DNA of 64,000 nt from a virus (lineage: Duplodnaviria > Caudoviricetes). Both the position numbers and the translations under genes were made by a program. Below the pieces are notes generated by a model. It did not search any database, had not been told where the DNA came from, and saw nothing but the letters and a program-made list of their open reading frames with translations. Shown here piece by piece: positions 1 through 64,000 of the stretch (position 1 is the first letter of the stretch; every line of letters starts with the position of its first letter). The stretch spans positions 1,691 to 65,690 of the IMG/VR virus record IMGVR_UViG_3300040751_000264. The stretch is one strand, 5' to 3'.

Positions 1-258
1 AAACTTGCTAAAGTTCATAACCTTAAACACTTCAGCAATGTGTGGATTCAGATATGGCATAAGGTAATCAACCCATGGTCGTGAGAAGTCTGTTGAGTCT
101 TGCCAGTCTACCTTTGTAACATTAAGATTGTCGGTAGGATTCTCTGCCGACCCCGCCGCACTCTGATCAATAAGATCTAACAGGCTTTGCTTAATTTCCT
201 CATGCGGCTCAAAGTCTGACACAGCATATACTGAATCAAGTTTATGTTTGGTTATCAT
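1..258 (-). CDS. Partial CDS (runs off window start), possibly 2OG-Fe(II) oxygenase-like protein
   Basis: Open frame from ATG at 258 (MITKHKLDSVYAVSDFEPHEEIKQSLLDLI...) to the window edge. Catalytic C-terminal half is not visible, so the family call is tentative. Confidence 0.4.
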   Translation of the reverse strand, partial: MITKHKLDSVYAVSDFEPHEEIKQSLLDLIDQSAAGSAENPTDNLNVTKVDWQDSTDFSRPWVDYLMPYLNPHIAEVFKVMNFSKF

Positions 259-434
259 TACATGTCCTCCACAGGATCATCAAACCTATATCTTATATAC
301 ATTGCAGCAAACCTCAATCCCTCATTAAACCATCGTGTTTGATCGTCATTTTGACGTATCATTATACACTCTTCTATCTCATCAGAAAACTTTTCTCTCC
401 AATATTTTTCAATATCGTGCCTAAGTTCATCCAT
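258..434 (-). CDS. Small hypothetical protein (58 aa)
   Basis: MDELRHDIEKYWREKF...EDM*; TACAAT lies 6 nt upstream of the ATG; TAATG overlap with the next gene. Confidence 0.6.
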   Translation of the reverse strand: MDELRHDIEKYWREKFSDEIEECIMIRQNDDQTRWFNEGLRFAAMYIRYRFDDPVEDM

Positions 435-452
435 GTAACTATTGTATACCCG

Positions 453-524
453 CTGGCGTGGTAGGATTCGAACCTACAACCCATCGATTAACAGTCGATT
501 GCGCTGCCGTTGCGCCACACGCCA
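453..524 (-). tRNA. trnN: tRNA-Asn (GTT)
   Basis: Cloverleaf: acceptor TGGCGTG/CACGCCA, anticodon arm ATCGA-CTGTTAA-TCGAT, T-loop GTTCGAATC; no encoded CCA. Confidence 0.95.
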
Positions 525-528
525 TTGT

Positions 529-1155
529 TTAGTTAAAGAAAGGTGACTCTTGCCACAACTTCTTTGCTTCGTTCTGCTTGACGATCTTGCGTGACCAAGA
601 GAATCCAGCATCCCCACCCCAAGCGTCCCACATGATGCGACCATTGGATGGATTAGAAGTATTATAAAAGTCCTTGCCCTTTTTGTCAACCTCATGGCGT
701 GAGAAGAATGAATACATTCTCTTGACTGTAGATAGCGACATTGATCTGCCTGCAACAATATCAGAGGCTCTGCCCCAACCGACTGGCGTTCCCGCACCTG
801 TTGCCTTGCCCTCTTCTTTCCATCGCAGGGCACGCTTTGCGGCAGCCTTCATTCCAGCGGTTGGCCTGTAGGAATCTGCTGCCTTCACTACCGCTGGATT
901 ACATGTATCGCAAATTTCACAAGGAATATTTTCTTCCTTGCACTCTGGACAGCCACAGTTTTCGTATCCTCTTTCATATGCTCCTGCATAATCGGCCTTC
1001 TGTGGCTTAATGGGAACGCAGTTAGGAACCATTCTACCAGTGCCATCGCCTGCTGGCTTCATGCCTTCCATGCGATAACCTTCCCAGCAAGGATCTTTCT
1101 TGTCCATATTCTCTGTCATATCCTCTACGAACTCTTTCATTTCTTCACGATCCAT
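529..1155 (-). CDS. Multi-module hypothetical phage protein (CWxGY...VPNCV module, Cys-rich segment, conserved C-terminal domain); possible internal head protein
   Basis: ORF track 529..1212; ATG at 1155 preferred (7 nt after TGATACAAT). Contains PCWEGY...VPNCVP, CGCPEC...CEICDTC and ...RMYSFFSRH...WDAWGGDAG. Confidence 0.7.
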   Translation of the reverse strand: MDREEMKEFVEDMTENMDKKDPCWEGYRMEGMKPAGDGTGRMVPNCVPIKPQKADYAGAYERGYENCGCPECKEENIPCEICDTCNPAVVKAADSYRPTAGMKAAAKRALRWKEEGKATGAGTPVGWGRASDIVAGRSMSLSTVKRMYSFFSRHEVDKKGKDFYNTSNPSNGRIMWDAWGGDAGFSWSRKIVKQNEAKKLWQESPFFN

Positions 1156-1168
1156 GATATAAATTGTA

Positions 1169-1933
1169 TCACGATTTCCAAGAAACGCCCGTGTAGCCTG
1201 GAAGAACGTCATAGTCTATAGCAAAATGCTTTTTGATTATCTTAATTGATTTTGGAGACAGTTCTATGCTATCTCTTTCGCTTGCATTCAATCTTTGTAA
1301 CGGAACACTTTCTTCTATCCCTACCTCATCTAGAACATCCTGCCACTCATCATTAAGAACAGACAGATCTTTAATCATTCCAAGGTCTGAGGTAGATAGT
1401 GCTTCAAGCCTACGCACCTGTGGCCTAATAAAAGAAAAGTCGTCCTTAAATATATATCTTACAAATCCGTCTATTCCAGAAGAATTAATTACTGAATCTG
1501 CGTACCCGTGAACAAATGCTTCAGTGTATGGCCAAGCGTTGGGAAACTCTTGAGTCCTTATAATCTCTTTCCACCTCTGTCTATTTATTCTTCCAATGTG
1601 ATACTTAACGCTTGTATGGGAGAAAAAATATAACGATTTTATTAAGTCTATTGGATCTCTTACTACAGATATTTTTTTAAAGTCACCCCAGTTTTCTGGA
1701 AGAACAAAACTCTCTATGTCTTTAGCAGTAGAGTGTTTCCAAAGCATTGTTTTATTTACTTCATCTATGCTGTATCTGTCATATAGATTTTGCTGATATC
1801 TTTCACCATAGATTGTGCTGCCCATGATTATGTCTGACCAGTGTAGGTGTGGTTGCAAGGCTGTTTCTACGGATGTGCCGCCACACTTCTCTAGATGAAT
1901 AAAAACAAAGTTTCTTGATGGACTGATAATCAT
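1169..1933 (-). CDS. Sulfotransferase family protein (Sulfotransfer_2-like)
   Basis: FVFIHLEKCGGTSVE (5'-PSB loop) and VVRDPIDLIKSLYFF (3'-PB motif). Start moved to MIISP because the ORF-track start overlaps tRNA-Val. Confidence 0.8.
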   Translation of the reverse strand: MIISPSRNFVFIHLEKCGGTSVETALQPHLHWSDIIMGSTIYGERYQQNLYDRYSIDEVNKTMLWKHSTAKDIESFVLPENWGDFKKISVVRDPIDLIKSLYFFSHTSVKYHIGRINRQRWKEIIRTQEFPNAWPYTEAFVHGYADSVINSSGIDGFVRYIFKDDFSFIRPQVRRLEALSTSDLGMIKDLSVLNDEWQDVLDEVGIEESVPLQRLNASERDSIELSPKSIKIIKKHFAIDYDVLPGYTGVSWKS

Positions 1934-1937
1934 AGCG

Positions 1938-2010
1938 TGGACGATGAGAGATTCGAACTCCCGACATTCTGGGTGTAAACCAGACACTCTACCAACTGAG
2001 TTAATCGTCC
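1938..2010 (-). tRNA. trnV: tRNA-Val (TAC)
   Basis: GGACGAT/ATCGTCC acceptor, TCTGG-TTTACAC-CCAGA anticodon arm, GTTCGAATC. Confidence 0.95.
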
Positions 2011-2011
2011 G

Positions 2012-2083
2012 AGCCTCCTGTCAGATTCGAACTGACGACAACCCGCTTACAAGGCGGGTACTCTACCCCTGAGTTAAGGAGGC
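2012..2083 (-). tRNA. trnT: tRNA-Thr (TGT)
   Basis: GCCTCCT/AGGAGGC acceptor, CCCGC-CTTGTAA-GCGGG anticodon arm, GTTCGAATC. Confidence 0.95.
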
Positions 2084-2093
2084 ATTACCCAAA

Positions 2094-2324
2094 TTATACA
2101 GGGCTTGATTCAGATGGCTTCTCGTTGATCTTATAAGTCTCATCAACAATTTCAAAGGCGTAATCACGCAGGGATTCCTCATGCTTCAGAAAGTGATGGC
2201 GGCAGAAAAGAAGATCCCCTGCTACTCCATTTACCCAAACAAAAGCCTGACTCTGACAGCGATCACAACGATCACTAATTTTTAGAACATCAGAAACTTC
2301 GTTTTCCTGAACCATTGTTTCCAT
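2094..2324 (-). CDS. Small Cys/His (Zn-binding) protein resembling a conserved actinobacterial family
   Basis: DRCDRC...LLFCRHH motif; RBS AAAGGAG upstream. Confidence 0.7.
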   Translation of the reverse strand: METMVQENEVSDVLKISDRCDRCQSQAFVWVNGVAGDLLFCRHHFLKHEESLRDYAFEIVDETYKINEKPSESSPV

Positions 2325-2353
2325 TATATCTCCTTTGTTTGATTGACAAGAAT

Positions 2354-2382
2354 ATTATATCGATAAAATACCGTTGTGTCAA
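2354..2382 (-). promoter_or_regulatory. Consensus sigma70/SigA promoter TTGACA-N17-TATAAT
   Basis: Minus strand reads ttgaca caacggtattttatcga tataat, upstream of 2094..2324 and two tRNAs. Confidence 0.85.
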
Positions 2383-2384
2383 TA

Positions 2385-2966
2385 TCAGATAGGCATGAAA
2401 GAAATGTTGATAGCGTTTCTTTCTTGCATTGCAAGCAAGGTTTCCCTTGTGCCAATGTCATATCCACAAGTTATTCTATGGCCCTCATACTGACCGTTAG
2501 AATAAACTTTGTGTTGAACATCTGATGGGCCAATATAAATATTGCCCACCTTATTTTCAATCTCAAAGTTTTCAAACATGGTAACAGAGTCTTTCGGATC
2601 AATAGAAATGTATCCGTGACATGCCCAATCAAAGTGGGCGTGCCAATCTAATAGGTCATTTTCGTAGTGATAGTTTGCCCATGATTGCATCCATAGCGGC
2701 TCATCTGTTTGAAGATAGTCTCTAACAATATATTGCAAATCCTTGTATAGGTTGTAAAACATTTCATACCCCGCAGAGATAGCAAACAGGTTATAAACGT
2801 TATACCCCCATGTGGAATCAATGTCTGGGTATATTGATTTAAGTGAGTTGCGTGAACTTTCAATCTCACGAACAAATTCATCTTTGTTATCAATAATCTC
2901 AGAAGAACTATATACCTTATACCTTGGGCTTTCTCCTTCTTGCATCAGCGTTAGTCGTTCACTCAT
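2385..2966 (-). CDS. Putative 2OG-Fe(II) oxygenase-like protein
   Basis: WMQSWANYH...DWHAH...QHKV...RIT pattern (HxH...H...R) typical of phage double-stranded beta-helix oxygenases. Confidence 0.6.
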   Translation of the reverse strand: MSERLTLMQEGESPRYKVYSSSEIIDNKDEFVREIESSRNSLKSIYPDIDSTWGYNVYNLFAISAGYEMFYNLYKDLQYIVRDYLQTDEPLWMQSWANYHYENDLLDWHAHFDWACHGYISIDPKDSVTMFENFEIENKVGNIYIGPSDVQHKVYSNGQYEGHRITCGYDIGTRETLLAMQERNAINISFMPI

Positions 2967-2967
2967 G

Positions 2968-3582
2968 CTAGCCTCTGTAGTACCTTTCAAAGGTATCGCT
3001 ATTAATTGTCAAACCAAACCACGTTACCAGAACATACTTGTTTCCAGAGATGGGATGCCTAGCCTCATGTGAGTATGGGAATGTAGCAGGGAACAGCACA
3101 AGCCTACCCGCCTTTGGCTGCACACTAATATCAAATTGATCAAAGTATGTCTCCCCACCCTCTTCCACATCGTTTAGATATAGAATGGCAGACATTGCCC
3201 GTGGTGTATCTGGCCCAAAGTCATAGTGTGGCTTATAGAAACCGTCGCCAGCAAGGTACTCCAACATGGAGATCTTTTCCATATGGCTGAAGAAGATATC
3301 GTTGTCCTGTGCATACTTGTTAGCCTGAAGATAGATCTTCTGTGCTGTGCTAAAGAATACTAGCGGATTCTCAAAATGGACGGGAAACGGGAAAGAATTT
3401 GATCTGCGAGAATCAGTATCAACACTTCCATCTCCACCTAGAGCAGAGGGCATCCAGTTATCTGGGATACTGTTCGCAATATCAATAAGTTCTTGCGGGT
3501 TGTCAATTACATTATCAATAACCCTGATTCCAGGAAAGATATCTTCTCCCTCTGCAATCTCCACATCATTAACGTATAGCAT
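2968..3582 (-). CDS. Prolyl 4-hydroxylase-like 2OG-Fe(II) oxygenase
   Basis: FYKPHYD (HxD), ILYLNDVEEGGETYF, distal His (YSHEA), 2OG-binding Lys (GNKYVLVTW); strong RBS. Confidence 0.85.
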   Translation of the reverse strand: MLYVNDVEIAEGEDIFPGIRVIDNVIDNPQELIDIANSIPDNWMPSALGGDGSVDTDSRRSNSFPFPVHFENPLVFFSTAQKIYLQANKYAQDNDIFFSHMEKISMLEYLAGDGFYKPHYDFGPDTPRAMSAILYLNDVEEGGETYFDQFDISVQPKAGRLVLFPATFPYSHEARHPISGNKYVLVTWFGLTINSDTFERYYRG

Positions 3583-3609
3583 GTTTCTCCTTTTGTCAGT
3601 AGAATTTTA

Positions 3610-4263
3610 TCACAACTCTGCCTCTGAGTCTAGCCAGACTAGAGACATTGTTTTATTATGAATGACCCTAACACTTGGATCAAACCAAATCTTAAATCCA
3701 AACGACCTCGCCTTTGCACACCAAGCGGAGTCTTCTGTGGCATAAGACGCAACGGTTCCATCCTTGTTGAAAAGGAAGTTGTCGAACCACGGTCGCGGAA
3801 GTTGTTCAAACACACCTTGCTTTATACAGATAAAGCCAAAGCCGCAAGAGGTAACTATTGACTCCCTAGACACTGGTATCTGGTGTGGATAAGGAGAACT
3901 CACCTCGTCAAAGGAAATTGCAACTGTTCCATTTGTCTGCATATATGCACCTGTAACAATATCCCTTTCTGAACGATATAGTGTAAGAACATCTTCTGGC
4001 TCCCACTGAATATCAGAATCTATCCACATTATCTTGTTATATGTGAACTTTCCAGAGAAGGGCACTTCAGAATCAAACTGGTCATCATTTCTATCATTAA
4101 TTACCCTTTCTCTTGCGTGACGCAGAGTTGGTGATTCATAATTAATAAATTGCCAAGTTATCCCCTCTTCTTCTAAAACCTTAATGGTCTTAGTTAGGCT
4201 CCTGACAAATGCACCAGTGATCAAAGACCCTGGCGTTCCTATTACTATGTCGTAGTGTTCCAT
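3610..4263 (-). CDS. GT-A fold glycosyltransferase (GT2-like)
   Basis: IMWIDSDIQW (DxD), GFGFICIK, ATEDSAWC, WFDPSVRVIH. Confidence 0.8.
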   Translation of the reverse strand: MEHYDIVIGTPGSLITGAFVRSLTKTIKVLEEEGITWQFINYESPTLRHARERVINDRNDDQFDSEVPFSGKFTYNKIMWIDSDIQWEPEDVLTLYRSERDIVTGAYMQTNGTVAISFDEVSSPYPHQIPVSRESIVTSCGFGFICIKQGVFEQLPRPWFDNFLFNKDGTVASYATEDSAWCAKARSFGFKIWFDPSVRVIHNKTMSLVWLDSEAEL

Positions 4264-4276
4264 AACTTCCTTTCTG

Positions 4277-4356
4277 TGCCCGATGCTGGAATCGAACCAG
4301 CCATGCCAACGGCGACGGTTTTACAGACCGCTTCCCCACCTTGGGGACTATCGGGC
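4277..4356 (-). tRNA. trnY: tRNA-Tyr (GTA), atypical short D-arm
   Basis: GCCCGAT/ATCGGGC acceptor, GCGGT-CTGTAAA-ACCGT, long variable arm, GTTCGATTC. Confidence 0.85.
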
Positions 4357-4361
4357 TTAAG

Positions 4362-4434
4362 TGCCCCTGGCAGGAGTCGAACCTGCGACTTAAGCATTAG
4401 AAGTGCTCCACTCTGTCCTCTGAGTTACAGGGGC
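4362..4434 (-). tRNA. trnR: tRNA-Arg (TCT)
   Basis: GCCCCTG/CAGGGGC acceptor, GAGCA-CTTCTAA-TGCTT, GTTCGACTC. Confidence 0.95.
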
Positions 4435-4455
4435 GTAACATCAACTTCCCAAGCG

Positions 4456-4526
4456 AGCGGCTGACCAGAATCGAACTGGCGATAAGAGTTTGGAAGACTC
4501 TTGTGTTACCTCTACACCACAGCCGC
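4456..4526 (-). tRNA. trnG: tRNA-Gly (TCC)
   Basis: GCGGCTG/CAGCCGC acceptor, AGAGT-CTTCCAA-ACTCT, GTTCGATTC. Confidence 0.95.
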
Positions 4527-4533
4527 GAATAGG

Positions 4534-4731
4534 CTACCTTGTAGTCTTGGTCCACTGCAATTTGTATTGCTTTAGACCCATTCGATAGCACCTATTGTAC
4601 TCCTCTGCGTACTTCTTTTCAAGTGCCTCGCCTTGCTTGCCGCCAACAGACTTCTTGATAGAATCCATTGCCTTTTCTAGATCACGCAATGCACGCTGAT
4701 CTTCTTCTGTATAATCTTCTTTAGACTTCAA
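4534..4731 (-). CDS. Hypothetical protein (65 aa)
   Basis: Contiguous minus-strand ORF with GGAGG RBS and 4-nt overlap with the upstream gene. Confidence 0.6.
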   Translation of the reverse strand: MKSKEDYTEEDQRALRDLEKAMDSIKKSVGGKQGEALEKKYAEEYNRCYRMGLKQYKLQWTKTTR

Positions 4732-5216
4732 CTTGCTACCTCCAATAGTTCCTCGTTATACATTAATAGATGCGTAGGCCACACATAACTGCATTTATCG
4801 CAACATGAGATGGCCTCGTCATGCACGAACTCTGCATAAAACTCTGGGTCTTTATTATATAGATTATTACGATGGGATTGGTGGACACGCTCATCATTCC
4901 ACCACGGCGGCATTACGATGTTGCTTCCACGGTCCCAATTATCACTGTGCATCTTGGTGATTGCTGACCAGTTCTTCTCAGTAGCAATGCCACGAAACTC
5001 ACACTCTAGCATCATGTTCTCTAGATATGCGTAAAGAGCATTGTCATAGTTGCGCCACATCTTAACGGCAGGGTGATTGACCCAGCCACCCTTAGTACGG
5101 CCAGAGGACAGAATGTTGTAGATCTGACGACCCTCTAGCAGTTGCTTGTTAAGCCGCTTGTTGTCTAGCACAACAGCAGACTCATGCATGTCTGCATACG
5201 GAACAAAGGTTTGCAT
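4728..5216 (-). CDS. MSMEG_6728-family / pyrimidine-dimer DNA glycosylase-like protein
   Basis: MQTFVPY...LDNKRLNKQLLE...GWVNHPAVKMW...PPWW...VHQSHRNNL...KDPEFY signature. Confidence 0.8.
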   Translation of the reverse strand: MQTFVPYADMHESAVVLDNKRLNKQLLEGRQIYNILSSGRTKGGWVNHPAVKMWRNYDNALYAYLENMMLECEFRGIATEKNWSAITKMHSDNWDRGSNIVMPPWWNDERVHQSHRNNLYNKDPEFYAEFVHDEAISCCDKCSYVWPTHLLMYNEELLEVAS

Positions 5217-5217
5217 A

Positions 5218-5400
5218 TTAATCCATTTCAATCAGGTCCAACGGCGTTGGAGCAGTTAACTTAGTATGACAGTAAGCGCACTCACAGTCAAGTAGGTAGG
5301 AGGTAATTTCGTATGCTTCATCAAATTGAACCTGAACGGTAAATAAAGATGATCCACAGGTGACGCATTCCCTGGTGGGGATACCACGGCAGTCAAGCAT
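5218..5400 (-). CDS. Small zinc-ribbon protein
   Basis: CVTCGS...ECAYC; RBS AAGGAG. Confidence 0.7.
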   Translation of the reverse strand: MLDCRGIPTRECVTCGSSLFTVQVQFDEAYEITSYLLDCECAYCHTKLTAPTPLDLIEMD

Positions 5401-5423
5401 TATTACTCCTTATATATGACTTA

Positions 5424-5464
5424 TCCACGCCCCCAATTTTACAGGAGGCGTGGACAAATGTCAA
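5424..5464 (-). promoter_or_regulatory. SigA promoter TTGACA-N17-TAAAAT overlapping an inverted repeat (TCCACGCC...GGCGTGGA)
   Basis: -35 at 5459-5464, -10 at 5436-5441; hairpin 5424-5454 may also terminate the upstream gene. Confidence 0.8.
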
Positions 5465-5467
5465 TAA

Positions 5468-5641
5468 TTAGAGTCCTGCACGACTGAAGATTGCATCAAT
5501 TTCTTGGACATGGTGAGGGCCGAACTTTGCTGCGGCTTCCCTCTGCTTTGTCCACTCACGATGCATTGCACGGATAGCCTTTTCATCTTCGCTTGTGGCG
5601 TTTGTGAAAAGATTCTCAAAGGCACGCTTGAGTGACTTCAT
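5468..5641 (-). CDS. Small hypothetical protein (57 aa), not in ORF track
   Basis: MKSLKRAFENLF...HREWTKQREAAAKFGPHHVQEIDAIFSRAGL*; strong AAGGAGG RBS and TGATATGAT upstream. Confidence 0.75.
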   Translation of the reverse strand: MKSLKRAFENLFTNATSEDEKAIRAMHREWTKQREAAAKFGPHHVQEIDAIFSRAGL

Positions 5642-5724
5642 ATTTCCTCCTTTTGGGATTGTTGGGATATCACAATCATATCAGAGTTTTGTATGAGAGT
5701 CAAACAAAAACGATGTGATCTTCA

Positions 5725-6522
5725 TCAACTTGGCTTGCAGGGACAGTCCTTGCAATAGGTTGGAGCAGACTCCTTTGGCCTTGGCTCATAGTCATCGTTC
5801 TTAGAGAATGGAACCTTGCCAAAGATGGCCTTGTGAGCCTTCTCATCATACTCTCTGCGTTCCCAGCCCATCCAATCCTGCATTGCACGAATAGCGTTCT
5901 TTGGATATGCCTGCTCACCATCTGGAGCAACCTTGCCACTATAGAACCCTAGTTCCTTTAGTCTGCAAGCAAGCCTCCATGTTGCCTTATTCCTAGCACC
6001 TGATGCAATAGAATCTTCTAGAACATCAAAGAAGGGGATGTATCCGTCCCATACCCCGATCTCACCATCTATGAGGATTGGGATATCAAACTTCGATCCA
6101 TCTTGCTCTCCTTCTTTTGTGAAGGAAACATGCATGTGATGCTCATGACCCCAGTCACCGTTTCTCCATGTCCAGAACTGGCGTGGGTACGATCCGCTTG
6201 CAATTCTGTCTTCATATACCACATATTTGAGTCTAGAAGATCCTGGACGCTTGTTACGAGCATAAGCAATAATCTGCCTTGCCAGCCACTCGCTATCCAT
6301 CTTTGACCCTCTCAGATCCTCATCAATGTCTAGAGCATGAACATACCCACGACTATCTGGATTATGGTCGCTCTTCCTGGCGGAATGAGCAGAATCCCCT
6401 ACGATTCCATCTGACCTCTTATCTCTCTTAGGCCAACGGTCATCAATTTGCTTACGCAATGTTGTGATTCCTGCTACTGGCTTCCAACTCATTTTGCTCT
6501 CCTTTTTCTTTAAAAAACTCAT
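5725..6522 (-). CDS. Endolysin: Zn-peptidase (M15-like) domain plus probable peptidoglycan-binding domain
   Basis: GDSAHSARKSDHNPD...VHALDID...HEHHMHVSF; C-terminal LKELGFY...AIRAMQ. Alternative start at 6492. Confidence 0.75.
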   Translation of the reverse strand: MSFLKKKESKMSWKPVAGITTLRKQIDDRWPKRDKRSDGIVGDSAHSARKSDHNPDSRGYVHALDIDEDLRGSKMDSEWLARQIIAYARNKRPGSSRLKYVVYEDRIASGSYPRQFWTWRNGDWGHEHHMHVSFTKEGEQDGSKFDIPILIDGEIGVWDGYIPFFDVLEDSIASGARNKATWRLACRLKELGFYSGKVAPDGEQAYPKNAIRAMQDWMGWERREYDEKAHKAIFGKVPFSKNDDYEPRPKESAPTYCKDCPCKPS

Positions 6523-6659
6523 TTCTTTTCCATCGACTTTCTTATTCTATAAACGTCTGTGATCCAATTAGAAACAAGATGGTGATCTCCTTCTTCACAA
6601 GGAAGAAAGCATTGATGCGTTATACAAACATATTCACTATCGTCATCAAGTATATCCAT
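6519..6659 (-). CDS. Small Cys/His-rich hypothetical protein (46 aa)
   Basis: MDILDDDSEYVCITHQCFLPCEEGDHH...KK*; ATGA overlap with the endolysin. Confidence 0.5.
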   Translation of the reverse strand: MDILDDDSEYVCITHQCFLPCEEGDHHLVSNWITDVYRIRKSMEKK

Positions 6660-6682
6660 GGGCATCTCCAGACAAACATTAT

Positions 6683-6862
6683 TTATTCCATTTTATCATG
6701 TGTTGTATGAACATCTTGAACCTGCTTAAGTTGCTCTAACTCATCTTGCAGCCTATAAATTTCTGCTGTGAGATTGGCAATCTCAACCTCATATCCATGA
6801 ACCACCTTCGAATGTCTACTCAGAACATTGTTAAGTGTCTTTGTAACATATTCGTTATTCAT
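6683..6862 (-). CDS. Small coiled-coil protein (59 aa)
   Basis: MNNEYVTKTLNNVL...EIANLTAEIYRLQDELEQLKQ heptad pattern. Confidence 0.55.
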   Translation of the reverse strand: MNNEYVTKTLNNVLSRHSKVVHGYEVEIANLTAEIYRLQDELEQLKQVQDVHTTHDKME

Positions 6863-7061
6863 CTATTATCTCCAATTCATGATTCTCAAACATGCTTTTA
6901 CATACCTGGGCATTCGACCATCTCTCTGCTGATTTACGAGACAGAAACTTTGCCTTATTTATTGATGTTATTTGGTTTGACATAAATTCTTCAGACCATT
7001 CTTTTTTAAAAATGCTGGCCTGAATTATCAAACCTTTTCTACAAATTTTTGCAACATACAT
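6855..7061 (-). CDS. Hypothetical protein
   Basis: ORF track 6855..7082; ATG at 7061 has an AAAGGA RBS. Confidence 0.5.
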   Translation of the reverse strand: MYVAKICRKGLIIQASIFKKEWSEEFMSNQITSINKAKFLSRKSAERWSNAQVCKSMFENHELEIIDE

Positions 7062-7082
7062 GCTCGTTCCTTTTCCGAACAA

Positions 7083-7595
7083 TTATACATCAAAGCGTGC
7101 CCAGTAAGCACCCGTTATGTTGCCAAGCCAATGGTCTTGGATGCCAGGGAACGTGCTTAAAACCTCTTTGTGGCTCCAATCCTCTTTAACGTGCTCTTCA
7201 TAAGGATTGCCATTAATTGCATGTTGATGATAATTAATAATTGGAATAGAAATTACACCATACTTACATTTACGAGATGCCTTTGTCCAAACATCAAACG
7301 CCTCTTCTTGAGTCATATGCTCTAGAACATCGCCAAAGATTACTAAGTCATGATGATACTTGGTAAACTCTCTAATGTCTTCTTTGTATACCTTGTTGTA
7401 CTTATCCTTTAGAGAAAAGGTATCAATATATGGCTGCCAAATCTCTACTGCATCCATTGTAGGATTAAAACCCTTGTTGTAAAAATAATCTCTATATGTC
7501 CCTGAGCCAGCACCAACATCAAGGACTGTTTTAACTCTTGCCCTTTTTGCTTTTTCCATAATCCAAGGCTTTGTTTCAGGATGTGAAGTTCCCAT
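7083..7595 (-). CDS. Class I SAM-dependent methyltransferase
   Basis: VLDVGAGSG motif I, DAVEI, GDVLEHM. Confidence 0.85.
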   Translation of the reverse strand: MGTSHPETKPWIMEKAKRARVKTVLDVGAGSGTYRDYFYNKGFNPTMDAVEIWQPYIDTFSLKDKYNKVYKEDIREFTKYHHDLVIFGDVLEHMTQEEAFDVWTKASRKCKYGVISIPIINYHQHAINGNPYEEHVKEDWSHKEVLSTFPGIQDHWLGNITGAYWARFDV

Positions 7596-8202
7596 TTACA
7601 TACTCCTCCATTAATTTATTGTAATTAAGTTCTGATGTTACTCTGTGTGCAGGATGATAAAGGTGATAATCAAATCCATCAACGTAGTGTGCGTTGCCAA
7701 GTTTTGCCTTGATCAATATGTGAAAAGCATCGTCTTCTGCACCCCAACCAATAAAGCCTTCGTCCATTCCTCCAACCTTTTGCCAAAGGCTTTTCTTTAT
7801 TACATATGCTCCGCCTGTAAAATTCTTCTCTGGATCATTGATAAAACTGTCTGTGTTGGGCTTGAAGTTATTTTTACCAACATAAAAAGAGTTTGTTGCC
7901 TCTTCTGTTAGATATCCAAAGTGTGAGAAAGGCTTGACAAGGCAATCTTTTCTTGCCGCCACCTTGATGGCAGACTTTATCTGTGATATTTCTATATAGT
8001 TGTCTGCATCTATTAGAACAGCAACCTCAGATTCTGATTTTTCCACCCCTGCATTTCTCGCAGCAGAACGATTAAACTTTCCCTCATTGTCTCCTATTAC
8101 AACGTCAAACTCTTTTGAATAATAATCATACAAAAAATCAAAGTGTTTTCTCCTATAAACGCAGTCTGGATCTCTCCAGGGTAGGATTACTTGCTGCCTC
8201 AT
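7576..8202 (-). CDS. Glycosyltransferase (GT2 with GT7 C-terminal-like motif)
   Basis: FNRSAARNAG, LIDAD (DxD), GGMDEGFIGWGAEDD, HLYH. Confidence 0.85.
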   Translation of the reverse strand: MRQQVILPWRDPDCVYRRKHFDFLYDYYSKEFDVVIGDNEGKFNRSAARNAGVEKSESEVAVLIDADNYIEISQIKSAIKVAARKDCLVKPFSHFGYLTEEATNSFYVGKNNFKPNTDSFINDPEKNFTGGAYVIKKSLWQKVGGMDEGFIGWGAEDDAFHILIKAKLGNAHYVDGFDYHLYHPAHRVTSELNYNKLMEEYVNGNFTS

Positions 8203-9278
8203 TTTATATCTTCCTTATCACTATTATGACAGATACAATCACAAATTTCTTTTGCAAAGCAACGAGAGTGGTATCCTTCTCTGCAATAACCAGTCTTTGA
8301 TATTTCTACTAAATTAAAATCTTTGTCAAACTCAATCTCTTGAGTAACAAGTCCAAGATTTACTTTGTCAGATAAATCTTTTTCATAAAACTCTTCAAAG
8401 TTTATGCCAATCATCTCTTGATATTCAAGGTATTTTTGGTAGTCGCCTATGCCGAAAGTTCCCTGCTCCACTCCTAATAAAACATCTCTTTGCACACGTT
8501 GAGATCTCATCTCAATGTCTGTCCAGGATCTTCCAGCCATGTTGTCTTTCCATATTTTCGGACGCTCTTCTCTTTTATAGAAATGCCAACACACCATTTC
8601 GTTTGGTGCATAGATGTGCCAACCTCTTGTAAAGGCACGAATAGCAAAGCATAATTCCTCACCCATAAAGGATATTCTTTCATCATAAGGAATCTCTTCA
8701 ACAACCTTCCCTGGAGCAAATAACAGTCCTGCGAGAATTGTGTGGGAATAGTGTGGGGAAGACATGTCTTCAATCTTCTCACGGTTCCCTGCCCACACGC
8801 CTGTCCAAGTATTAACTACGGTTGTCCAAGATGGCTCGTCCCAAAAATCCTCATCTCCAAGGACGTAGTGGTCTGTTCCGTCTGTCAATGGCATGTATGG
8901 GGCAGGGAACTGGCTGAGAATAATCTTGTCTGTTCCTTGCTTTTCAACTGCTACATGATACATATCTATAAGTTTGGAATCCCATCCTTCAGCAAACCTC
9001 ATGTGGGAGTCTGTCTGAAAAAAGAAATCCTCGCCACGGTATTCTTCCACGGCGAGTTTTCTTGCATATCCTGCACCCTTTGCATCCTTAGCATGTACCT
9101 TTACTAAGATTAGTTGATCTTCTGGTATGAAGTCTAACTTTGGGTGATTGTTTCTAAGTTCCTGAGATATAACACAAATTGTTAGATCCTCTGGTCTGCT
9201 TGCATTCTCGTAAATGCTGCGAACAGTTTTCACTATTTCTTCATCACGATATGAAGCAATAGAAACAAATATGCTCAC
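8199..9278 (-). CDS. GT60/Gnt1-like (Skp1-hydroxyproline-type) GlcNAc transferase
   Basis: IFVSIASYRD, AKGAGYAR, FFQTDSHMRF..GWD..LI, AGLLFAPG, PYD...FMGEE...RAFTRGW..Y.P...WHFY are hallmark Gnt1/GT60 motifs. Confidence 0.85.
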   Translation of the reverse strand: MSIFVSIASYRDEEIVKTVRSIYENASRPEDLTICVISQELRNNHPKLDFIPEDQLILVKVHAKDAKGAGYARKLAVEEYRGEDFFFQTDSHMRFAEGWDSKLIDMYHVAVEKQGTDKIILSQFPAPYMPLTDGTDHYVLGDEDFWDEPSWTTVVNTWTGVWAGNREKIEDMSSPHYSHTILAGLLFAPGKVVEEIPYDERISFMGEELCFAIRAFTRGWHIYAPNEMVCWHFYKREERPKIWKDNMAGRSWTDIEMRSQRVQRDVLLGVEQGTFGIGDYQKYLEYQEMIGINFEEFYEKDLSDKVNLGLVTQEIEFDKDFNLVEISKTGYCREGYHSRCFAKEICDCICHNSDKEDIK

Positions 9279-9505
9279 TTAACAGGGTTCCTTTCAAGGA
9301 GCACTATTGCTCCATTTTGCTCAAGTGCCTTCTTTACCTTGATCATATATTCTACTGCTGCAATCTTTTGATCATGCTCTAGTTTGTAAAACTCAATCTC
9401 ATCTGCACGAACAGTAAGAAAGTCATCGTGATCAAAGATATCTACATGAAATCCCTTGGGAGGATTTAGAGATCTAACGGCCTTTGCCATCTCCATCGTA
9501 TACAT
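9275..9505 (-). CDS. Hypothetical protein
   Basis: ATG at 9505 with GGAGG RBS (MYTMEMAKAVRS...). Confidence 0.65.
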   Translation of the reverse strand: MYTMEMAKAVRSLNPPKGFHVDIFDHDDFLTVRADEIEFYKLEHDQKIAAVEYMIKVKKALEQNGAIVLLERNPVK

Positions 9506-9786
9506 TAGTTTACCTCCATTGTTAGGGACTCCCAAGTGTTTGACCAATCTTCTTTGGCCTTATGAGAGTTAAATTCCTTGTCTATTTTACCATCCTTCAA
9601 ATAGACACCTCCCCAAACTCCCCACTCTTTTCTAGAAACACCTGAGGCAAAACACTCCTGATTAACCTTGCATCTTGCACAGATGTTGTCTACAGACTTG
9701 GCAAGTTTTTGATCTTCTTCATACTTGTCAAAGAAGAGATTGGTATCCATTCCTAAGCATTCTGCATCATCCTTCCACCTGTGCAT
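9505..9786 (-). CDS. whiB: WhiB-family Fe-S transcription regulator
   Basis: W...A.C...LFF...ICARC.V..EC......EWGVWGG: four Cys plus the G(V/I)WGG turn. Confidence 0.9.
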   Translation of the reverse strand: MHRWKDDAECLGMDTNLFFDKYEEDQKLAKSVDNICARCKVNQECFASGVSRKEWGVWGGVYLKDGKIDKEFNSHKAKEDWSNTWESLTMEVN

Positions 9787-9997
9787 GGTTTCTCCCTATC
9801 TGGTTTGGAATGTGCCAGCCTTTTTCGGTGATAGGGAATACTCTCTTCTTATTCCACTGTCCGTCACGATACTCAGCATCCTTTGAATATACCGCGTTGT
9901 GGTTTGGGGTATGTCGAACTACATCCCAGCCATCCCACGATAGACTCTCATGGTTAGAAACAATTTCTTCCATGACTTCTAGGCTACTTACTAGCAT
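9767..9997 (-). CDS. Hypothetical protein
   Basis: ORF overlapping both neighbours; LSWDGWDVV motif. Confidence 0.65.
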   Translation of the reverse strand: MLVSSLEVMEEIVSNHESLSWDGWDVVRHTPNHNAVYSKDAEYRDGQWNKKRVFPITEKGWHIPNQIGRNHAQVEG

Positions 9998-10370
9998 GAT
10001 ATTCTCCTGCTTCTATTGTAAAAATAACTCGCTTTATTCCAGCCCGATCAATTAGATCACTACAGCGTGGACAAGGCTTGCTATTTCTATCATGACCATT
10101 CTTATTTACTCTTGCGACGTAAATAATTGCGCCTCGTACATTGTACTCTCCAGCCTCACGAATTGCAACCTGTTCTGCGTGGTATGAGCAATCACTTTTA
10201 ATGTGCTCTGGAGAAACAATGTTTGGGTTGTTTCTTGTTTTGTTCCATCCTGTGCCCACGACCCTGCCACTTTTTACTACAACAGCACCGTGAGTATTTT
10301 TTGAGCGAGACTTTGTTGCAAAATATCTTGCAACATTAAGATATGCTCTGTCTGTCTTTGAGAGTATCAT
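9984..10370 (-). CDS. Zn-dependent cytidine/dCMP deaminase-family protein
   Basis: HGAVVV, HAEQ, SKPCPRC. Confidence 0.85.
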   Translation of the reverse strand: MILSKTDRAYLNVARYFATKSRSKNTHGAVVVKSGRVVGTGWNKTRNNPNIVSPEHIKSDCSYHAEQVAIREAGEYNVRGAIIYVARVNKNGHDRNSKPCPRCSDLIDRAGIKRVIFTIEAGEYHASK

Positions 10371-10379
10371 GGCATCCCC

Positions 10380-10724
10380 CTAGTATCGGAAGATGCCTAC
10401 CTCTACTCCAGCCAACTCAGCAGACGACACAAGGCGCGACGGTCGCTGATTTGGCGTAGAGAGGAAGGCAAAGTAGTCAACGTTGTCCCAGTTTTCCTCA
10501 ATCTGTTGAGGCGGAACCCTGTAGTATCGTACCTTAATGTTGCGTCGTTTTAGTCCTTGCTCAGAAAGGTTACAGAATTCAGCGGTGTATGAGTTAATTG
10601 TTGCAGGACCAACAGAGAATACATTGAATTCTCCATCTGTTATTTCTGACAACGCGACTCCCATTGCACGCATAAATATCTGATAATCTGAGAACTCCTT
10701 GGTTCCCTGGACTACGACGTTCAT
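10380..10724 (-). CDS. Hypothetical protein, possibly YspA/SLOG-like
   Basis: N-terminal VVVQGTKEFSDY resembles the YspA G(S/T)RxF start. Confidence 0.5.
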   Translation of the reverse strand: MNVVVQGTKEFSDYQIFMRAMGVALSEITDGEFNVFSVGPATINSYTAEFCNLSEQGLKRRNIKVRYYRVPPQQIEENWDNVDYFAFLSTPNQRPSRLVSSAELAGVEVGIFRY

Positions 10725-10726
10725 TT

Positions 10727-11071
10727 TTATTCCTCTCCGTATGCTTCTAACTCATCTAGTATGATGAGAAGTTCGTTCAACTTTCTTTTTGATAAAGACA
10801 TTGTATCAATTGGTTGTGCAGTAGAAAAGTCTGGCTCTGATATTACTTCTGCCTCATAAAAGACATTGTTTTTTACCCAGTAAGCCTTGTCATCTACTAC
10901 TGCTACTCTGATCACTCCCATTGAATCTTCGTTGACCCAATCTGGAATTAGATCTTCATTATCCAGATCAAAGTGATCGTCAAAGTCTACACCATTTTTA
11001 TTTTGTATGTATATTATAAGCAAAAGCAGCAACACTGTCAATACCCATGGGACAACCACAAGTATATTCAT
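10727..11071 (-). CDS. N-terminally membrane-anchored hypothetical protein
   Basis: MNILVVVPWVLTVLLLLLIIYI hydrophobic helix; TAATG overlap supports a start at 11071. Confidence 0.65.
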   Translation of the reverse strand: MNILVVVPWVLTVLLLLLIIYIQNKNGVDFDDHFDLDNEDLIPDWVNEDSMGVIRVAVVDDKAYWVKNNVFYEAEVISEPDFSTAQPIDTMSLSKRKLNELLIILDELEAYGEE

Positions 11072-11274
11072 TAGCGATTCCATGGCATAAACTGCCCCAT
11101 CCAGGTACTTCTGGTGGGCCACTCTGCCTTATCTTTTTCGTCTGCCTCCGATGCATACAAGGCTGCTTGCTGTCTTTCTGCTGCTGCTCTTGTTGGATGC
11201 GTTCCAACAATTTTTCCATTGTCTCTCTGAACCACTGTGTATTGAGATCCACGTTGCTTAATATCCCAAGGCAT
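11071..11274 (-). CDS. Small conserved phage protein (MPW...GTHPT...AALYASE), possibly head-associated
   Basis: Recognisable short phage module; ends STWMGQFMPWNR. Confidence 0.7.
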   Translation of the reverse strand: MPWDIKQRGSQYTVVQRDNGKIVGTHPTRAAAERQQAALYASEADEKDKAEWPTRSTWMGQFMPWNR

Positions 11275-11316
11275 CAATCATCACATCCTTTATAAAATTA
11301 TACCTTACATATTTCG

Positions 11317-11391
11317 TAGGGCGGGTGGGATTTGAACCCACAATCTTCCGCTTATAAGACGTATGCATTAACCAGATTATGCTACCGCCCC
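11317..11391 (-). tRNA. trnI: tRNA-Ile (TAT)
   Basis: GGGGCGG/CCGCCCT acceptor, discriminator A, anticodon loop CTTATAA, T-arm GTGGG-TTCAAAT-CCCAC; anticodon stem has an A-G mismatch. Confidence 0.85.
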
Positions 11392-11397
11392 ATGCCA

Positions 11398-11574
11398 TCA
11401 ATAATTTATTAAAAGATAAATGTTCCAGGAGATGATGAGCACTGGCAAAATTACAAGGATTATATCTGATACGCGAACCTTTTGTTCATTAATCTTTGTC
11501 GATAGCAAGTATATTGCTGCCAAACTATTGATAGAGAATATAATCAATGTTGTAATTAAAAATGCTAATAGCAT
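11398..11574 (-). CDS. Small two-TM membrane protein (holin candidate), not in ORF track
   Basis: MLLAFLITTLIIFSINSLAAIYLL...IILVILPVLIISWNIYLLINY*; AAAGG RBS. Confidence 0.55.
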   Translation of the reverse strand: MLLAFLITTLIIFSINSLAAIYLLSTKINEQKVRVSDIILVILPVLIISWNIYLLINY

Positions 11575-11604
11575 GTCTATACCTTTCTGTTGTAGAAAAT
11601 TTTA

Positions 11605-13395
11605 TCAGAGCATACCTAGGCTGTCAAGGTAGCGAGCAACATCGTCTGGCATTTCAGGACGACGGCCTCTTTCATATTCTTCTATTTCATCTCTTTCATG
11701 CTTTCTGGAAATAGACTTCCAATCATGGATCTCAATCTCTTGATTAAGATTACGAGGGGTGTGAGCGATTGCATTGTATACCGCGCCTGTAACAGCGTCT
11801 GAGAGGTCTTTAGAACCCTTTCTAGGGTGGTCAACCTTCTTATCAGATACGATACGCAACTGGCTCATTTCCTCCAACAGAATGTCGTTGTGAGGCATCA
11901 GTACGCGATCTTCATAGACAAGCATGGCGAGATCTTCGTAATGCTTCTTGCCTACTGAAAGAGTATCAGTCTTAATTCCTACAGTCTTTAGTTCTTGTTG
12001 AATGTCGAATGACTGCCAGCGGTCAAAAGTGACAAGGCCAATCTGGAATCCTGACCTTCTAAAACTAACAATCCACTCCTTGACTTCTGATAGATCTACT
12101 GGGCCTTCCTTACGAGGTTCCCACCACACAATAGCATCAACAATGACGAATGGATGAATCTGAGTATAATCATTCCACGTTCTCACCTCTACCCACTTGT
12201 CCACATGAGCAATGGCAATCGCACATTTGTCATGCTTCTGAGCAAGGTCAGCGTGAAGATAGTATCTAATATTTTCATCTGGTTGCCACTTTGGTTCTAC
12301 CCTCTTAAAGTTATCAATTGGATTGTGAAGACACATAGCCTTTTCCAACTTATCCTTTTGCTTAAAGAATGCATCAGTAACAAAGGATGGCATACAGGCA
12401 AATCTTTGCATTGCATCTGCATAGTCTGTCATAAAGGCAATCTTAAAATCTTCAATGCTTCTTGTTGGGTTTGCCTCCCATGTCGGCCTCTTGACAGCGT
12501 ATACTCCAGGGTATTTATATGAAAGGATGTGGTCTTCTGTCCACTCAATATCAAATCTATTTTCTGGTGAATCCTCTGGCAAGTCAGGATTGATTGTAAA
12601 AGTATGCTTCTTTTCTTCTACTTCTTTTTCTGCTACCACTTCATCGTACCGCTTGGAGATAAAGTCTCCTGGGTAGCGAGGGAAGGAAAGCAAAACCACC
12701 TTTCCATAGTCTGGGAAACGTGAATCAACTGACGCACGGAATGCCTTATAGATAGCATCACCAGTTTTAGCGTTTTCGTTTCCACTTGTAGACTCTTGTG
12801 CAAAGCCAGAAATCTCGTCAAGGATTGCAAGCATTAGGTTCAAACCCTCATGGCTCTCGCGTTCTGAGTGACCAGAATAAACAGTAATTGTTTTATCAAA
12901 CTCTACACTATCTACCTTCGATTCAAACTTTCCTGCGAACCACGGGCTGCGTTGAATCTTTGTCTTAAAGTTCTTGAAGAACACATTCTTTGCCTGTTGT
13001 GCGTTAATGGCAATGTTGATAATGTCGATAGAGTCTCCTGGTGGCTTGCCAAAATATGCAGCAGGATCTTTTAGGCACATTAGTTTATATACTAGGTAGG
13101 CACAACCAATGGTTGATGTATGATCTTTTCCGCTGCCCTTTCCAAGTTGCAGAATGACCTCTGCCTTAGTGTATTTCTTGTAGTGTTCCTTGCCCTTCTC
13201 CTCACCCATAAGCCTAATTAAATCTTCCTCCCTGTAGATCTGACTCATAACTTCTACAAGATCTCTCTGAATCTGTGAAAGAGGTGGCTGCATGAGAAAG
13301 TTTTCGTCATGCAAAAAGGTGTCAAGATCTACTGGATCTTCCTCAAAGGGGTTGTCATCAAGGGCATCAAAGAAGTCGCTAAAATCAAGACTCAT
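11605..13395 (-). CDS. terL: Terminase large subunit
   Basis: Walker A LGKGSGKD, Walker B ILDEISG, LSFPR motif, nuclease HADLA...D and DHP..GSKDLSDAV. Confidence 0.92.
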   Translation of the reverse strand: MSLDFSDFFDALDDNPFEEDPVDLDTFLHDENFLMQPPLSQIQRDLVEVMSQIYREEDLIRLMGEEKGKEHYKKYTKAEVILQLGKGSGKDHTSTIGCAYLVYKLMCLKDPAAYFGKPPGDSIDIINIAINAQQAKNVFFKNFKTKIQRSPWFAGKFESKVDSVEFDKTITVYSGHSERESHEGLNLMLAILDEISGFAQESTSGNENAKTGDAIYKAFRASVDSRFPDYGKVVLLSFPRYPGDFISKRYDEVVAEKEVEEKKHTFTINPDLPEDSPENRFDIEWTEDHILSYKYPGVYAVKRPTWEANPTRSIEDFKIAFMTDYADAMQRFACMPSFVTDAFFKQKDKLEKAMCLHNPIDNFKRVEPKWQPDENIRYYLHADLAQKHDKCAIAIAHVDKWVEVRTWNDYTQIHPFVIVDAIVWWEPRKEGPVDLSEVKEWIVSFRRSGFQIGLVTFDRWQSFDIQQELKTVGIKTDTLSVGKKHYEDLAMLVYEDRVLMPHNDILLEEMSQLRIVSDKKVDHPRKGSKDLSDAVTGAVYNAIAHTPRNLNQEIEIHDWKSISRKHERDEIEEYERGRRPEMPDDVARYLDSLGML

Positions 13396-13909
13396 AGATT
13401 ACTACTGCCTCTCCTGCTGGCCCAGACACCTCTGACAATCTTGTTAAAATTTCATTCTTAATCTGTGGATGCTTTGTTGCAACATCTTTAAGAATGTTCA
13501 TGATAAGTTCTTGTTTTCTTTCTGTTTCTAGAAGTTGATCAGCAAGTTCTTTGTTTTCTAGAAGCCCTGCCTTTTGTAGCATATCTATTCTTCTTGATTC
13601 GATATCAAGAATTAGTTTTATTGCTGCATTCTTTGCAGAAAGATTTGATGTTGTCGTAGCCTCATCAACTACTTCATATGCTTGTTTAATAAGTCTAGAA
13701 TAATGTTGATCGGCAGCAGACAATGCCTCCCTAGCCCTTGACCTTACTGCCTCTGAATTGCTAGCCATGGTCTTCCACTCTTTCAACAAAGAGGAGACTC
13801 TGGCCTTGGGTATATCAAGTTCCCTAGAAATTTCTGTCTCGTTTAGCCCCTTGATGTATTCAGTTGCTACACGATTAACTTCTTCAATATGTGTCAAAAT
13901 ATCGTTCAT
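13385..13909 (-). CDS. HTH protein, probable terminase small subunit
   Basis: N-terminal HTH (ETEISRELDIPKARVSSLL), helical C-terminus, overlaps the start of terL. Confidence 0.6.
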   Translation of the reverse strand: MNDILTHIEEVNRVATEYIKGLNETEISRELDIPKARVSSLLKEWKTMASNSEAVRSRAREALSAADQHYSRLIKQAYEVVDEATTTSNLSAKNAAIKLILDIESRRIDMLQKAGLLENKELADQLLETERKQELIMNILKDVATKHPQIKNEILTRLSEVSGPAGEAVVIYES

Positions 13910-13924
13910 AGTGCTCCAATTATA

Positions 13925-13974
13925 GCAGCAGGGTAGGGTGTTGCCACCTAATGATTTGGTCCCTACCCTGCCGC
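13925..13974 (-). terminator. Hairpin terminator after the transglycosylase gene, abutting a TGCTATAAT promoter
   Basis: GCAGCAGGGTAGGG...CCCTACCCTGCCGC inverted repeat. Confidence 0.6.
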
Positions 13975-13977
13975 CTT

Positions 13978-14505
13978 TTAATAGCAGTTATGGCCTGGAT
14001 AATACCAATGCTTCTTACCACTACCATTTTGCCAAGCGGTATAGAAAGCACGATCTTGGTAATACCTTGACCATTTGTGAATTGGCTTATCGAACAAAGT
14101 CTTTATTTCAGCAGACAAGCCATCTTTTGTTTTCTTGGATTCCTTCAGCATCATCCAAACAAGCCCATCTCTCCATTGAGAGTCCAAGAATTGATAGGCT
14201 CCTCTTGCAGAGGATGATCTATTGGCAGCACGATAACTAAAGCGAGATTCACGCTGCATAATACACTTGCGAGAATTCTCCCATTTATTATCGTACCATT
14301 TACCGCGATACAAAGATGGCTCATAGCCCTTCATATCGTCAGCATCAGCAGAGCGAGCAGCCTTGTGCTCTTGACTGATGTATACGACCTTTCCCGTCGC
14401 AGTTGGTGCAGACTTAGCATACACCGCGTCAGAGGCAGTTGCAGGGGAAGTCATAGCGATTGCTAACACCATTCCTACAACACCTCCTATCAGTTTCGAT
14501 TTCAT
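13978..14505 (-). CDS. Secreted lysozyme-like transglycosylase (Rpf/SLT-like)
   Basis: Signal peptide (MKSK + hydrophobic + ATA), CIMQRES catalytic Glu, SSARGAYQFL..W, terminal HW...C. Confidence 0.8.
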   Translation of the reverse strand: MKSKLIGGVVGMVLAIAMTSPATASDAVYAKSAPTATGKVVYISQEHKAARSADADDMKGYEPSLYRGKWYDNKWENSRKCIMQRESRFSYRAANRSSSARGAYQFLDSQWRDGLVWMMLKESKKTKDGLSAEIKTLFDKPIHKWSRYYQDRAFYTAWQNGSGKKHWYYPGHNCY

Positions 14506-14534
14506 CTGTTTCCTCCTTGCGGCGGCAACACTTT

Positions 14535-14563
14535 AGCCTAACAGAATTTACATGTTTTGTCAA
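14535..14563 (-). promoter_or_regulatory. SigA promoter TTGACA-N17-TAGGCT
   Basis: Upstream of the transglycosylase gene, which has an AAGGAGG RBS. Confidence 0.75.
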
Positions 14564-14591
14564 TCTAATTTATACATGACGGTGATTTATG

Positions 14592-15311
14592 TCACACAAC
14601 ATTTTCTTTAATTTTATCTAAAACAAACTTATTCATTTTTGATTGCTTGAATCTTTTGTATCTTTTAAGCAAGGGAACTTTAGGCTCCCAAAATCCAGCG
14701 GAACTGCAAGACTTTGCTTGCTCTATCAGTTCGTTGGTCATTGAGAATCTTTTAAACACAACAGTCTTATCTGTAAAAAACTTTATATAGGCAATGGGTT
14801 CATCTTCTTCAAGACTGACCTCTGTAATACCAGGCCAAACATTAAACTCTATGTTGAATGGCCTAAACCAACTTCCAATATTAAATAATCCTGGTACAAC
14901 GGCTCCCCAAGATCTGTGTGGTGTTTGAGAAAAGTACGGACTGCTCACCATCATCTCAATCTCTTCCTCTGCGAAAAAGATAAGTGAATAATCATAACTA
15001 GCAAGCAACTGGTTTTCTAGACTAGGTGGACGATTTACAAACCAGCCGCCGCTCTTGCTTTCCATTTTACTAGAAACATTACCATCTTCTATAACAAAAG
15101 AGGCAGAAGTCTTTAATGGACTCTTCACTACAAAAAGATTTTTTGCAAGATCGGTTACTGCTGGACAACGCAAAAGGTTGTCGTCTGGATTACTCTTATT
15201 TTTATTAAGAGAAAGTTCGTGAATAAGACTTTTTGGCTCTTCATAGATCATTGACAGATCTAATTCTCCATTACGAACATTTGACCAGTAGACGTTGATC
15301 TTATTAGACAT
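14592..15311 (-). CDS. Hypothetical protein (CPAV-motif family)
   Basis: LLRCPAVTD...VVPG.FNIGSWFRP...EDEPIAYIKF. Confidence 0.7.
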   Translation of the reverse strand: MSNKINVYWSNVRNGELDLSMIYEEPKSLIHELSLNKNKSNPDDNLLRCPAVTDLAKNLFVVKSPLKTSASFVIEDGNVSSKMESKSGGWFVNRPPSLENQLLASYDYSLIFFAEEEIEMMVSSPYFSQTPHRSWGAVVPGLFNIGSWFRPFNIEFNVWPGITEVSLEEDEPIAYIKFFTDKTVVFKRFSMTNELIEQAKSCSSAGFWEPKVPLLKRYKRFKQSKMNKFVLDKIKENVV

Positions 15312-15597
15312 TCTTTGTGCGCCTTTTCCTCTTTTTAGGTAGGGGCTTTATACGATCTGGAGTAAAGGATCGATGACCGCACAGTTGTCCCTTTTCTAAC
15401 TCATAGCAATCAATCCACTCTTTTGACCCATCATCTGTTCGCTGAACATACTCTATAAACTTAAACTTTGTCCCCCAGATACCCTTGATCTTGATGATCT
15501 CTCCAGACTCAACCGTCCTTCCTTCGGGGGTAGTGAATGTCGGTTCACGATGATACAGATGACCAAGTGGACTAACTACCTTCTTCCTGCGACCCAT
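15304..15597 (-). CDS. Hypothetical basic protein
   Basis: MGRRKK start with GGAGG RBS. Confidence 0.65.
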   Translation of the reverse strand: MGRRKKVVSPLGHLYHREPTFTTPEGRTVESGEIIKIKGIWGTKFKFIEYVQRTDDGSKEWIDCYELEKGQLCGHRSFTPDRIKPLPKKRKRRTKNV

Positions 15598-15808
15598 AGT
15601 GGCCCTCCAGCCTTTTGATTTCGTCACTAATATAAAAGATCGCCTTCTTTAAATCTTCTATATGCTTGTCTTCGTTCTTTAGTCCTGCTCGCCACAGGTA
15701 TTTAATGGCGTTCCCTATATTATAGTTCCTATGGCGCACAATGTCAATACACTCTACCCCGCTAGGATCGCTTGTGTAGTGGCTTGGGTGGTTTACCATA
15801 TCGTTCAT
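15572..15808 (-). CDS. DUF3310 / SaV-like protein
   Basis: DMVNHPSHY...ECID...GNAIKYLWRAGLK...EDLKKA.FY. Confidence 0.9.
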   Translation of the reverse strand: MNDMVNHPSHYTSDPSGVECIDIVRHRNYNIGNAIKYLWRAGLKNEDKHIEDLKKAIFYISDEIKRLEGHYGSQEEGS

Positions 15809-15957
15809 TTCTTAATTCCAAACTTTTTCATCTGTCGGTAAATAATTTGCAAACTAACATTGCATTCCTTGGCAACCTCTTCTGGAGTCTTCTTGTCCAT
15901 ATGAAGACGCTTTCTTAGGTATGCCTCTGAATGATGCAGAGAACTTCCTCTAGGCAT
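15805..15957 (-). CDS. Small HTH DNA-binding protein (50 aa), not in ORF track
   Basis: KKTPEEVAKECNVSLQIIYRQMKKFGI; ATGA overlap with the next gene. Confidence 0.7.
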   Translation of the reverse strand: MPRGSSLHHSEAYLRKRLHMDKKTPEEVAKECNVSLQIIYRQMKKFGIKK

Positions 15958-15960
15958 ATT

Positions 15961-16527
15961 TTAGAACACCTTCTTCCAGTTGTCAATACAGTATGCTCCT
16001 ATTGCAATAGCATCTGCAACATCGTCATCATCAATATGTAATCCAAATCTATCATTAACAAACTTAATTGTTCTTTGCTTTCTAAACAATCTTTCCTGAG
16101 ACTTATACCAAGACTCTGACTTACCAGGAGTCCTTTGCCTAATCGTCTTTTTCTCTTCGTTTGTTAAACGCTTGTTGCCTGACCAGTTTTGCCATACCAT
16201 GGGTACTACGCTTGCCATATGGTCTACCCCCGTCAATGCGGCAGCAGAAACAATTGCGCCATGGCTCATTGCCAAGTTTGCGGCAGTCTTTGGAGAGTTC
16301 AGATAGATTGGTTGCTCAATAACAATATGATTTAAAGATTTAAACTTGTCAAAGAACGCCCGTGTTTTGTGTGCAGCATCAATAATCTTTTCATAAATAT
16401 CATTTCCCTGATACTTAATCTTTCCATATCTAATAAGTTTTTCATTCTCAAAATAAGCAAAGGCAAGGCTGTTTGTGCTTGCATCAATCGTGCAAAAAGA
16501 CTTTGGCTTATTATTCAAAACGCTCAT
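15961..16527 (-). CDS. ruvC: RuvC-like Holliday junction resolvase
   Basis: TIDASTNSLAFA, IVIEQP, DDDVADAIAIG. Confidence 0.8.
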   Translation of the reverse strand: MSVLNNKPKSFCTIDASTNSLAFAYFENEKLIRYGKIKYQGNDIYEKIIDAAHKTRAFFDKFKSLNHIVIEQPIYLNSPKTAANLAMSHGAIVSAAALTGVDHMASVVPMVWQNWSGNKRLTNEEKKTIRQRTPGKSESWYKSQERLFRKQRTIKFVNDRFGLHIDDDDVADAIAIGAYCIDNWKKVF

Positions 16528-16804
16528 AGTCTATCAACCCCTTTAACTCTTTTAGTGTTCTATTTACTTGCTTCTTATCTACAGCACAATAACTACAAAA
16601 TCCTGATTCGTTATATACGCTTAGAATTGTTCCACAACCATTAGAACATCTTCTTTCTTTTTGAGCAAGTTTTTTCCTTCTTTTAATTCTATACTTCTCG
16701 CCCACCTTTTCTTTTGTTGCCAATTCACGGCACTCTGGCGAGCAATAAATCTGATAAGAAACGTTTGGCTGAAACTCCTCAGAGCACCAGTCACAGACCT
16801 TCAT
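16511..16804 (-). CDS. Cys-rich Zn-binding hypothetical protein
   Basis: CDWC...YCSPEC...CSNGC...FCSYC. Confidence 0.7.
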   Translation of the reverse strand: MKVCDWCSEEFQPNVSYQIYCSPECRELATKEKVGEKYRIKRRKKLAQKERRCSNGCGTILSVYNESGFCSYCAVDKKQVNRTLKELKGLIDYERFE

Positions 16805-17568
16805 GCAAGGTACTCCAGAGGCTCTATTCTCTCCTCACCTGTAGGAGCGGCAGCACAAGCCTTTTGTAGTGGGCATGTTTTACACACCTTTGAATTAGAC
16901 CTATAAGGCTTCTTTGGGATCTCTCCGCTTTCCCACTTAGCCCTAACCTTTCTCATCCAATCAAAGGCGTGCTCAACCCATGCTAGGCTTTCTTCATCTG
17001 CTTCTACAGGAATGGCATGTAGTTCGTGAGAGTTCTTGTTTTCATAAAGAAGTACCCCCAACTTTCTGCCAAGTATCTTCATATAGATAAGCAACTGCAT
17101 AAGGTGATAGTTTGGTGGCTTCGCGTGCTTGCGGTAAGAGTAAGACTCTTCTCTCATTGTTTTGATTTCAAGAACTGGTTGTGTCTCTCCCCATTGCAGG
17201 ATACCGTCAGCAAAACCAAAGATGGGTGGGTCAGAAATCATCACCTTCTTCTCTTCTTCAACCATAATACCAGCGTCTGTGATAGCCTTCTGAATGCGTG
17301 CATGAGCATCAATACCGCTTTGCATATTGGCTGATGCATAAGCATCTGCATCATCCTCAAACTCTGCACCCTCAAATGCGAGGAACCAGTACCGTGGACA
17401 TGCACCATTTCCATAAACCAACGAGGACGGACTGAAAGACTTCTTCTTCTTAAATTCGGTTGTCCTATTTACCGTATATCCTTCTTCAATCTTAGAGATA
17501 AGTGCCTTAGTATCTATTGGTCCTGCTGGCTGCTTATCTAAAACCTGTTTTAAAAAATTCTTTGCCAT
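16801..17568 (-). CDS. Cas4-like / PD-(D/E)XK exonuclease
   Basis: ACPRYW, GFADG...LEIKT, HLMQLLIY, C-terminal CKTCP...C Fe-S cysteines. Confidence 0.85.
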   Translation of the reverse strand: MAKNFLKQVLDKQPAGPIDTKALISKIEEGYTVNRTTEFKKKKSFSPSSLVYGNGACPRYWFLAFEGAEFEDDADAYASANMQSGIDAHARIQKAITDAGIMVEEEKKVMISDPPIFGFADGILQWGETQPVLEIKTMREESYSYRKHAKPPNYHLMQLLIYMKILGRKLGVLLYENKNSHELHAIPVEADEESLAWVEHAFDWMRKVRAKWESGEIPKKPYRSNSKVCKTCPLQKACAAAPTGEERIEPLEYLA

Positions 17569-17601
17569 TATTGTTTTCCTTACTCGTAGGGAATAATTGT
17601 A

Positions 17602-17901
17602 TCACTTTAGAATGAACTTGAGTGCTGCTACTGTCTTGTCTATCTCAGAGGATGCCGTGTAATAAATGTTCTTCTTTGCTCTATCGCTCTTATCAACATT
17701 TGTCATCCAGGTTGCCTTCATTGCCATCTTTGCTGCAATTGCCTGTAGTCTAACTATCTCAACTGCTGCTACATTCGGAGGAATGTCTGGCTTCATTATT
17801 ACCTTTGCAATAAACTCCAGTGCCTGAGTTAGTTCTGGATCTTGCATATAGTCTGCTATTTCATACAGACCGTTGATCTGCTCAAGAGTCGTTTGACTCA
17901 T
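17602..17901 (-). CDS. Hypothetical protein
   Basis: ORF track; lies within the recombination block. Confidence 0.65.
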   Translation of the reverse strand: MSQTTLEQINGLYEIADYMQDPELTQALEFIAKVIMKPDIPPNVAAVEIVRLQAIAAKMAMKATWMTNVDKSDRAKKNIYYTASSEIDKTVAALKFILK

Positions 17902-18178
17902 CGTTTTCTACCAACCTTTCAAACTCTGACCATTCTAGAATAGCAAGCCTTGTCTTACCATCAAGAACCAGCAGTATTGCTGGAGATTTCTTTCTGTCTA
18001 CCTTCAAAGTATCTGTTACTACTTTAGCCCATACATCCTGAGTGACTGAAAAACTCTTAGAATATTCCTTAGAGTCTACAACGTAATTGTTCCAGGACAT
18101 GTCTCCCTTTGTATAGTTGCGACCTGAGTTTTTGTGCAGCCTTGCACCAATTCTCTTTGCTTCTCCACGCTCGCTCAT
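17882..18178 (-). CDS. Small PD-(D/E)XK nuclease (Holliday junction resolvase-like)
   Basis: ERGEAKR...NSGR...KGD...VVDSKEY..SFS. Confidence 0.65.
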   Translation of the reverse strand: MSERGEAKRIGARLHKNSGRNYTKGDMSWNNYVVDSKEYSKSFSVTQDVWAKVVTDTLKVDRKKSPAILLVLDGKTRLAILEWSEFERLVENDESNDS

Positions 18179-18333
18179 CAGTATCCCTTTCCATAAAGGT
18201 TTACCTTAGAAACATACTTGCAAGAGCACATCCATGTAAAGTCGTAGGTGTCTTTCCAAAACCTCGCCTTATCCACTTCTGACTTGCATTTATGACAAGT
18301 AAACTTACCACTGTATACAGTAAACTTACTCAC
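18178..18333 (-). CDS. Small zinc-ribbon protein (51 aa), not in ORF track
   Basis: GTG start; FTCHKC...WMCSCKY; TGATG overlap with the next gene. Confidence 0.6.
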   Translation of the reverse strand: MSKFTVYSGKFTCHKCKSEVDKARFWKDTYDFTWMCSCKYVSKVNLYGKGY

Positions 18334-19333
18334 CACGAACCTTCTTAAATAGTGTTTCTTGCATGTCCAGATCTTCCTTTACACCAGCAACCAACTTGTC
18401 TCTGCCTTGGAATCTTTCTCCTTCTACGGTATACCAAGCACCAGAACGCTCAACAAAACCAAGCATTTCTGCGGTGTCTACAAGATCTGCAATGGAGTCT
18501 ACGCCAATATCTTCACCACGGAAGTAGAAATCGTACTCTCCTGTCTGAAAGGCTGGAGAGGTCTTAGAGAACTGAACATCCCACCTGACCTTACGACCTA
18601 CCTTTTCTTCAATAATCTTGTCTCCAGAATAGACCTTGCCCTTGATTGCCTGATTATCTGATTCAGAACTAAACAACTTAATGATTGTAGATGAGTAGAA
18701 TTTTACTGCCATGCCCCCTGTGGGCTGTTGTTGAGTATACATCTGACCAATATTATTTCTAGACTGACTAATAAGAATTAACAAGGTTTGATTTTCTTGA
18801 TTGTTTGCATAGTTGAGCATCTTGACTGCGTTAGTCATATCTCTGGCCTCTGCACCAATCTGCTTGGTATTCTCTAGTTGCTTTAGATCTGTGCTATCCT
18901 TCTCAAAATAAATAGCAGGAAGTAGGGCAGAGATGCTATCAACTACGATTAGATCTACACCAGCCTTCATAAGGTCTGTACCAACATCTACCATATCGTT
19001 CACTGTGCGAGCGGTAGAAACAATTAGATTTTCTGTATCTACCCCCAAAGTTTGTGCCCAGTCTTGATCGAACGTCATTTCTGCATCTATCCATGCACAC
19101 ACCTTTCCTTCTTCCTGAGCCTTAGCGATGACTTGCAGGCAAAACGATGACTTGCCCGATGACTTATTTCCCCAAACTAGAACCTGTCTGCCATAGGGGA
19201 ATCCGCCATTGAGGGCACGATTAAGGCCAACGCTTGGTGTTGCGGCAAACCTTGTACTCTCTATCTCAGATCCAAGAGAGATCTTCTTTCGTAACTTTGG
19301 ATTTAAGTTTGCCAGAACTTCTTCTACGCTCAT
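18326..19333 (-). CDS. recA: RecA/UvsX recombinase
   Basis: GNKSSGKS, WIDAE, IVVDSISAL, ISQSR, GGMAVKFYSS, GAWY. Confidence 0.95.
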   Translation of the reverse strand: MSVEEVLANLNPKLRKKISLGSEIESTRFAATPSVGLNRALNGGFPYGRQVLVWGNKSSGKSSFCLQVIAKAQEEGKVCAWIDAEMTFDQDWAQTLGVDTENLIVSTARTVNDMVDVGTDLMKAGVDLIVVDSISALLPAIYFEKDSTDLKQLENTKQIGAEARDMTNAVKMLNYANNQENQTLLILISQSRNNIGQMYTQQQPTGGMAVKFYSSTIIKLFSSESDNQAIKGKVYSGDKIIEEKVGRKVRWDVQFSKTSPAFQTGEYDFYFRGEDIGVDSIADLVDTAEMLGFVERSGAWYTVEGERFQGRDKLVAGVKEDLDMQETLFKKVRGE

Positions 19334-19680
19334 GCCAGAACTCCGTGCATTGATGGACGCTCAAGGTTCTTTTCCATCTTTGCCACTATTGCGTCTGCCA
19401 ATGATCTGTTTGTATATTGTGTGGCAGAAAGGAATGCCCAAAAATCAAGAACGCGAATCACAATGTCTGCCAGTTCTTCTACAACAATGTCGTCGCCCTT
19501 CTCCTTACGCATAGCCTCTAGAACCTCAGATACCTCGCTATGAATCATTGCAAGTTGTTTTAGATGAAAGATAATGTAATCTGCATCATCCATGTTCTCA
19601 TAAGACTCATAAAAGCCCTTCTTCTTTGCATGTGCGTGTAGCGTATGCGCTAGATCGTCCATGTCTCGTAAATATGTCAT
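19330..19680 (-). CDS. mazG: MazG-like nucleotide pyrophosphohydrolase
   Basis: HSEVSEVLEAMRK...EELADIVIRVLD...KMEKNLER. Confidence 0.85.
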   Translation of the reverse strand: MTYLRDMDDLAHTLHAHAKKKGFYESYENMDDADYIIFHLKQLAMIHSEVSEVLEAMRKEKGDDIVVEELADIVIRVLDFWAFLSATQYTNRSLADAIVAKMEKNLERPSMHGVLA

Positions 19681-22600
19681 TCTCCTACTACCTCCTGAAA
19701 TACCATGTCTTCGTCCTTTGATAGATTGTAATTAATCTTAAACGCCTTTCCTTCTTCTAGTCTTGTGTATGCCATTGCAAAGTTGCTGGGGAACACGATC
19801 ATGCTCATCAATTCCCTTCCGCTATCAGCGACTACAAGGCTTGCCATGCGCTTCCCAGCCTTAGTCGTGCGAGGCTTAAAGGATAGCACATAATACTCAT
19901 CCTGTCCATAAGGTAGTTGCTTGTAGTTTAAGAACCGTATAAGCGGAGAGTCGCTTTCTCGTATCTCGTCAACAGGAACTGCTTCCACAATTCTGTTAGA
20001 TCCAGCAAGAATAATGTAAGTTTTGCCTGCTTCAATGCTAGTCTCTTCTTCATCAAATATTCCAATCGATCCTGTGCTATCTAGAATTTCTACTCTTGAC
20101 CAACCCTTGCCACGCTTAATCCCTCTGACTACGCCCATCAAAATGAACGCACCCTTTTCATCGAAATCATCAACAGAACTAATGTATGCATGAAAGTGCT
20201 GTGGGATCTGCACGTTGAACTCTGGAAGGTTTAAATATTGATAGAGATTGTTGCGAACCCCTTCTTCATTTCTAGGATTATCTGGAAACGTTAGTGCTCC
20301 TACAGACCTTAGTGCCTCTAGTGCTCTAGAGTTTACTCCATTTCCCTTTGTAAAAGTGAACTCTTGCACTTCTGCAAAAGACTTGAAGGGCCGTGCTGCA
20401 ATATATCTTTGAGCGATAGTATCAGAAATGTACTTAATTGCCGATAACCCAAAACGTATCCCCTTTCCTTCGATCTTAAAATCAGTATCAGAATCATTAA
20501 TATGTGGTAGACGTAGGGGAATTCCCATACGCTTTGCCTCAATCAAATACTCTGTACGAGCATCCTTGTCCTTCTCATTCTTAAGAAGAGCAAACATAAA
20601 TTCTAGTGGATAATAATACTTTAGCCATGCCGTCCAGTACGAGAGCGTTGAGTAAGCGACAGCATGAGACTTATTAAAGGAGTATCCTGCGTGGGCTTCA
20701 AAGTCGTGCCACATCTTTTCAGCAGCCGTCCCACCAAGAGGCCCAGTTGCATTCCGAATGAATAACTCTTTGAATTGATCAAACTCTTTCGCATCCTTCT
20801 TCTTGCCAATAATCTTACGGACCTTGTTTGCCTCGCCCATAGTCATGCCACCAAGGTTGGTGCAGGCAAGCATAACTTGCTCCTGATACAGAATTGTACC
20901 GTATGTATCCTCTGTAAACTCCTTCATAATTGGGCTGGCGTAGGTAATAGATTGCTTGCCTTGTTTACGAGCAATGTAGTCCTTTCCAATGGTATTCATA
21001 GCACCAGGACGGACGAGTGCATTTGAGGCTACAAGTTCATCAAACTTCTTAACACCCATCTTTACTAGAAGGTTTGTGTAAGGAGTTGCTTCACACTGAA
21101 AAACACCCTTTGTGTATCCATCACTCAGCATATTGTATACATTTGGATCTTCCATATTGACTTCAGACAGTCTTGGCCTCTTGCCAGTTCGTTCTTCAAT
21201 AATGTTTAGTGTGTCATTGATAACTGTAAGAGTTTTCAGGCCAAGGGCATCGATCTTGATTAGACCAATATCTGCCGCCTCTTCCATGTCTACCGCGACA
21301 ACAGGAAGCCTTCCTTCTGTTCCTGTAACATTACGAGTTTCCATTGGGGCAATCTTAGAAATGGGTGTCTTAGAGGTTACGACTCCTGCGGCATGAACAC
21401 CTGTTCCACGAATTCTCCCCCTAAGTTTATCTGCATACTCTACAACCTCAGGGTACTTTTGGACAAACCATGCTGTATTCTTAGAGGTTACAAACTCTTC
21501 CCAAGTGTCTACCGTCTTCAAGGCGCGGTTAACGTCAGAGAGGGGGATATTGAAGCAACGAGAAACGTCCCTAACCACACCCTTATCCTTGAACTGCAAG
21601 AATGTGGCAATTGACGCTACATGCTTATATTGCTTTTCTAAATAATCTTTAACCTCTTCACGACGACTATCTTGAATATCACTATCAATATCAGGCCAGT
21701 CATCGCGGTCAATGTCAATGAAGCGGAAGAACAGCAGCCCATGCTTAATTGGATCAATGTCTGTGATTCCAAGTGCATAGCAAACCAAAGACCCTGCTGA
21801 AGAGCCACGCCCTGGACCAACCATGATGCCGTTCTTCTTTGCCCAGTTCAGCATATTCCTAACAACAACAAAGTATGAGGCAAAGTTCTTTTCCTTAATT
21901 ACTGACAACTCTTCTTCAAGCCTATCAACATATTCTTGATTAGTATCTAGATTGTTGTCCTTAAGCCAATCTTCTGCATACTTTCTAATCTGCTTATCTG
22001 GATCTTTGTATTCAACTGGTAGCAGGTTAAGGTTTCTGTGAATAGTATATTCCTCAACCTTGTCTGCGATCTCAAGCGAGTTTGCAAACATGTCTTCTCT
22101 AAACCCACCGTTTTCTTCCATTGCCTGACGCATTTCATCACCAGATAGCAGGTGAATATCAAACTTGTTAAAACTCATCATACGATCATGACCATAAAGA
22201 TAATCAAGGCGTTCCATCATATCTTCATGCTTGCGAGACTTATCGTAAGTAACATCCTTCTGCAACTTAGCATGAGTGTTGTTGATAAGCATGATCTCCT
22301 GAATAACCTTTTGATCTACCGTCGCATGATGACAGTCTGGAGTTACAACCAACTTGTGCCCCTGAGTGTCAGCAAGATCAATTAGAGCCTCGTTCATCCC
22401 TGCGACATTGTGAGGCATTACCTCTACATAAAAGTCCTCACCAAAGCGGTCAGAGAACCATTGCAGATGCCTCTTTGCTGCCGCATAGTCGTCAACCTCA
22501 ATAGCCTTGTTGATTAACCCAGACATGCAAGCAGAGGTGACAATCAGACCTTCACGATACTTCTCCAGTATTTCAAAGTCAATGCGTGGCTTCTTATAGA

Positions 22601-22955
22601 AGCCTTCGTTCCAGGCAATCTCGTTCAACTTGCCAAGATTCTCTAGACCCTGGTCATTCTTGGCTAGGATAACAATGTGATTATAAACAAGGTCAAGTGG
22701 GGTAGTTCTTTCTGCCTTGTCTCGTTTATCAAATCTATCTGCGGTGATGTACCCTTCTACCCCCAGGATCGGCTTGATTCCCTGCTCCTTGGCTGCGCGA
22801 TACATTGGCCTATGTCCAGAAAGGGTTCCGTGATCTGTGATAGCAATGGCAGACATGCCATTTTCCTTTGCCCTTGTTGCATACTCTTCAGGTGTAGCAA
22901 CACCATCCATTAGACTGTAGTGGGTATGAACGTGAAGGGGTACATAGTTATTCAT
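19677..22955 (-). CDS. dnaE: DNA polymerase III alpha subunit
   Basis: PHP domain LHVHTHYSLMDG/ITDHG, GPGRGSSAGS, PDIDSD, HAAGVV, KIDALGL, YSFNKSH; no intein. Confidence 0.97.
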   Translation of the reverse strand: MNNYVPLHVHTHYSLMDGVATPEEYATRAKENGMSAIAITDHGTLSGHRPMYRAAKEQGIKPILGVEGYITADRFDKRDKAERTTPLDLVYNHIVILAKNDQGLENLGKLNEIAWNEGFYKKPRIDFEILEKYREGLIVTSACMSGLINKAIEVDDYAAAKRHLQWFSDRFGEDFYVEVMPHNVAGMNEALIDLADTQGHKLVVTPDCHHATVDQKVIQEIMLINNTHAKLQKDVTYDKSRKHEDMMERLDYLYGHDRMMSFNKFDIHLLSGDEMRQAMEENGGFREDMFANSLEIADKVEEYTIHRNLNLLPVEYKDPDKQIRKYAEDWLKDNNLDTNQEYVDRLEEELSVIKEKNFASYFVVVRNMLNWAKKNGIMVGPGRGSSAGSLVCYALGITDIDPIKHGLLFFRFIDIDRDDWPDIDSDIQDSRREEVKDYLEKQYKHVASIATFLQFKDKGVVRDVSRCFNIPLSDVNRALKTVDTWEEFVTSKNTAWFVQKYPEVVEYADKLRGRIRGTGVHAAGVVTSKTPISKIAPMETRNVTGTEGRLPVVAVDMEEAADIGLIKIDALGLKTLTVINDTLNIIEERTGKRPRLSEVNMEDPNVYNMLSDGYTKGVFQCEATPYTNLLVKMGVKKFDELVASNALVRPGAMNTIGKDYIARKQGKQSITYASPIMKEFTEDTYGTILYQEQVMLACTNLGGMTMGEANKVRKIIGKKKDAKEFDQFKELFIRNATGPLGGTAAEKMWHDFEAHAGYSFNKSHAVAYSTLSYWTAWLKYYYPLEFMFALLKNEKDKDARTEYLIEAKRMGIPLRLPHINDSDTDFKIEGKGIRFGLSAIKYISDTIAQRYIAARPFKSFAEVQEFTFTKGNGVNSRALEALRSVGALTFPDNPRNEEGVRNNLYQYLNLPEFNVQIPQHFHAYISSVDDFDEKGAFILMGVVRGIKRGKGWSRVEILDSTGSIGIFDEEETSIEAGKTYIILAGSNRIVEAVPVDEIRESDSPLIRFLNYKQLPYGQDEYYVLSFKPRTTKAGKRMASLVVADSGRELMSMIVFPSNFAMAYTRLEEGKAFKINYNLSKDEDMVFQEVVGE

Positions 22956-23677
22956 TAATTAAACTTCTTCCTTTGCCAAAATAGTTTCTTGTATGGCTGG
23001 GAAAAAACACTTCCCAGTTTCTGTATGTTCTTGTGATAGTTCTTGCTGTCAGGCTCTACTACTTCCATCTCCCAATCTTCTCTCTTGAAAGGTATGACCT
23101 GTAGTATTGGCGTACCGCGATGAATTACACCCTTAAATCCTTTCTTAACAAAGAAGGCGTATGGACTTCTTGTGGCGAATTTGTCGGTATCCACTATAGC
23201 GGTTACTGAATAAAAAGGCAAGTCATTTCTGTGCATAGGATGAACAAACATTGTGCTGTATCCCTCATCTGTTCGTACCCCCCAGTATGTCTGCCACTTC
23301 AAAGCCTGCCTATGAAAATCAAACATGGACTGATATCCATTAGTCTGAATGGGATCGTGATTTGTGATAAAGTCAAACTCAGCGTCTGTGATTCTGGAGC
23401 CATCTCCGAATGTTCCAGTGTCGTACTTTATGGTATCTCCTGTGGCATCTATAAAAACATCTCCAGGAAGGTACATCGTATATCCAAACGCCATTGCATC
23501 ATTTACTGCTGGGCAGTCTCTGATTGTGCCAATCTTTCTTACGCCAGACTTACCATGAATCTTTGGATCTACAAACTTTGGCATATCCTTGAACCATTTT
23601 GGAAAAGCATTGATTGCTGGCTCTGGATGTGGACAGCCTAATTCGTCAAACAGTTCTTCAAAATAAATCTTTGGCAC
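22955..23677 (-). CDS. Hypothetical protein (CPAV-motif family, possibly dUTPase-like beta fold)
   Basis: PKWFK...TIRDCPAVNDAM..GY...VDTD...IHRGTPILQVIPFKREDW; GTG start with AGGAG RBS. Confidence 0.7.
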   Translation of the reverse strand: MPKIYFEELFDELGCPHPEPAINAFPKWFKDMPKFVDPKIHGKSGVRKIGTIRDCPAVNDAMAFGYTMYLPGDVFIDATGDTIKYDTGTFGDGSRITDAEFDFITNHDPIQTNGYQSMFDFHRQALKWQTYWGVRTDEGYSTMFVHPMHRNDLPFYSVTAIVDTDKFATRSPYAFFVKKGFKGVIHRGTPILQVIPFKREDWEMEVVEPDSKNYHKNIQKLGSVFSQPYKKLFWQRKKFN

Positions 23678-23696
23678 ATTAACTCCTATTGATAAT

Positions 23697-23721
23697 GGGG
23701 GAGGGCGCAGTGCCCTCCCCC
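23697..23721 (-). terminator. GC-rich hairpin after the SSB gene
   Basis: GGGGGAGGGC-GCAGT-GCCCTCCCCC. Confidence 0.7.
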
Positions 23722-23727
23722 GCAACA

Positions 23728-24390
23728 TTACCAATCAATGTTGGTTGCAGATGCTGTCGATGCTGGAGCATCAAATCCTAGATAGTATGATTCCTGCTCT
23801 GCATAAGGAACCTCACGAACTACCTTCTCTAGATTGAATGGTTCGACACCAGTCCAGTCGTGCTTTTCTGTGTCTGGATCTCCTGGAAGCAGAATATAAG
23901 TAGTGTCCGTTCCAGTGCCTTGACGCTTCATGCGCCATGGGCGGTTGGTAATTGAGCCAGTATCAATTGCATATTCACGCAAGGTGTTGAATGCAGATTG
24001 CTTTCCTACGCCCTGTGACCATACAGCAACATATGGATCTTCTATACCATCGTCTACAAGGAGATTAGTGTAGAAGCGGAAGCGAGCACGCCAGCCACTC
24101 TTAGGCTCCTTGCGATACATCTCACAGCCAAAGCAGCGACCTTCTGAGTCCTGCGTACATACAGCCTTGCGCTTGTAATCCTTGGGGTTTGTGTGCTCAG
24201 AAACAACGATTGCTAGATCTCTCTCCTGATCGTAGTGAGGGGAATCCTCATCAAGTTCATTGACAAAGCGAACCTTTACGCTCTGACTATCTTCCAACTT
24301 AAGCCAACGAACCTTTGCTCCACCCTCGCCAGACGCTGATGGACGGTCCATGGCCTTCTCCATTTCCTTTAGACCCTTCATAATACCCAT
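23728..24390 (-). CDS. Single-stranded DNA-binding protein (gp32-like)
   Basis: VRWLKL..SQSVKVRF, Zn-type C...CFGC, KRQGTGTDTTY, acidic/aromatic tail NIDW; lies beside primase and polymerase. Confidence 0.7.
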   Translation of the reverse strand: MGIMKGLKEMEKAMDRPSASGEGGAKVRWLKLEDSQSVKVRFVNELDEDSPHYDQERDLAIVVSEHTNPKDYKRKAVCTQDSEGRCFGCEMYRKEPKSGWRARFRFYTNLLVDDGIEDPYVAVWSQGVGKQSAFNTLREYAIDTGSITNRPWRMKRQGTGTDTTYILLPGDPDTEKHDWTGVEPFNLEKVVREVPYAEQESYYLGFDAPASTASATNIDW

Positions 24391-24402
24391 ATAAATACAC
24401 TC

Positions 24403-25347
24403 CTAAATAATTGATAATAATGGATTTTTTGTAATTTTTGATAGTTCGTGAATGTCGGAGTCTGTCATGTCTCCGATATCCTTGAACCTTTGTGGGAGCC
24501 TAATTGCTGTTGCTCTTGACCCCATTTTTTCGGTGATGCGTTTTGCCATGTCAGCACCAGCATCATCGTTATCAGGAACAACTATAACATTATTGAAGTA
24601 TTTTGTCAATAGTTCTACCTGAGTTCTTGATACATTAGACCCTAGTGTAGCCACCGCTGGAACATCACATTGATCTAATCTAATCGCATCAAAGGACGAT
24701 TCTACCACATAAACTATGTCATGCGTCCTTGCGCGATGTAAGTTAAACAAAATCTTTGACTTTGGAAGTTTTGGGGTATTCTTAAAATCCTTACCATCTA
24801 CAGACCTAGCAACAAAGCCCACAAACATCTTTCCGTTAGGATCAGTCATTGGAATAATAATCATATCTTGATTTTCAGAGTATCCCAACAGAAACTTTTT
24901 AATAGAGTTTTCAGATATCTTCCTGCCCTCAAAATATCTCATTGCCCTAGGAGATTCAAGAGCCTGGTTATTTAATCTCTTAATTAGCAGGTCGTCAAAT
25001 GGAATATAGTCAGGCTTCTTTTCTAAAGCATTATCGATGCTTTGAGTAATATCTACATTAGTCTTTGCAGAATCAATAAATCTTGATGCCTCAAAAAAGT
25101 TCTTAGAAGATGTATGCATGATAAGTTCTACTAGAGATCTTGACTCATGACAGGAGAAGCAAAAGAATGTGCCTCGCTCCTTGCTGACCTCGCCAGCAGG
25201 CGTGCGATAGTTGTTGTGATAAGGACAGAAGATTAGATAGTCAGAATCTACTTCTGATTCGATGTTGATTCCAGATCCGTTGAGGACTCTCCTGACTTGT
25301 TCTGGAGAGTATATATCGGTCTGTTCTTGTCTAGTCCGTCTATACAT
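24403..25347 (-). CDS. dnaG: DNA primase (Zn finger + TOPRIM)
   Basis: CPYH...CFSC zinc finger; VVESSFDA, ATLG, PDNDDAG, KDIGDM. Confidence 0.9.
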   Translation of the reverse strand: MYRRTRQEQTDIYSPEQVRRVLNGSGINIESEVDSDYLIFCPYHNNYRTPAGEVSKERGTFFCFSCHESRSLVELIMHTSSKNFFEASRFIDSAKTNVDITQSIDNALEKKPDYIPFDDLLIKRLNNQALESPRAMRYFEGRKISENSIKKFLLGYSENQDMIIIPMTDPNGKMFVGFVARSVDGKDFKNTPKLPKSKILFNLHRARTHDIVYVVESSFDAIRLDQCDVPAVATLGSNVSRTQVELLTKYFNNVIVVPDNDDAGADMAKRITEKMGSRATAIRLPQRFKDIGDMTDSDIHELSKITKNPLLSII

Positions 25348-25583
25348 GCGGCATTTCTCTTTCCTATATATGATCCGTATACACTTAATATAAATTCGTA
25401 GTGGTTTCCTGTATATTGTATTGTCCAATCTGGATCTATGTCAAGCCTAACAACATAGCCAGATTCTTTCATTGATTCCGAAAGTAGTCTGATATATTCT
25501 GATTTCATGCGTGGAATAAATATGTCATCTAATATTTGTCCAGACAACTCAAATCTTTTTATTCTTTTGTGCATGAAGTTCAT
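25248..25583 (-). CDS. Hypothetical protein
   Basis: ATG 6 nt after TGATATAAT; overlaps the primase 5' end. Confidence 0.6.
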   Translation of the reverse strand: MNFMHKRIKRFELSGQILDDIFIPRMKSEYIRLLSESMKESGYVVRLDIDPDWTIQYTGNHYEFILSVYGSYIGKRNAACIDGLDKNRPIYTLQNKSGESSTDLESTSNQK

Positions 25584-25601
25584 AGATAAATTATATCAGC
25601 A

Positions 25602-26813
25602 TTATTCAAAATCCTTATACAAGAACCTTCCTGAATCAAAGTCTACCTGCACCATAAAGTCTCCTAGAAAACCATTACGATTCTTCCTAAATACCGCCTC
25701 TAGAACATCGCTGTTGGCAGCACGACCAAGGGCTAGGAGCCAGTCAGCGTCGTATGCGATCTGGCGTGACCATGAGGTCTGTCCCAGAGTTGGCACGCTA
25801 TTCATATCTGTCACATCGTCTGGCGTAGCAGAAGAAATAGCAACAATGGGAATCTCTTCTGAGATGGCGAGCAACTTGAGTTCACGACTCAGATTCTTCA
25901 TCTTAACAACCTCGTTGTCTGTGCGCTGATTGCTAGTCATAAGATTTAAGTAATCAACAAACACAATGTCTGGCTTGTATTGATCAATCTTTCCACGGAG
26001 TACGCTTGGGGATACCTCGCCCACTCCCTCATTAGAAATGATATGAATACTTGGCTTTCCAGTAAACTCCTTGTCCATCCACTTCTTAAACATATCAATC
26101 TCTACGTCGCCGCGAGACAATCTCCTGTGACTCCAAATGCCTTGACCAATAATGGTAAAGATACGATTACGAACCTCTGCCTCTGTCATCTCTAGAGAAA
26201 CAATGAGCGGAGACTTGCCATTCTTCCAAGCCTGTACCGCCAAGTAGAGTGCCATCCATGACTTTCCAATGGCTGGATAGGCTAATAGAACCCCTAACTG
26301 CCCTGGGGTAATACCAGCAGGTAGATAGTTGTCAAAGCCTGCAAGACCCGTGTAAATGCCGTGAGCACCGCTTGCCTGCAACTCTTTAATTTGCTCAAAG
26401 TAAGCGACAGCATCATCAACGTCTGAAACATCTAAGTCTCTAACTGTTGAGGTAACCTTTTTAAGATTTGCAGTTTCTGTAATCAGACTGTTTAGAGCAT
26501 CTGCTGCGTTTCCATCTTGAACCTCTGTTGCTGCTGAACGCAAAAGAATCTTAATATTGTCATTAAGAAAGTCTGTTCGCAGTTCGTCTAACTGATGCTT
26601 TGTGCTTCCAGTATCTTGTGTATAGTCAAAGTCAAAGAACTTTTCTTGTACTATCTTTACTGGTGGAACAGTTTGATTCTGTTCATAATAATTTCTAATA
26701 AAAGACCACACATCGTTATGTGTTCTAAGAAGCGTATCAACATTAGCCTGTAGTAAAACGTGTATTTGCTTGTCATTCAGTACCGCTGAAATTGTCTTAG
26801 CCTCTAGATTCAC
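25602..26813 (-). CDS. dnaB: Replicative DNA helicase
   Basis: AYPAIGKS Walker A, SLEM, VFVDYLNLM, QIAYDAD, KNRNG. Confidence 0.93.
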   Translation of the reverse strand: MNLEAKTISAVLNDKQIHVLLQANVDTLLRTHNDVWSFIRNYYEQNQTVPPVKIVQEKFFDFDYTQDTGSTKHQLDELRTDFLNDNIKILLRSAATEVQDGNAADALNSLITETANLKKVTSTVRDLDVSDVDDAVAYFEQIKELQASGAHGIYTGLAGFDNYLPAGITPGQLGVLLAYPAIGKSWMALYLAVQAWKNGKSPLIVSLEMTEAEVRNRIFTIIGQGIWSHRRLSRGDVEIDMFKKWMDKEFTGKPSIHIISNEGVGEVSPSVLRGKIDQYKPDIVFVDYLNLMTSNQRTDNEVVKMKNLSRELKLLAISEEIPIVAISSATPDDVTDMNSVPTLGQTSWSRQIAYDADWLLALGRAANSDVLEAVFRKNRNGFLGDFMVQVDFDSGRFLYKDFE

Positions 26814-27114
26814 TTAACCATTCCTTTGCTTGCTTGCGTCGTTCTGCACGCAATCTGTCGTCTTCTTCCCTTGCCGCCTTAGATTGTAGCAGACGATCTA
26901 CGTTGTTGGCAAATCCCTTCCATGTTGGATTAGAATTGATAGCAAAGTAGTATTCCATTGCACCATAGATATCCTCCATTGAAAAGGATTCTAGCAATGC
27001 GTCTGCTGCCCATTGCTCGTTGTACTTATTCATGTTTATCTGAGGCAAACCGCTGATCTTGCAATGCTTTTCATACCTGCTTAAAACAGCAAACCTGCTC
27101 TTTCTATCTGCCAT
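26797..27114 (-). CDS. Hypothetical protein
   Basis: ORF overlapping the dnaB start. Confidence 0.65.
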   Translation of the reverse strand: MADRKSRFAVLSRYEKHCKISGLPQINMNKYNEQWAADALLESFSMEDIYGAMEYYFAINSNPTWKGFANNVDRLLQSKAAREEDDRLRAERRKQAKEWLSESRG

Positions 27115-27356
27115 TACTCCACCTTTGTATGCGATACAACAACTGTCATGCAGTATACATCATCATCCATGTAGTGCCCAGATTGGGATATTAGATTTAC
27201 AAAACCAGTATCTCCTAGCAAATTGCCCATCTGTCGAAATGCCTCTGCTTCTGTTTCTCCATACGAACAGAGAACAGAAACCTTTTCATTAGATGCAACA
27301 TATGCATAATTATTTGCGCTATTGGTATTATTGAATTCTACCCAGAAGTCATCCAT
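27114..27356 (-). CDS. Hypothetical protein
   Basis: TAATG-coupled on both sides. Confidence 0.55.
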   Translation of the reverse strand: MDDFWVEFNNTNSANNYAYVASNEKVSVLCSYGETEAEAFRQMGNLLGDTGFVNLISQSGHYMDDDVYCMTVVVSHTKVE

Positions 27357-27553
27357 TACTCAAGTTCCTCTCTTGCCTCCTGCAACTTTTCTGTTAGTTG
27401 CTGCTCTACAAAAGAGTAGACGCGATCTGATGCCTCCTTTGTGGACTCTCCATCACGAACATAGTCCTCTACTTGGCAGTCAAGCCTGAGTGACTGAAAA
27501 TTACCTGTATTGAGCGTATAGCCCAAAGACCACTGAACCTTTGTTGGCTCCAT
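27356..27553 (-). CDS. Hypothetical protein
   Basis: MEPTKVQWSLGYTLNTGNFQSLRLD; AAAGG RBS. Confidence 0.65.
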   Translation of the reverse strand: MEPTKVQWSLGYTLNTGNFQSLRLDCQVEDYVRDGESTKEASDRVYSFVEQQLTEKLQEAREELE

Positions 27554-27584
27554 GTGAATAACCTTTCTAGAACGATTTGCCGTA

Positions 27585-28121
27585 TTATATTGTCTCAGAG
27601 AAGACGGGAATGAACTTGCCATTCTCGTCCTTGACGTAGTAAATCATACCATCACCCATGGCATAACGCAACTCCTGTTCTGTAGGAGTTTTATTATTTG
27701 TTACGAGGCCGTCTTTTCTTTCCCTGCCCATATGCGTCTGGGCCATGAGATTCCTTGCTTCGAATATGTGATCCTCGCTGTAATAACTTAGGTGATGAAA
27801 GGCGGTTTCTCCACCAGGGAGTTCGCCTACGGGTTGAGGGAGAAAACCACGTTTTACTAATCTTGGTATGCTCTTCCTATGGTAATTTAGAAGTTTGGCT
27901 GCTTCCATAACCGTGAAAGCACGCTTCCGCTTCCTCTTAAATTCTACCATATTCATGGTCATTTGTACAGCCTTGGTGCAATTCCAAAGCGTCACTATTC
28001 CTTGTGCTCTACTGGAGTGAGTGATTCTAACAAGATCCCCATCAAGAAACCAAGTCTTTCTTCTTGGTCTTTGTATTACTGGCAAATCGATGATTTCGCG
28101 TTCATCTTCTCCATTAGCCAT
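27585..28121 (-). CDS. HTH (MerR/excisionase-like) DNA-binding protein
   Basis: AFTVMEAAKLLNYHRKSIPRLVKRG. Confidence 0.7.
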   Translation of the reverse strand: MANGEDEREIIDLPVIQRPRRKTWFLDGDLVRITHSSRAQGIVTLWNCTKAVQMTMNMVEFKRKRKRAFTVMEAAKLLNYHRKSIPRLVKRGFLPQPVGELPGGETAFHHLSYYSEDHIFEARNLMAQTHMGRERKDGLVTNNKTPTEQELRYAMGDGMIYYVKDENGKFIPVFSETI

Positions 28122-28267
28122 AATCTTGCTCCTTCTCCGCTTCTAACACCCTCATTGTGATAAAACTTCCTAGAGCCACACCGTATACAAAATGTTTCAA
28201 GGTGGTTGTGTTCTGTAAACGCTCTGTCTACAAAAACCCTTCCTTTACATTTTTTACAAATAAGCAT
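28076..28267 (-). CDS. Small zinc-ribbon protein
   Basis: CKKCKGRVFVD...FCIRCG. Confidence 0.65.
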   Translation of the reverse strand: MLICKKCKGRVFVDRAFTEHNHLETFCIRCGSRKFYHNEGVRSGEGARLWLMEKMNAKSSICQ

Positions 28268-28282
28268 AGTTCAGAAATTATA

Positions 28283-28726
28283 TCATGTAGGAATACCAAT
28301 GGCTGTGATATTTACTGTTGTTGTCACCTGTCCAGAGGAATTAAACTTAACTACCCCTTCGATTCGTGATGTTGTGATTGATCTAATAACAACAGAAACA
28401 TCGTCACCAATGTCGGATGTACCGCGATTGACTACAGTAGCAGTAGCAACTGGTGGGTACTTAAAGTCTGAAGAATATGAGAAAGAGAATGGCTTTGTTG
28501 TTCCTGCTGTTACTGATTCGTTAGTAACAATGTCAACATATCCAGCAATAACTCTGGCTGCTCTAGTCTGAATTACCTGATTTCCAGCATCTCTTGTTGA
28601 TACCGTTGTGTAATTATATGTAGCAGATGATACCTCGTTTGATACCTCATTGATTGCGTTTGCCAATTGATAGATGTATGTAACGTCTAGTGGCTGACCT
28701 CTGTCTGGTAGTGGAATTTTTGCCAT
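28283..28726 (-). CDS. Probable minor tail protein (beta-rich C-terminus)
   Basis: Last gene of the tail module; FKYPPVATAT...VNITAIG beta-sandwich pattern. Confidence 0.6.
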   Translation of the reverse strand: MAKIPLPDRGQPLDVTYIYQLANAINEVSNEVSSATYNYTTVSTRDAGNQVIQTRAARVIAGYVDIVTNESVTAGTTKPFSFSYSSDFKYPPVATATVVNRGTSDIGDDVSVVIRSITTSRIEGVVKFNSSGQVTTTVNITAIGIPT

Positions 28727-28742
28727 GGTTAAATTATATCAT

Positions 28743-28892
28743 CTAGGAGTTGGGTATTTCAAATATTGGTGTCCACGCGGATAGCCTGTTTCTATCCTCA
28801 GAAACCAACCTAAATCTAAGATAGATTTCGGGGTCTTGATCAATGCCAAGACTTACCAATTCTTCTGCACTAATAATTATTCTTTTAGACAT
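28743..28892 (-). CDS. Small protein (49 aa), not in ORF track
   Basis: MSKRIIISAEEL...YLRFRLVSEDRNRLSAWTPIFEIPNS*; TAATG overlap with the upstream gene. Confidence 0.55.
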   Translation of the reverse strand: MSKRIIISAEELVSLGIDQDPEIYLRFRLVSEDRNRLSAWTPIFEIPNS

Positions 28893-30286
28893 TACGAAAC
28901 ACCCAGGGAGAATCTGAAGTCTATGTAGTTGTTTGAGTTTGCAGTTTTTATGATAGGAAGTCCATTGTTCCCAGCAATAATTGAGTACCCCGACATTTTA
29001 TAGATTGGGTTATCTGTTGTATTGTCAAGCCTGAATCCATCAAACGCTATATAGTGATCGTCTGATGGTGAATCATCTGATTTTGTTACAGCAGCAAAAA
29101 CTCTTGCAATCTTAATCTCTGTTGATGCAAAGTCTGCTGAAGTATAAAATCTTATGTATGGAAGAGTCGTGCTTGCAGACTCGTTACTGTAATCAACGTT
29201 TTGTGAAATTTGTGAAGAAGCAACAAAGTATCTGTTAACATCTAGCACTGATCCAGGAACATATATTTGCATTTTAGCAAAAGACTGAGATCCAGTTACC
29301 TCGTTCTTAAAGAACTCTACTAAAACCTTTACATCTTTTACCGCCGCCTGAGCAACAGATGTTCTGTCTACCATGGAGAATGCCAGTTTCAAAAGATCTG
29401 ATGTGTTGTTGCCAGATATATCAAAACCAATGTTGTTGAGATGAACGTGTGATCCGCTACCAACCCAGTCGCCATCGATTCCAGCACTGTCATCTATTGA
29501 GGAGAAATCTCCTCTCAGCATTAAGGTTCTATTTAGATACCTTGGCCCTTCTTTTCTATCTTTTCTTGTGCTAACCTGAAAAATAGGGTCGGAGGTATTT
29601 GCATAAAAAGCAGTAGCAGTTTCTTGAATGTCTACAGTTGTAGAAGATCCATCAAAACCCAGGTTGGTATTAAGTGGTGGATCAGAAATTGCAACATTGT
29701 GTACCTGCCAACTGTTGGAAAAGTTAAACAAAACCCTGCTGTCATACTGAGAAGCAAGGCTGTTATTTCCAGCAGACCAAATTCCTACCTCAGAAATTTC
29801 ATATCTGTTCTCTGTTGGCAGTTCTGCTGTAAGGGACATTTTTGTTCTAGGTACAAGTGCTGAACCATTTGGTGATAACGACACAGCAGGACTAATGTCA
29901 GACCCAATAACTGAATAACTAAAAGTGTTAGAAGTAACAGCAGTAACTTCAAACTGACCATCTAGGGAGTTGTCAACATCGCTGACAATGACTGTCTCTC
30001 CTATAACAATGTCATGGTTGACTGATGTTGTTAGGGTAGCGACATTTGAAACTAACTCTTTTGTTGTTATCTGATAAGTTACAGAGTCATCAACAAAGCC
30101 TTTAGAAGAAATAGGAACTCTTGTCATCTCAAAATCTAGTCTTTTTTGACTGTATGCAGAGTTAGGGATTGGGTCTGTCGGACCAAGGGGTGTTGCTCCG
30201 CACCCTATTGCCAAATGTGTAGCATATTCTGGAACTTGGCCCAGAAGGTACTTTGAGATTATTTCTTTTCCGTCGTTAGTTATCAT
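28892..30286 (-). CDS. Minor tail/baseplate protein
   Basis: MITNDGKEIISKYL...HLAIGCG...LDFEMTRVPI...ISEVGIWS pattern typical of tail proteins; in the tail module. Confidence 0.7.
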   Translation of the reverse strand: MITNDGKEIISKYLLGQVPEYATHLAIGCGATPLGPTDPIPNSAYSQKRLDFEMTRVPISSKGFVDDSVTYQITTKELVSNVATLTTSVNHDIVIGETVIVSDVDNSLDGQFEVTAVTSNTFSYSVIGSDISPAVSLSPNGSALVPRTKMSLTAELPTENRYEISEVGIWSAGNNSLASQYDSRVLFNFSNSWQVHNVAISDPPLNTNLGFDGSSTTVDIQETATAFYANTSDPIFQVSTRKDRKEGPRYLNRTLMLRGDFSSIDDSAGIDGDWVGSGSHVHLNNIGFDISGNNTSDLLKLAFSMVDRTSVAQAAVKDVKVLVEFFKNEVTGSQSFAKMQIYVPGSVLDVNRYFVASSQISQNVDYSNESASTTLPYIRFYTSADFASTEIKIARVFAAVTKSDDSPSDDHYIAFDGFRLDNTTDNPIYKMSGYSIIAGNNGLPIIKTANSNNYIDFRFSLGVS

Positions 30287-30894
30287 GATTCATCTACCAA
30301 ATTAATTGTACCATTCAGGAGCAGTTGAACCTGTATTTCTTCACCATCTCTTACGTCTTCTACCTCTATCACAAGGTCGCCATTTTCATCAAAGTAGGGT
30401 TCATAGATGCCCCTGGAATCTAGATCTATTCCAAATCTAGAAAAGTAATTAGTTGATATTGCTGTGGCGACAACGTTGTTTGGGTTAAACTCTTGCCTAA
30501 CAGAAGAAAGATTCTTTATTGGTTCATAGATAACTTCCTGGCCATCAATCAAATCTGTTCTTGAAATATTGGCAAGTTCTGTAGCACTAATATCTTCAAA
30601 CAATAGATCTTGAAGAAGAGCGATTTCTATTGAATTATCATCAAATTGAATTATGTCGCTTGGTGCTTCTTTAATGTTTTTGTCGGGGGCCGCCATTGCT
30701 GAGAACCTTGGCAAAATTGGTGCTGGGGGTGGTGGTGGCGGTGGAGGGGGTGGTGGTGGCCCTGGGGGTGGCGGAGGTGAAGGAGGGGGTGGAGGTGGTG
30801 GAGGATTCGCTACAGACTCAGACCACTTCTGAATTCTTTCCATCTCCTTGCCAAAACTAGGGGATGTTATTATGTCCCAATTTATATTAAACAT
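30283..30894 (-). CDS. Tail-module protein with polyproline tract
   Basis: P8-S-P5-G-P12 tract near the N-terminus; translationally coupled to the flanking tail genes. Confidence 0.75.
   Translation of the reverse strand: MFNINWDIITSPSFGKEMERIQKWSESVANPPPPPPPPSPPPPPGPPPPPPPPPPPPAPILPRFSAMAAPDKNIKEAPSDIIQFDDNSIEIALLQDLLFEDISATELANISRTDLIDGQEVIYEPIKNLSSVRQEFNPNNVVATAISTNYFSRFGIDLDSRGIYEPYFDENGDLVIEVEDVRDGEEIQVQLLLNGTINLVDES
30724..30804 (-). repeat. Polyproline-coding tract (25 Pro in 27 codons)
   Basis: CCN codons with all four third bases used. Confidence 0.95.
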
Positions 30895-33800
30895 TTAAAC
30901 CTCCGCCAAATGGATCACTGTTTCTACCGATCCCTCTTGCTTAGTATTTTCAATATTATACACAACGTACCTTGTTGATTCTGAAGATATGATATCTATG
31001 CCAGAATCTTTGTAATCAATATTAACTATGTCTCCAAGTTGTAGGTGGGGTGTTCCAAAGACGTTTATTCCTACAGTTTTCTTGGGATATAGAACTCTTC
31101 TAATAATCCAGTCCATCATTGATTCAGCAGCGTCGTCTGTTTGTATATACTGAGCCTCTATTGAGAATTCGTTATTTCCAAACTTGCTTCTGCTGTTTTG
31201 AACATCTGCATAAATTTGCTTATACTCCCCAGGATTGGAGTTGCTTGAATATATTGCATTAGTAAAGTTACTATTCTTTTTAAAGAAATCGTCTACCGTT
31301 AAGGATCTTGTAGTGTTTTGTGTAAACGCAATTCCCAATATTCTCAAGTAGTTTCCTGTTGTGTCATCTAGATTAAGAATTTTGTCAACGGCATTAAAGA
31401 TCAGGAACTCTGCACCATAAGAGCCTGCAAAGAATCCTGATACAGTGTACCCCCTTACCCTGTTTAAAGTTTCTGCTAACTTAGCATATAGGGCAGGGTA
31501 GGCACGATCATATTTGATATCAAAATATGCAACCTCTCTCATAATTGTTCCAAACTCTTCATAGAACAAACTGTACTTTGGATCTGATTCAGAACTAATT
31601 CCAGTCAGGTATGTGTTTTGTACCATTCCACTCAGGGCGTAGTTTCTAAGAGCATCGGATTCTGTAATCAGTTCATCTGAGAATACCTTAGAAATTGGCA
31701 ACTGTAATGCCCTTGATGTGTTTTCTGCAAAGTTATCCGCAAGAGCATAAACATTTTCAAACATCACCCTGGATGATCCACGAACAAAGAGTGCCAAGTT
31801 GTTGTATTGTGGTAGAGGATTCGTATCAGTTACCACAGCAATTTGTTTATTGTTTATGTATAAGTAAAAGTCTCTGTTTGTTCCAACATCTATAAATTCT
31901 GCTGATAGATCATATACCGTTGAATTTTCTGAAGATGTTAGTCTTGATTGTGTTGTAAACTTTCCATCATCTACAAAAATTTCTGTAAATCCTCTGTAAA
32001 GTATTTCTGGTATAGCATTTCCTTCTGCATCAGAAACAACCTTGTAAAAGAAAACATCTGAGATAAGCGTGTTTTCGTCAATTGATTCTCTGACCTCTCC
32101 CCCGCTATTAGATGTTGCATTGAATGGAACATATGTCGCTGTTCCGCTTGCCCCCGTTTCAGTAGCCGTCACATTGGCCTCAATAGTAAATGTGTCATAA
32201 AGTAAAAGATCTGTTGGATTTGATACAGCAGTAATGACAGCATTAGCAATATTAAAGGCAGAGTTAGACATTCCAGTTATTGACACTGTTTGCCCTGCAC
32301 TAAACCTGTGACCCTCTGCTGTGTAAACAATATTAGATCCGTCACCCTCTGCTGCCGTAACAGTTATTGAATTTACTGTTGGTTGCAAAAGTTCATACTG
32401 GAATTGTTTCCTATCTTGAGATATTGCAGTAATGTTGAACTCACCATTAAACCTATTGACAGAACCTGTTGTCGTGAGTCCAGAAACAACCACCGTTGTT
32501 CCAATATTAAAATCATGCTGTTTTGATAAAGTTAAAGTAACTGTATCATTTACTGATTGAGCGACTGGGCTAGTTACAACCTTATAAACTTTTTCATTGG
32601 AGTTGTTTTTGTAAGAAGAAACCGTATTCTGTGTAAGGGCTGCTATTTCAAAGTAGTATCCGACGTTAGTATCTTTATTTAGTCCAAATGCCAAGCCTCC
32701 TGAACCCCCTGAAATAGATATTTGCTTTGATGGGTCATCTGACACTACCTCGCTAGATGGATAAAAATCAAAAGCACCTACTGGAGTTTGATCACTACTC
32801 GTTCCAGACTCTATCTTTCCAACGATTCTCATTCTTGTTCCAAAGTGCTTGTATGGCTTTTCCATCTTCTTGTAAGAGTATGTAACAAAATCTGCTGGAT
32901 TAATGGCATCTGGAAGAGATGGACCATTAAAGACCAGGGAAGAAGTTTGTACTGATCCAGATCTTGCTGACTTAAAATAATTTGTTTCTGATTCTGTTAG
33001 GTTCGTGTTTGCCATAAAGTTTTTAATAATGCCATTACGAGATGACTTAATTGCATAGGACTGTGCAGAGTATGATTCATCATTTATCACCTTAGACTTT
33101 CCTGCCTCTGCTATCCCCAAATTATCTGGGTACTCTAAATCAACATTTGTATTAAATAGATAGTCCTGGGCATTTTGAATACAGCCTCTTACATTAGTAT
33201 CATTTACCCAAGTTGTTTCTTCCACCCCCGCAGGATGCTGAACAATCTCTGTTCCAAACTGGCCACGACCATGCTCCTTTATTTCATTGTCCTGAATATT
33301 TGTATATATTCTTACAAGTCCAGTAGGATACATCTTTCCATTAAATCTAAGTTTAGAAAAATAGTTCTGATATTCCTGATTATTCTTAATCCAAACTGTT
33401 CCCACTCCAGCAACAGAGTATTGCACAGCATCATACTTAATGATTTCGCCGCTTGAATAAAAATATCCAGAGTAGTTTGCTAGCCAATATACATTTTCTC
33501 CAAAGTCAATTACGTTATTTATTAGTTCTCCCTCAACCAATTGTGGAATGCTAGCAGGCAAAGTTGTTTTTAATGGCATTGCAGAAAGTGAATATCCAGA
33601 TGCTTGAGAAGATGACTCATTAATTGTCTTAATTTTTTCTTGTCCTGCCACCTCCCAAAGTAGGACTGGCTTATAGACAAATGTTTTATATTCGTCTATA
33701 TATGGTGCCTGACTAATCGAACCAATACTCTTTTGTATGTATCTGGTTGTGTAGTTTATTTCTCCACCGTTATAAACTTGTTTTTCTGTCGAAGAAATGC

Positions 33801-35796
33801 TAACGATATTTGGAAGTGCCACTCCATCATCAGTAATCTCTTCTTGCCCATATATAATCATATCTGTTGATCTAGCATCTTGTGATGCCATTAAGTAGTT
33901 TTTAGACATTATTACAAGATTGTTATATTCATCAAAGAATATTGCGCTTTGTGAAGATATCGCCAACTGTTGCAAAGTTTCTGCTAGATTCTGCTCTGGG
34001 CCAACAAAGAAGTATGGAATAATTAATTCTTCATCTTCTTCAGTTCTCTTAAACACATAGTTGCTAAACCCAACACTATCAAGAAGCACTGTTATTGCAT
34101 AACTCAAAGATACATCTGTTAGCAAAATCTCTGGAGACTTCTTTGACTCCAGGAAGTAGAACAAGTCTCTTAATTCAATAGATATTTTTACTGGTGCTTC
34201 TGTTGCTTGTGGAAAGCCCTCAGAATATAGTGTTTTCATTGGTATGTAATAGTCAAAAGATCCAATATTTTTTACAATGTCATAGAACAAAAACTTCATT
34301 CTATTTGTTGTGTAATTGCTAAGAATGCTTCCTGTTTTTGTATTATCATCAAAGGGGTTATTTTCATTGAGAGAAAGGTCGTAATCAAAAATCTCTACGC
34401 TACCTGTTGATGCTAAAAGTGCCCCCGTTGGCATTGAATGGTTTGCTAGATCAGAGAGTGTTCTAGTTATAGAAAAAGACATTATCTTATCACTAATGTC
34501 TGCAACTATTCTTGGAGAAAGTTCTATTAAATCAAATGTTGAATTAACTTTGTTCATGGTGTCAATCACGATTCTTAGTCCATGAACGAAGTCGAACTCC
34601 CTAAAAAATGTATTGCCCCCTTCTTCATAATAGTCTGGGTCAGATATTTTCTTTACAACCTTGGTGTTTCTTGTTATGTTTTCTTCATTTACTTGCCAGG
34701 AATATTCTGCATCATATACCTGCCAGCCAGCACCGTCGCTGATATATAAAACACCCTTGTCGGTTTCAGATTGTTTGTAAAGATATGCATATCCATATGG
34801 GGCAAGGTCTGGAAGCAATTCTGTTGAATAAATTTCTTCAACAAAAACAAACACATCTGTAAATAGGTCTGGAACAGTAAGGCCATACCCTACCTCTAAA
34901 TGCCCATTAGAGCCGATGATGGGGCTTCCATCGCTTTTTACAGAGTCTTCTGTAAAAGATATAATTTCCACCCAGTTGTTATTTTCATCTAATTTTTGAA
35001 TAGCCCACCTCTTAGGAATTGTTGCATTACTATCTCCATAAAGCGGATCTGGAACATTTGTGTCGTTTCCAATTCTGAATGGACCATTATCTATTTCGCC
35101 AACATTTGTTTGCATCTTTACAGTAATTCTGTTTGTTGGAACTTTTTCCTTGTAGACAACAAATGGCGCAGCATCATAAATATAATATGATGGATTTTCA
35201 GATCCTGAGGATTGATTAATTGCAATGCCATATTCGTTAGTTGTGTTGTCTTCAACCTCTGTCCTATATGAGGTCCAGTATTTAAAGTCGTCATAACGTG
35301 ATGCCATATAGTATCTTGGTCTGCGAGCAACGTTTACGGTGGACAAAAGATTTGGGTCTTCTCTTCTACCGTTCGTTGTAAGGCTATCAACATACTGATT
35401 AAAACCATTTGGTGCTCCAACAATTCCCAAATACAGAAGTTTGTTAATTCCAGATCTTGGTCTATTTTGTCTGAAACAATCATCAAGAGAATACAGAAGG
35501 TTTATCTTTCTTTTTGGTGCAACAAAAAATGCTGGATCATCATTATCTTCAAAGCCAGCGTTTATAACTGTGTCTGAGTCAGTCGCTCCTGTGTAGTGAT
35601 TTCCAACATCGTTTGAATCGTATGATGCCTGAATGATACCGTATTGTGGGTCTGTAGTTCCTGGTCTATACCTATAGTTGCCAACCTTGTCAATATTATA
35701 AGATTGGTTCATGTTTATCTCTATCCATGTTGCCTGCTGGCTATCGATGGTATGAGAATACTTAAGATGATTTTCTAATTCTTCTGACTGAAACAT
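30895..35796 (-). CDS. Large minor tail / central tail protein (1633 aa)
   Basis: Second gene after the tape measure; FFDEYNNLVI and HLQLGDIVNI tail-hub-like motifs. Confidence 0.75.
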   Translation of the reverse strand: MFQSEELENHLKYSHTIDSQQATWIEINMNQSYNIDKVGNYRYRPGTTDPQYGIIQASYDSNDVGNHYTGATDSDTVINAGFEDNDDPAFFVAPKRKINLLYSLDDCFRQNRPRSGINKLLYLGIVGAPNGFNQYVDSLTTNGRREDPNLLSTVNVARRPRYYMASRYDDFKYWTSYRTEVEDNTTNEYGIAINQSSGSENPSYYIYDAAPFVVYKEKVPTNRITVKMQTNVGEIDNGPFRIGNDTNVPDPLYGDSNATIPKRWAIQKLDENNNWVEIISFTEDSVKSDGSPIIGSNGHLEVGYGLTVPDLFTDVFVFVEEIYSTELLPDLAPYGYAYLYKQSETDKGVLYISDGAGWQVYDAEYSWQVNEENITRNTKVVKKISDPDYYEEGGNTFFREFDFVHGLRIVIDTMNKVNSTFDLIELSPRIVADISDKIMSFSITRTLSDLANHSMPTGALLASTGSVEIFDYDLSLNENNPFDDNTKTGSILSNYTTNRMKFLFYDIVKNIGSFDYYIPMKTLYSEGFPQATEAPVKISIELRDLFYFLESKKSPEILLTDVSLSYAITVLLDSVGFSNYVFKRTEEDEELIIPYFFVGPEQNLAETLQQLAISSQSAIFFDEYNNLVIMSKNYLMASQDARSTDMIIYGQEEITDDGVALPNIVSISSTEKQVYNGGEINYTTRYIQKSIGSISQAPYIDEYKTFVYKPVLLWEVAGQEKIKTINESSSQASGYSLSAMPLKTTLPASIPQLVEGELINNVIDFGENVYWLANYSGYFYSSGEIIKYDAVQYSVAGVGTVWIKNNQEYQNYFSKLRFNGKMYPTGLVRIYTNIQDNEIKEHGRGQFGTEIVQHPAGVEETTWVNDTNVRGCIQNAQDYLFNTNVDLEYPDNLGIAEAGKSKVINDESYSAQSYAIKSSRNGIIKNFMANTNLTESETNYFKSARSGSVQTSSLVFNGPSLPDAINPADFVTYSYKKMEKPYKHFGTRMRIVGKIESGTSSDQTPVGAFDFYPSSEVVSDDPSKQISISGGSGGLAFGLNKDTNVGYYFEIAALTQNTVSSYKNNSNEKVYKVVTSPVAQSVNDTVTLTLSKQHDFNIGTTVVVSGLTTTGSVNRFNGEFNITAISQDRKQFQYELLQPTVNSITVTAAEGDGSNIVYTAEGHRFSAGQTVSITGMSNSAFNIANAVITAVSNPTDLLLYDTFTIEANVTATETGASGTATYVPFNATSNSGGEVRESIDENTLISDVFFYKVVSDAEGNAIPEILYRGFTEIFVDDGKFTTQSRLTSSENSTVYDLSAEFIDVGTNRDFYLYINNKQIAVVTDTNPLPQYNNLALFVRGSSRVMFENVYALADNFAENTSRALQLPISKVFSDELITESDALRNYALSGMVQNTYLTGISSESDPKYSLFYEEFGTIMREVAYFDIKYDRAYPALYAKLAETLNRVRGYTVSGFFAGSYGAEFLIFNAVDKILNLDDTTGNYLRILGIAFTQNTTRSLTVDDFFKKNSNFTNAIYSSNSNPGEYKQIYADVQNSRSKFGNNEFSIEAQYIQTDDAAESMMDWIIRRVLYPKKTVGINVFGTPHLQLGDIVNIDYKDSGIDIISSESTRYVVYNIENTKQEGSVETVIHLAEV

Positions 35797-36434
35797 TATG
35801 CCTCTTCCAAGGACACGTTAACAGTCCAGAAGTCAAAGTTCGTTCCGCCTCTTTTTTCAACGCTGTAATCAAAACTTGAAAAATACATAAGCCTTACATC
35901 ATTATATATTCCTAAATAATTAAAAGATTCGTCTGTTATGCTTCCAGCAACCTCAAAGGATGCGTTGTTATACTTGTCATAACCCAAATAAACATAAAAT
36001 GGGCCGCTGTGATTTTCATACCAGTCCAGTAGTTCTACACCGCCTGCCCCACCATCGACAGTATACTCCTGATCAGATCCAGTCATTTGTGGAACCCCGC
36101 TAGAATTAAAAATAACGTTTCTGGAGTATGATCTTGATGGAAGTCTTGACCATGAGCATGAAAGAGAAATCTTGTCTGCAATGTGATAGGATCTCATGGT
36201 TCCATTAACCATTCTCTGTCTGCTTTCCACCCTTTGCTGATTAACAGAGATTTCGCCTCTGTTGTGGTCAGAAAGTATAATGAAATCTTCCTTTTCTAGA
36301 CCGTCTGGTATTCTAACGCCATTAGATATTGTTCCAGCATTGTCTGACCACAGCATTGCCTGTGGCCTGCTGTATCTCTTTCTGCCAGCGATGTACGAAG
36401 AGGTGGCAGTGGGATTGTTGGGATTAATATCCAT
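35796..36434 (-). CDS. Distal tail-like protein
   Basis: Immediately follows the tape measure; ends VNVSLEEA. Confidence 0.65.
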   Translation of the reverse strand: MDINPNNPTATSSYIAGRKRYSRPQAMLWSDNAGTISNGVRIPDGLEKEDFIILSDHNRGEISVNQQRVESRQRMVNGTMRSYHIADKISLSCSWSRLPSRSYSRNVIFNSSGVPQMTGSDQEYTVDGGAGGVELLDWYENHSGPFYVYLGYDKYNNASFEVAGSITDESFNYLGIYNDVRLMYFSSFDYSVEKRGGTNFDFWTVNVSLEEA

Positions 36435-39400
36435 TTATACCCCTAATTGATGCGTTATCAATATTTCTAATCTTTGTCATAACCTTGTGTGCAATCTCAT
36501 CAGCGTTTGCATTGGCTCCTTGAATATTAAACTTCATGTCATAAGTATTATACACTGGAGCGTTGACATTTGAAACATTGTTTACTGGAGAAATTACTGC
36601 TGTGGCTCCTGATTCTGGAACGTCATACCGTGGCATTGCAAAAGATCCTTGGTTAATTGATTCCATCATTGGCTGACCGTATTTATTGACCATTGACTTT
36701 CTAATTATAAACTCTCCAGGCGTTAGTCGTGCGCCCACAGAATCTCTTGACCCTGAACCAACAACTGCTCCTCCAGCATAGTACCCAGGGAAAGGCTCTG
36801 GAATAGAAAGTTTAAATCCACTCCCCCCTCCAAGAACTGGTACTCCAGCAATTGTTTCTGGTATCTTCAACTCTATAGTTCCCAGTGTTTTAGCAAGCCT
36901 ATTTGCCAATGTTTTTGCTGCTTCAACTACCGCATCTGCTGCATCGTTGAACCAAGTCTTCCAATTATCAGCATCAAACAGGGACTTTAGCATCTCCTTC
37001 ATTGCTTCAACCTTTTCATCAAAAGTTGTGTTTTTCCAGTCTTCCCACCAATCTCCGATTGCCTCAAACTTTTCTACGAATGCTGCCCGAACTTCTTCCC
37101 AAACATTAACGATAGCATCAATCTTTGGCTGAATGCTAGTATCCCACCATGTTGTAAAGAACGTCTTTATTTCATTAAACTTCTTTTCAAATCTTGATTT
37201 AACCTTTTCCCACACCTCTAAAATAATATCAAGTTTTGGCTGAATGCTTGTAGCCCACCACGTTGTAAAGAATGTCTTTATTGCATTGAACTTTTCTTCA
37301 AAACTTGATCTGACTTCTTCCCACTTAGCAACAATTGCATCAAGTCTTGGCTTTACTGTTACGTTATACCATTCATCAAACTTTGTTCTTAGTGGTTGAA
37401 TAACATTTTCATCTATTATCTGCCAAAGAGCAACAAAGAGTGCCCCGATTGTTTGTATAATGGCACCAACGTTTTCAGATACAGTGTTCCAAGCGTTGTT
37501 GATTGGATCAATAACATTTGTTTGTACCCAACCTGAAACAGTGTTCCATGCTTCTTTGATTGGAGTTATAACATTTTCATCAAACCATGGGTAGAATGTT
37601 TCCCAGGCGGTCATTGCAAATCCTACAATACCCATCCACCAAGGAAGATCCATTTGGATTGCTGGCCCAGTAAGTGCTGCTTTCTGATTATTAAAGTCTT
37701 GCAATTCTTTTTGTGCTGTGGCAAGTTCTGCTCTTAGTTTCGCAAGTTTTTCTGGATCTTGTAAATCGACTGGCCCTCCACCGCCGCCTCCACCACCAGA
37801 TGAAAGATCAGCAAGTTCTCTACGAGCAGAAAGAATTTGCAATTCTTGGTCAAGGAACTTCTTTCTTTCTGCTAGATGTGCCTTATCTTTTGTGATTGAT
37901 CTTTCAGTATCGCTAATAATATCGTCAAGAAGATCTCTCTGATCTTCAAGTTTATCGACTTGCTTTTGTAGAGGAGTTAGTCTTTCGTCTTCAATGTCCT
38001 TAATATCCTCTTCAAGATTATAGATATTGTTGTTTAATGTTTCTAGTTGTGGAGCATAGTCATCAATAATTTTTTGGTATGGCTCAATTCTTGCATCCTT
38101 GAGTTCTGTTACCCTGTCAATTTCACGATCAGTTGCCTTGATTGCATCATTAGCATCTTGTAGTCTAAGTCTGTAAGAATCTTCGATAAGGAATTTGCGA
38201 TATTCTTCTGCATCAATTTGCTCATCAATAGCGTCTAGTTGTTCTTGAATAAGATCTCTTTCTTCTTGAAGCGCATCCTTCTTTTCCTGAATCTGATCTT
38301 TTTCATCTTCTATTCTACTTCTTTGTTGATCAAAGGCTTCCTTTTGATCTTCTGTTGCCTTTTCTGCGGCATCTTGACGCAATTGCTCTGCTGCCTGTGC
38401 AGCAGCATAAATGTCACCTTCAGCAAGTGCTCTAGCAAGATCAATTTGGCCTTTTCTCTGACGAGAGATATAGTCGTTTTGTTTTGCAACCTTGTCAAGG
38501 GCATCCTCTTGTTTATCTATTTGATCAAGTTGTTCGTCCAATGATTCATTTTGTAGATCAAGTAGTTTTTCTTCTTCATCTAGTGCTTCAAGTCTTGGCT
38601 TGGCTGCCTCTTGAGCAATTCTTGCTTCTCTTTCAAGTTCTGCTATTCTGTTTTCAATTGGTCTAACCTGAGCGTCTATCTCGTCTTCTAGACCCTCAAG
38701 AATGTCTTCTTGAGCACTTCTTTGTTTTTCTAAACTATCAAGTATTGGTTTGTATTCTCTTTCAATTCCAGCGATGGCTTGTTCTTGTAATTCTATGTCA
38801 CGATTAATTGTGTCTATTTCATCTTGATAAACCTTGATTTGATCATTAAGAACATCTATTTCATCTTGTACCGCCTTTATTGGCCCCCTTTCAAGATCTT
38901 CAATTGCTTCACCAATCATTTCGGTTGCATATCTTGCATCCTCCATGTTGTCTAGACCAATTTCAACTTCTCCTACAGCAATGGTTTCTGCACCAAACCT
39001 GTCTGAAAGATTTTTCCTAAACCTATCTTCGGCTGTTCTGTCAATTTCAATTTCTTTAATAGTAATCTTTGCTTGCTTGTCTCTAAGTTCATCTTCTGCG
39101 GCAGCAAAGGGATCTTTGCTTCCTCCGCCGCCAGTGTCGTCGCCAGGTTGTTTGGTTGGCTTATTTTCTTCTTCCGCAATCTGTGCTTCAAGTTTGGCTA
39201 CCCTAGACTGAGCAGCAGTTATTCCCGCTTGTATTGATTGCAGCAACGTAAGTTTTTCTATAATTTGGTCGGCGGAGAGTCCAGCGGCTTCCATTTGCTG
39301 AATAAATCTCCCCATGTCCACGCCTTGAGCCTGTAAACTTAGAATGTCAAACGCTATTCCAGCATCAGTGATTGATTTAACCGTTTCTTCGCTTTGTGGA

Positions 39401-42400
39401 TAAATGTCAATCAATTGTTGCTTCATTATTTCTAAACCTTGATTGTTTGGCAAAGATGCAAGTTGCTGCTCAATTGCCCCCATTCCAGCATTAAACTTTT
39501 TAAGATTTATTTCTCCATTTACAAACTGAGAACTAACCAAGTTCATTGAGGTCTGAGTTGAGGTTTTAAGTAAGTTTAGAGAAGATGCTGTATCTAGAAT
39601 TGCTTTCTTCATTTCATACTGAGGAACAATTGCTGATTTTAGGAAGTCTGGTAGTGGATCAACTGCTGCCATCCACCTCTTAGCATCATCGACTGCCCCT
39701 TGATCTATTGCCTGATTAAATCCTTGTTGAGCAAGATTGGCAAAACTTTGTTCCAAGTTTGTTATTGATGGAGAAAGTCCATCTTGAATAAAGTTTGCCA
39801 TATCCTTTATTTTTCCTTCATCGTCAAAAGCAAACTGTAGATCTGTGCTAATTGGGACAAACACATCTTGCTTTCCTGCCTCGTTTGCAACTGCTTCAAC
39901 AATTCCTACCGCAACATCTCTAGGTGCTCCAGATGCCAAAAGATCCATAAAGAATGACCTAAGTGCTGCCTCTGCTCCAGAGTCTGAGGCTAGGCTCAGC
40001 CTTCTTGCCCTTTCCTGCATTCCTGAATCTTCTTGCACATATGCTTGTGCTTCTTGAGCAACGCTTCTTGCTTCTTCTGATCTTCCAAGAACCGTAGAAA
40101 CATTTTCAAAGCCAGAAGTTCTTTCAGTAAATCCAAACCTATCCGCAAGGGAGGTTAGTTCATCTCCAGCAATCTTTGCTGCTTCACCAAGATCTCTTAC
40201 TTTATCCCCAGCATTCTTGTATGCAAATCCAAATGTTGCTAAAGTTGTTCCTATTAAAATAAGAGCGGAGACAACTTGACCAACAAGTGGTATGCCATTA
40301 ACCAACACACCCACAAATCTAAGAAGTGCTGGAACCAATCTTCCTAGTGTTGGTAATGCTACCTTAAGTATTGCAGTAACTCTTGCTAGAGCCTGACCGA
40401 ACTTTCCTATACCTGCGATAGATGCTGCTCTTGATGCTACGGCCCCTGCTCGTCCTGCACCGATTCCCCTACGAACGGTTCCTGCTGCACCTACGGCTGC
40501 TCCTGCGGCAGCAGCACCACCTACTGACCCACCACTTCTAACTAATCCTGACTGAATTGCTGCCGTGGCTGCTGCTTTCTTTAAAGCATTGCTAAAACTT
40601 GTAAGTGCCCCCTTTATAATTTCCACTCTCAAAATTGCATCAAGCGCAGTAAATGCAGCACTAACCATAAATGCCTTATTGCCCACCTCGCCCAACGGTC
40701 CAGGGAGGAATGACATTGCCAACGCTATGCCATCTACAGCATAGAACATTCTTGCAAAACTTCCCAGACCCCTTCTTTGGGTTCTGGTGTTCTTTTCGAC
40801 TGCCGCCGTATTATCCTCTGTAGAGATAGAGTTTTCTTTAGTAGATGCTGAATTCTGCTCTTCAGTGATTGTTGATTCAACAACGGCTACAGAGTGCCTT
40901 TCTATATCATCAGCAGAACTTCCTGCAACTATTCCAAGTTCTTCTAGATTCTTTGATATCTGCTCACTTTGTGGGCTTCCAAATCCACCAACGAGTGGCG
41001 TAGCCATGTACTCCCCAGGGATCTTTGGTGGCTGAACTGCTGTTTCCATTCCTTGATTGATACCCTCGCCAATCCAAGTACCCAACTGAATTGACCATGG
41101 TGGTGGAGATCCAGTGTTTGCTCCATCAAATGTTGATGGTTGCAACTGTGCGCCTGCTTCTTCTGCCGCATTTGCTAGTCCTTCTGGTAACGTTTCACTA
41201 GCACCCTGTGCCACATAAATTCCCCACTCTTGCCCTAGAGCAATTCCTTCTTGAGAGAGTTTTTCATTAACTGATTTTCTAGTTGCGCCGCCAGGGAATA
41301 TGTTTCGGCGTGTGCCCTCTACCTTTGGCTGAAGAATGCTTCCAACGCCAGAGGCATCTCCCGCAGCCATTGATGCACGCTTAGCAACTTGGGTAGTTTG
41401 CTCTATTACACCCTCTGCGGTAGCAATAGCATCTGCATAAGAAAGAAGGTGTGCCTCCACAACCTGCTTGGCCCTTAGTTCATCAATTATTTCACCATTA
41501 ACCATTGCCCCAGTTCTAACTAAATCAGCCTCTATCTGCGCCCTTCTTTCTAGAGATGTGGCAAGCGCAGTTTCTGCATCTGACTTCCTTACTGTCATCT
41601 CTTGATCTCTTACCATTGCCTGAACATTGTCAAGAAGGTAGGATGACTGGCTTTGAAGATTTCCTGTTAAGGAATTGTACTCATCAATCAATCCTTGAAG
41701 CGCATACTGGAATGGCTCTTGCATATTTCTTGCTCCAGAGGCAACTTCTTGTAAGGCTGTGTCTGCGGCCTGTGCTGCAACTCTAAGATCAGCAAAACTT
41801 ATTGGCTCGTCTACACCAATTTGCTTTAACGCTTCATTTCTGGTTCCAGAAGTTATTCTTCCACCGCCGAACTGACCAAGTGAGGCAGCCCCCATATCAG
41901 TTGTTAAATTAGATAATGCTTGAGATGTTTGTTCTGTAGCAGTCCACAGCCCATCTGAAGTTTCTTCAAACTTAACAAATGTCTTTTCTGCTCCAAGAAC
42001 AGAGTCAAGCAGTTCTTTTAGTGCTATATCTGTTTCCTTGGTAGATCCAACAAGGGAGTCGGATGCTGTAACCAGTTCTGAAACTGTTGAGGCCAACTCT
42101 CTTGGTGAAAACCCTGCTGAATGACCAAACTCAAGTGGGGGTCTTGCACTTTGTGGTATTAGGTATGGCTCAACTGGTGGAACATATCTGCTTCCGATTG
42201 GTGAATCTGTGCCTCTTGCCAATCCAGGCAGTTCTCCTTGATTCATTGCTACCAACAGTGGAGCGTATTGCTTTGCTGCATCCTTGTTTACAACAAATTC
42301 TCCAGGCATGAGGAGTGCTGGCTGATTGTCTTCATTACCGCTACCTCCGACAAACCCTCCTGTAGCCATTCTTCTTACTGGAGAGAAGCCCTGAGGATTT

Positions 42401-44367
42401 TGTGCGGCTGCCCTTGACATTGTTGCAGCAACATCGCTGTACGCATCTGCAAGTCTTCTTACAGCCGTTTCTTGAATGAGAACGGTATCTGTAAGCCCAG
42501 CCATCGTTCCCTCTAAAGATGCTGCTGCTGCCATGGCATCAAGTTCTGCATCTGTAACATAGCCATATCCCTGAGTCAAAACTGTGTTTTGTCCAGTTAT
42601 CTTAGCAACCATCTTTTGATATGCAGTTCTTACAGAAAGAAATCCCTTAAGCATGTTTCCTATGCCGTTACCTATCAAACCAATACCCATAAGGAATATA
42701 GGTGCAATACCAGCAAGGAGTGCGATAATGGCGGTAACGGAAGTCTTTACAACATCTGGTAAGTTGTTGAACATATTGGCAACCTTTGTTACCGCCTCAA
42801 TAATTGGTGTGGCAATTTGAAGGAATATTGCGCCTAATGGGGCTATGGCTATCTTCAAAGATTCAATTGCCTTTGTGAACTTAGTAGCAATAGAGTCTGA
42901 TACTGCTCCCAATTCTCGCTCTGTGGTGTCAGCAAGGTCTTGGCTTGACATGTCCATGAGTTCCAGAACTCTCTGTGCCTGAGAAGCCTCATTGGTAATG
43001 TTCTTAAACAATGCACCAACGCGAGCGTACTGCCTCTTACCAAAGATTTCACTCAGAAGCCTCTGTTGCTCTAGACCGCTCAGTTCCTTCATGGCCTCTG
43101 CCAACTCCATGACTGTAGCAAGGATATCGCCTTGGTTTGTTTCAACAATATCGTTTAGATTGATTCCAAGTTCTTTTGACATGCTTATCGCGCCTGCTGT
43201 TGGGCTAATCAATCTTGATAAAGATGTTTTGAGGGCGTTAGCCCCTTCTGCTGCTGTTACGCCACCTTCACGCATTGCTACAAGCATGACTGAAAGATCT
43301 TTTACATCGCCGCCAAGTCCTTTAATGACTGGAGCAACGCGAGGAATGGCACCAGCAACATCCTGAAGGCTGAGAACCGTCTGGTTCTCTACAACGTTCA
43401 AGAAGTTGATTGATTCTGTAAGATCTTCATTAGACAACTGAAAAGCATTTTGTAGAGTAATCGTTGTCCTCATTGCCTCTTGCTGATCCATCTGGCCAAG
43501 GACTGACAACCTTGTTGCCTCTGTTGTTGCGGCAAGAAGGTCGTTGCCTCTTTGACCAGCCTGTGCAGCAATTCCTGCTAGTGCCAGGGTGTCTTGGGCA
43601 GCAATGCCGTACTTGGTGAATTCCTCTGACAATCCGCGAACGGCCTCTAGATTTGCTTCTACCTCTTGATCAGTAGTGAAGATATCTCCATAAACCTTGC
43701 GGAAGTTAATTGCTTGCTCTTCTAGTTGCATGAAAGTCTTTGCTGCCACGCCGCCGAAAATTGTTAGAGGAATCGTAAAGCCAACCATCAACTGACGACC
43801 AGCCCACTGTGTATTCTTACCCCAGTTGACTAGGTGTGTAGATCCTTGCCTAAGAAGTTGATTAAATATTTGTTGACGCTGTGCTGCTAGGGCAAGACTA
43901 GTGTTTAGATTGCTTGGCAAAACATCTGGCCTAATTGCCAGTGTCTTTTGCATACCGTCTGTTGCTTTGCCCAGGGCAATGTATCTTGTTTGTAATCTTT
44001 TTACCCTGTCCTCTGCGACAGCATCAATCATGTCAAGTTCTTTGGTGAACCCTCTTCTAAAGGTCTTGGTTGATGCCATTCCATATCGGAAATATTCTCC
44101 AAAACTTAACTTACCCTTATCAAGTGCCTTGGAAAAACTTCCAACAGAAGTCTGTACAGTTTTTATTTGAGTAGAGAATTTACCAATGTCTCCCACCTTG
44201 CTTTGGAGCATTGAGAGGGCTTGTTGTTGTGCAGCAACGGCTTGGGCATTGCTTTGAACTACTCTTCTATTAAAGTCAGATAGTGTGGACTCAAGAAGTC
44301 GTAGTTGTTGGGCGGCTTGTGCCGTTTCAATATTTATCCTGATATTAGCGTTTACATCATCTGCCAC
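36424..44367 (-). CDS. Tape measure protein (about 2647 aa)
   Basis: Very long Ala-rich helical ORF after the tail chaperones; TP901-type core (AGIAAQAG...AEGANALKT), TM segments, coiled coil; GTG start with GAGGTG RBS. Confidence 0.93.
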   Translation of the reverse strand: MADDVNANIRINIETAQAAQQLRLLESTLSDFNRRVVQSNAQAVAAQQQALSMLQSKVGDIGKFSTQIKTVQTSVGSFSKALDKGKLSFGEYFRYGMASTKTFRRGFTKELDMIDAVAEDRVKRLQTRYIALGKATDGMQKTLAIRPDVLPSNLNTSLALAAQRQQIFNQLLRQGSTHLVNWGKNTQWAGRQLMVGFTIPLTIFGGVAAKTFMQLEEQAINFRKVYGDIFTTDQEVEANLEAVRGLSEEFTKYGIAAQDTLALAGIAAQAGQRGNDLLAATTEATRLSVLGQMDQQEAMRTTITLQNAFQLSNEDLTESINFLNVVENQTVLSLQDVAGAIPRVAPVIKGLGGDVKDLSVMLVAMREGGVTAAEGANALKTSLSRLISPTAGAISMSKELGINLNDIVETNQGDILATVMELAEAMKELSGLEQQRLLSEIFGKRQYARVGALFKNITNEASQAQRVLELMDMSSQDLADTTERELGAVSDSIATKFTKAIESLKIAIAPLGAIFLQIATPIIEAVTKVANMFNNLPDVVKTSVTAIIALLAGIAPIFLMGIGLIGNGIGNMLKGFLSVRTAYQKMVAKITGQNTVLTQGYGYVTDAELDAMAAAASLEGTMAGLTDTVLIQETAVRRLADAYSDVAATMSRAAAQNPQGFSPVRRMATGGFVGGSGNEDNQPALLMPGEFVVNKDAAKQYAPLLVAMNQGELPGLARGTDSPIGSRYVPPVEPYLIPQSARPPLEFGHSAGFSPRELASTVSELVTASDSLVGSTKETDIALKELLDSVLGAEKTFVKFEETSDGLWTATEQTSQALSNLTTDMGAASLGQFGGGRITSGTRNEALKQIGVDEPISFADLRVAAQAADTALQEVASGARNMQEPFQYALQGLIDEYNSLTGNLQSQSSYLLDNVQAMVRDQEMTVRKSDAETALATSLERRAQIEADLVRTGAMVNGEIIDELRAKQVVEAHLLSYADAIATAEGVIEQTTQVAKRASMAAGDASGVGSILQPKVEGTRRNIFPGGATRKSVNEKLSQEGIALGQEWGIYVAQGASETLPEGLANAAEEAGAQLQPSTFDGANTGSPPPWSIQLGTWIGEGINQGMETAVQPPKIPGEYMATPLVGGFGSPQSEQISKNLEELGIVAGSSADDIERHSVAVVESTITEEQNSASTKENSISTEDNTAAVEKNTRTQRRGLGSFARMFYAVDGIALAMSFLPGPLGEVGNKAFMVSAAFTALDAILRVEIIKGALTSFSNALKKAAATAAIQSGLVRSGGSVGGAAAAGAAVGAAGTVRRGIGAGRAGAVASRAASIAGIGKFGQALARVTAILKVALPTLGRLVPALLRFVGVLVNGIPLVGQVVSALILIGTTLATFGFAYKNAGDKVRDLGEAAKIAGDELTSLADRFGFTERTSGFENVSTVLGRSEEARSVAQEAQAYVQEDSGMQERARRLSLASDSGAEAALRSFFMDLLASGAPRDVAVGIVEAVANEAGKQDVFVPISTDLQFAFDDEGKIKDMANFIQDGLSPSITNLEQSFANLAQQGFNQAIDQGAVDDAKRWMAAVDPLPDFLKSAIVPQYEMKKAILDTASSLNLLKTSTQTSMNLVSSQFVNGEINLKKFNAGMGAIEQQLASLPNNQGLEIMKQQLIDIYPQSEETVKSITDAGIAFDILSLQAQGVDMGRFIQQMEAAGLSADQIIEKLTLLQSIQAGITAAQSRVAKLEAQIAEEENKPTKQPGDDTGGGGSKDPFAAAEDELRDKQAKITIKEIEIDRTAEDRFRKNLSDRFGAETIAVGEVEIGLDNMEDARYATEMIGEAIEDLERGPIKAVQDEIDVLNDQIKVYQDEIDTINRDIELQEQAIAGIEREYKPILDSLEKQRSAQEDILEGLEDEIDAQVRPIENRIAELEREARIAQEAAKPRLEALDEEEKLLDLQNESLDEQLDQIDKQEDALDKVAKQNDYISRQRKGQIDLARALAEGDIYAAAQAAEQLRQDAAEKATEDQKEAFDQQRSRIEDEKDQIQEKKDALQEERDLIQEQLDAIDEQIDAEEYRKFLIEDSYRLRLQDANDAIKATDREIDRVTELKDARIEPYQKIIDDYAPQLETLNNNIYNLEEDIKDIEDERLTPLQKQVDKLEDQRDLLDDIISDTERSITKDKAHLAERKKFLDQELQILSARRELADLSSGGGGGGGGPVDLQDPEKLAKLRAELATAQKELQDFNNQKAALTGPAIQMDLPWWMGIVGFAMTAWETFYPWFDENVITPIKEAWNTVSGWVQTNVIDPINNAWNTVSENVGAIIQTIGALFVALWQIIDENVIQPLRTKFDEWYNVTVKPRLDAIVAKWEEVRSSFEEKFNAIKTFFTTWWATSIQPKLDIILEVWEKVKSRFEKKFNEIKTFFTTWWDTSIQPKIDAIVNVWEEVRAAFVEKFEAIGDWWEDWKNTTFDEKVEAMKEMLKSLFDADNWKTWFNDAADAVVEAAKTLANRLAKTLGTIELKIPETIAGVPVLGGGSGFKLSIPEPFPGYYAGGAVVGSGSRDSVGARLTPGEFIIRKSMVNKYGQPMMESINQGSFAMPRYDVPESGATAVISPVNNVSNVNAPVYNTYDMKFNIQGANANADEIAHKVMTKIRNIDNASIRGINGY
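37124..37456 (-). repeat. 111-bp (37-aa) degenerate tandem repeat in the tape measure C-terminal region
   Basis: (T/C)TTGGCT anchors at 37124, 37235 and 37346; protein IQPKLD...KFNEIKTFFTTWW repeated. Confidence 0.75.
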
Positions 44368-44395
44368 AAACAAGCACCTCTAGTTAATTATATCA

Positions 44396-44809
44396 TTAGC
44401 CCAGCGGATTTTTAGGTGCAGATTCTGATTTAAGATCAGCATACTCTAGCCCCATCCCTATGCCAAATCCAGCCTTAGAAGCGTTTGGTCCTTGTAGAGA
44501 TGTAATATCGTCTGAGTTATCGCTTCTTCCTCCACTAAACACTCTGGCCTTCATATCTTCCCACTGCTTTTGACCTCCAGAAGATGAACCAGACTCTTTA
44601 TCAAGATCTACCCCCTGCAATGCAGCAAGGAATTTTTTGTCTTGTCTATCATTTTCGTATTTAGCGACGAGAATTGCGGTAAGTTCTGGCATAGAAAGAC
44701 TATCTTCTAATTCCTGATAGTCTTTCCATATGCCAAGCATGAATGCCTGAGATTCAAGCGTTACTAGATCTAGTTCGTCCCAAGAATCCCCGCCGCTGGT
44801 ACGTTTCCC
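44396..44809 (-). CDS. Tail assembly chaperone, -1 frameshift extension (gpGT-like)
   Basis: The -1 frame is open from the slippery site (RTSGGDSWDELDLVTLESQAF) into ORF 44396..44740. Confidence 0.8.
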   Translation of the reverse strand, partial: GKRTSGGDSWDELDLVTLESQAFMLGIWKDYQELEDSLSMPELTAILVAKYENDRQDKKFLAALQGVDLDKESGSSSGGQKQWEDMKARVFSGGRSDNSDDITSLQGPNASKAGFGIGMGLEYADLKSESAPKNPLG

Positions 44810-45105
44810 TCTTCATCAAACTTCATACCAGATGCTGCTTCTAGAACCTTGTAGACGCTTGGAAGATCTAGATTGTCTTCAAGTGCTGTCCTATCTTCTG
44901 CCAACTCGGGCTTATACTGCTTCATAGCAATTTGAACGCAATCAATAAGAACGTCCATTGACTTGTCATTGCTTTCTGCTACCTTGGCAATGCCCTCAAA
45001 CTTCTTCATAAACTCACGAAGAAGCGAAATCTTTAGTGGTCGCATAGAGATCTTGGTGCCGTCAATAAGTTCAATCTCTGTAACCTCATAAACTGATGTA
45101 GCCAT
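44770..45105 (-). CDS. Tail assembly chaperone (gpG-like)
   Basis: Lies between the major tail and tape measure genes; carries a slippery heptamer near its 3' end. Confidence 0.85.
   Translation of the reverse strand: MATSVYEVTEIELIDGTKISMRPLKISLLREFMKKFEGIAKVAESNDKSMDVLIDCVQIAMKQYKPELAEDRTALEDNLDLPSVYKVLEAASGMKFDEEGNVPAAGILGTN
44803..44809 (-). other. Programmed -1 ribosomal frameshift site G GGA AAC
   Basis: X XXY YYZ heptamer in the correct phase (GAG GGA AAC). Confidence 0.85.
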
Positions 45106-45144
45106 TTTAAATCCTTTCCTTATATGGTTCGTAAATTATAGCAT

Positions 45145-45183
45145 GAGAAAGCCCCCGCCGCAATGCGGTCGGGGGACAATCTC
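45145..45183 (-). terminator. Hairpin after the major tail gene
   Basis: CCCCCGCCGCA-A-TGCGGTCGGGGG with GAGA/TCTC extension; TGCTATAAT follows at 45135-45143. Confidence 0.7.
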
Positions 45184-45202
45184 TATTAAATTGTTAATTA
45201 AA

Positions 45203-45874
45203 TTATGATGTTGGAACTAGACGGTCAACAATCTTTCCGTAAGAACCGTTGTTTGCGGGGAGCAGACGGAATGAAACCTCAAACATTGAAGCCTCATCGC
45301 GCTTTGCTGAAACAGTAACGTTGTCAATTGACAGCGCACGGTATGCAACGTAGATTCTTTCGATTGTGGAGCCTGCCTCACAGTCACCTGTACCTGGGCC
45401 AACGGCGACAAGACCGCGCTCTACTGGGCACTCACCCAGTTCACCTGATCTAATCTCCATAACGTCAGCAAAGTTGGTTGTGCCTGACTCAATGGGGTTA
45501 TCCATCTTGGTATCCTGAGCAAGGTCATTGTCAGAAGCAGCAACAGCGATAAGAAGGTTCTCAAGTGTGGCCTCTGCAAAGGCTGTGTTGAGATTAACCT
45601 GCATTCCCTGCTTGTACAACTTGGCAACGTCTAGCAACTGGTCAACCTGTACCTCACCAAAGTCTGGCTGGAACTGAAGTTCAAGACCATTCATGGTGTA
45701 ACCAACGTTGCGAACAACGCTTGATGAAGACAGTGTTTCACGGTATGCTGTGCCTGCAACAAAGTCGGGTAGTGCAGGGCTTGTGTTGGTGTAATCAAAC
45801 TCAGCGTCTGTTGAGACAAAGAGTGCGGCTGCACCTACGATAATTTGCTTTGAATCACCGCGAGTATATGCCAT
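45203..45874 (-). CDS. Major tail (tube) protein
   Basis: IIVGAAALFV, VGYTMNGLEL.FQPDF.EV.VDQ, EATLENL; position and high-expression codon usage. Confidence 0.85.
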   Translation of the reverse strand: MAYTRGDSKQIIVGAAALFVSTDAEFDYTNTSPALPDFVAGTAYRETLSSSSVVRNVGYTMNGLELQFQPDFGEVQVDQLLDVAKLYKQGMQVNLNTAFAEATLENLLIAVAASDNDLAQDTKMDNPIESGTTNFADVMEIRSGELGECPVERGLVAVGPGTGDCEAGSTIERIYVAYRALSIDNVTVSAKRDEASMFEVSFRLLPANNGSYGKIVDRLVPTS

Positions 45875-45946
45875 ATTTTTTCACCTCTTTTTTCCTTTTA
45901 TTAGAATTAGGGGCGTTTCCTCATTTACTATTATACTTCATTTTTG

Positions 45947-46450
45947 TTATAAAAATGATTCAATTGAGTTTGTAAGGTGATATTCTACCTCAATAGTGAA
46001 TTGGGTTATGTAATAAGATCTATTGCTAAACTCTCTGTTTTCTGCGCCCTGAGTTTGAAAAGCCCTTAGATGATGAAAATAAACGTTTGAAGGAGTCGTC
46101 TGCTCTCTATTCCAAGCGTTGATATCTTGTGCTGCGTCATCCATTCTGTCTAAAATATATTGTATTGCCATACCCCATTCTAGAGAATCTTTTGCCGATC
46201 CCTTTACCGCATAAATAATATGCTCTCTTTTAATTGGATAAAAAGGCTTTCCAGTATTTCTCATTATTCTGTCATAAACAACATATGGCTTATTTTCCCA
46301 AGATTTTGTTCCGCTTTTTGCATCGTTGACTGGAAAAAATGGAATTGTTTGCCCATACTGTTTAGAAAATGTGGTGTCCACACTCTTCATTACATCCCAC
46401 ACATAGTTGTTTATTGTTATTGCTGGCAAGGTAAAGTTAGAAAAACTCAT
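45947..46450 (-). CDS. Probable tail terminator protein
   Basis: Directly before the major tail gene; KPYVVYD motif. Confidence 0.6.
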   Translation of the reverse strand: MSFSNFTLPAITINNYVWDVMKSVDTTFSKQYGQTIPFFPVNDAKSGTKSWENKPYVVYDRIMRNTGKPFYPIKREHIIYAVKGSAKDSLEWGMAIQYILDRMDDAAQDINAWNREQTTPSNVYFHHLRAFQTQGAENREFSNRSYYITQFTIEVEYHLTNSIESFL

Positions 46451-47121
46451 TGTATAGTAGCACCTGCCGATCTAAGATATGCTTTTCCAGCGGTCACACC
46501 AGACATTTTACCATTTTTTGTTCCAGCAGAAAGATATTTGCTGTACTCCCTTGGTGATGACAATGTTTTAAGAAATGGCCTTAGTATTGCCCCAGTAAAG
46601 TAGTTATTGAAAAAATCATCTACCACCCTGCCAAAACTTCCAGCAACAGCGTCGCCGCCAGGGTTGGCGATATAGATGGCGTTTGTAGTAAAAACTGTTT
46701 GACCATTATCCTCAAATGCTAGTACATTTGCATCTTTTGGCTCTACAACAACAGAGATTCTGTTTTCCATAATATTTGCCTTATCTACAAATGGTGTTGT
46801 AGATGAGTCTGAAACTGTTTTAGATAGAAGAAATTTTCCATCAAACCTTATTATTCTTTTTGAAGCATTTGATGTAATTTTAAACAATCTTTGAGAGTTG
46901 TCGCCAACTGCGTTCCATTCATAAACATGATGCAATGCATCTGGATTGATTCTTGACTGTGCATCTATGTATTGTCCTAAAGACTCTGCCGTATATTCAC
47001 CCAAAGTTTTGTTGAACAATATTTGATCCATGCCTATTCCATCTAGGAATCCGTAGGAATATGAAACAGTATTTCCTAAAAGTTTATTAACTTCTTTAGA
47101 ATCAATCTTAACACGGAACAC
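46447..47121 (-). CDS. Probable neck/tail completion protein
   Basis: Head-tail module position; GTG start at 47121 with AGGAG RBS. Confidence 0.6.
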   Translation of the reverse strand: MFRVKIDSKEVNKLLGNTVSYSYGFLDGIGMDQILFNKTLGEYTAESLGQYIDAQSRINPDALHHVYEWNAVGDNSQRLFKITSNASKRIIRFDGKFLLSKTVSDSSTTPFVDKANIMENRISVVVEPKDANVLAFEDNGQTVFTTNAIYIANPGGDAVAGSFGRVVDDFFNNYFTGAILRPFLKTLSSPREYSKYLSAGTKNGKMSGVTAGKAYLRSAGATIQ

Positions 47122-47593
47122 GGTTATACAACTCCTGTATATCTGATCTAGCAATAAGCATTTTGTAATACTCTATGCTTCCCATAGGCCCAATATATGG
47201 CTGACAAGTTTTAATTTCAAAGATAGTTGGATCTCCAACGTAGTCTCCATCTGTTTCTACAAAGATTGTGCCGTCGTCACAGCCAGAATTCCTAATGTTG
47301 GTAATGAGAATGTTGGAGAGCGGAATATAAAGCCCTACAGAAGATTGTCGTGGATCTTTTTGCATTCTTCCATAAAGAAGTGTGTCTAACTTATAAAATC
47401 TTTCTGAGTCCTCGCTAAAATTTTTAGTTGAAGACTTGTCGGTAGTGCTATGAAATGAACAGTTCATTGTCATATCGAAGTCCCACTTCTTGTTTATAGC
47501 ACCATATTCATCTTGTGATTCTTGTGGATAATAGATATCACACTGCAAGGGAAACAAGAAGTTTGAGCAGTTATCTCCTAAAAGACCCATCAC
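47108..47593 (-). CDS. Probable head-closure (stopper) protein
   Basis: CDIYY...QDEYGAI.K.W pattern; position. Confidence 0.6.
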   Translation of the reverse strand: MMGLLGDNCSNFLFPLQCDIYYPQESQDEYGAINKKWDFDMTMNCSFHSTTDKSSTKNFSEDSERFYKLDTLLYGRMQKDPRQSSVGLYIPLSNILITNIRNSGCDDGTIFVETDGDYVGDPTIFEIKTCQPYIGPMGSIEYYKMLIARSDIQELYNRVPC

Positions 47594-48579
47594 AAAACTC
47601 CAATGCGGTGGAAATGCTGCGTATAGTTGGACAGAATCTTGTCTACAACTCTGTTTCCTGTACCAGAATATGCATCTGGCTGGAACTCAATATTAAACTG
47701 ATCACTTTCATATTGTTTGACATAAGAATTAAGGTGTGGAGAAGTGTTGCACTTCAAGTCATTAATTAGAAGTTTGGCCGCAACCTTAATGTCTTCTGGT
47801 ACTACTGGCCATCCAGCATCTACAACGACTATATAATCTCTACCCTGGGGGAACATGGGAGATCCAGCGATGTTCTGAATAATGTTGGGTGAGTCGTTTG
47901 TGTTGTAAAGGGTGAATGAGTCTGACGCAGAAGTTCTTGGAACCACTGGCTTAGATTGCATACGATTATATCCACCATAAACATCGTCAATAACAACGGT
48001 TATTGCGCTCTTGTCTGCGGTAATCATATAGCCTCTAAGATTTGTCCACTCGCTATCTGTTGGCTCTGAGTCATAAACTAGATAATCATTCTCATAGACC
48101 CTAATTAGTTTATTTAGTCTGTATGGCAATGCGAGATAATCATTATCCATTCCAACGGTGTCTATGACCTCTCTGGAATAATAGAACCCATCTGCAATAT
48201 ATGCATCAATAAGACCGCGAGCAATGACCTCATACATCTTTGCTTGCTCCAGTTCATCTTCTGTATCTGCATATAGAGATGGGTCGGTATATGGGCGAAC
48301 AACGCTCAGGGTATCTACATAAACAAGATCTCCACGAATGGCTGATCCATCTGTATTTTCCCCCGTTTTAATATAAATCTCTACGCGATATGTTTGATCA
48401 TATCGTGAAAAATAATTTGGCAATGGAGTAGAAACTACCCCATCCCCATCTGCTGTTACTGGAATTTCTACTAAGTCTTCAGCGTGATCGTCTAGGATCG
48501 CTATGGAGTAGTCAGTTCCTGCTTCAAGTTCTTCAACTGTGTAAGTTAATGGGAATGGGGCTAGTCTCAATAGTTCCAT
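47590..48579 (-). CDS. Head-tail adaptor/connector protein
   Basis: AGWPVVPEDIKVAAKLLI...TGNRVVDKILSNY, typical of adaptors. Confidence 0.75.
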   Translation of the reverse strand: MELLRLAPFPLTYTVEELEAGTDYSIAILDDHAEDLVEIPVTADGDGVVSTPLPNYFSRYDQTYRVEIYIKTGENTDGSAIRGDLVYVDTLSVVRPYTDPSLYADTEDELEQAKMYEVIARGLIDAYIADGFYYSREVIDTVGMDNDYLALPYRLNKLIRVYENDYLVYDSEPTDSEWTNLRGYMITADKSAITVVIDDVYGGYNRMQSKPVVPRTSASDSFTLYNTNDSPNIIQNIAGSPMFPQGRDYIVVVDAGWPVVPEDIKVAAKLLINDLKCNTSPHLNSYVKQYESDQFNIEFQPDAYSGTGNRVVDKILSNYTQHFHRIGVL

Positions 48580-48582
48580 TTA

Positions 48583-49086
48583 TTAGTTGCCGTAATAGGT
48601 TGCCACTTCTTCAGCGGAAGCCTCGCGGATTCCCTGCCTAGTGAGCCACTTTTCGGCAGCCTCCTTAGTCACAACGTTATAGCCTGGTGACAATGTTCCT
48701 ACACCCTGCCAACGAATATTCTTTTGTGAATGAACAAGCATCCTGTCTTCCTCATTGTCAACAACCTTTTCTGGAGCCTTTTCCTTCTTGGCTTCATTAA
48801 GTGCTCTGTCTGCTGAACGAGATCCAACAACGTTGTTGTCATCCATTCTTGTATTTGATGATCGTGATGGCTTTGGCTTACTTGGACCAGTAATTACCTC
48901 TTGTCCATCTTCAGTCTTTGTCTCTGCCTCTTGAAAAGCAGAAGTAGTGATTGCATCTACAGACTCTGCTACCTTGTCAGTAGTGGTCTTCTTTGGGGCT
49001 GCCTTCTTAGCAGTTGTCTTCTTTGAAGTTGTCTTCTTTGCTGTTGGCTTTACCTCTACAGCATCTTCATTAGTATTTTCAGACAT
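48583..49086 (-). CDS. Hypothetical protein with Lys/Thr/Ala-rich low-complexity N-terminus
   Basis: Follows the capsid gene; AKKTTSKKTTAKKAAPKK. Confidence 0.7.
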   Translation of the reverse strand: MSENTNEDAVEVKPTAKKTTSKKTTAKKAAPKKTTTDKVAESVDAITTSAFQEAETKTEDGQEVITGPSKPKPSRSSNTRMDDNNVVGSRSADRALNEAKKEKAPEKVVDNEEDRMLVHSQKNIRWQGVGTLSPGYNVVTKEAAEKWLTRQGIREASAEEVATYYGN

Positions 49087-49127
49087 TTATACACCTTTCC
49101 TTTAATGCAATTATATCAGAATATGCT

Positions 49128-49160
49128 GAAGGGAGGGAGTTTTCAAGACTCCCTCCCCTC
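49128..49160 (-). terminator. Hairpin after the major capsid gene
   Basis: GAAGGGAGGGAGT...ACTCCCTCCCCTC. Confidence 0.75.
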
Positions 49161-49185
49161 AACGGGTAACGCTTTATTCACTCAA

Positions 49186-50313
49186 TTATGAGGTGAATAC
49201 GTTGTTATCTGCATAAGCAACTGCGTCAAGTTCTTCCCATGTGATACCGAAACGGACAAAGATGGTGTACTCAATTGTATCCTTCTTTGGCTTGTACTCA
49301 CGGTTCACAGTGATATCGCGCTGGAAGCCCCAAACGCGGTTCTGTGGGAATGTAAGATCAGCATAGTCTGCTGGGTAGTAAGGAACTTCCTGAACATCAA
49401 TGCCCAGAACGCGAGTGGTGCGAGCACCACCGAATGTCTGACCATTTCCGTCCAAGTAATCCTGACGATTTGCAGGAGTGCCTGCTGGAGTTCCAGCGAA
49501 TGCCTCTGCGATAGCGTCAGCGAGTGTTCCGTTCTTCTCAACAATGCTTGCAAAAACGTCTGTGCCTGCGTAGAACTTGAGGCCAGACTTGATTGCGCGG
49601 TACTTGCGTGGGAGAGCGTAAACGATCTCCTGCATAACCTGTGGTGTCCATCCCTGTGTGAGATCAACAACGGCTTCGTGAGCATCGCTACCAACGGTAA
49701 CCTGATTTACGAAACCATTCATGATTCCTAGGAATGGGTCAACACCTCCGTTGCCATTAATGGCTAGATCCTCAAGGTCGTTACCGAAAGCATTTGTCAT
49801 TAGACGAACGAGATGGTCCTCAAGAGCGGAACCCTCAATGTTGTCCTCAAGTGCTTCAGTTGAAACCTCCCAGTCTAGACGGATCTTCTTGGTTGTTAGT
49901 TCAACCTTTGTGAATGTTGCACCAGCGTTGGTGTACTCGCCAAGAGCCTGTGAAGCAGCGCGAATAACACGCTCTCCAACATTAACCTTCTCAAGTTCCA
50001 TGGTATTTGCACGCATGGTAACTCTACGGCCATCTTGGGCGAGAACTGTTGCGTCCCAAACATAGTCGATAAAACGACGGGCTTGTTCAGGATTTAGGAT
50101 GCCTCCAGGAGTACCTGTTGGGTTTACAGCATTGGGGCCAGTTGTGACACCCATGTTAGCGTTATCGATATTGCCTACAACACCCGCTGCTGGATCTGTA
50201 ACACCACCGATACCACCAGCGGCTACGGAACCTTGACCCTGGTATAGACCTGGGGCAGTGCCGCCGTACTCGCCAGACTCACCTGGCTGGTTCTTCAGAA
50301 TTTCTTCTGCCAT
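49186..50313 (-). CDS. Major capsid protein (HK97 fold)
   Basis: GGILNPEQARRFID, VELTTKKIRLDWEVSTEALEDNIEG, DLEDLAING; GGAGGTG RBS. Confidence 0.93.
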   Translation of the reverse strand: MAEEILKNQPGESGEYGGTAPGLYQGQGSVAAGGIGGVTDPAAGVVGNIDNANMGVTTGPNAVNPTGTPGGILNPEQARRFIDYVWDATVLAQDGRRVTMRANTMELEKVNVGERVIRAASQALGEYTNAGATFTKVELTTKKIRLDWEVSTEALEDNIEGSALEDHLVRLMTNAFGNDLEDLAINGNGGVDPFLGIMNGFVNQVTVGSDAHEAVVDLTQGWTPQVMQEIVYALPRKYRAIKSGLKFYAGTDVFASIVEKNGTLADAIAEAFAGTPAGTPANRQDYLDGNGQTFGGARTTRVLGIDVQEVPYYPADYADLTFPQNRVWGFQRDITVNREYKPKKDTIEYTIFVRFGITWEELDAVAYADNNVFTS

Positions 50314-50346
50314 TTGACTTTCACCTCCATGTTTTCTTTCCTTTTA

Positions 50347-51924
50347 TTAAAATAGGTCGGCATTTGTGAGGAAACGACCGCCCCAGGCAGATTTCTCTAC
50401 CTTTACTGGTTCTTCCTGCAAGATCTCGCCAAGATCAGCAGACTTACGGAAAGCAGTATCCTTTTCAACTGCGTCTACGCGCTTTCCGAAACTTTCCTGT
50501 ACTTCTTCCACCTTGCTATTGATTTCAGCAACGGCTCCGCCGAAAGCCTTGTTAATGCCTTCAATCTTGGCATCAAGAGCCTTTACTGTTTCAGCAAGAG
50601 TGGTGAGAGCAGAAGCGAGGGAATCGTTAATCTCGCTAACCATCTTTGTGGTTTCGTCAACAACTTCGGCCTCTTCTGACTTTTCAACTTCGTTTGCTGT
50701 GTCAGCCTTCATAGCCTCATCTTCCTTCTCTTCCTCGTCTTCATCGTCCATGTCTTCTGCCTTTGTTACCTCTGGCTCTTCAGACTTTTCGGCTTCCATT
50801 TCTTCTTCAGCCTTCATGTCATCGCCCTTGGCTACTTCAGCAGTTGTTGCATCAGTCTCTTCGACGGGAAGTGTGGTTGCCTCTGGCTCCACTGCTTCGC
50901 TCTTTTCAATCTCATCAACTACTACAATGTCTGAGTCCATCTTGCTAACCTCCTTTACCTCTGATTTACTAATCGCATTAACTTTTTCTAGTGAAGAAAT
51001 ATTTTTAATAACGCGACGATTCGTTGGTACTATTGTACCGTCATTTTGTGAATATACGCTTATAATCACAACTGGATCATCTGATTTAGCCAAAACTGGC
51101 TCTTCTTCAGATGAAAGCCTTGCTCCACCCTTAAGGATTACCTGTGATACACGACCATACTCATCGTCAAACTTAACAAAAGAATCTGCATCAATGTCTT
51201 TTTGGATTACTGACTTCTTCATTCTTCCAAGCATTCCCTTGACCATTGATGCCTTGTCGTCATCATTGCTTTCAACAAATCCAATGTTGTCCATTGACTT
51301 TTCGCATTGTGGACATGATGTTGAGTCATCCTTAGACATTTGAACAATGTCGTCTTTTCTGCACCAGAAAACATTTTCAATTACTGCCTTGGACAAGAAT
51401 CCAGTGCCCTCGCCTTTTTCTACACTAATAACGTTAGCAAATTGATTTGCAGGATTATCAACAAGAGATAGTTCGCTTAGGCTGTATTCCTTGATAACCT
51501 GATAAGCCTTGTTCATTTCTTCGTCATATACATCTTCTGAATCATGAATTTCCCCACCAATGGAAAATCCTGTAAGAGTTCCATCAAGAACCTTTTCCCA
51601 GGTATCCTGAGCACCCTTGCTTACATAGGCAGAAACGTAAATACCGTTATAAAACTTCTTTGAATCTTCATCAAAATACTTGTCTTCTTTGAAAGAAACT
51701 ACCTTGCCAACAGCGATGGGCTGATGCATTTCGCGGATATTTCCACGAAAACCCTCAAAAGCCTTGCGTGATGCTTCCGCAGGAACTACGTCACCCTGCT
51801 TATCAAGATTATCAAGAGTCGCAAAGCCTGAAACAATTCTGCGCTCTTTGTCAACTTTGTTGATTGGCATGGAAAGACGAATGTTGTTCTTTTCCATGGA
51901 CCAATGCGCCTTGTTAATGTCCAT
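50347..51924 (-). CDS. Prohead protease fused to an acidic scaffold domain
   Basis: ERRIVSGFA...DKQGD, REMH, TGFSIGG, ELSLVDNPAN; acidic coiled-coil C-terminal half. Confidence 0.9.
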   Translation of the reverse strand: MDINKAHWSMEKNNIRLSMPINKVDKERRIVSGFATLDNLDKQGDVVPAEASRKAFEGFRGNIREMHQPIAVGKVVSFKEDKYFDEDSKKFYNGIYVSAYVSKGAQDTWEKVLDGTLTGFSIGGEIHDSEDVYDEEMNKAYQVIKEYSLSELSLVDNPANQFANVISVEKGEGTGFLSKAVIENVFWCRKDDIVQMSKDDSTSCPQCEKSMDNIGFVESNDDDKASMVKGMLGRMKKSVIQKDIDADSFVKFDDEYGRVSQVILKGGARLSSEEEPVLAKSDDPVVIISVYSQNDGTIVPTNRRVIKNISSLEKVNAISKSEVKEVSKMDSDIVVVDEIEKSEAVEPEATTLPVEETDATTAEVAKGDDMKAEEEMEAEKSEEPEVTKAEDMDDEDEEEKEDEAMKADTANEVEKSEEAEVVDETTKMVSEINDSLASALTTLAETVKALDAKIEGINKAFGGAVAEINSKVEEVQESFGKRVDAVEKDTAFRKSADLGEILQEEPVKVEKSAWGGRFLTNADLF

Positions 51925-51959
51925 ACTAATTCCTATTATACATTATTTTTATTTAATTG

Positions 51960-53594
51960 TTATGAAGTTTTTGGACCTTCGCCCTTGGGGTTTCTTCCAG
52001 AGATAGCACCTGGACCATCTGATTGTTCATTTGATCTTTCAGAGTCTCTTTCTCTATTACCTCGCACATCAGAGCGAGCGTCTGCTGCCTGTCGTGCAGA
52101 TAATTCAAGTGGTGCATCTCCACCTTCTCTTTGTGGCTTTCCAAGTGCCTCACGGATTTCGTTTGGCGTAAGTGCCTGAATCTTTGCATAACGCTCATAA
52201 ATCTGAGATTGTGCGATTTCGTCTGTTAGGTTAGCCTCATTAAATACAAGTTTAACAACATCGGTCTTTTCTTTAACAATCTTATTTATAGCCTTTGCAA
52301 CATACTCTTGCAGTGGCTTAGATACCTGATCGCGGAATGTTCTATCTTGTGACATTGCTCCTGCTGATGATGCATCTCCAGATCCTAGTTTGGACAAAGG
52401 AACCTGATGCGCCATAAGAACGTCGTCCCTGTTTTGCTTACGATATTGTGAGAATGATGCTTCTTGAACATTGTTTTCTACAGGATGCATTTCAAATTCA
52501 ATCTTATTGCCATCACTATCTCCAGGAAGTGGGATGTATAGAGTTCTATGGCTCTGCCCCTTTAGTCCTGTCTGGAAGAATCTAAATAACTTATCTTCTG
52601 CTTCGCTAGAAAGTTTTGCACCCTTTACGGTAATGATATATCGTGGAACAGCCTTGTTCTCAAAATAGTCAATATTATATTGTGCCGCCATCTGATCGCC
52701 ACGCAGGGAAGTCATGGCAGCCATAACGTCTGGGATTCCATAAAAAGTATTGAGTGGTGAGTATTCCTTAAGATGAATGATCTCGTTTGGTCGTGGGTCT
52801 GTGGTTACAGGATTTGGATTGTTTGCTTGGAAATTACGGAAGTATACAATTGTTCCAGCGATAATTTGTAGATATCCATCCCTCAGGCGGCGTACTCGCA
52901 TAGTTGTTGCTGGAATATGTCCAATGTATCCAATTTCTCCAGATACTGTTCTGCCAATTTCAATGTATCCATTTCCAGTTGCCTGCATATCTGTGACAAC
53001 CTTCTCTAAAGTCTTTGTCAGGCTTTCGTCATCGTTGCAATCTTCTAGCCACGCCATCATTTGCATTTTTAGTGATTCAATTCTCTTCTTAGCCTTCTCT
53101 TTAGCAGAGTCATTTGTCATTGTCTCTAACTTGCCCATCGTGTCGTGAGTCATCTCAAATCTGTGACCCATGCCAACTGAGTTTGCTACCTTGGCATCAA
53201 TGGCTGCGTGATTGGCAAAAGATGTGTCGTAGTATGAAGAAAGTTCGTAAAGGTTGTAGGGTGGGGTGATAACGTCAAAGATTCCATAGCCATTACGATA
53301 AACCATTCCTGGATTAATAGCCTTTGACTCAACATCTCTGTCAGCATTCTGCCCTACCGCCCTGGCATCGCTAAGATACCTTGTGCTAATCTGTCCATCT
53401 GCTTGACGAGGAACATTGTTAACAGTTGTATTATACTTTTCAACCTTTCTTGCAGTTCTACGCTTAAAGTTTTTGTCTAGCCCATTAAGAGAAGAAAGGT
53501 CTTCCCAGGACTTAGCAAATGGATCTAGGTTGGCAAATTCATTTTCAATAATTTGATCTGCCATCTTAGCATCAATAAAAAACTGCTCTTCCAT
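51960..53594 (-). CDS. Portal protein
   Basis: ATGNGYIEI, HIPATTMRV, EIIHLK.YSP...YGIPD, YFENKAVP, LTPNEIRE.LG. Confidence 0.93.
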   Translation of the reverse strand: MEEQFFIDAKMADQIIENEFANLDPFAKSWEDLSSLNGLDKNFKRRTARKVEKYNTTVNNVPRQADGQISTRYLSDARAVGQNADRDVESKAINPGMVYRNGYGIFDVITPPYNLYELSSYYDTSFANHAAIDAKVANSVGMGHRFEMTHDTMGKLETMTNDSAKEKAKKRIESLKMQMMAWLEDCNDDESLTKTLEKVVTDMQATGNGYIEIGRTVSGEIGYIGHIPATTMRVRRLRDGYLQIIAGTIVYFRNFQANNPNPVTTDPRPNEIIHLKEYSPLNTFYGIPDVMAAMTSLRGDQMAAQYNIDYFENKAVPRYIITVKGAKLSSEAEDKLFRFFQTGLKGQSHRTLYIPLPGDSDGNKIEFEMHPVENNVQEASFSQYRKQNRDDVLMAHQVPLSKLGSGDASSAGAMSQDRTFRDQVSKPLQEYVAKAINKIVKEKTDVVKLVFNEANLTDEIAQSQIYERYAKIQALTPNEIREALGKPQREGGDAPLELSARQAADARSDVRGNRERDSERSNEQSDGPGAISGRNPKGEGPKTS

Positions 53595-53986
53595 TAATCA
53601 GCATCTCCATACATTTCAAGTGACTTCTTTGCCGCTGCAACAGCACCGATATCATTTAGAGATGGGATCAAGCCTTCATCAAGTCTGTCAAGTTGTTCCT
53701 GATATTCCTCATCTGTTGCACGATTTATACCAGCATAGAACCATGGCTCACCCTCTGAATAGCCATAGTGTGCTGCGGCTTGCTTAAGTTTAGCAATTTG
53801 ACCAATATCGTTCTTTACGGAAGGAATGTTCAACATTCTTCCTTCGCCGTCCTTTAAAAGGTGGCCATCTGGCAATCTCCAGAAGTACAGACCCCATTCA
53901 AAACCAAAATGCTTACGTTGTGCCTGCCCAGTGTCTACAACACTGACCTTGCTCTTTCCAAGTGTGGGTCTTTTTCTATTGCTCAT
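53594..53986 (-). CDS. Hypothetical protein
   Basis: ATG 7 nt after TGGTACAAT; TAATG-coupled to the portal gene. Confidence 0.7.
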   Translation of the reverse strand: MSNRKRPTLGKSKVSVVDTGQAQRKHFGFEWGLYFWRLPDGHLLKDGEGRMLNIPSVKNDIGQIAKLKQAAAHYGYSEGEPWFYAGINRATDEEYQEQLDRLDEGLIPSLNDIGAVAAAKKSLEMYGDAD

Positions 53987-54004
53987 GAACACTATTGTAC
54001 CAGA

Positions 54005-57000
54005 TTATGCTGGTTTTGCGGTAATTGATGACCAAGTAACACCCGTATATAGCGATGAATCTGTCTTATTGAAACGTATTCCAAAGTTATCGTCAACAAC
54101 GCTCCTATTTGTTCCAACATATGACTGATAAATGTTCGCTGGTGTGTCAAAGAATGATGTTGATTGTCCCAAAACATAAACATCTCTCCAGGCTTCTACC
54201 GCTGTGTCCCAATATGACCATAGCCTGGTAACGCTTTCATAGTTCAGAACATTTTCCCAAGTTCTAATATTAATGTCTGTCTTAACACCAAGACCTTCTG
54301 ACAGATAGTATGAAATATTATTTAGCAGTACCCCGCCAAACACATCTATACTTCCGTTAGAAAACTCGCTAAAGTCTAACTGATTTGGGAAAGATATTCC
54401 AATCATGTTCCACTCAAAATCATTAATGGTTGGTGATGGGACATATCTTCCATTTTGATAAAACTCAATATCTGATGCCCTAGTTAAAGACACACCATCA
54501 TTATAATAGGCACGAATAAAAATTCCAGTGTCCTCTTTTTCAGAAAGTATAGATATCTTTCCATCCTTATGATTAATATCCATTAACTTGTATTGCCCGT
54601 TTGTGTCTCCAATTGAGGAGAGCATGAAGAACTGAACTGCTCCAACAAAGAATTCATAAGAAGCATTCTGGTTTACTGGTAGTGAAATCATATATTCTTT
54701 TGATGGGTTAGCAGTAGACCCATCTGTCTTATTTATCAATCTTATGCCTGATTTTTTTGTGGTATACAGATATGGCGTTCCAGTTTTATAAATTGCAATG
54801 GGGTTTTTGCTCTTGTAGTCAATGTTTCCAGAATCTATAATTTGTGGATAAACAATGTTTCCAAACTTTGTTCCGATATAGTTTCTTTGTGCTGGGTCTG
54901 AAGTGGCAGAAACGTAGTTAAGATTCTTTGCAGTAATACCCATGTTTCTAATCTTGAGAGGGTTCTTTAAAATTGCCCTTTGATTTAATTCAAGGTGAAC
55001 AACCATTGCGTAGTCTTCAAAGTCGTTTGTCTTTGGTGGATAAACTATTGTATTGTCAGTAAAAGCAAACTTTGTATCATAAACTTTTTCTGGCAATTGC
55101 GGAATGTTTTCTTCATCTGCATAAATAACCTGATCTGATGCAAGACCTTTTGTGTATGTAAAACTTGACAAAGGGCTGTTTGCTCCGCTAGCAAGAGTTT
55201 GGAAGGTTATGTAGGATTGCAAAGATGAATTTGAAACGTTTACCGTATCTCCAGTGGTGTTGTTCTTAAACAAGTTAAAGTAGTTAGAGTAAATAGAAGA
55301 TTGCAAATCTGCATATGTTTGTCCTACATATGCATCCTTAAGTTCTACATACTGCCAAACACCCTCAGACGACACATAAGAGTATCCAAGGTTTATTTGT
55401 ATCATGTCCAGGTCATATACAGAGTCTCCGTTTTCGTCTTTAACATACCCAGCAAAGTATGACAGTGGGTAGTATTCTTCCCACTCTGAAGATATGGAAA
55501 TATCAAGGAATAGTTTTTCGTACTCATACTCTGGCAAAAGCGTGTAACTTGCTATGTGATCAGTAATAATCTCATAGTTTTCTGAAATAGCAATTCCATT
55601 GTCAGCAAAATTGCTTGATATTTTTTCATGATTGTTTTGATCACAAAAGCCAACTGAGTATATTTTTCCTTCAAAAGTATTTATTCCGTTTCCGCCTACA
55701 TATAACTGGATTGATGATGGTGATGAAAAGAATCTAGAGATTTCATATCCGAATACCGCTCCAGCAGACTCAAAGTTTATTCCGACAAAAGCCTCTATTC
55801 CTATGGTTATAACTTCTTCATGTATTAACCTATCGTTTATATAATAAAGGACTGAATCGCTATTTACAACAATATTAAAACTGTCTCCATTGGTAATATT
55901 CACAAAACTCATTAAGGTTCTATCGCTAGCAATATCTTCCTCTGTTTCAAAAATTCCATAAACAGAGGATACTGAATTGTTTAGAACATTGAGTGAGGGA
56001 AAGTTTAGATATGACTGATCTACATAATTAATGCCGTCATAATCCCAGGAGAGTGGATCTCCATTTGAGTCATAGGTTACGTTTGGCCTAAACGTTATAA
56101 AGTTTGGATGATTACCTGACGGATATTCTAATGTATTGACCATGTAGTTATCTCTGTACCACTCATTTACATCTCTGCCACCGATATTTATTAATGGCAG
56201 TCTGTAATCTGGGACAGACAGAAAATCTCTGTTTGCATCAAAGTTATTAAAGTATCCAGCATCCCATCTATAAATGTCTGGATATGTTACGCTTGGGCCA
56301 TACTGTGAGTTAGAGAAATCTATTGTTGTGGAAGTACCCTTAAACCCATTGTCTATAGACTGAATTGATGGAGTTCCTTGTCCGTAGACAAACCTTCTTT
56401 TTGCTGCTACCTCAGAAATTGAATATGGAAGAATGGATATGCAGTCAATGTAGAATGATGAAAAGTTGTCATACGAATACGCACCCCACCAATCTCTATC
56501 ATTTGGAAGATCAATTAGTTTCTTGTCATAATCCATTGTTACGACAATCTCTCCATTAACAATCAGAGATGCTGTTCCTTCTTTTAAGACAATGTGAACC
56601 AGCATTGGTCGATACCATTCCCCAACGCAATGGGACGCTATTTCATCTCCTATAACAAGAGTAAGGAATCCTTCTTTAACGTATAGGCCATAGTTGTTGG
56701 ATACTGGGCCAATAATTCTTTGTGCTCTTGCTGTGGAAGGATCTAATTTGATCCATGCCTCTAAGGTATAGTTGTTGTTTCTTCCTGAATCATTTAGCAT
56801 ACCCTTGCCTGGGAAAATTAGAGATGGAAGGTTTACACCTGAAGAATATATCTTTGTTGAGTGATCTGTGCCGTATATTATTGGCATACCGTCATTTTTT
56901 GCGAGGAGCCTGTTGTTTCTAACCAAATAGTACGCATTGTCTGACAAGGTTCCGTACTGATCGGCAGATATGCCAAACATTCCAGTTATTCCTGCTGAAG

Positions 57001-57634
57001 ATGGAGTGGAAACATATTCGCTTCCTAGGCTATCGTATGCAGTTGTCTCTGATTGCTGACCGACAGATAATCCATTTAGGATTAGAGTTCTAGATGTAGC
57101 ATCTCCTCCAGAACTATCTGCAAAATTTACCTGAATAAAAATTTTAAGATTGCCTGACCAACTGGTTGGCAAAGAATATACTCTGTTAAAGTTTAGCCAT
57201 GATTCTAGTTGTGGTGCAGGTATTTCATCTGAGATAACTTCTTGTGGGCTACTTAGTGCATCATCATATCTGTATCCCACCTTAAACCAGTTAATGAAGT
57301 CTGGCTTTTGATACAAGAAAAAGTTTACGGAAAACGTGGCAATTTCTTCATTTACGTCTAGCAAATTAAAAAGTTCTGGACTTTCAACATCTACCGTTAC
57401 TGGAGATGAGGTGTTTGCAATAAAGGCAGAGGACACCTCGTTTGGAAAGGGTGCTTCAGAGTCTGGCAAAGTTGGAGAATCGTCACTGTTTGCATTGGTT
57501 AGTGTCCAATTTGATAAAAGCCTGTCGTTGTCGTCTATCAAAGATAGGTAATATACCTTTTCATCTAATGGCCACAAAGCGATTGGATGTTCAGAAAAAA
57601 CCTTATCGGCATATTGATTTCCAGCGATGCTCAT
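54005..57634 (-). CDS. Large virion protein with LamG/concanavalin-like domains
   Basis: YADKVFSEHPIALWPLDE; YTLEAWIK...MLVHIV...LIVNGE LamG-like pattern. Confidence 0.7.
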   Translation of the reverse strand: MSIAGNQYADKVFSEHPIALWPLDEKVYYLSLIDDNDRLLSNWTLTNANSDDSPTLPDSEAPFPNEVSSAFIANTSSPVTVDVESPELFNLLDVNEEIATFSVNFFLYQKPDFINWFKVGYRYDDALSSPQEVISDEIPAPQLESWLNFNRVYSLPTSWSGNLKIFIQVNFADSSGGDATSRTLILNGLSVGQQSETTAYDSLGSEYVSTPSSAGITGMFGISADQYGTLSDNAYYLVRNNRLLAKNDGMPIIYGTDHSTKIYSSGVNLPSLIFPGKGMLNDSGRNNNYTLEAWIKLDPSTARAQRIIGPVSNNYGLYVKEGFLTLVIGDEIASHCVGEWYRPMLVHIVLKEGTASLIVNGEIVVTMDYDKKLIDLPNDRDWWGAYSYDNFSSFYIDCISILPYSISEVAAKRRFVYGQGTPSIQSIDNGFKGTSTTIDFSNSQYGPSVTYPDIYRWDAGYFNNFDANRDFLSVPDYRLPLINIGGRDVNEWYRDNYMVNTLEYPSGNHPNFITFRPNVTYDSNGDPLSWDYDGINYVDQSYLNFPSLNVLNNSVSSVYGIFETEEDIASDRTLMSFVNITNGDSFNIVVNSDSVLYYINDRLIHEEVITIGIEAFVGINFESAGAVFGYEISRFFSSPSSIQLYVGGNGINTFEGKIYSVGFCDQNNHEKISSNFADNGIAISENYEIITDHIASYTLLPEYEYEKLFLDISISSEWEEYYPLSYFAGYVKDENGDSVYDLDMIQINLGYSYVSSEGVWQYVELKDAYVGQTYADLQSSIYSNYFNLFKNNTTGDTVNVSNSSLQSYITFQTLASGANSPLSSFTYTKGLASDQVIYADEENIPQLPEKVYDTKFAFTDNTIVYPPKTNDFEDYAMVVHLELNQRAILKNPLKIRNMGITAKNLNYVSATSDPAQRNYIGTKFGNIVYPQIIDSGNIDYKSKNPIAIYKTGTPYLYTTKKSGIRLINKTDGSTANPSKEYMISLPVNQNASYEFFVGAVQFFMLSSIGDTNGQYKLMDINHKDGKISILSEKEDTGIFIRAYYNDGVSLTRASDIEFYQNGRYVPSPTINDFEWNMIGISFPNQLDFSEFSNGSIDVFGGVLLNNISYYLSEGLGVKTDINIRTWENVLNYESVTRLWSYWDTAVEAWRDVYVLGQSTSFFDTPANIYQSYVGTNRSVVDDNFGIRFNKTDSSLYTGVTWSSITAKPA

Positions 57635-57650
57635 ATATATCATTATAGCA

Positions 57651-57684
57651 AGACGAGGCAGCCAAATCTATGACTGCCTCGCCT
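57651..57684 (-). terminator. Hairpin after nrdJ, abutting TGCTATAAT
   Basis: AGACGAGGCAGCCA...TGACTGCCTCGCCT. Confidence 0.7.
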
Positions 57685-57697
57685 ATGCTGACCTATC

Positions 57698-59644
57698 TTA
57701 AACAGAAGGGGCCAAGTCTACTACGTCGCACGCTCCTGCTGTACAAGCAAGTTCCTGTGATCCAGTAGTGGTATCTTCTAGTTCATACAGGGGAAGTGAT
57801 TCCCATGGAATATTCTTTGGCATATTTGATACCATTTCCTGGTACTCTTCCTTGGAAACCTCTTGATATGGTGCTTGCTTGTAAGAGTGTTCTACGGCTG
57901 GAAGGAATGAAATTCCACCAATAGAATCAAAATTCTTATATACCCAAGCACCTACGTCCAGCCACTCGTCCTCATGAACATTGATAGTTACAGATGGGTT
58001 GTGCTCTGTCCAATGACTACGGTATGCCTTCCATACCTCAAGGTGGTCAATGGCAGACAAATCGCTAGTTACCGTTGCCCCCTTTGGAGCCTCAATTGGG
58101 AAGTAGAAAACGGTAGTGTTGTCTGGCTTCATCACATCTGGTTCATTGGGAACTCCAAAATCCTTAAGGAAAATTGTTAGCGGATCTTTGTTGTCTGCAC
58201 GAACTGAACGAATGTAATACTTTGAGTACCATGGGTGAATTCCACTAGATACCCCAGTCAACTGTGATACTGTTCCAGAGGGCTTTACAGTAGTAACTGA
58301 TGCAGAGTGCTCAATTCCAAGAACGTCTGCTTCCTTGGCATTTGTCTCTACTGCAAACTCACGAAGGGAATCCAGCATTGGAGCAAGACCCTTATGAACT
58401 GTTCCTGTCAACTTATTTCCAAAAATTCCTGTTAGGGAAACTCCAAGGAGCCTTTCTTCTTCAGAATTGTCTTTCCATGACTTACGAATGTACTTAAAGT
58501 TTGTTAGAGTTGATTGCCATGTGCCAAGAACTGCGGCAATGCGAACCTTCTTTTTAAGAGTTTCTTCTGTATCCTCTGCATCAATAACAACCTCTGTCAG
58601 ATTACAAAATTGATTAGCACGAAGAAGAATTTCTCCACATGGGTTTGTGCCCATAACCTTAGATGAATCACGACGACCAAAAGAATCAACATGCTTACGA
58701 ACAGAGTCCATATTATAAATGCCTCGCTCGCCTGACTTTGACTCATAAAGGTTTCTCCACTCACGAAGGAACTGAGCCGTGTTTGGCTTTCTGTCGTATA
58801 CCGCTGAGTTATTTGCTAGTGATCTTTGTGGCTCTGACTCCCACCACTGACCTGACTTTGCCTTAGCCATCTCAAAATCATCAAGATTGGACAAAGAAAT
58901 AAGGGCGGAGCGACGAACTCCTCCAACAACGACAATTTCACCAACCTTACACATCAGATCGTGTGCCTCAATTGGCTTCAGTCTACGTCCTCTTGCAGTC
59001 TGGAATGTCTCTACAGTAAACCTAAATAGATCTTCTAGTGGTTCTGGTCCAGAAGCGCGACCACCAAAAGTCTTTAGCCTTGCTCCTGCTGGACGAACCT
59101 TTGACACATCCCAGTTTGGAATTTGTCCAGTAACAAGAAGACTAATGAGTTCCTTGTATGCCTTTGACCACCCCAACTTAGAATCTTCTACAACGATTGT
59201 TGTTCCTGTTGGATAAAACTCGTCAGCAATGACTGGGAGATTGTTGATGTGCTTTGACTCTACACTAAAACCAACACCAGTTCCATTCATCAAGATATAC
59301 ATGGCTTCATCAAACGCTCTAAGGCTGTCTACCGCGATAAAAGAGCAGTTGTATGCTGCAACATTATCTCTTTCTAACGCTGGCCCTGCGGTCATCATAG
59401 CCCTCATAGAGGGCATTACCTTATGGTTAAGAACATAGTCCCTAACCTCTTCAAAAATCTTATTATTCTCATCATAGTTATAGTTACTAACCAGATGGCC
59501 TCTCATAAAGTTTATGTATCGGTCTACAGTCTCCACCCATGTTTCTCTGCGACCCTTATCTTCCAGCCAGCGGCTGTATCGACTAACATGAATAAAGTTA
59601 CGGTATGGATCTGCAATAGATCCATTTTCGTCAATAAATGACAT
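57698..59644 (-). CDS. nrdJ: Class II (adenosylcobalamin-dependent) ribonucleotide reductase
   Basis: YNCSF, GGVRRSALI, TNPCGEI, CNLTE, VKPSGTVS, C-terminal CTAGAC; no beta-subunit gene adjacent. Confidence 0.9.
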   Translation of the reverse strand: MSFIDENGSIADPYRNFIHVSRYSRWLEDKGRRETWVETVDRYINFMRGHLVSNYNYDENNKIFEEVRDYVLNHKVMPSMRAMMTAGPALERDNVAAYNCSFIAVDSLRAFDEAMYILMNGTGVGFSVESKHINNLPVIADEFYPTGTTIVVEDSKLGWSKAYKELISLLVTGQIPNWDVSKVRPAGARLKTFGGRASGPEPLEDLFRFTVETFQTARGRRLKPIEAHDLMCKVGEIVVVGGVRRSALISLSNLDDFEMAKAKSGQWWESEPQRSLANNSAVYDRKPNTAQFLREWRNLYESKSGERGIYNMDSVRKHVDSFGRRDSSKVMGTNPCGEILLRANQFCNLTEVVIDAEDTEETLKKKVRIAAVLGTWQSTLTNFKYIRKSWKDNSEEERLLGVSLTGIFGNKLTGTVHKGLAPMLDSLREFAVETNAKEADVLGIEHSASVTTVKPSGTVSQLTGVSSGIHPWYSKYYIRSVRADNKDPLTIFLKDFGVPNEPDVMKPDNTTVFYFPIEAPKGATVTSDLSAIDHLEVWKAYRSHWTEHNPSVTINVHEDEWLDVGAWVYKNFDSIGGISFLPAVEHSYKQAPYQEVSKEEYQEMVSNMPKNIPWESLPLYELEDTTTGSQELACTAGACDVVDLAPSV

Positions 59645-59753
59645 AAGAACAACTCCTTTGTTGAATTTTGTGAATAGTTTATTGTACCAACTTATTGAAT
59701 CGTTGACAATAAAAAATGGCGTATGTGAAAAAGTGAATTATAACAATTATGTA

Positions 59754-60215
59754 TCAGGTAATCTTGTACCACTCTGATGGAGCCTGAGTGTATCCTGGTG
59801 CTGGATTAAGATATGTGTACGGGCTTCCATAGAAGGCCATCCAAGTCGTTCCATATCTTGTGCCACCTGCTGGCGCATAGTTATAACACGTTCCTGTTGC
59901 AGGAGGTGGAGCGGAAACATATGTATAGGTAAAAGACTTTCTTTCTGCAAGAGTAGATGGAGAATCTGTTAAGCCCTTAACGGACCTGTTCTTTACAGTA
60001 GCAATAGAGTTTGCATTGGAAAGGGCTACTGTAGCATTTCCTGTGCCAAAGGTTAGCGATCCCGCAGTTACCGTAGATCTTCCTGAATAATCTGCTGATG
60101 AATCATTGTTTGTAATATTAAATATTCCTGTGGAGTTATAGGTAATTGTTGGTTTTACGTTTACATATCTACCGCCGCCTGCGGCTGCTCCACCGATTCC
60201 TGCAATAATTGGCAT
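59754..60215 (-). CDS. Hypothetical Thr/Gly-rich protein, probably virion-associated
   Basis: MPIIAGIGG N-terminus; follows the fibre paralogues; contains SAPPPAT. Confidence 0.6.
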   Translation of the reverse strand: MPIIAGIGGAAAGGGRYVNVKPTITYNSTGIFNITNNDSSADYSGRSTVTAGSLTFGTGNATVALSNANSIATVKNRSVKGLTDSPSTLAERKSFTYTYVSAPPPATGTCYNYAPAGGTRYGTTWMAFYGSPYTYLNPAPGYTQAPSEWYKIT

Positions 60216-60248
60216 ACTACAAACATTCCTTTCTTGTTATTAAAAAAA

Positions 60249-61076
60249 TTATATCAGATCTCCTGCAACAACCCAAGAGTTTGCTGCATATTTTATTGCT
60301 GTGGCAAAAGACCCAACTGCTCTAAGATCAGATCCTGGGGTGGTAAGAACGGTTACTCCAGATTCCCCACTAAATGTTACTAACCCATTTGTTCTAGTAA
60401 ATGCCATTGATGTTCCTACAGGAAAGTTTAATGTAGAGTCTAGAGGAAGTTGTACCCCTGTTGAAAGACTGCTTGCCATAATAAAAAGAGTGTTTGCATC
60501 AGATGTAGAGAAGTCTCCTGCTGAAAGACCTGACACCGTTTGAACAGTAAAGTCTCTAGGAGCATATACTGTGCTTAATCCTGTAATGGTATTTGTTAGA
60601 TCTGCAACATCGTCAATTGTGATCTCTTGCCATGCCGCGTTTGTTCCATCTGATGTTAGAAAGTATCCGTTTGCTCCAGTTTGATCAGGAAGAGTAACAA
60701 AGTTATTTAATTCATTCTGAACATATTCTGTTGTTGCTATCTGAGTTGTATCTGTTCCCAAAGTTGCGGTTGGTGCTGTGGGAGTTCCCGTTAAACTAGG
60801 AGATGCAAGCGGTGCATATGTAGAAGATGCGTCAGCAATCTTTAAATACCCCTGATTTACGACATACTCTGTGGTAGCAATCTGAGTAGTGCTTGTGTCT
60901 GATCCAGCAGTTGGTGCAGTAGGGGTACCCGTCAGGCTTGGAGAAGCAAGGGGTGCTTTGAGAAGAAGTTCTGTCTCTACTGCCACCGCTAGTGCTTCAG
61001 TATCTCCAGCAACATCTACTGAATCTGTTTGAAGCGGATAAGGCAATAAGTAAGTAGTAGTTAGACCGCTAGCCAT
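60249..61076 (-). CDS. Tail-fibre-like protein
   Basis: Two APLASPSLTGTPTAPT...TTQIATTEYV repeats; C-terminal ...NSWVVAGDL domain. Confidence 0.75.
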   Translation of the reverse strand: MASGLTTTYLLPYPLQTDSVDVAGDTEALAVAVETELLLKAPLASPSLTGTPTAPTAGSDTSTTQIATTEYVVNQGYLKIADASSTYAPLASPSLTGTPTAPTATLGTDTTQIATTEYVQNELNNFVTLPDQTGANGYFLTSDGTNAAWQEITIDDVADLTNTITGLSTVYAPRDFTVQTVSGLSAGDFSTSDANTLFIMASSLSTGVQLPLDSTLNFPVGTSMAFTRTNGLVTFSGESGVTVLTTPGSDLRAVGSFATAIKYAANSWVVAGDLI

Positions 61077-61098
61077 AGTTTTATTATATCATCAGGGG

Positions 61099-61950
61099 TT
61101 ATATTGTGGTTAGATCACCAGCAAGAACCCATGAATCTGTACCCCTCTTAATAAGAGTGGCCATAGACCAATTGGTTCTTGTTGTGTTTCCAGGAGTGGA
61201 GTTTACAGTTACCCCGCTTGCTCCAACAACTTCTACTTGGCCACTATTTGTTTGAAGAATAACGATGTAGGTTCCAATGGGGAAGGCAACAGATGCATTT
61301 GTTGGAACAGTAATTGTTCCCTTTGCTCCAGAGTTGTATTCAATAAGTTTACTTTGATCAGAAAGAACTAAGGTATAAGATCCTGTTCTTACGTTTGTTC
61401 CAATTGTTGAGATTGGGTTTGATAAAGTCTTGTTGGTTAATGTTTGAGTACCGCTGAGAGTGACAACCTGAGCCATGGAGGTTCCGTCATAGGAAAATAC
61501 AGCACCTTGATTGTTTACCTTGGCAACGACTCCTGCACTTGTTCTCCATTGCTGCAAGTCTGCTGTTTGTCCTACCACGCCCTGAATAGACAATGGAATG
61601 ACACCGCTAGTTGCTGGCTGAATTAGGTTTCTTGTTGCTGCTGTATCGTTGGAAGATGGGATAGCCTTTACATAGTCTGCTGCAAGACTTGTTCCAACGG
61701 TTGTCTCTAGTGAAGAAAGTCGTGAATGAACAGAGTTGGGGGTAGGAGAAACACCATCATATCCAATCTGGGTATCGATTGTATCTGCTCTATCATTGAT
61801 ATCAATAAAGTATTGCTCAACACTATTGGCTGCTGGAGATCCTGTCAATCCACCTTGATGATAATACTTAAACGCCTCAACAATTGATGCCTCGTCTGAG
61901 AGGGTAGCAATAGTCGTCGTATAACTAGAAGATCCTATGCTCTGTGTCAA
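61099..61950 (-). CDS. Tail-fibre-like protein
   Basis: GTQTLTNKTL repeat; C-terminal YTLVLSD...VAFPIGT...TLIKRGTDSWVLAGDL. Confidence 0.75.
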   Translation of the reverse strand: MTQSIGSSSYTTTIATLSDEASIVEAFKYYHQGGLTGSPAANSVEQYFIDINDRADTIDTQIGYDGVSPTPNSVHSRLSSLETTVGTSLAADYVKAIPSSNDTAATRNLIQPATSGVIPLSIQGVVGQTADLQQWRTSAGVVAKVNNQGAVFSYDGTSMAQVVTLSGTQTLTNKTLSNPISTIGTNVRTGSYTLVLSDQSKLIEYNSGAKGTITVPTNASVAFPIGTYIVILQTNSGQVEVVGASGVTVNSTPGNTTRTNWSMATLIKRGTDSWVLAGDLTTI

Positions 61951-61976
61951 AACTGTTCACCAGTTTTATTATATCA

Positions 61977-62738
61977 TTATGCAGAGAGATCGCCCATGGC
62001 TATCCATGAGTCTGTATCGCGCTTAATTAGGGTGGCAGATGACCACTGTGCCCTTAGGTTGAGTCCAGGGGTTCCGTTTACAGTTACCCCCGCACCTGCG
62101 GTGAGCGTTGTTTGACCAGTATTTGTCTGTAAAACAACAATTGTGGTTCCTACAGGAAAGGCAACAGAAGAATTTGGTGGAATAGTCAAAGTATTAGCAG
62201 ATCCAACATTCATTTCTACCAAATCTCCATCGTCTGTCAGGGCGAGGGTATATGAAGCAGTTTGCTCATTTACAGAGATATACTTCTGTGCATATGAGGT
62301 AAGAGCGGTATCAAGACCTGAGATAGCGGCAACAGGAATATCTGTAAAAGTATTATCGTCACCACTCATTGTCTTATTGGTTAATGTTTCTGATCCTGCA
62401 AGGGTAGCGGCATTAGGGTCTGCTATGGGACTCCATGCACTACCGTCCCAATATTCAAATCTATTTACAGTTGTTGCTCCTGCGTCTTGCTGAATAAAAG
62501 ATAAAAGGCCCACAGTTGGGGATGGGATTGCAGATGCTCTAGCGGCAGGATTTAAAAATGCATTTACCCCTGCTTTTGCAGTAACTGCGGCGGTAAAAGA
62601 AACAGTATTGTCAAATTGATGAACACCAGTCCATATGTAACTTGCCCCTGTTGCTGCCATTCCGCCAACGGAATACCAAGTATCTGTTTCTTGATCATAC
62701 ATGTAGGCTGGTCTGCCTGAAGTATCTATTGTTGGCAT
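61977..62738 (-). CDS. Tail-fibre-like protein
   Basis: ETLTNKT; C-terminal YTLALTD...VAFPVGT...TLIKRDTDSWIAMGDL. Confidence 0.75.
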   Translation of the reverse strand: MPTIDTSGRPAYMYDQETDTWYSVGGMAATGASYIWTGVHQFDNTVSFTAAVTAKAGVNAFLNPAARASAIPSPTVGLLSFIQQDAGATTVNRFEYWDGSAWSPIADPNAATLAGSETLTNKTMSGDDNTFTDIPVAAISGLDTALTSYAQKYISVNEQTASYTLALTDDGDLVEMNVGSANTLTIPPNSSVAFPVGTTIVVLQTNTGQTTLTAGAGVTVNGTPGLNLRAQWSSATLIKRDTDSWIAMGDLSA

Positions 62739-62753
62739 ATTAGAATTATATCA

Positions 62754-63344
62754 TTATGAGTTTGCATAGCCATACACGGATACGGTTCCGTCAACTGTGC
62801 CTACACTTGGGTACAGAGTTAGACCATCTTGAGAAGCGGCAGTCGAATAAGTGCCGTTAGTAATTTTTAGTAATCCACCTGCATACGGATCGTAGCCTGT
62901 AATGAAGTAATTTGACCCAAGAGGCAGGGCTGGCTGATACAACTCAACAAATCGTTGCTGCCCCATAAGGTCGGTACGCAAGTTCATAATTACTTGCTGC
63001 GTCGTATTGTTAGTTCTCGTTCCGTTTAGCGTCGTCGCATTTACTTGCAACTCTTGCGAGTTGTAATTGGTTCCCGTTGCGTCAACACCGCCCGAACGGA
63101 AGCGCATATTTAGCAGCGTTGCTGAGGCCACGGCATTTACGCGAACAATCATCTTGTAGTTCTCGTAGTCGGCGGTGAACACGTTATCCAGCGACACCGA
63201 TGACACACCCGAAAACGACTCCGTGTGGATATGCACTAGCCCACCTAGACCAGCACCACCACTTACTGTACCGTCGCTTGCGAGGGTAAGGTTAGGAGAA
63301 GCAGCACTAGGATGCTGTATATGTGTGGCTTTTATTGTAGACAT
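62754..63344 (-). CDS. Putative receptor-binding / fibre-tip protein
   Basis: GLVHIHTESFSGVSSVSLDNVFTADYENY...GTVSVYGY. Confidence 0.65.
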   Translation of the reverse strand: MSTIKATHIQHPSAASPNLTLASDGTVSGGAGLGGLVHIHTESFSGVSSVSLDNVFTADYENYKMIVRVNAVASATLLNMRFRSGGVDATGTNYNSQELQVNATTLNGTRTNNTTQQVIMNLRTDLMGQQRFVELYQPALPLGSNYFITGYDPYAGGLLKITNGTYSTAASQDGLTLYPSVGTVDGTVSVYGYANS

Positions 63345-63365
63345 TAGTTCTCCTAGTTAATTTTA

Positions 63366-63917
63366 TCATGTATTGCGGTAGCCGTAGACGCGGAGAGTGC
63401 CAGAAAAAGTGCCAGAGGCTTGATAAATAGTGAAACCGTCGTAGGAGGTTGCTTGATTGTGTGTTCCTGTTCGTATTGAAAGGTAGGCACTACTTGATGT
63501 TGCCGCTGTGTTATTCCAAAACGACGTTTTTTCGGCAGCAAAAGGTCGCCAAATGATTGCGTCATGCCCGTTGGCCTGCACGTTTTGATGTTCTCCAAAG
63601 GACCAATTATCGCTAGTCGTTCGACTTCCTGACACCGTGGACGCGCTCGCGGTTAGTTTTTGCGTGACGTAACTATTAGCCGTGCTATTGTCTGCGCCAG
63701 ACACCCGAAGACGTAAAGACCATTCCACATTTGCTGTGGTTGTAGTGTCTAAAATAAGCCGATAGTTCTCGTATTCAGCAGAGAACACATCGTCAATGCT
63801 CACCGACGACACAGCCGAGAACGACTCCGTGTGTAGATGCACTAGCCCAGGCTGAATAGAGTCTGTTGGCAACGCCAACCCATTAATAAGACCAGAACCT
63901 GTTATGCTTGTAGGCAT
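63366..63917 (-). CDS. Putative receptor-binding / fibre-tip protein, paralogue of 62754..63344
   Basis: GLVHLHTESFSAVSSVSIDDVFSAEYENY...GTLRVYGY. Confidence 0.65.
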   Translation of the reverse strand: MPTSITGSGLINGLALPTDSIQPGLVHLHTESFSAVSSVSIDDVFSAEYENYRLILDTTTTANVEWSLRLRVSGADNSTANSYVTQKLTASASTVSGSRTTSDNWSFGEHQNVQANGHDAIIWRPFAAEKTSFWNNTAATSSSAYLSIRTGTHNQATSYDGFTIYQASGTFSGTLRVYGYRNT

Positions 63918-64000
63918 TTATGCTCCTACTATTGCAGCGGCTTCTTCTTCTGTTAATCCAAGTGCCGCCAGTTTTGCGAGGGCACTTTCCCTAGCAGCAG
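63918..64000 (-). CDS. Partial CDS (3' end), fibre-associated small protein
   Basis: ...AARESALAKLAALGLTEEEAAAIVGA*, a C-terminus typical of small proteins beside phage fibre genes. Confidence 0.6.
   Translation of the reverse strand, partial: AARESALAKLAALGLTEEEAAAIVGA

Follow-up and report, generated by a model that had tools for sequence, protein, structure and literature searches.

The window, a stretch of 64,000 nucleotides covering positions 1,691-65,690 of record IMGVR_UViG_3300040751_000264, comes from an uncultured siphovirus of an actinobacterial host; its WhiB-like regulator is a marker of such a host. The minus strand carries all the genes of the original prediction, at the coordinates in Table 1, and the family assignments made there stand on Pfam and PHROG profile matches and, for the GT-A enzyme, an AF2 model. 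The GT60, GT2/GT7C-like, methyltransferase, prolyl-4-hydroxylase-type (P4H), GT-A and polyproline tail protein genes are all real, and the sulfotransferase is borderline. The enzymes lie in two modules, A (9278-7083) and B (4263-2385), separated by ~2.8 kb, in which lie a conserved ORF of 265 aa, a DenV-like gene and three tRNA genes.

Table 1 Features of the window discussed in the text.
Feature	Position	Strand	Details
Putative sulfotransferase	1169..1933 (alternative start 1987)	-	Sulfotransfer_2/PF03567 22.8 bits (cut-off 22), E 1.2e-4
Second oxygenase-like protein, 2OG-FeII_Oxy_5 type	2385..2990	-	phrog_2696 2.2e-40, phrog_81 2.8e-11
Prolyl-4-hydroxylase-type 2OG/Fe(II) oxygenase	2968..3582	-	204 aa; PF13640 E 7.6e-15
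GT-A-fold glycosyltransferase, first gene of accessory cassette	3610..4263	-	217 aa; phrog_1574 8.5e-48
Promoter-like site	5436..5464	-	11/12 consensus positions; pattern match only
SAM-dependent methyltransferase	7083..7595	-	170 aa; Methyltransf_11 23.4 bits (cut-off 21.2)
GT2/GT7C-like glycosyltransferase	7576..8202	-	208 aa; PF10111 1.7e-10, PF02709 Glyco_transf_7C 3e-10, PF00535 5e-6
GT60-family glycosyltransferase	8199..9278	-	359 aa; PF11397 GlcNAc/GT60 E 1.7e-50, 172.9 bits (cut-off 21)
Small conserved ORF (context)	9275..9547	-	overlaps GT60 start by 4 nt
WhiB-like regulator (context)	9505..9786	-	PF02467 E 4.8e-13
Sigma-70-like promoter match	11013..11041	-	12/12 consensus positions; pattern match only
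dUTPase-fold protein	22955..23734	-	phrog_7084, DUF6065-like; AF2 pLDDT 88
Tail-module protein with polyproline linker	30283..30894	-	P8-S-P5-G-P12

Module A is the overlapping three-gene run that had been described: GT60 and the GT2/GT7C-like gene overlap by 4 nt, and the latter and the methyltransferase gene by 20 nt. The proposed GT60 membership is borne out by the PF11397 profile. A DxH motif is present, and conserved Cys and His residues cluster in the C-terminal part; across 120 homologues, conservation is at least 95% for D90, H92, H232 and C332/H337/C340/C346/C348/C350/H351. The protein is likely the initiating transferase of the module. The GT2/GT7C-like enzyme, which also matches phrog_1721 ‘galactosyl transferase’ (4.6e-32), is likely the elongating one, and for the methyltransferase Methyltransf_11 is the only profile above cut-off. 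The module adjoins WhiB and dCMP deaminase genes, not structural genes, and the sigma-70-like promoter match precedes the run whose last genes are GT60, GT2 and the methyltransferase.

In module B, the P4H gene is directly downstream of the GT-A gene, as predicted, with a gap of 27 nt. Its assignment to the P4H type is upheld by the PF13640 match and by the HxD...H...K residues (H119, D121, H172 and K182), which are invariant in 27 homologues; LYLNDVEEGGET occurs in this protein. All 12 of 12 PDB matches to the family profile are prolyl hydroxylases, the best being Bacillus anthracis P4H (2e-16), and by sequence the oxygenase is prolyl-hydroxylase-like, of collagen/algal type. The GT-A protein has no match in a Pfam search; its AF2 model (pLDDT 86) displays a GT-A fold with STIV A197 as the best solved Foldseek match (E 3.9e-9), and a WIDSD motif is invariant. 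Overlapping the end of the P4H gene is a second oxygenase gene, absent from the original prediction, whose product matches PF13759 only below cut-off (E 0.005); in atlas viral clusters of this protein, 22-25% of members have PF13759. The promoter-like site precedes the DenV-like gene, the tRNAs and the GT-A, P4H and oxygenase genes. The proposed sulfotransferase does match a profile, barely above its cut-off, as well as phrog_3347 (2.5e-6). We prefer its start at 1933 because tRNA-Val occupies 1937-2010; homologues occur in G001, G002, L199, L200 and G025, and the gene is perhaps part of module B.

Comparison with 26 related phage records, which are not independent samples, separates the two modules. 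GT60 is found in 18/26, including 5/5 of those at least 92% complete. Five of the eight records that lack it stop less than 2 kb past TerL and another stops just short of the gene’s place, leaving G010 as the only one that has the place without the gene. The position is fixed: TerL, dCMP deaminase, WhiB, then GT60, then a variable glycosyltransferase/methyltransferase cassette. The small ORF 5′ of GT60, which has no Pfam or PHROG family match, is kept in every relative, G010 included. GT60 is thus core to the lineage and near-universal in it. What follows it is replaceable: the GT2/7C-like and methyltransferase genes are co-inherited downstream of GT60 in the window and in L003, L006, L012, L013, L076 and L367, L077 has a GT32-like gene, a methyltransferase and a weak GT25 match, L080 has GT2/7C-like, PF00535 GT2 and ferritin genes, and G006, G007, G008, L005, L008 and L009 have no cassette 3′ of GT60. 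The viral locus L349 encodes a methyltransferase-GT60 fusion.

The original prediction called for a test of whether P4H and GT60 co-occur across relatives, and the two are not co-inherited: P4H (PF13640) is present in 5/26 records and 0/5 of those at least 92% complete, and four relatives at least 94% complete have GT60 without a PF13640 oxygenase. Module A is independent of any phage P4H. Module B is a sporadic accessory cassette in which the conserved glycosyltransferase neighbour of P4H is the GT-A enzyme, not GT60: GT-A lies 5′ of P4H in 5/5 close relatives having that flank, the second oxygenase lies 3′ of it in 6/6, and the trio is kept in G026, L198-L201 and L367. With moderate confidence, held jointly for the separation and for the functions suggested below, we read the region as two separately inherited modification modules and not as one hydroxyproline-sugar pathway.

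GT60 would put the first sugar, by family analogy a HexNAc, onto a hydroxyl present without hydroxylation, for example on a protein Ser/Thr or on a sugar within an envelope polymer. The glycan would then be lengthened by the GT2-like enzyme and capped by the methyltransferase. A close parallel is the Che8/Llama-type virion glycosylation operon of mycobacteriophages (gp108 GT/MT, gp109, gp110), likewise a compact transferase run with a methyltransferase in an actinophage. Llama gp109 is homologous to the GT2/GT7C-like enzyme (29% identity, E 7e-21), homologues of which are encoded by 374 cultured actinophages, including 349 mycobacteriophages. According to PMC11256854, Che8 and Rita carry glycans on capsid proteins. 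The systems differ in that the initiating enzyme here is GT60, seen by tblastn in only 4/50,697 cultured phage records. The GT2-like enzyme is alone in matching the Llama operon, which encodes no homologue of GT60 or of the methyltransferase; conversely, gp108 and gp110 have no homologues here.

An envelope acceptor is the alternative that fares best, and we consider it unlikely. Here the enzymes would modify cell-wall polysaccharide, a teichoic-acid-like polymer or lipoglycan of the host, for superinfection block or release, and the P4H would act on an unrelated host or phage protein. Freshwater actinophages have been suggested to change cell-wall glycosylation through their glycosyltransferases (PMC10202952), GT60 is co-oriented with early-type genes (WhiB, dCMP deaminase), and bacterial GT60 homologues are widespread, with 121 relatives in a genome scan. 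Related phages also hold large glyco-islands, some with GH10/39-like hydrolases; that of G006 encodes a sulfotransferase, two GT-A enzymes, GT2, GT4-like and GT17 enzymes and a GT2-TPR protein. However, a Pfam search of the cassette returned no membrane-anchoring or lipid-carrier enzymes, the characterised GT60 enzymes described in PMC6939170, Thr-specific ones among them, are polypeptide transferases, and the cultured homologues of the GT2-like enzyme lie in operons tied to virion glycosylation.

The single pathway originally proposed, in which P4H hydroxylates prolines such as those of the polyproline tail protein, GT60 adds GlcNAc to the hydroxyproline, and the glycan is extended by the GT2-like enzyme and tailored by the methyltransferase and sulfotransferase, is now improbable: the families are present within 8 kb in one genome and are coupled elsewhere, but P4H and core GT60 are inherited apart. 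Its model is the Skp1 system of Dictyostelium and Toxoplasma (PhyA, Gnt1/GT60, PgtA), which likewise unites a P4H-family oxygenase and a GT60 within a single genome, with a GT2-type enzyme acting after GT60. Coupling at the family level is seen in a Kordiimonas PF13640+PF11397+TTL fusion, two SAR86 divergent gene pairs, one betaproteobacterial pair, 7/26 phage paralogue-type GT60 clusters with a P4H-like gene within 3 kb, and 14 GT60/2OG-oxygenase fusions among the best 40 library matches; PMC6437050 reports PhyA-Gnt1 fusions in protists. Solved relatives of this P4H type act on proline-rich or collagen-like peptides, and the genome does encode a polyproline protein. Against this, none of the 34 leaves of the core-type GT60 clade (support 0.99) is adjacent or fused to P4H, and the P4H-linked enzymes, namely phage paralogues, the SAR86 pairs and the Kordiimonas fusion, fall elsewhere on the tree. 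Seen from P4H, GT60 lies within 10 kb in 5/80 viral and 3/80 metagenome loci. PF13640 is also rare in the candidate host family, which was assigned from one binned contig: 2/61 genomes have it, one being the phage-like contig itself. Unlike in the Skp1 system, P4H and GT60 of this phage lineage are not co-inherited, and the nearest solved relatives of the phage P4H are of collagen, algal and viral type, with one PHD-type match (4iw3, E 1e-4). A search for Skp1 itself gave no match, and its control was equally without signal.

Some GT60 and P4H clusters agree in the length of their longest contig, for example 107,914 bases in GT60 clusters P0054/P0056 and in P4H cluster P0168, a hint that some near-complete relatives from other collections carry both genes.

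DNA hypermodification in the style of T4 or base J, with the oxygenase hydroxylating a base, the transferases glycosylating it and the dUTPase-fold protein tuning nucleotide pools, is very improbable: DNA glycosylation has been proposed as a role of actinophage glycosyltransferases (PMC10202952), module B adjoins a DenV-like repair gene, an arrangement also seen in cyanophage P-SSM2, and the dUTPase-fold family adjoins a GT60-like gene in 16/26 paralogue clusters and is its usual neighbour in other phages, but the solved relatives of the PF13640-type oxygenase are all prolyl hydroxylases, GT60 persists without that oxygenase, a ThyA-like hydroxymethylase is absent (PF00303 in 0/5 records; control positive in 10/14 genomes), and ThyX with dCMP deaminase indicates ordinary thymidine. 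Tet_JBP matched 0/5 records, with a control equally without signal. The dUTPase assignment itself comes from the model, for which VIA gave Z 9.4-5.6 to 22 chains of dUTPases, dCTP deaminases and their relatives, against Z 4.6 for the match that follows.

The polyproline tail protein, whose gene is flanked by those for a minor tail protein and for a tail-like protein, is a candidate substrate for hydroxylation. Its linker is hypervariable among eight relatives: complete genomes G001 and G008 have proline-rich linkers and no P4H, and others have poly-Gly or Ser/Thr-rich linkers. Pairing of a hydroxylase with a GT-A enzyme recalls collagen hydroxylysine glycosylation (LH3/COLGALT1 and the Mimivirus collagen enzymes), and the GT-A model matches the GT domains of COLGALT1 and LH3 and Mimivirus R699 (E 4e-6 to 1e-5), although its matches to unrelated GT-A enzymes, Mnn9 and GlfT2 among them, are at least as good. 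The phage oxygenase, in contrast, is of prolyl type, and this record has no collagen repeats. Chlorovirus PBCV-1, a eukaryotic virus, offers a precedent for a viral P4H of this sequence type; its enzyme is PDB 5c5t, which matches the family profile (E 4e-7), and we know of no link between that P4H and any glycosyltransferase.

We therefore give a little better than an even chance to a P4H-independent GT60 glycosylation cassette, comparable to the virion-glycosylation operons of mycobacteriophages, together with an accessory hydroxylase/GT-A module. Module A combines a core GT60 with a replaceable elongating and tailoring set, here the GT2/GT7C-like enzyme and methyltransferase, and phage virion proteins would be its most likely acceptors by analogy to the Che8/Llama-type operons that share the GT2-like enzyme. 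Given that other organisms couple P4H-like with GT60 domains, P4H may still contribute to the acceptor sites of this phage’s GT60. In module B, the oxygenase would hydroxylate a proline-rich protein segment, one candidate being the polyproline linker of the tail protein, and the adjacent GT-A enzyme would glycosylate the new hydroxyl.

The original prediction assigned a prolyl-4-hydroxylase-type oxygenase (P4H), a GT60 glycosyltransferase, elongating glycosyltransferases and methyl/sulfo-tailoring enzymes to a single hydroxyproline (Hyp) glycosylation pathway. Its component enzymes were borne out: the GT60 and P4H assignments passed HMM checks against their families, the 3610-4263 product was modelled with a GT-A fold, the family matches of the GT2/GT7-like transferase and the SAM methyltransferase hold, and the sulfotransferase, predicted at 1169-1933, barely passes its cut-off.

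Features of the window discussed in the text. Positions are window coordinates; the genes under discussion are on the minus strand throughout.
Feature	Position	Assignment or description
Sulfotransferase-like gene	1169-1987	Sulfotransfer_2 (PF03567), 22.8 bits against a cut-off of 22; marginal
Second oxygenase-like gene	2385-2990	phrog_81, 2.8e-11; PF13759-type viral clusters
P4H	2968-3582	2OG-FeII_Oxy_3 (PF13640), E 7.6e-15
GT-A glycosyltransferase	3610-4263	phrog_1574; no Pfam match
DenV-like pyrimidine-dimer glycosylase	4728-5231	
SAM methyltransferase	7083-7595	Sequence family match
GT2/GT7C-like transferase	7576-8202	Glyco_tranf_2_2, Glyco_transf_7C, Glycos_transf_2 (Pfam)
GT60	8199-9278	PF11397 (GlcNAc/GT60), E 1.7e-50, 172.9 bits (cut-off 21)
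dUTPase/dCTP-deaminase-like fold	22955-23734	phrog_7084
Polyproline tail protein	30283-30894	P8-S-P5-G-P12
Seven tRNA genes (Asn, Val, Thr, Tyr, Arg, Gly, Ile)	452-524, 1937-2083, 4276-4526, 11316-11391	Scattered among accessory genes
TTGACA-17-TATAAT, perfect matches	11013-11041, 2354-2382, 661-689	Minus strand
TTGACA-17-TATAAT, 11/12 match	5436-5464	

Relatives were gathered via GT60 (11 loci) and terminase (51 loci), and the 26 longest records (13.8-105.8 kb; G numbers below) were searched whole. PF11397 is present in 18 of the 26, including all five that are at least 92% complete, while the check on co-occurrence found PF13640 in 5 of the 26 and in none of those five. Five of the eight records without GT60 run on for less than 2 kb beyond the terminase and one stops just before GT60’s place; a single record (G010) has GT60’s genomic place without GT60. 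In the window the GT60 and P4H genes are 4.6 kb apart, in separate gene runs, and a GT60 HMM match lies within 10 kb of a P4H in 5 of 80 viral loci and in 3 of 80 from metagenomes, where two matches are marginal. We also built a FastTree phylogeny of 140 GT60 domains (299 columns, midpoint root), leaving out 53 of 193 sequences whose domain match was shorter than 180 positions. All 34 core-type viral GT60s, the type found in this phage, group in a single clade (support 0.99) that contains no P4H-associated sequence, and the 24 P4H-associated GT60 sequences in the tree all fall outside it. These distributions do not support P4H and this phage’s GT60 as one co-inherited pathway, and the result corrects an attractive but over-unified model.

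The P4H retains its iron triad and 2OG-binding Lys (H119, D121, H172 and K182), which are invariant in 27 homologues. All 12 PDB matches of its family profile at E ≤1e-3 are prolyl hydroxylases: the best is the Bacillus anthracis P4H (E 2e-16, almost full length), and the others include 5c5t, Chlamydomonas enzymes, P3H1, human C-P4H alpha-2, Pseudomonas PPHD and P4H-TM, with 4iw3 (E 1e-4) as the sole PHD-type match. Judged by these profile matches, the enzyme appears closer to the collagen/algal/viral type than to the PHD/PhyA type. A single-sequence PDB search also returned marginal matches to ‘heat-labile enterotoxin B chain’ at E ~1e-3; these were absent once the family profile was used and were taken as chance. 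An exact-peptide scan of viral contigs for close P4H relatives gave distant matches only, and the relatives came from alignment-based scans.

The end of the P4H gene is overlapped by a second oxygenase-like gene, absent from the original prediction, for which phmmer found no matches in the PDB. The gene order GT-A, P4H, second oxygenase was found again in every close relative examined: GT-A is upstream of P4H in all five loci with that flank (L075, L199, L200, L201 and L367; L numbers denote loci gathered in our sequence scans), L198 being without upstream sequence, and the second oxygenase is downstream in 6/6. For at least 13 P4H/GT-A cluster pairs the longest contigs are of equal size, in indirect agreement with this linkage. 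The searches gave roughly 600 protein clusters for GT60, 620 for P4H and 335 for GT-A, and close homologues of P4H and GT60 lie on contigs of roughly 100 kb. The AlphaFold model of the GT-A protein (35-sequence alignment, pLDDT 86) has its best solved match in STIV A197 (E 3.9e-9), with many GT-A enzymes ranking next; there were 188 Foldseek matches at E ≤1e-3, and among the matches listed nearly all are GT-A glycosyltransferases or nucleotidyltransferases. WIDSD, containing the DxD motif D82-S-D84, is invariant in the family. We considered whether this protein could be a cryptic GT60 and rejected the idea because hhalign of the GT-A family against GT60 paralogues gave a probability of 1.7%, i.e. 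no relation. A coupling of hydroxylase and GT-A that is separate from GT60 would be a plausible reading.

The GT-A family also occurs without P4H. The near-complete record G006 has two copies in an island that also contains a sulfotransferase and four other glycosyltransferases, and no PF13640 oxygenase was found in that record. The island (L099:1-8112) spans 8 kb and comprises the sulfotransferase, two GT-A genes, GT2, a DUF6065-like gene, GT4-like, GT17 and a GT2-TPR protein. The family is further present in 102 cultured cyanophage records, where its association with 2OG oxygenases is only partial: three of seven sampled records have an annotated 2OG oxygenase no more than 3 kb from the GT-A gene, and a narrow P4H HMM matched one of the seven. 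Both the window and cyanophage P-SSM2 (L360) have a DenV-like gene upstream of GT-A and oxygenase genes, the order in P-SSM2 being denV, oxygenase, GT-A homologue, oxygenase.

GT60 has a constant place among relatives, preceded by terminase, dCMP deaminase, WhiB and a small ORF, and is a core gene of an abundant, widespread lineage of uncultured aquatic actinophages. Residues D90, H92 and H232 (DxH and a downstream His) do not vary in the core, paralogue or mixed alignments; we take the DxH to be the metal-binding motif of GT60/PF11397. The core type carries in addition a C-terminal Cys/His cluster (C332, H337, C340, C346, C348, C350 and H351) that is conserved to at least 95% across 120 homologues and absent from the four paralogue sequences aligned with it. 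This C-H-C-C-C-C-H cluster (residues 332-351) is probably a metal-binding module. A phmmer search with GT60 found no matches in the PDB.

The genes 3′ of GT60 vary. They are GT2/GT7C-like plus methyltransferase in the window, L003, L006, L012, L013, L076 and L367, a GT2-like gene followed by the contig end in L004, and divergent GT2-like genes (26-29% identity) in L007, L010 and L075. L077 has a Gb3_synth/GT32-like gene, Methyltransf_24 and a weak GT25 match, in L080 the GT2/GT7C-like gene is 54% identical and accompanied by a PF00535 GT2 and a ferritin, and L005, L008, L009, G006, G007 and G008 have no cassette at all. In one viral locus (L349) a methyltransferase is fused to GT60. Such a swappable tailoring cassette points to strong diversifying pressure on a phage-made glycan.

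DNA is an unlikely target of the modification genes. The complete relative G001 encodes ThyX; ThyA-like hydroxymethylase (PF00303) was found in 0/5 records, with the control positive in 10/14 genomes, and TET/JBP oxygenase (PF12851, Tet_JBP) in 0/5 records, with a control that was likewise silent. The window encodes a protein of the phrog_7084 family whose predicted model (pLDDT 88) resembles dUTPase and dCTP deaminase: in VIA the top 22 rows (Z 9.4-5.6) are dUTPase, dCTP-deaminase or related chains and the next row has Z 4.6. At Z 9.4 the rmsd is 3.4-5.6 with 119-130 residues aligned, and the best Foldseek E is 1.4e-3. The family has a consensus GIVDxD, which resembles dUTPase motif III, with D182 at least 90% conserved (alignment A4) and D184 present in 87% of a wider 51-sequence set. 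In 16 of 26 viral clusters (loci L280-L318), a member of this phrog_7084/DUF6065-like family is the immediate neighbour of a GT60-like paralogue.

The window is nearly the whole of a 65,690-base viral record with an estimated completeness of 61% and a GC content of ~41%. It has a siphovirus-type gene set (portal, protease, major capsid, 2,649-aa tape measure, minor tail proteins, replication module and large terminase), the terminase being 54.7% identical to those of ~130-kb Streptomyces phages. The TTGACA-17-TATAAT sites are likely real promoters that would divide this region into separate transcription units. The WhiB-like gene (PF02467, E 4.8e-13) argues for an actinobacterial host. L367, a contig of 57 kb, was binned with an Aquiluna genome (a MAG) and has the window’s gene order (terminase, GT60, GT2, methyltransferase, GT-A, P4H, oxygenase); this one binned contig provides a lead that the host may be among Aquiluna-like Microbacteriaceae. 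Were the lead right, a host-supplied P4H would be unlikely, since of 61 genomes sampled from that MAG’s family two gave a PF13640 match, one of these being the phage-like contig itself.

Through its GT2/GT7C-like protein the GT60 module is connected with a known mycobacteriophage system. A tblastn search with that protein matched 374 records of cultured phages, among them 349 mycobacteriophages, and in Llama (Cheoctovirus) it resembles gp109 (29% identity over 187 residues, E 7e-21). Like its homologue here, which is also in an actinophage, gp109 sits in a glycosyltransferase/methyltransferase run (gp108, a glycosyltransferase/methyltransferase, gp109 and gp110). None of the six other window proteins compared matches the gp108-gp110 operon, and for gp108 and gp110 no BLASTP match was better than E 0.2. 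A genome announcement describes glycosylated major capsid proteins, forming a glycan shield, in the related phages Che8 and Rita (PMC11256854). GT60 itself is very rare among cultured phages: of 50,697 records it matched only 4, each a jumbo phage of Xanthomonas or Stenotrophomonas. In the jumbo phages XacN1 and RAS14 the GT60-like gene is followed by a carbamoyltransferase, and its flanks contain no annotated oxygenase and no P4H-HMM match.

Unlike in Skp1 Hyp-glycosylation, P4H and GT60 here are neither co-inherited, adjacent nor fused. As to the PhyA/PHD-type cytoplasmic hydroxylase of that pathway, the best solved relatives of the P4H are the B. anthracis, Chlamydomonas, viral and collagen P4Hs, with the PHD-type 4iw3 also matching at E 1e-4. 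For a Skp1 acceptor, PF01466 had no match in the record, and its control gave none anywhere either; no collagen repeats were found in the phage record. In the literature searched, largely open-access text, there was no account of a phage Hyp-glycosylation system and none of GT60 being a core gene of actinophages; the titles and abstract openings of papers on hydroxyproline/P4H glycosylation revealed no phage work. One phage-related paper names GT60 among CAZy genes, and PF11397 occurred in the context of a brown alga.

P4H-GT60 coupling does occur elsewhere. We scanned with GT60-like paralogues (80 viral loci, clustered at 90% identity) and found a P4H-like gene within 3 kb in 7 of 26 paralogue-type clusters and 0 of 11 core-type clusters; a directly adjacent phrog_7084/DUF6065-like gene accompanies 16 of the former and 3 of the latter. 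In a bacterial genome scan (80 loci), a P4H-like gene adjoins GT60 in 4 of 79 loci, the phage-like contig excluded: two SAR86 divergent pairs, one betaproteobacterial MAG and one Kordiimonas sediminis protein. This last (L437:5263-7890) is an 875-aa fusion of PF13640, PF11397 and a tubulin-tyrosine-ligase-like (TTL) domain. A library search with it gave 14,181 matches at E ≤1e-3; among the best 40 of the 150 listed, which were Pfam-scanned, PF11397 is joined to a 2OG-oxygenase domain in 14 (PF13640 in 11, PF13661 only in 3), and 10 are P4H-TTL proteins without GT60. Fusions of PhyA to Gnt1-like regions are described in protists (PMC6437050).

The polyproline tail protein, proposed as a substrate, is real, and it shows no visible association with P4H among relatives. 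In eight relatives its C-terminal domain is conserved and its linker hypervariable. Proline-rich linkers are found in G010 and in two complete records that lack P4H, G001 and G008. G002 has poly-Gly there (about 20 G), and G011, with its three P4H-like genes, has Thr/Asn/Pro repeats; in G003, G006 and G007 the linker is rich in Ser and Pro. Across the window and G001-G011 it is a hypervariable low-complexity spacer. The protein is nonetheless a plausible substrate where P4H is present. Long Pro/Thr-rich linkers (PTPTPT...) also occur in proteins of G001 (8454-9311), G002 (89901-90617) and G006 (84355-85149), one with an Ice_binding-like domain, and could possibly be O-glycosylation sites.

We tentatively entertain, as a rather unlikely reading, that phages and some bacteria carry out their own Hyp O-glycosylation, in which a collagen/algal-type P4H and a dedicated glycosyltransferase would first hydroxylate and then glycosylate linkers rich in proline, in virion or other proteins, with sulfation in some cases. 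The dedicated transferase would be the phrog_1574 GT-A here, a GT60-like paralogue in other aquatic phages and the P4H-GT60-TTL fusion in Kordiimonas, and the P4H-independent GT60 system, core to a widespread aquatic actinophage lineage, would exist alongside as a separate system. Phage-encoded protein glycosylation has so far been demonstrated in a few mycobacteriophages, and the GT60 here belongs to a different initiating enzyme family. If true, the Hyp reading would give Skp1 or extensin-type modification an equivalent among prokaryotes and their viruses. P4H recurs beside glycosyltransferases in phages and bacteria, and whether prokaryotic viruses make Hyp glycans is thus a question open to direct test: the three proteins concerned are small and soluble, and polyproline offers a natural substrate.
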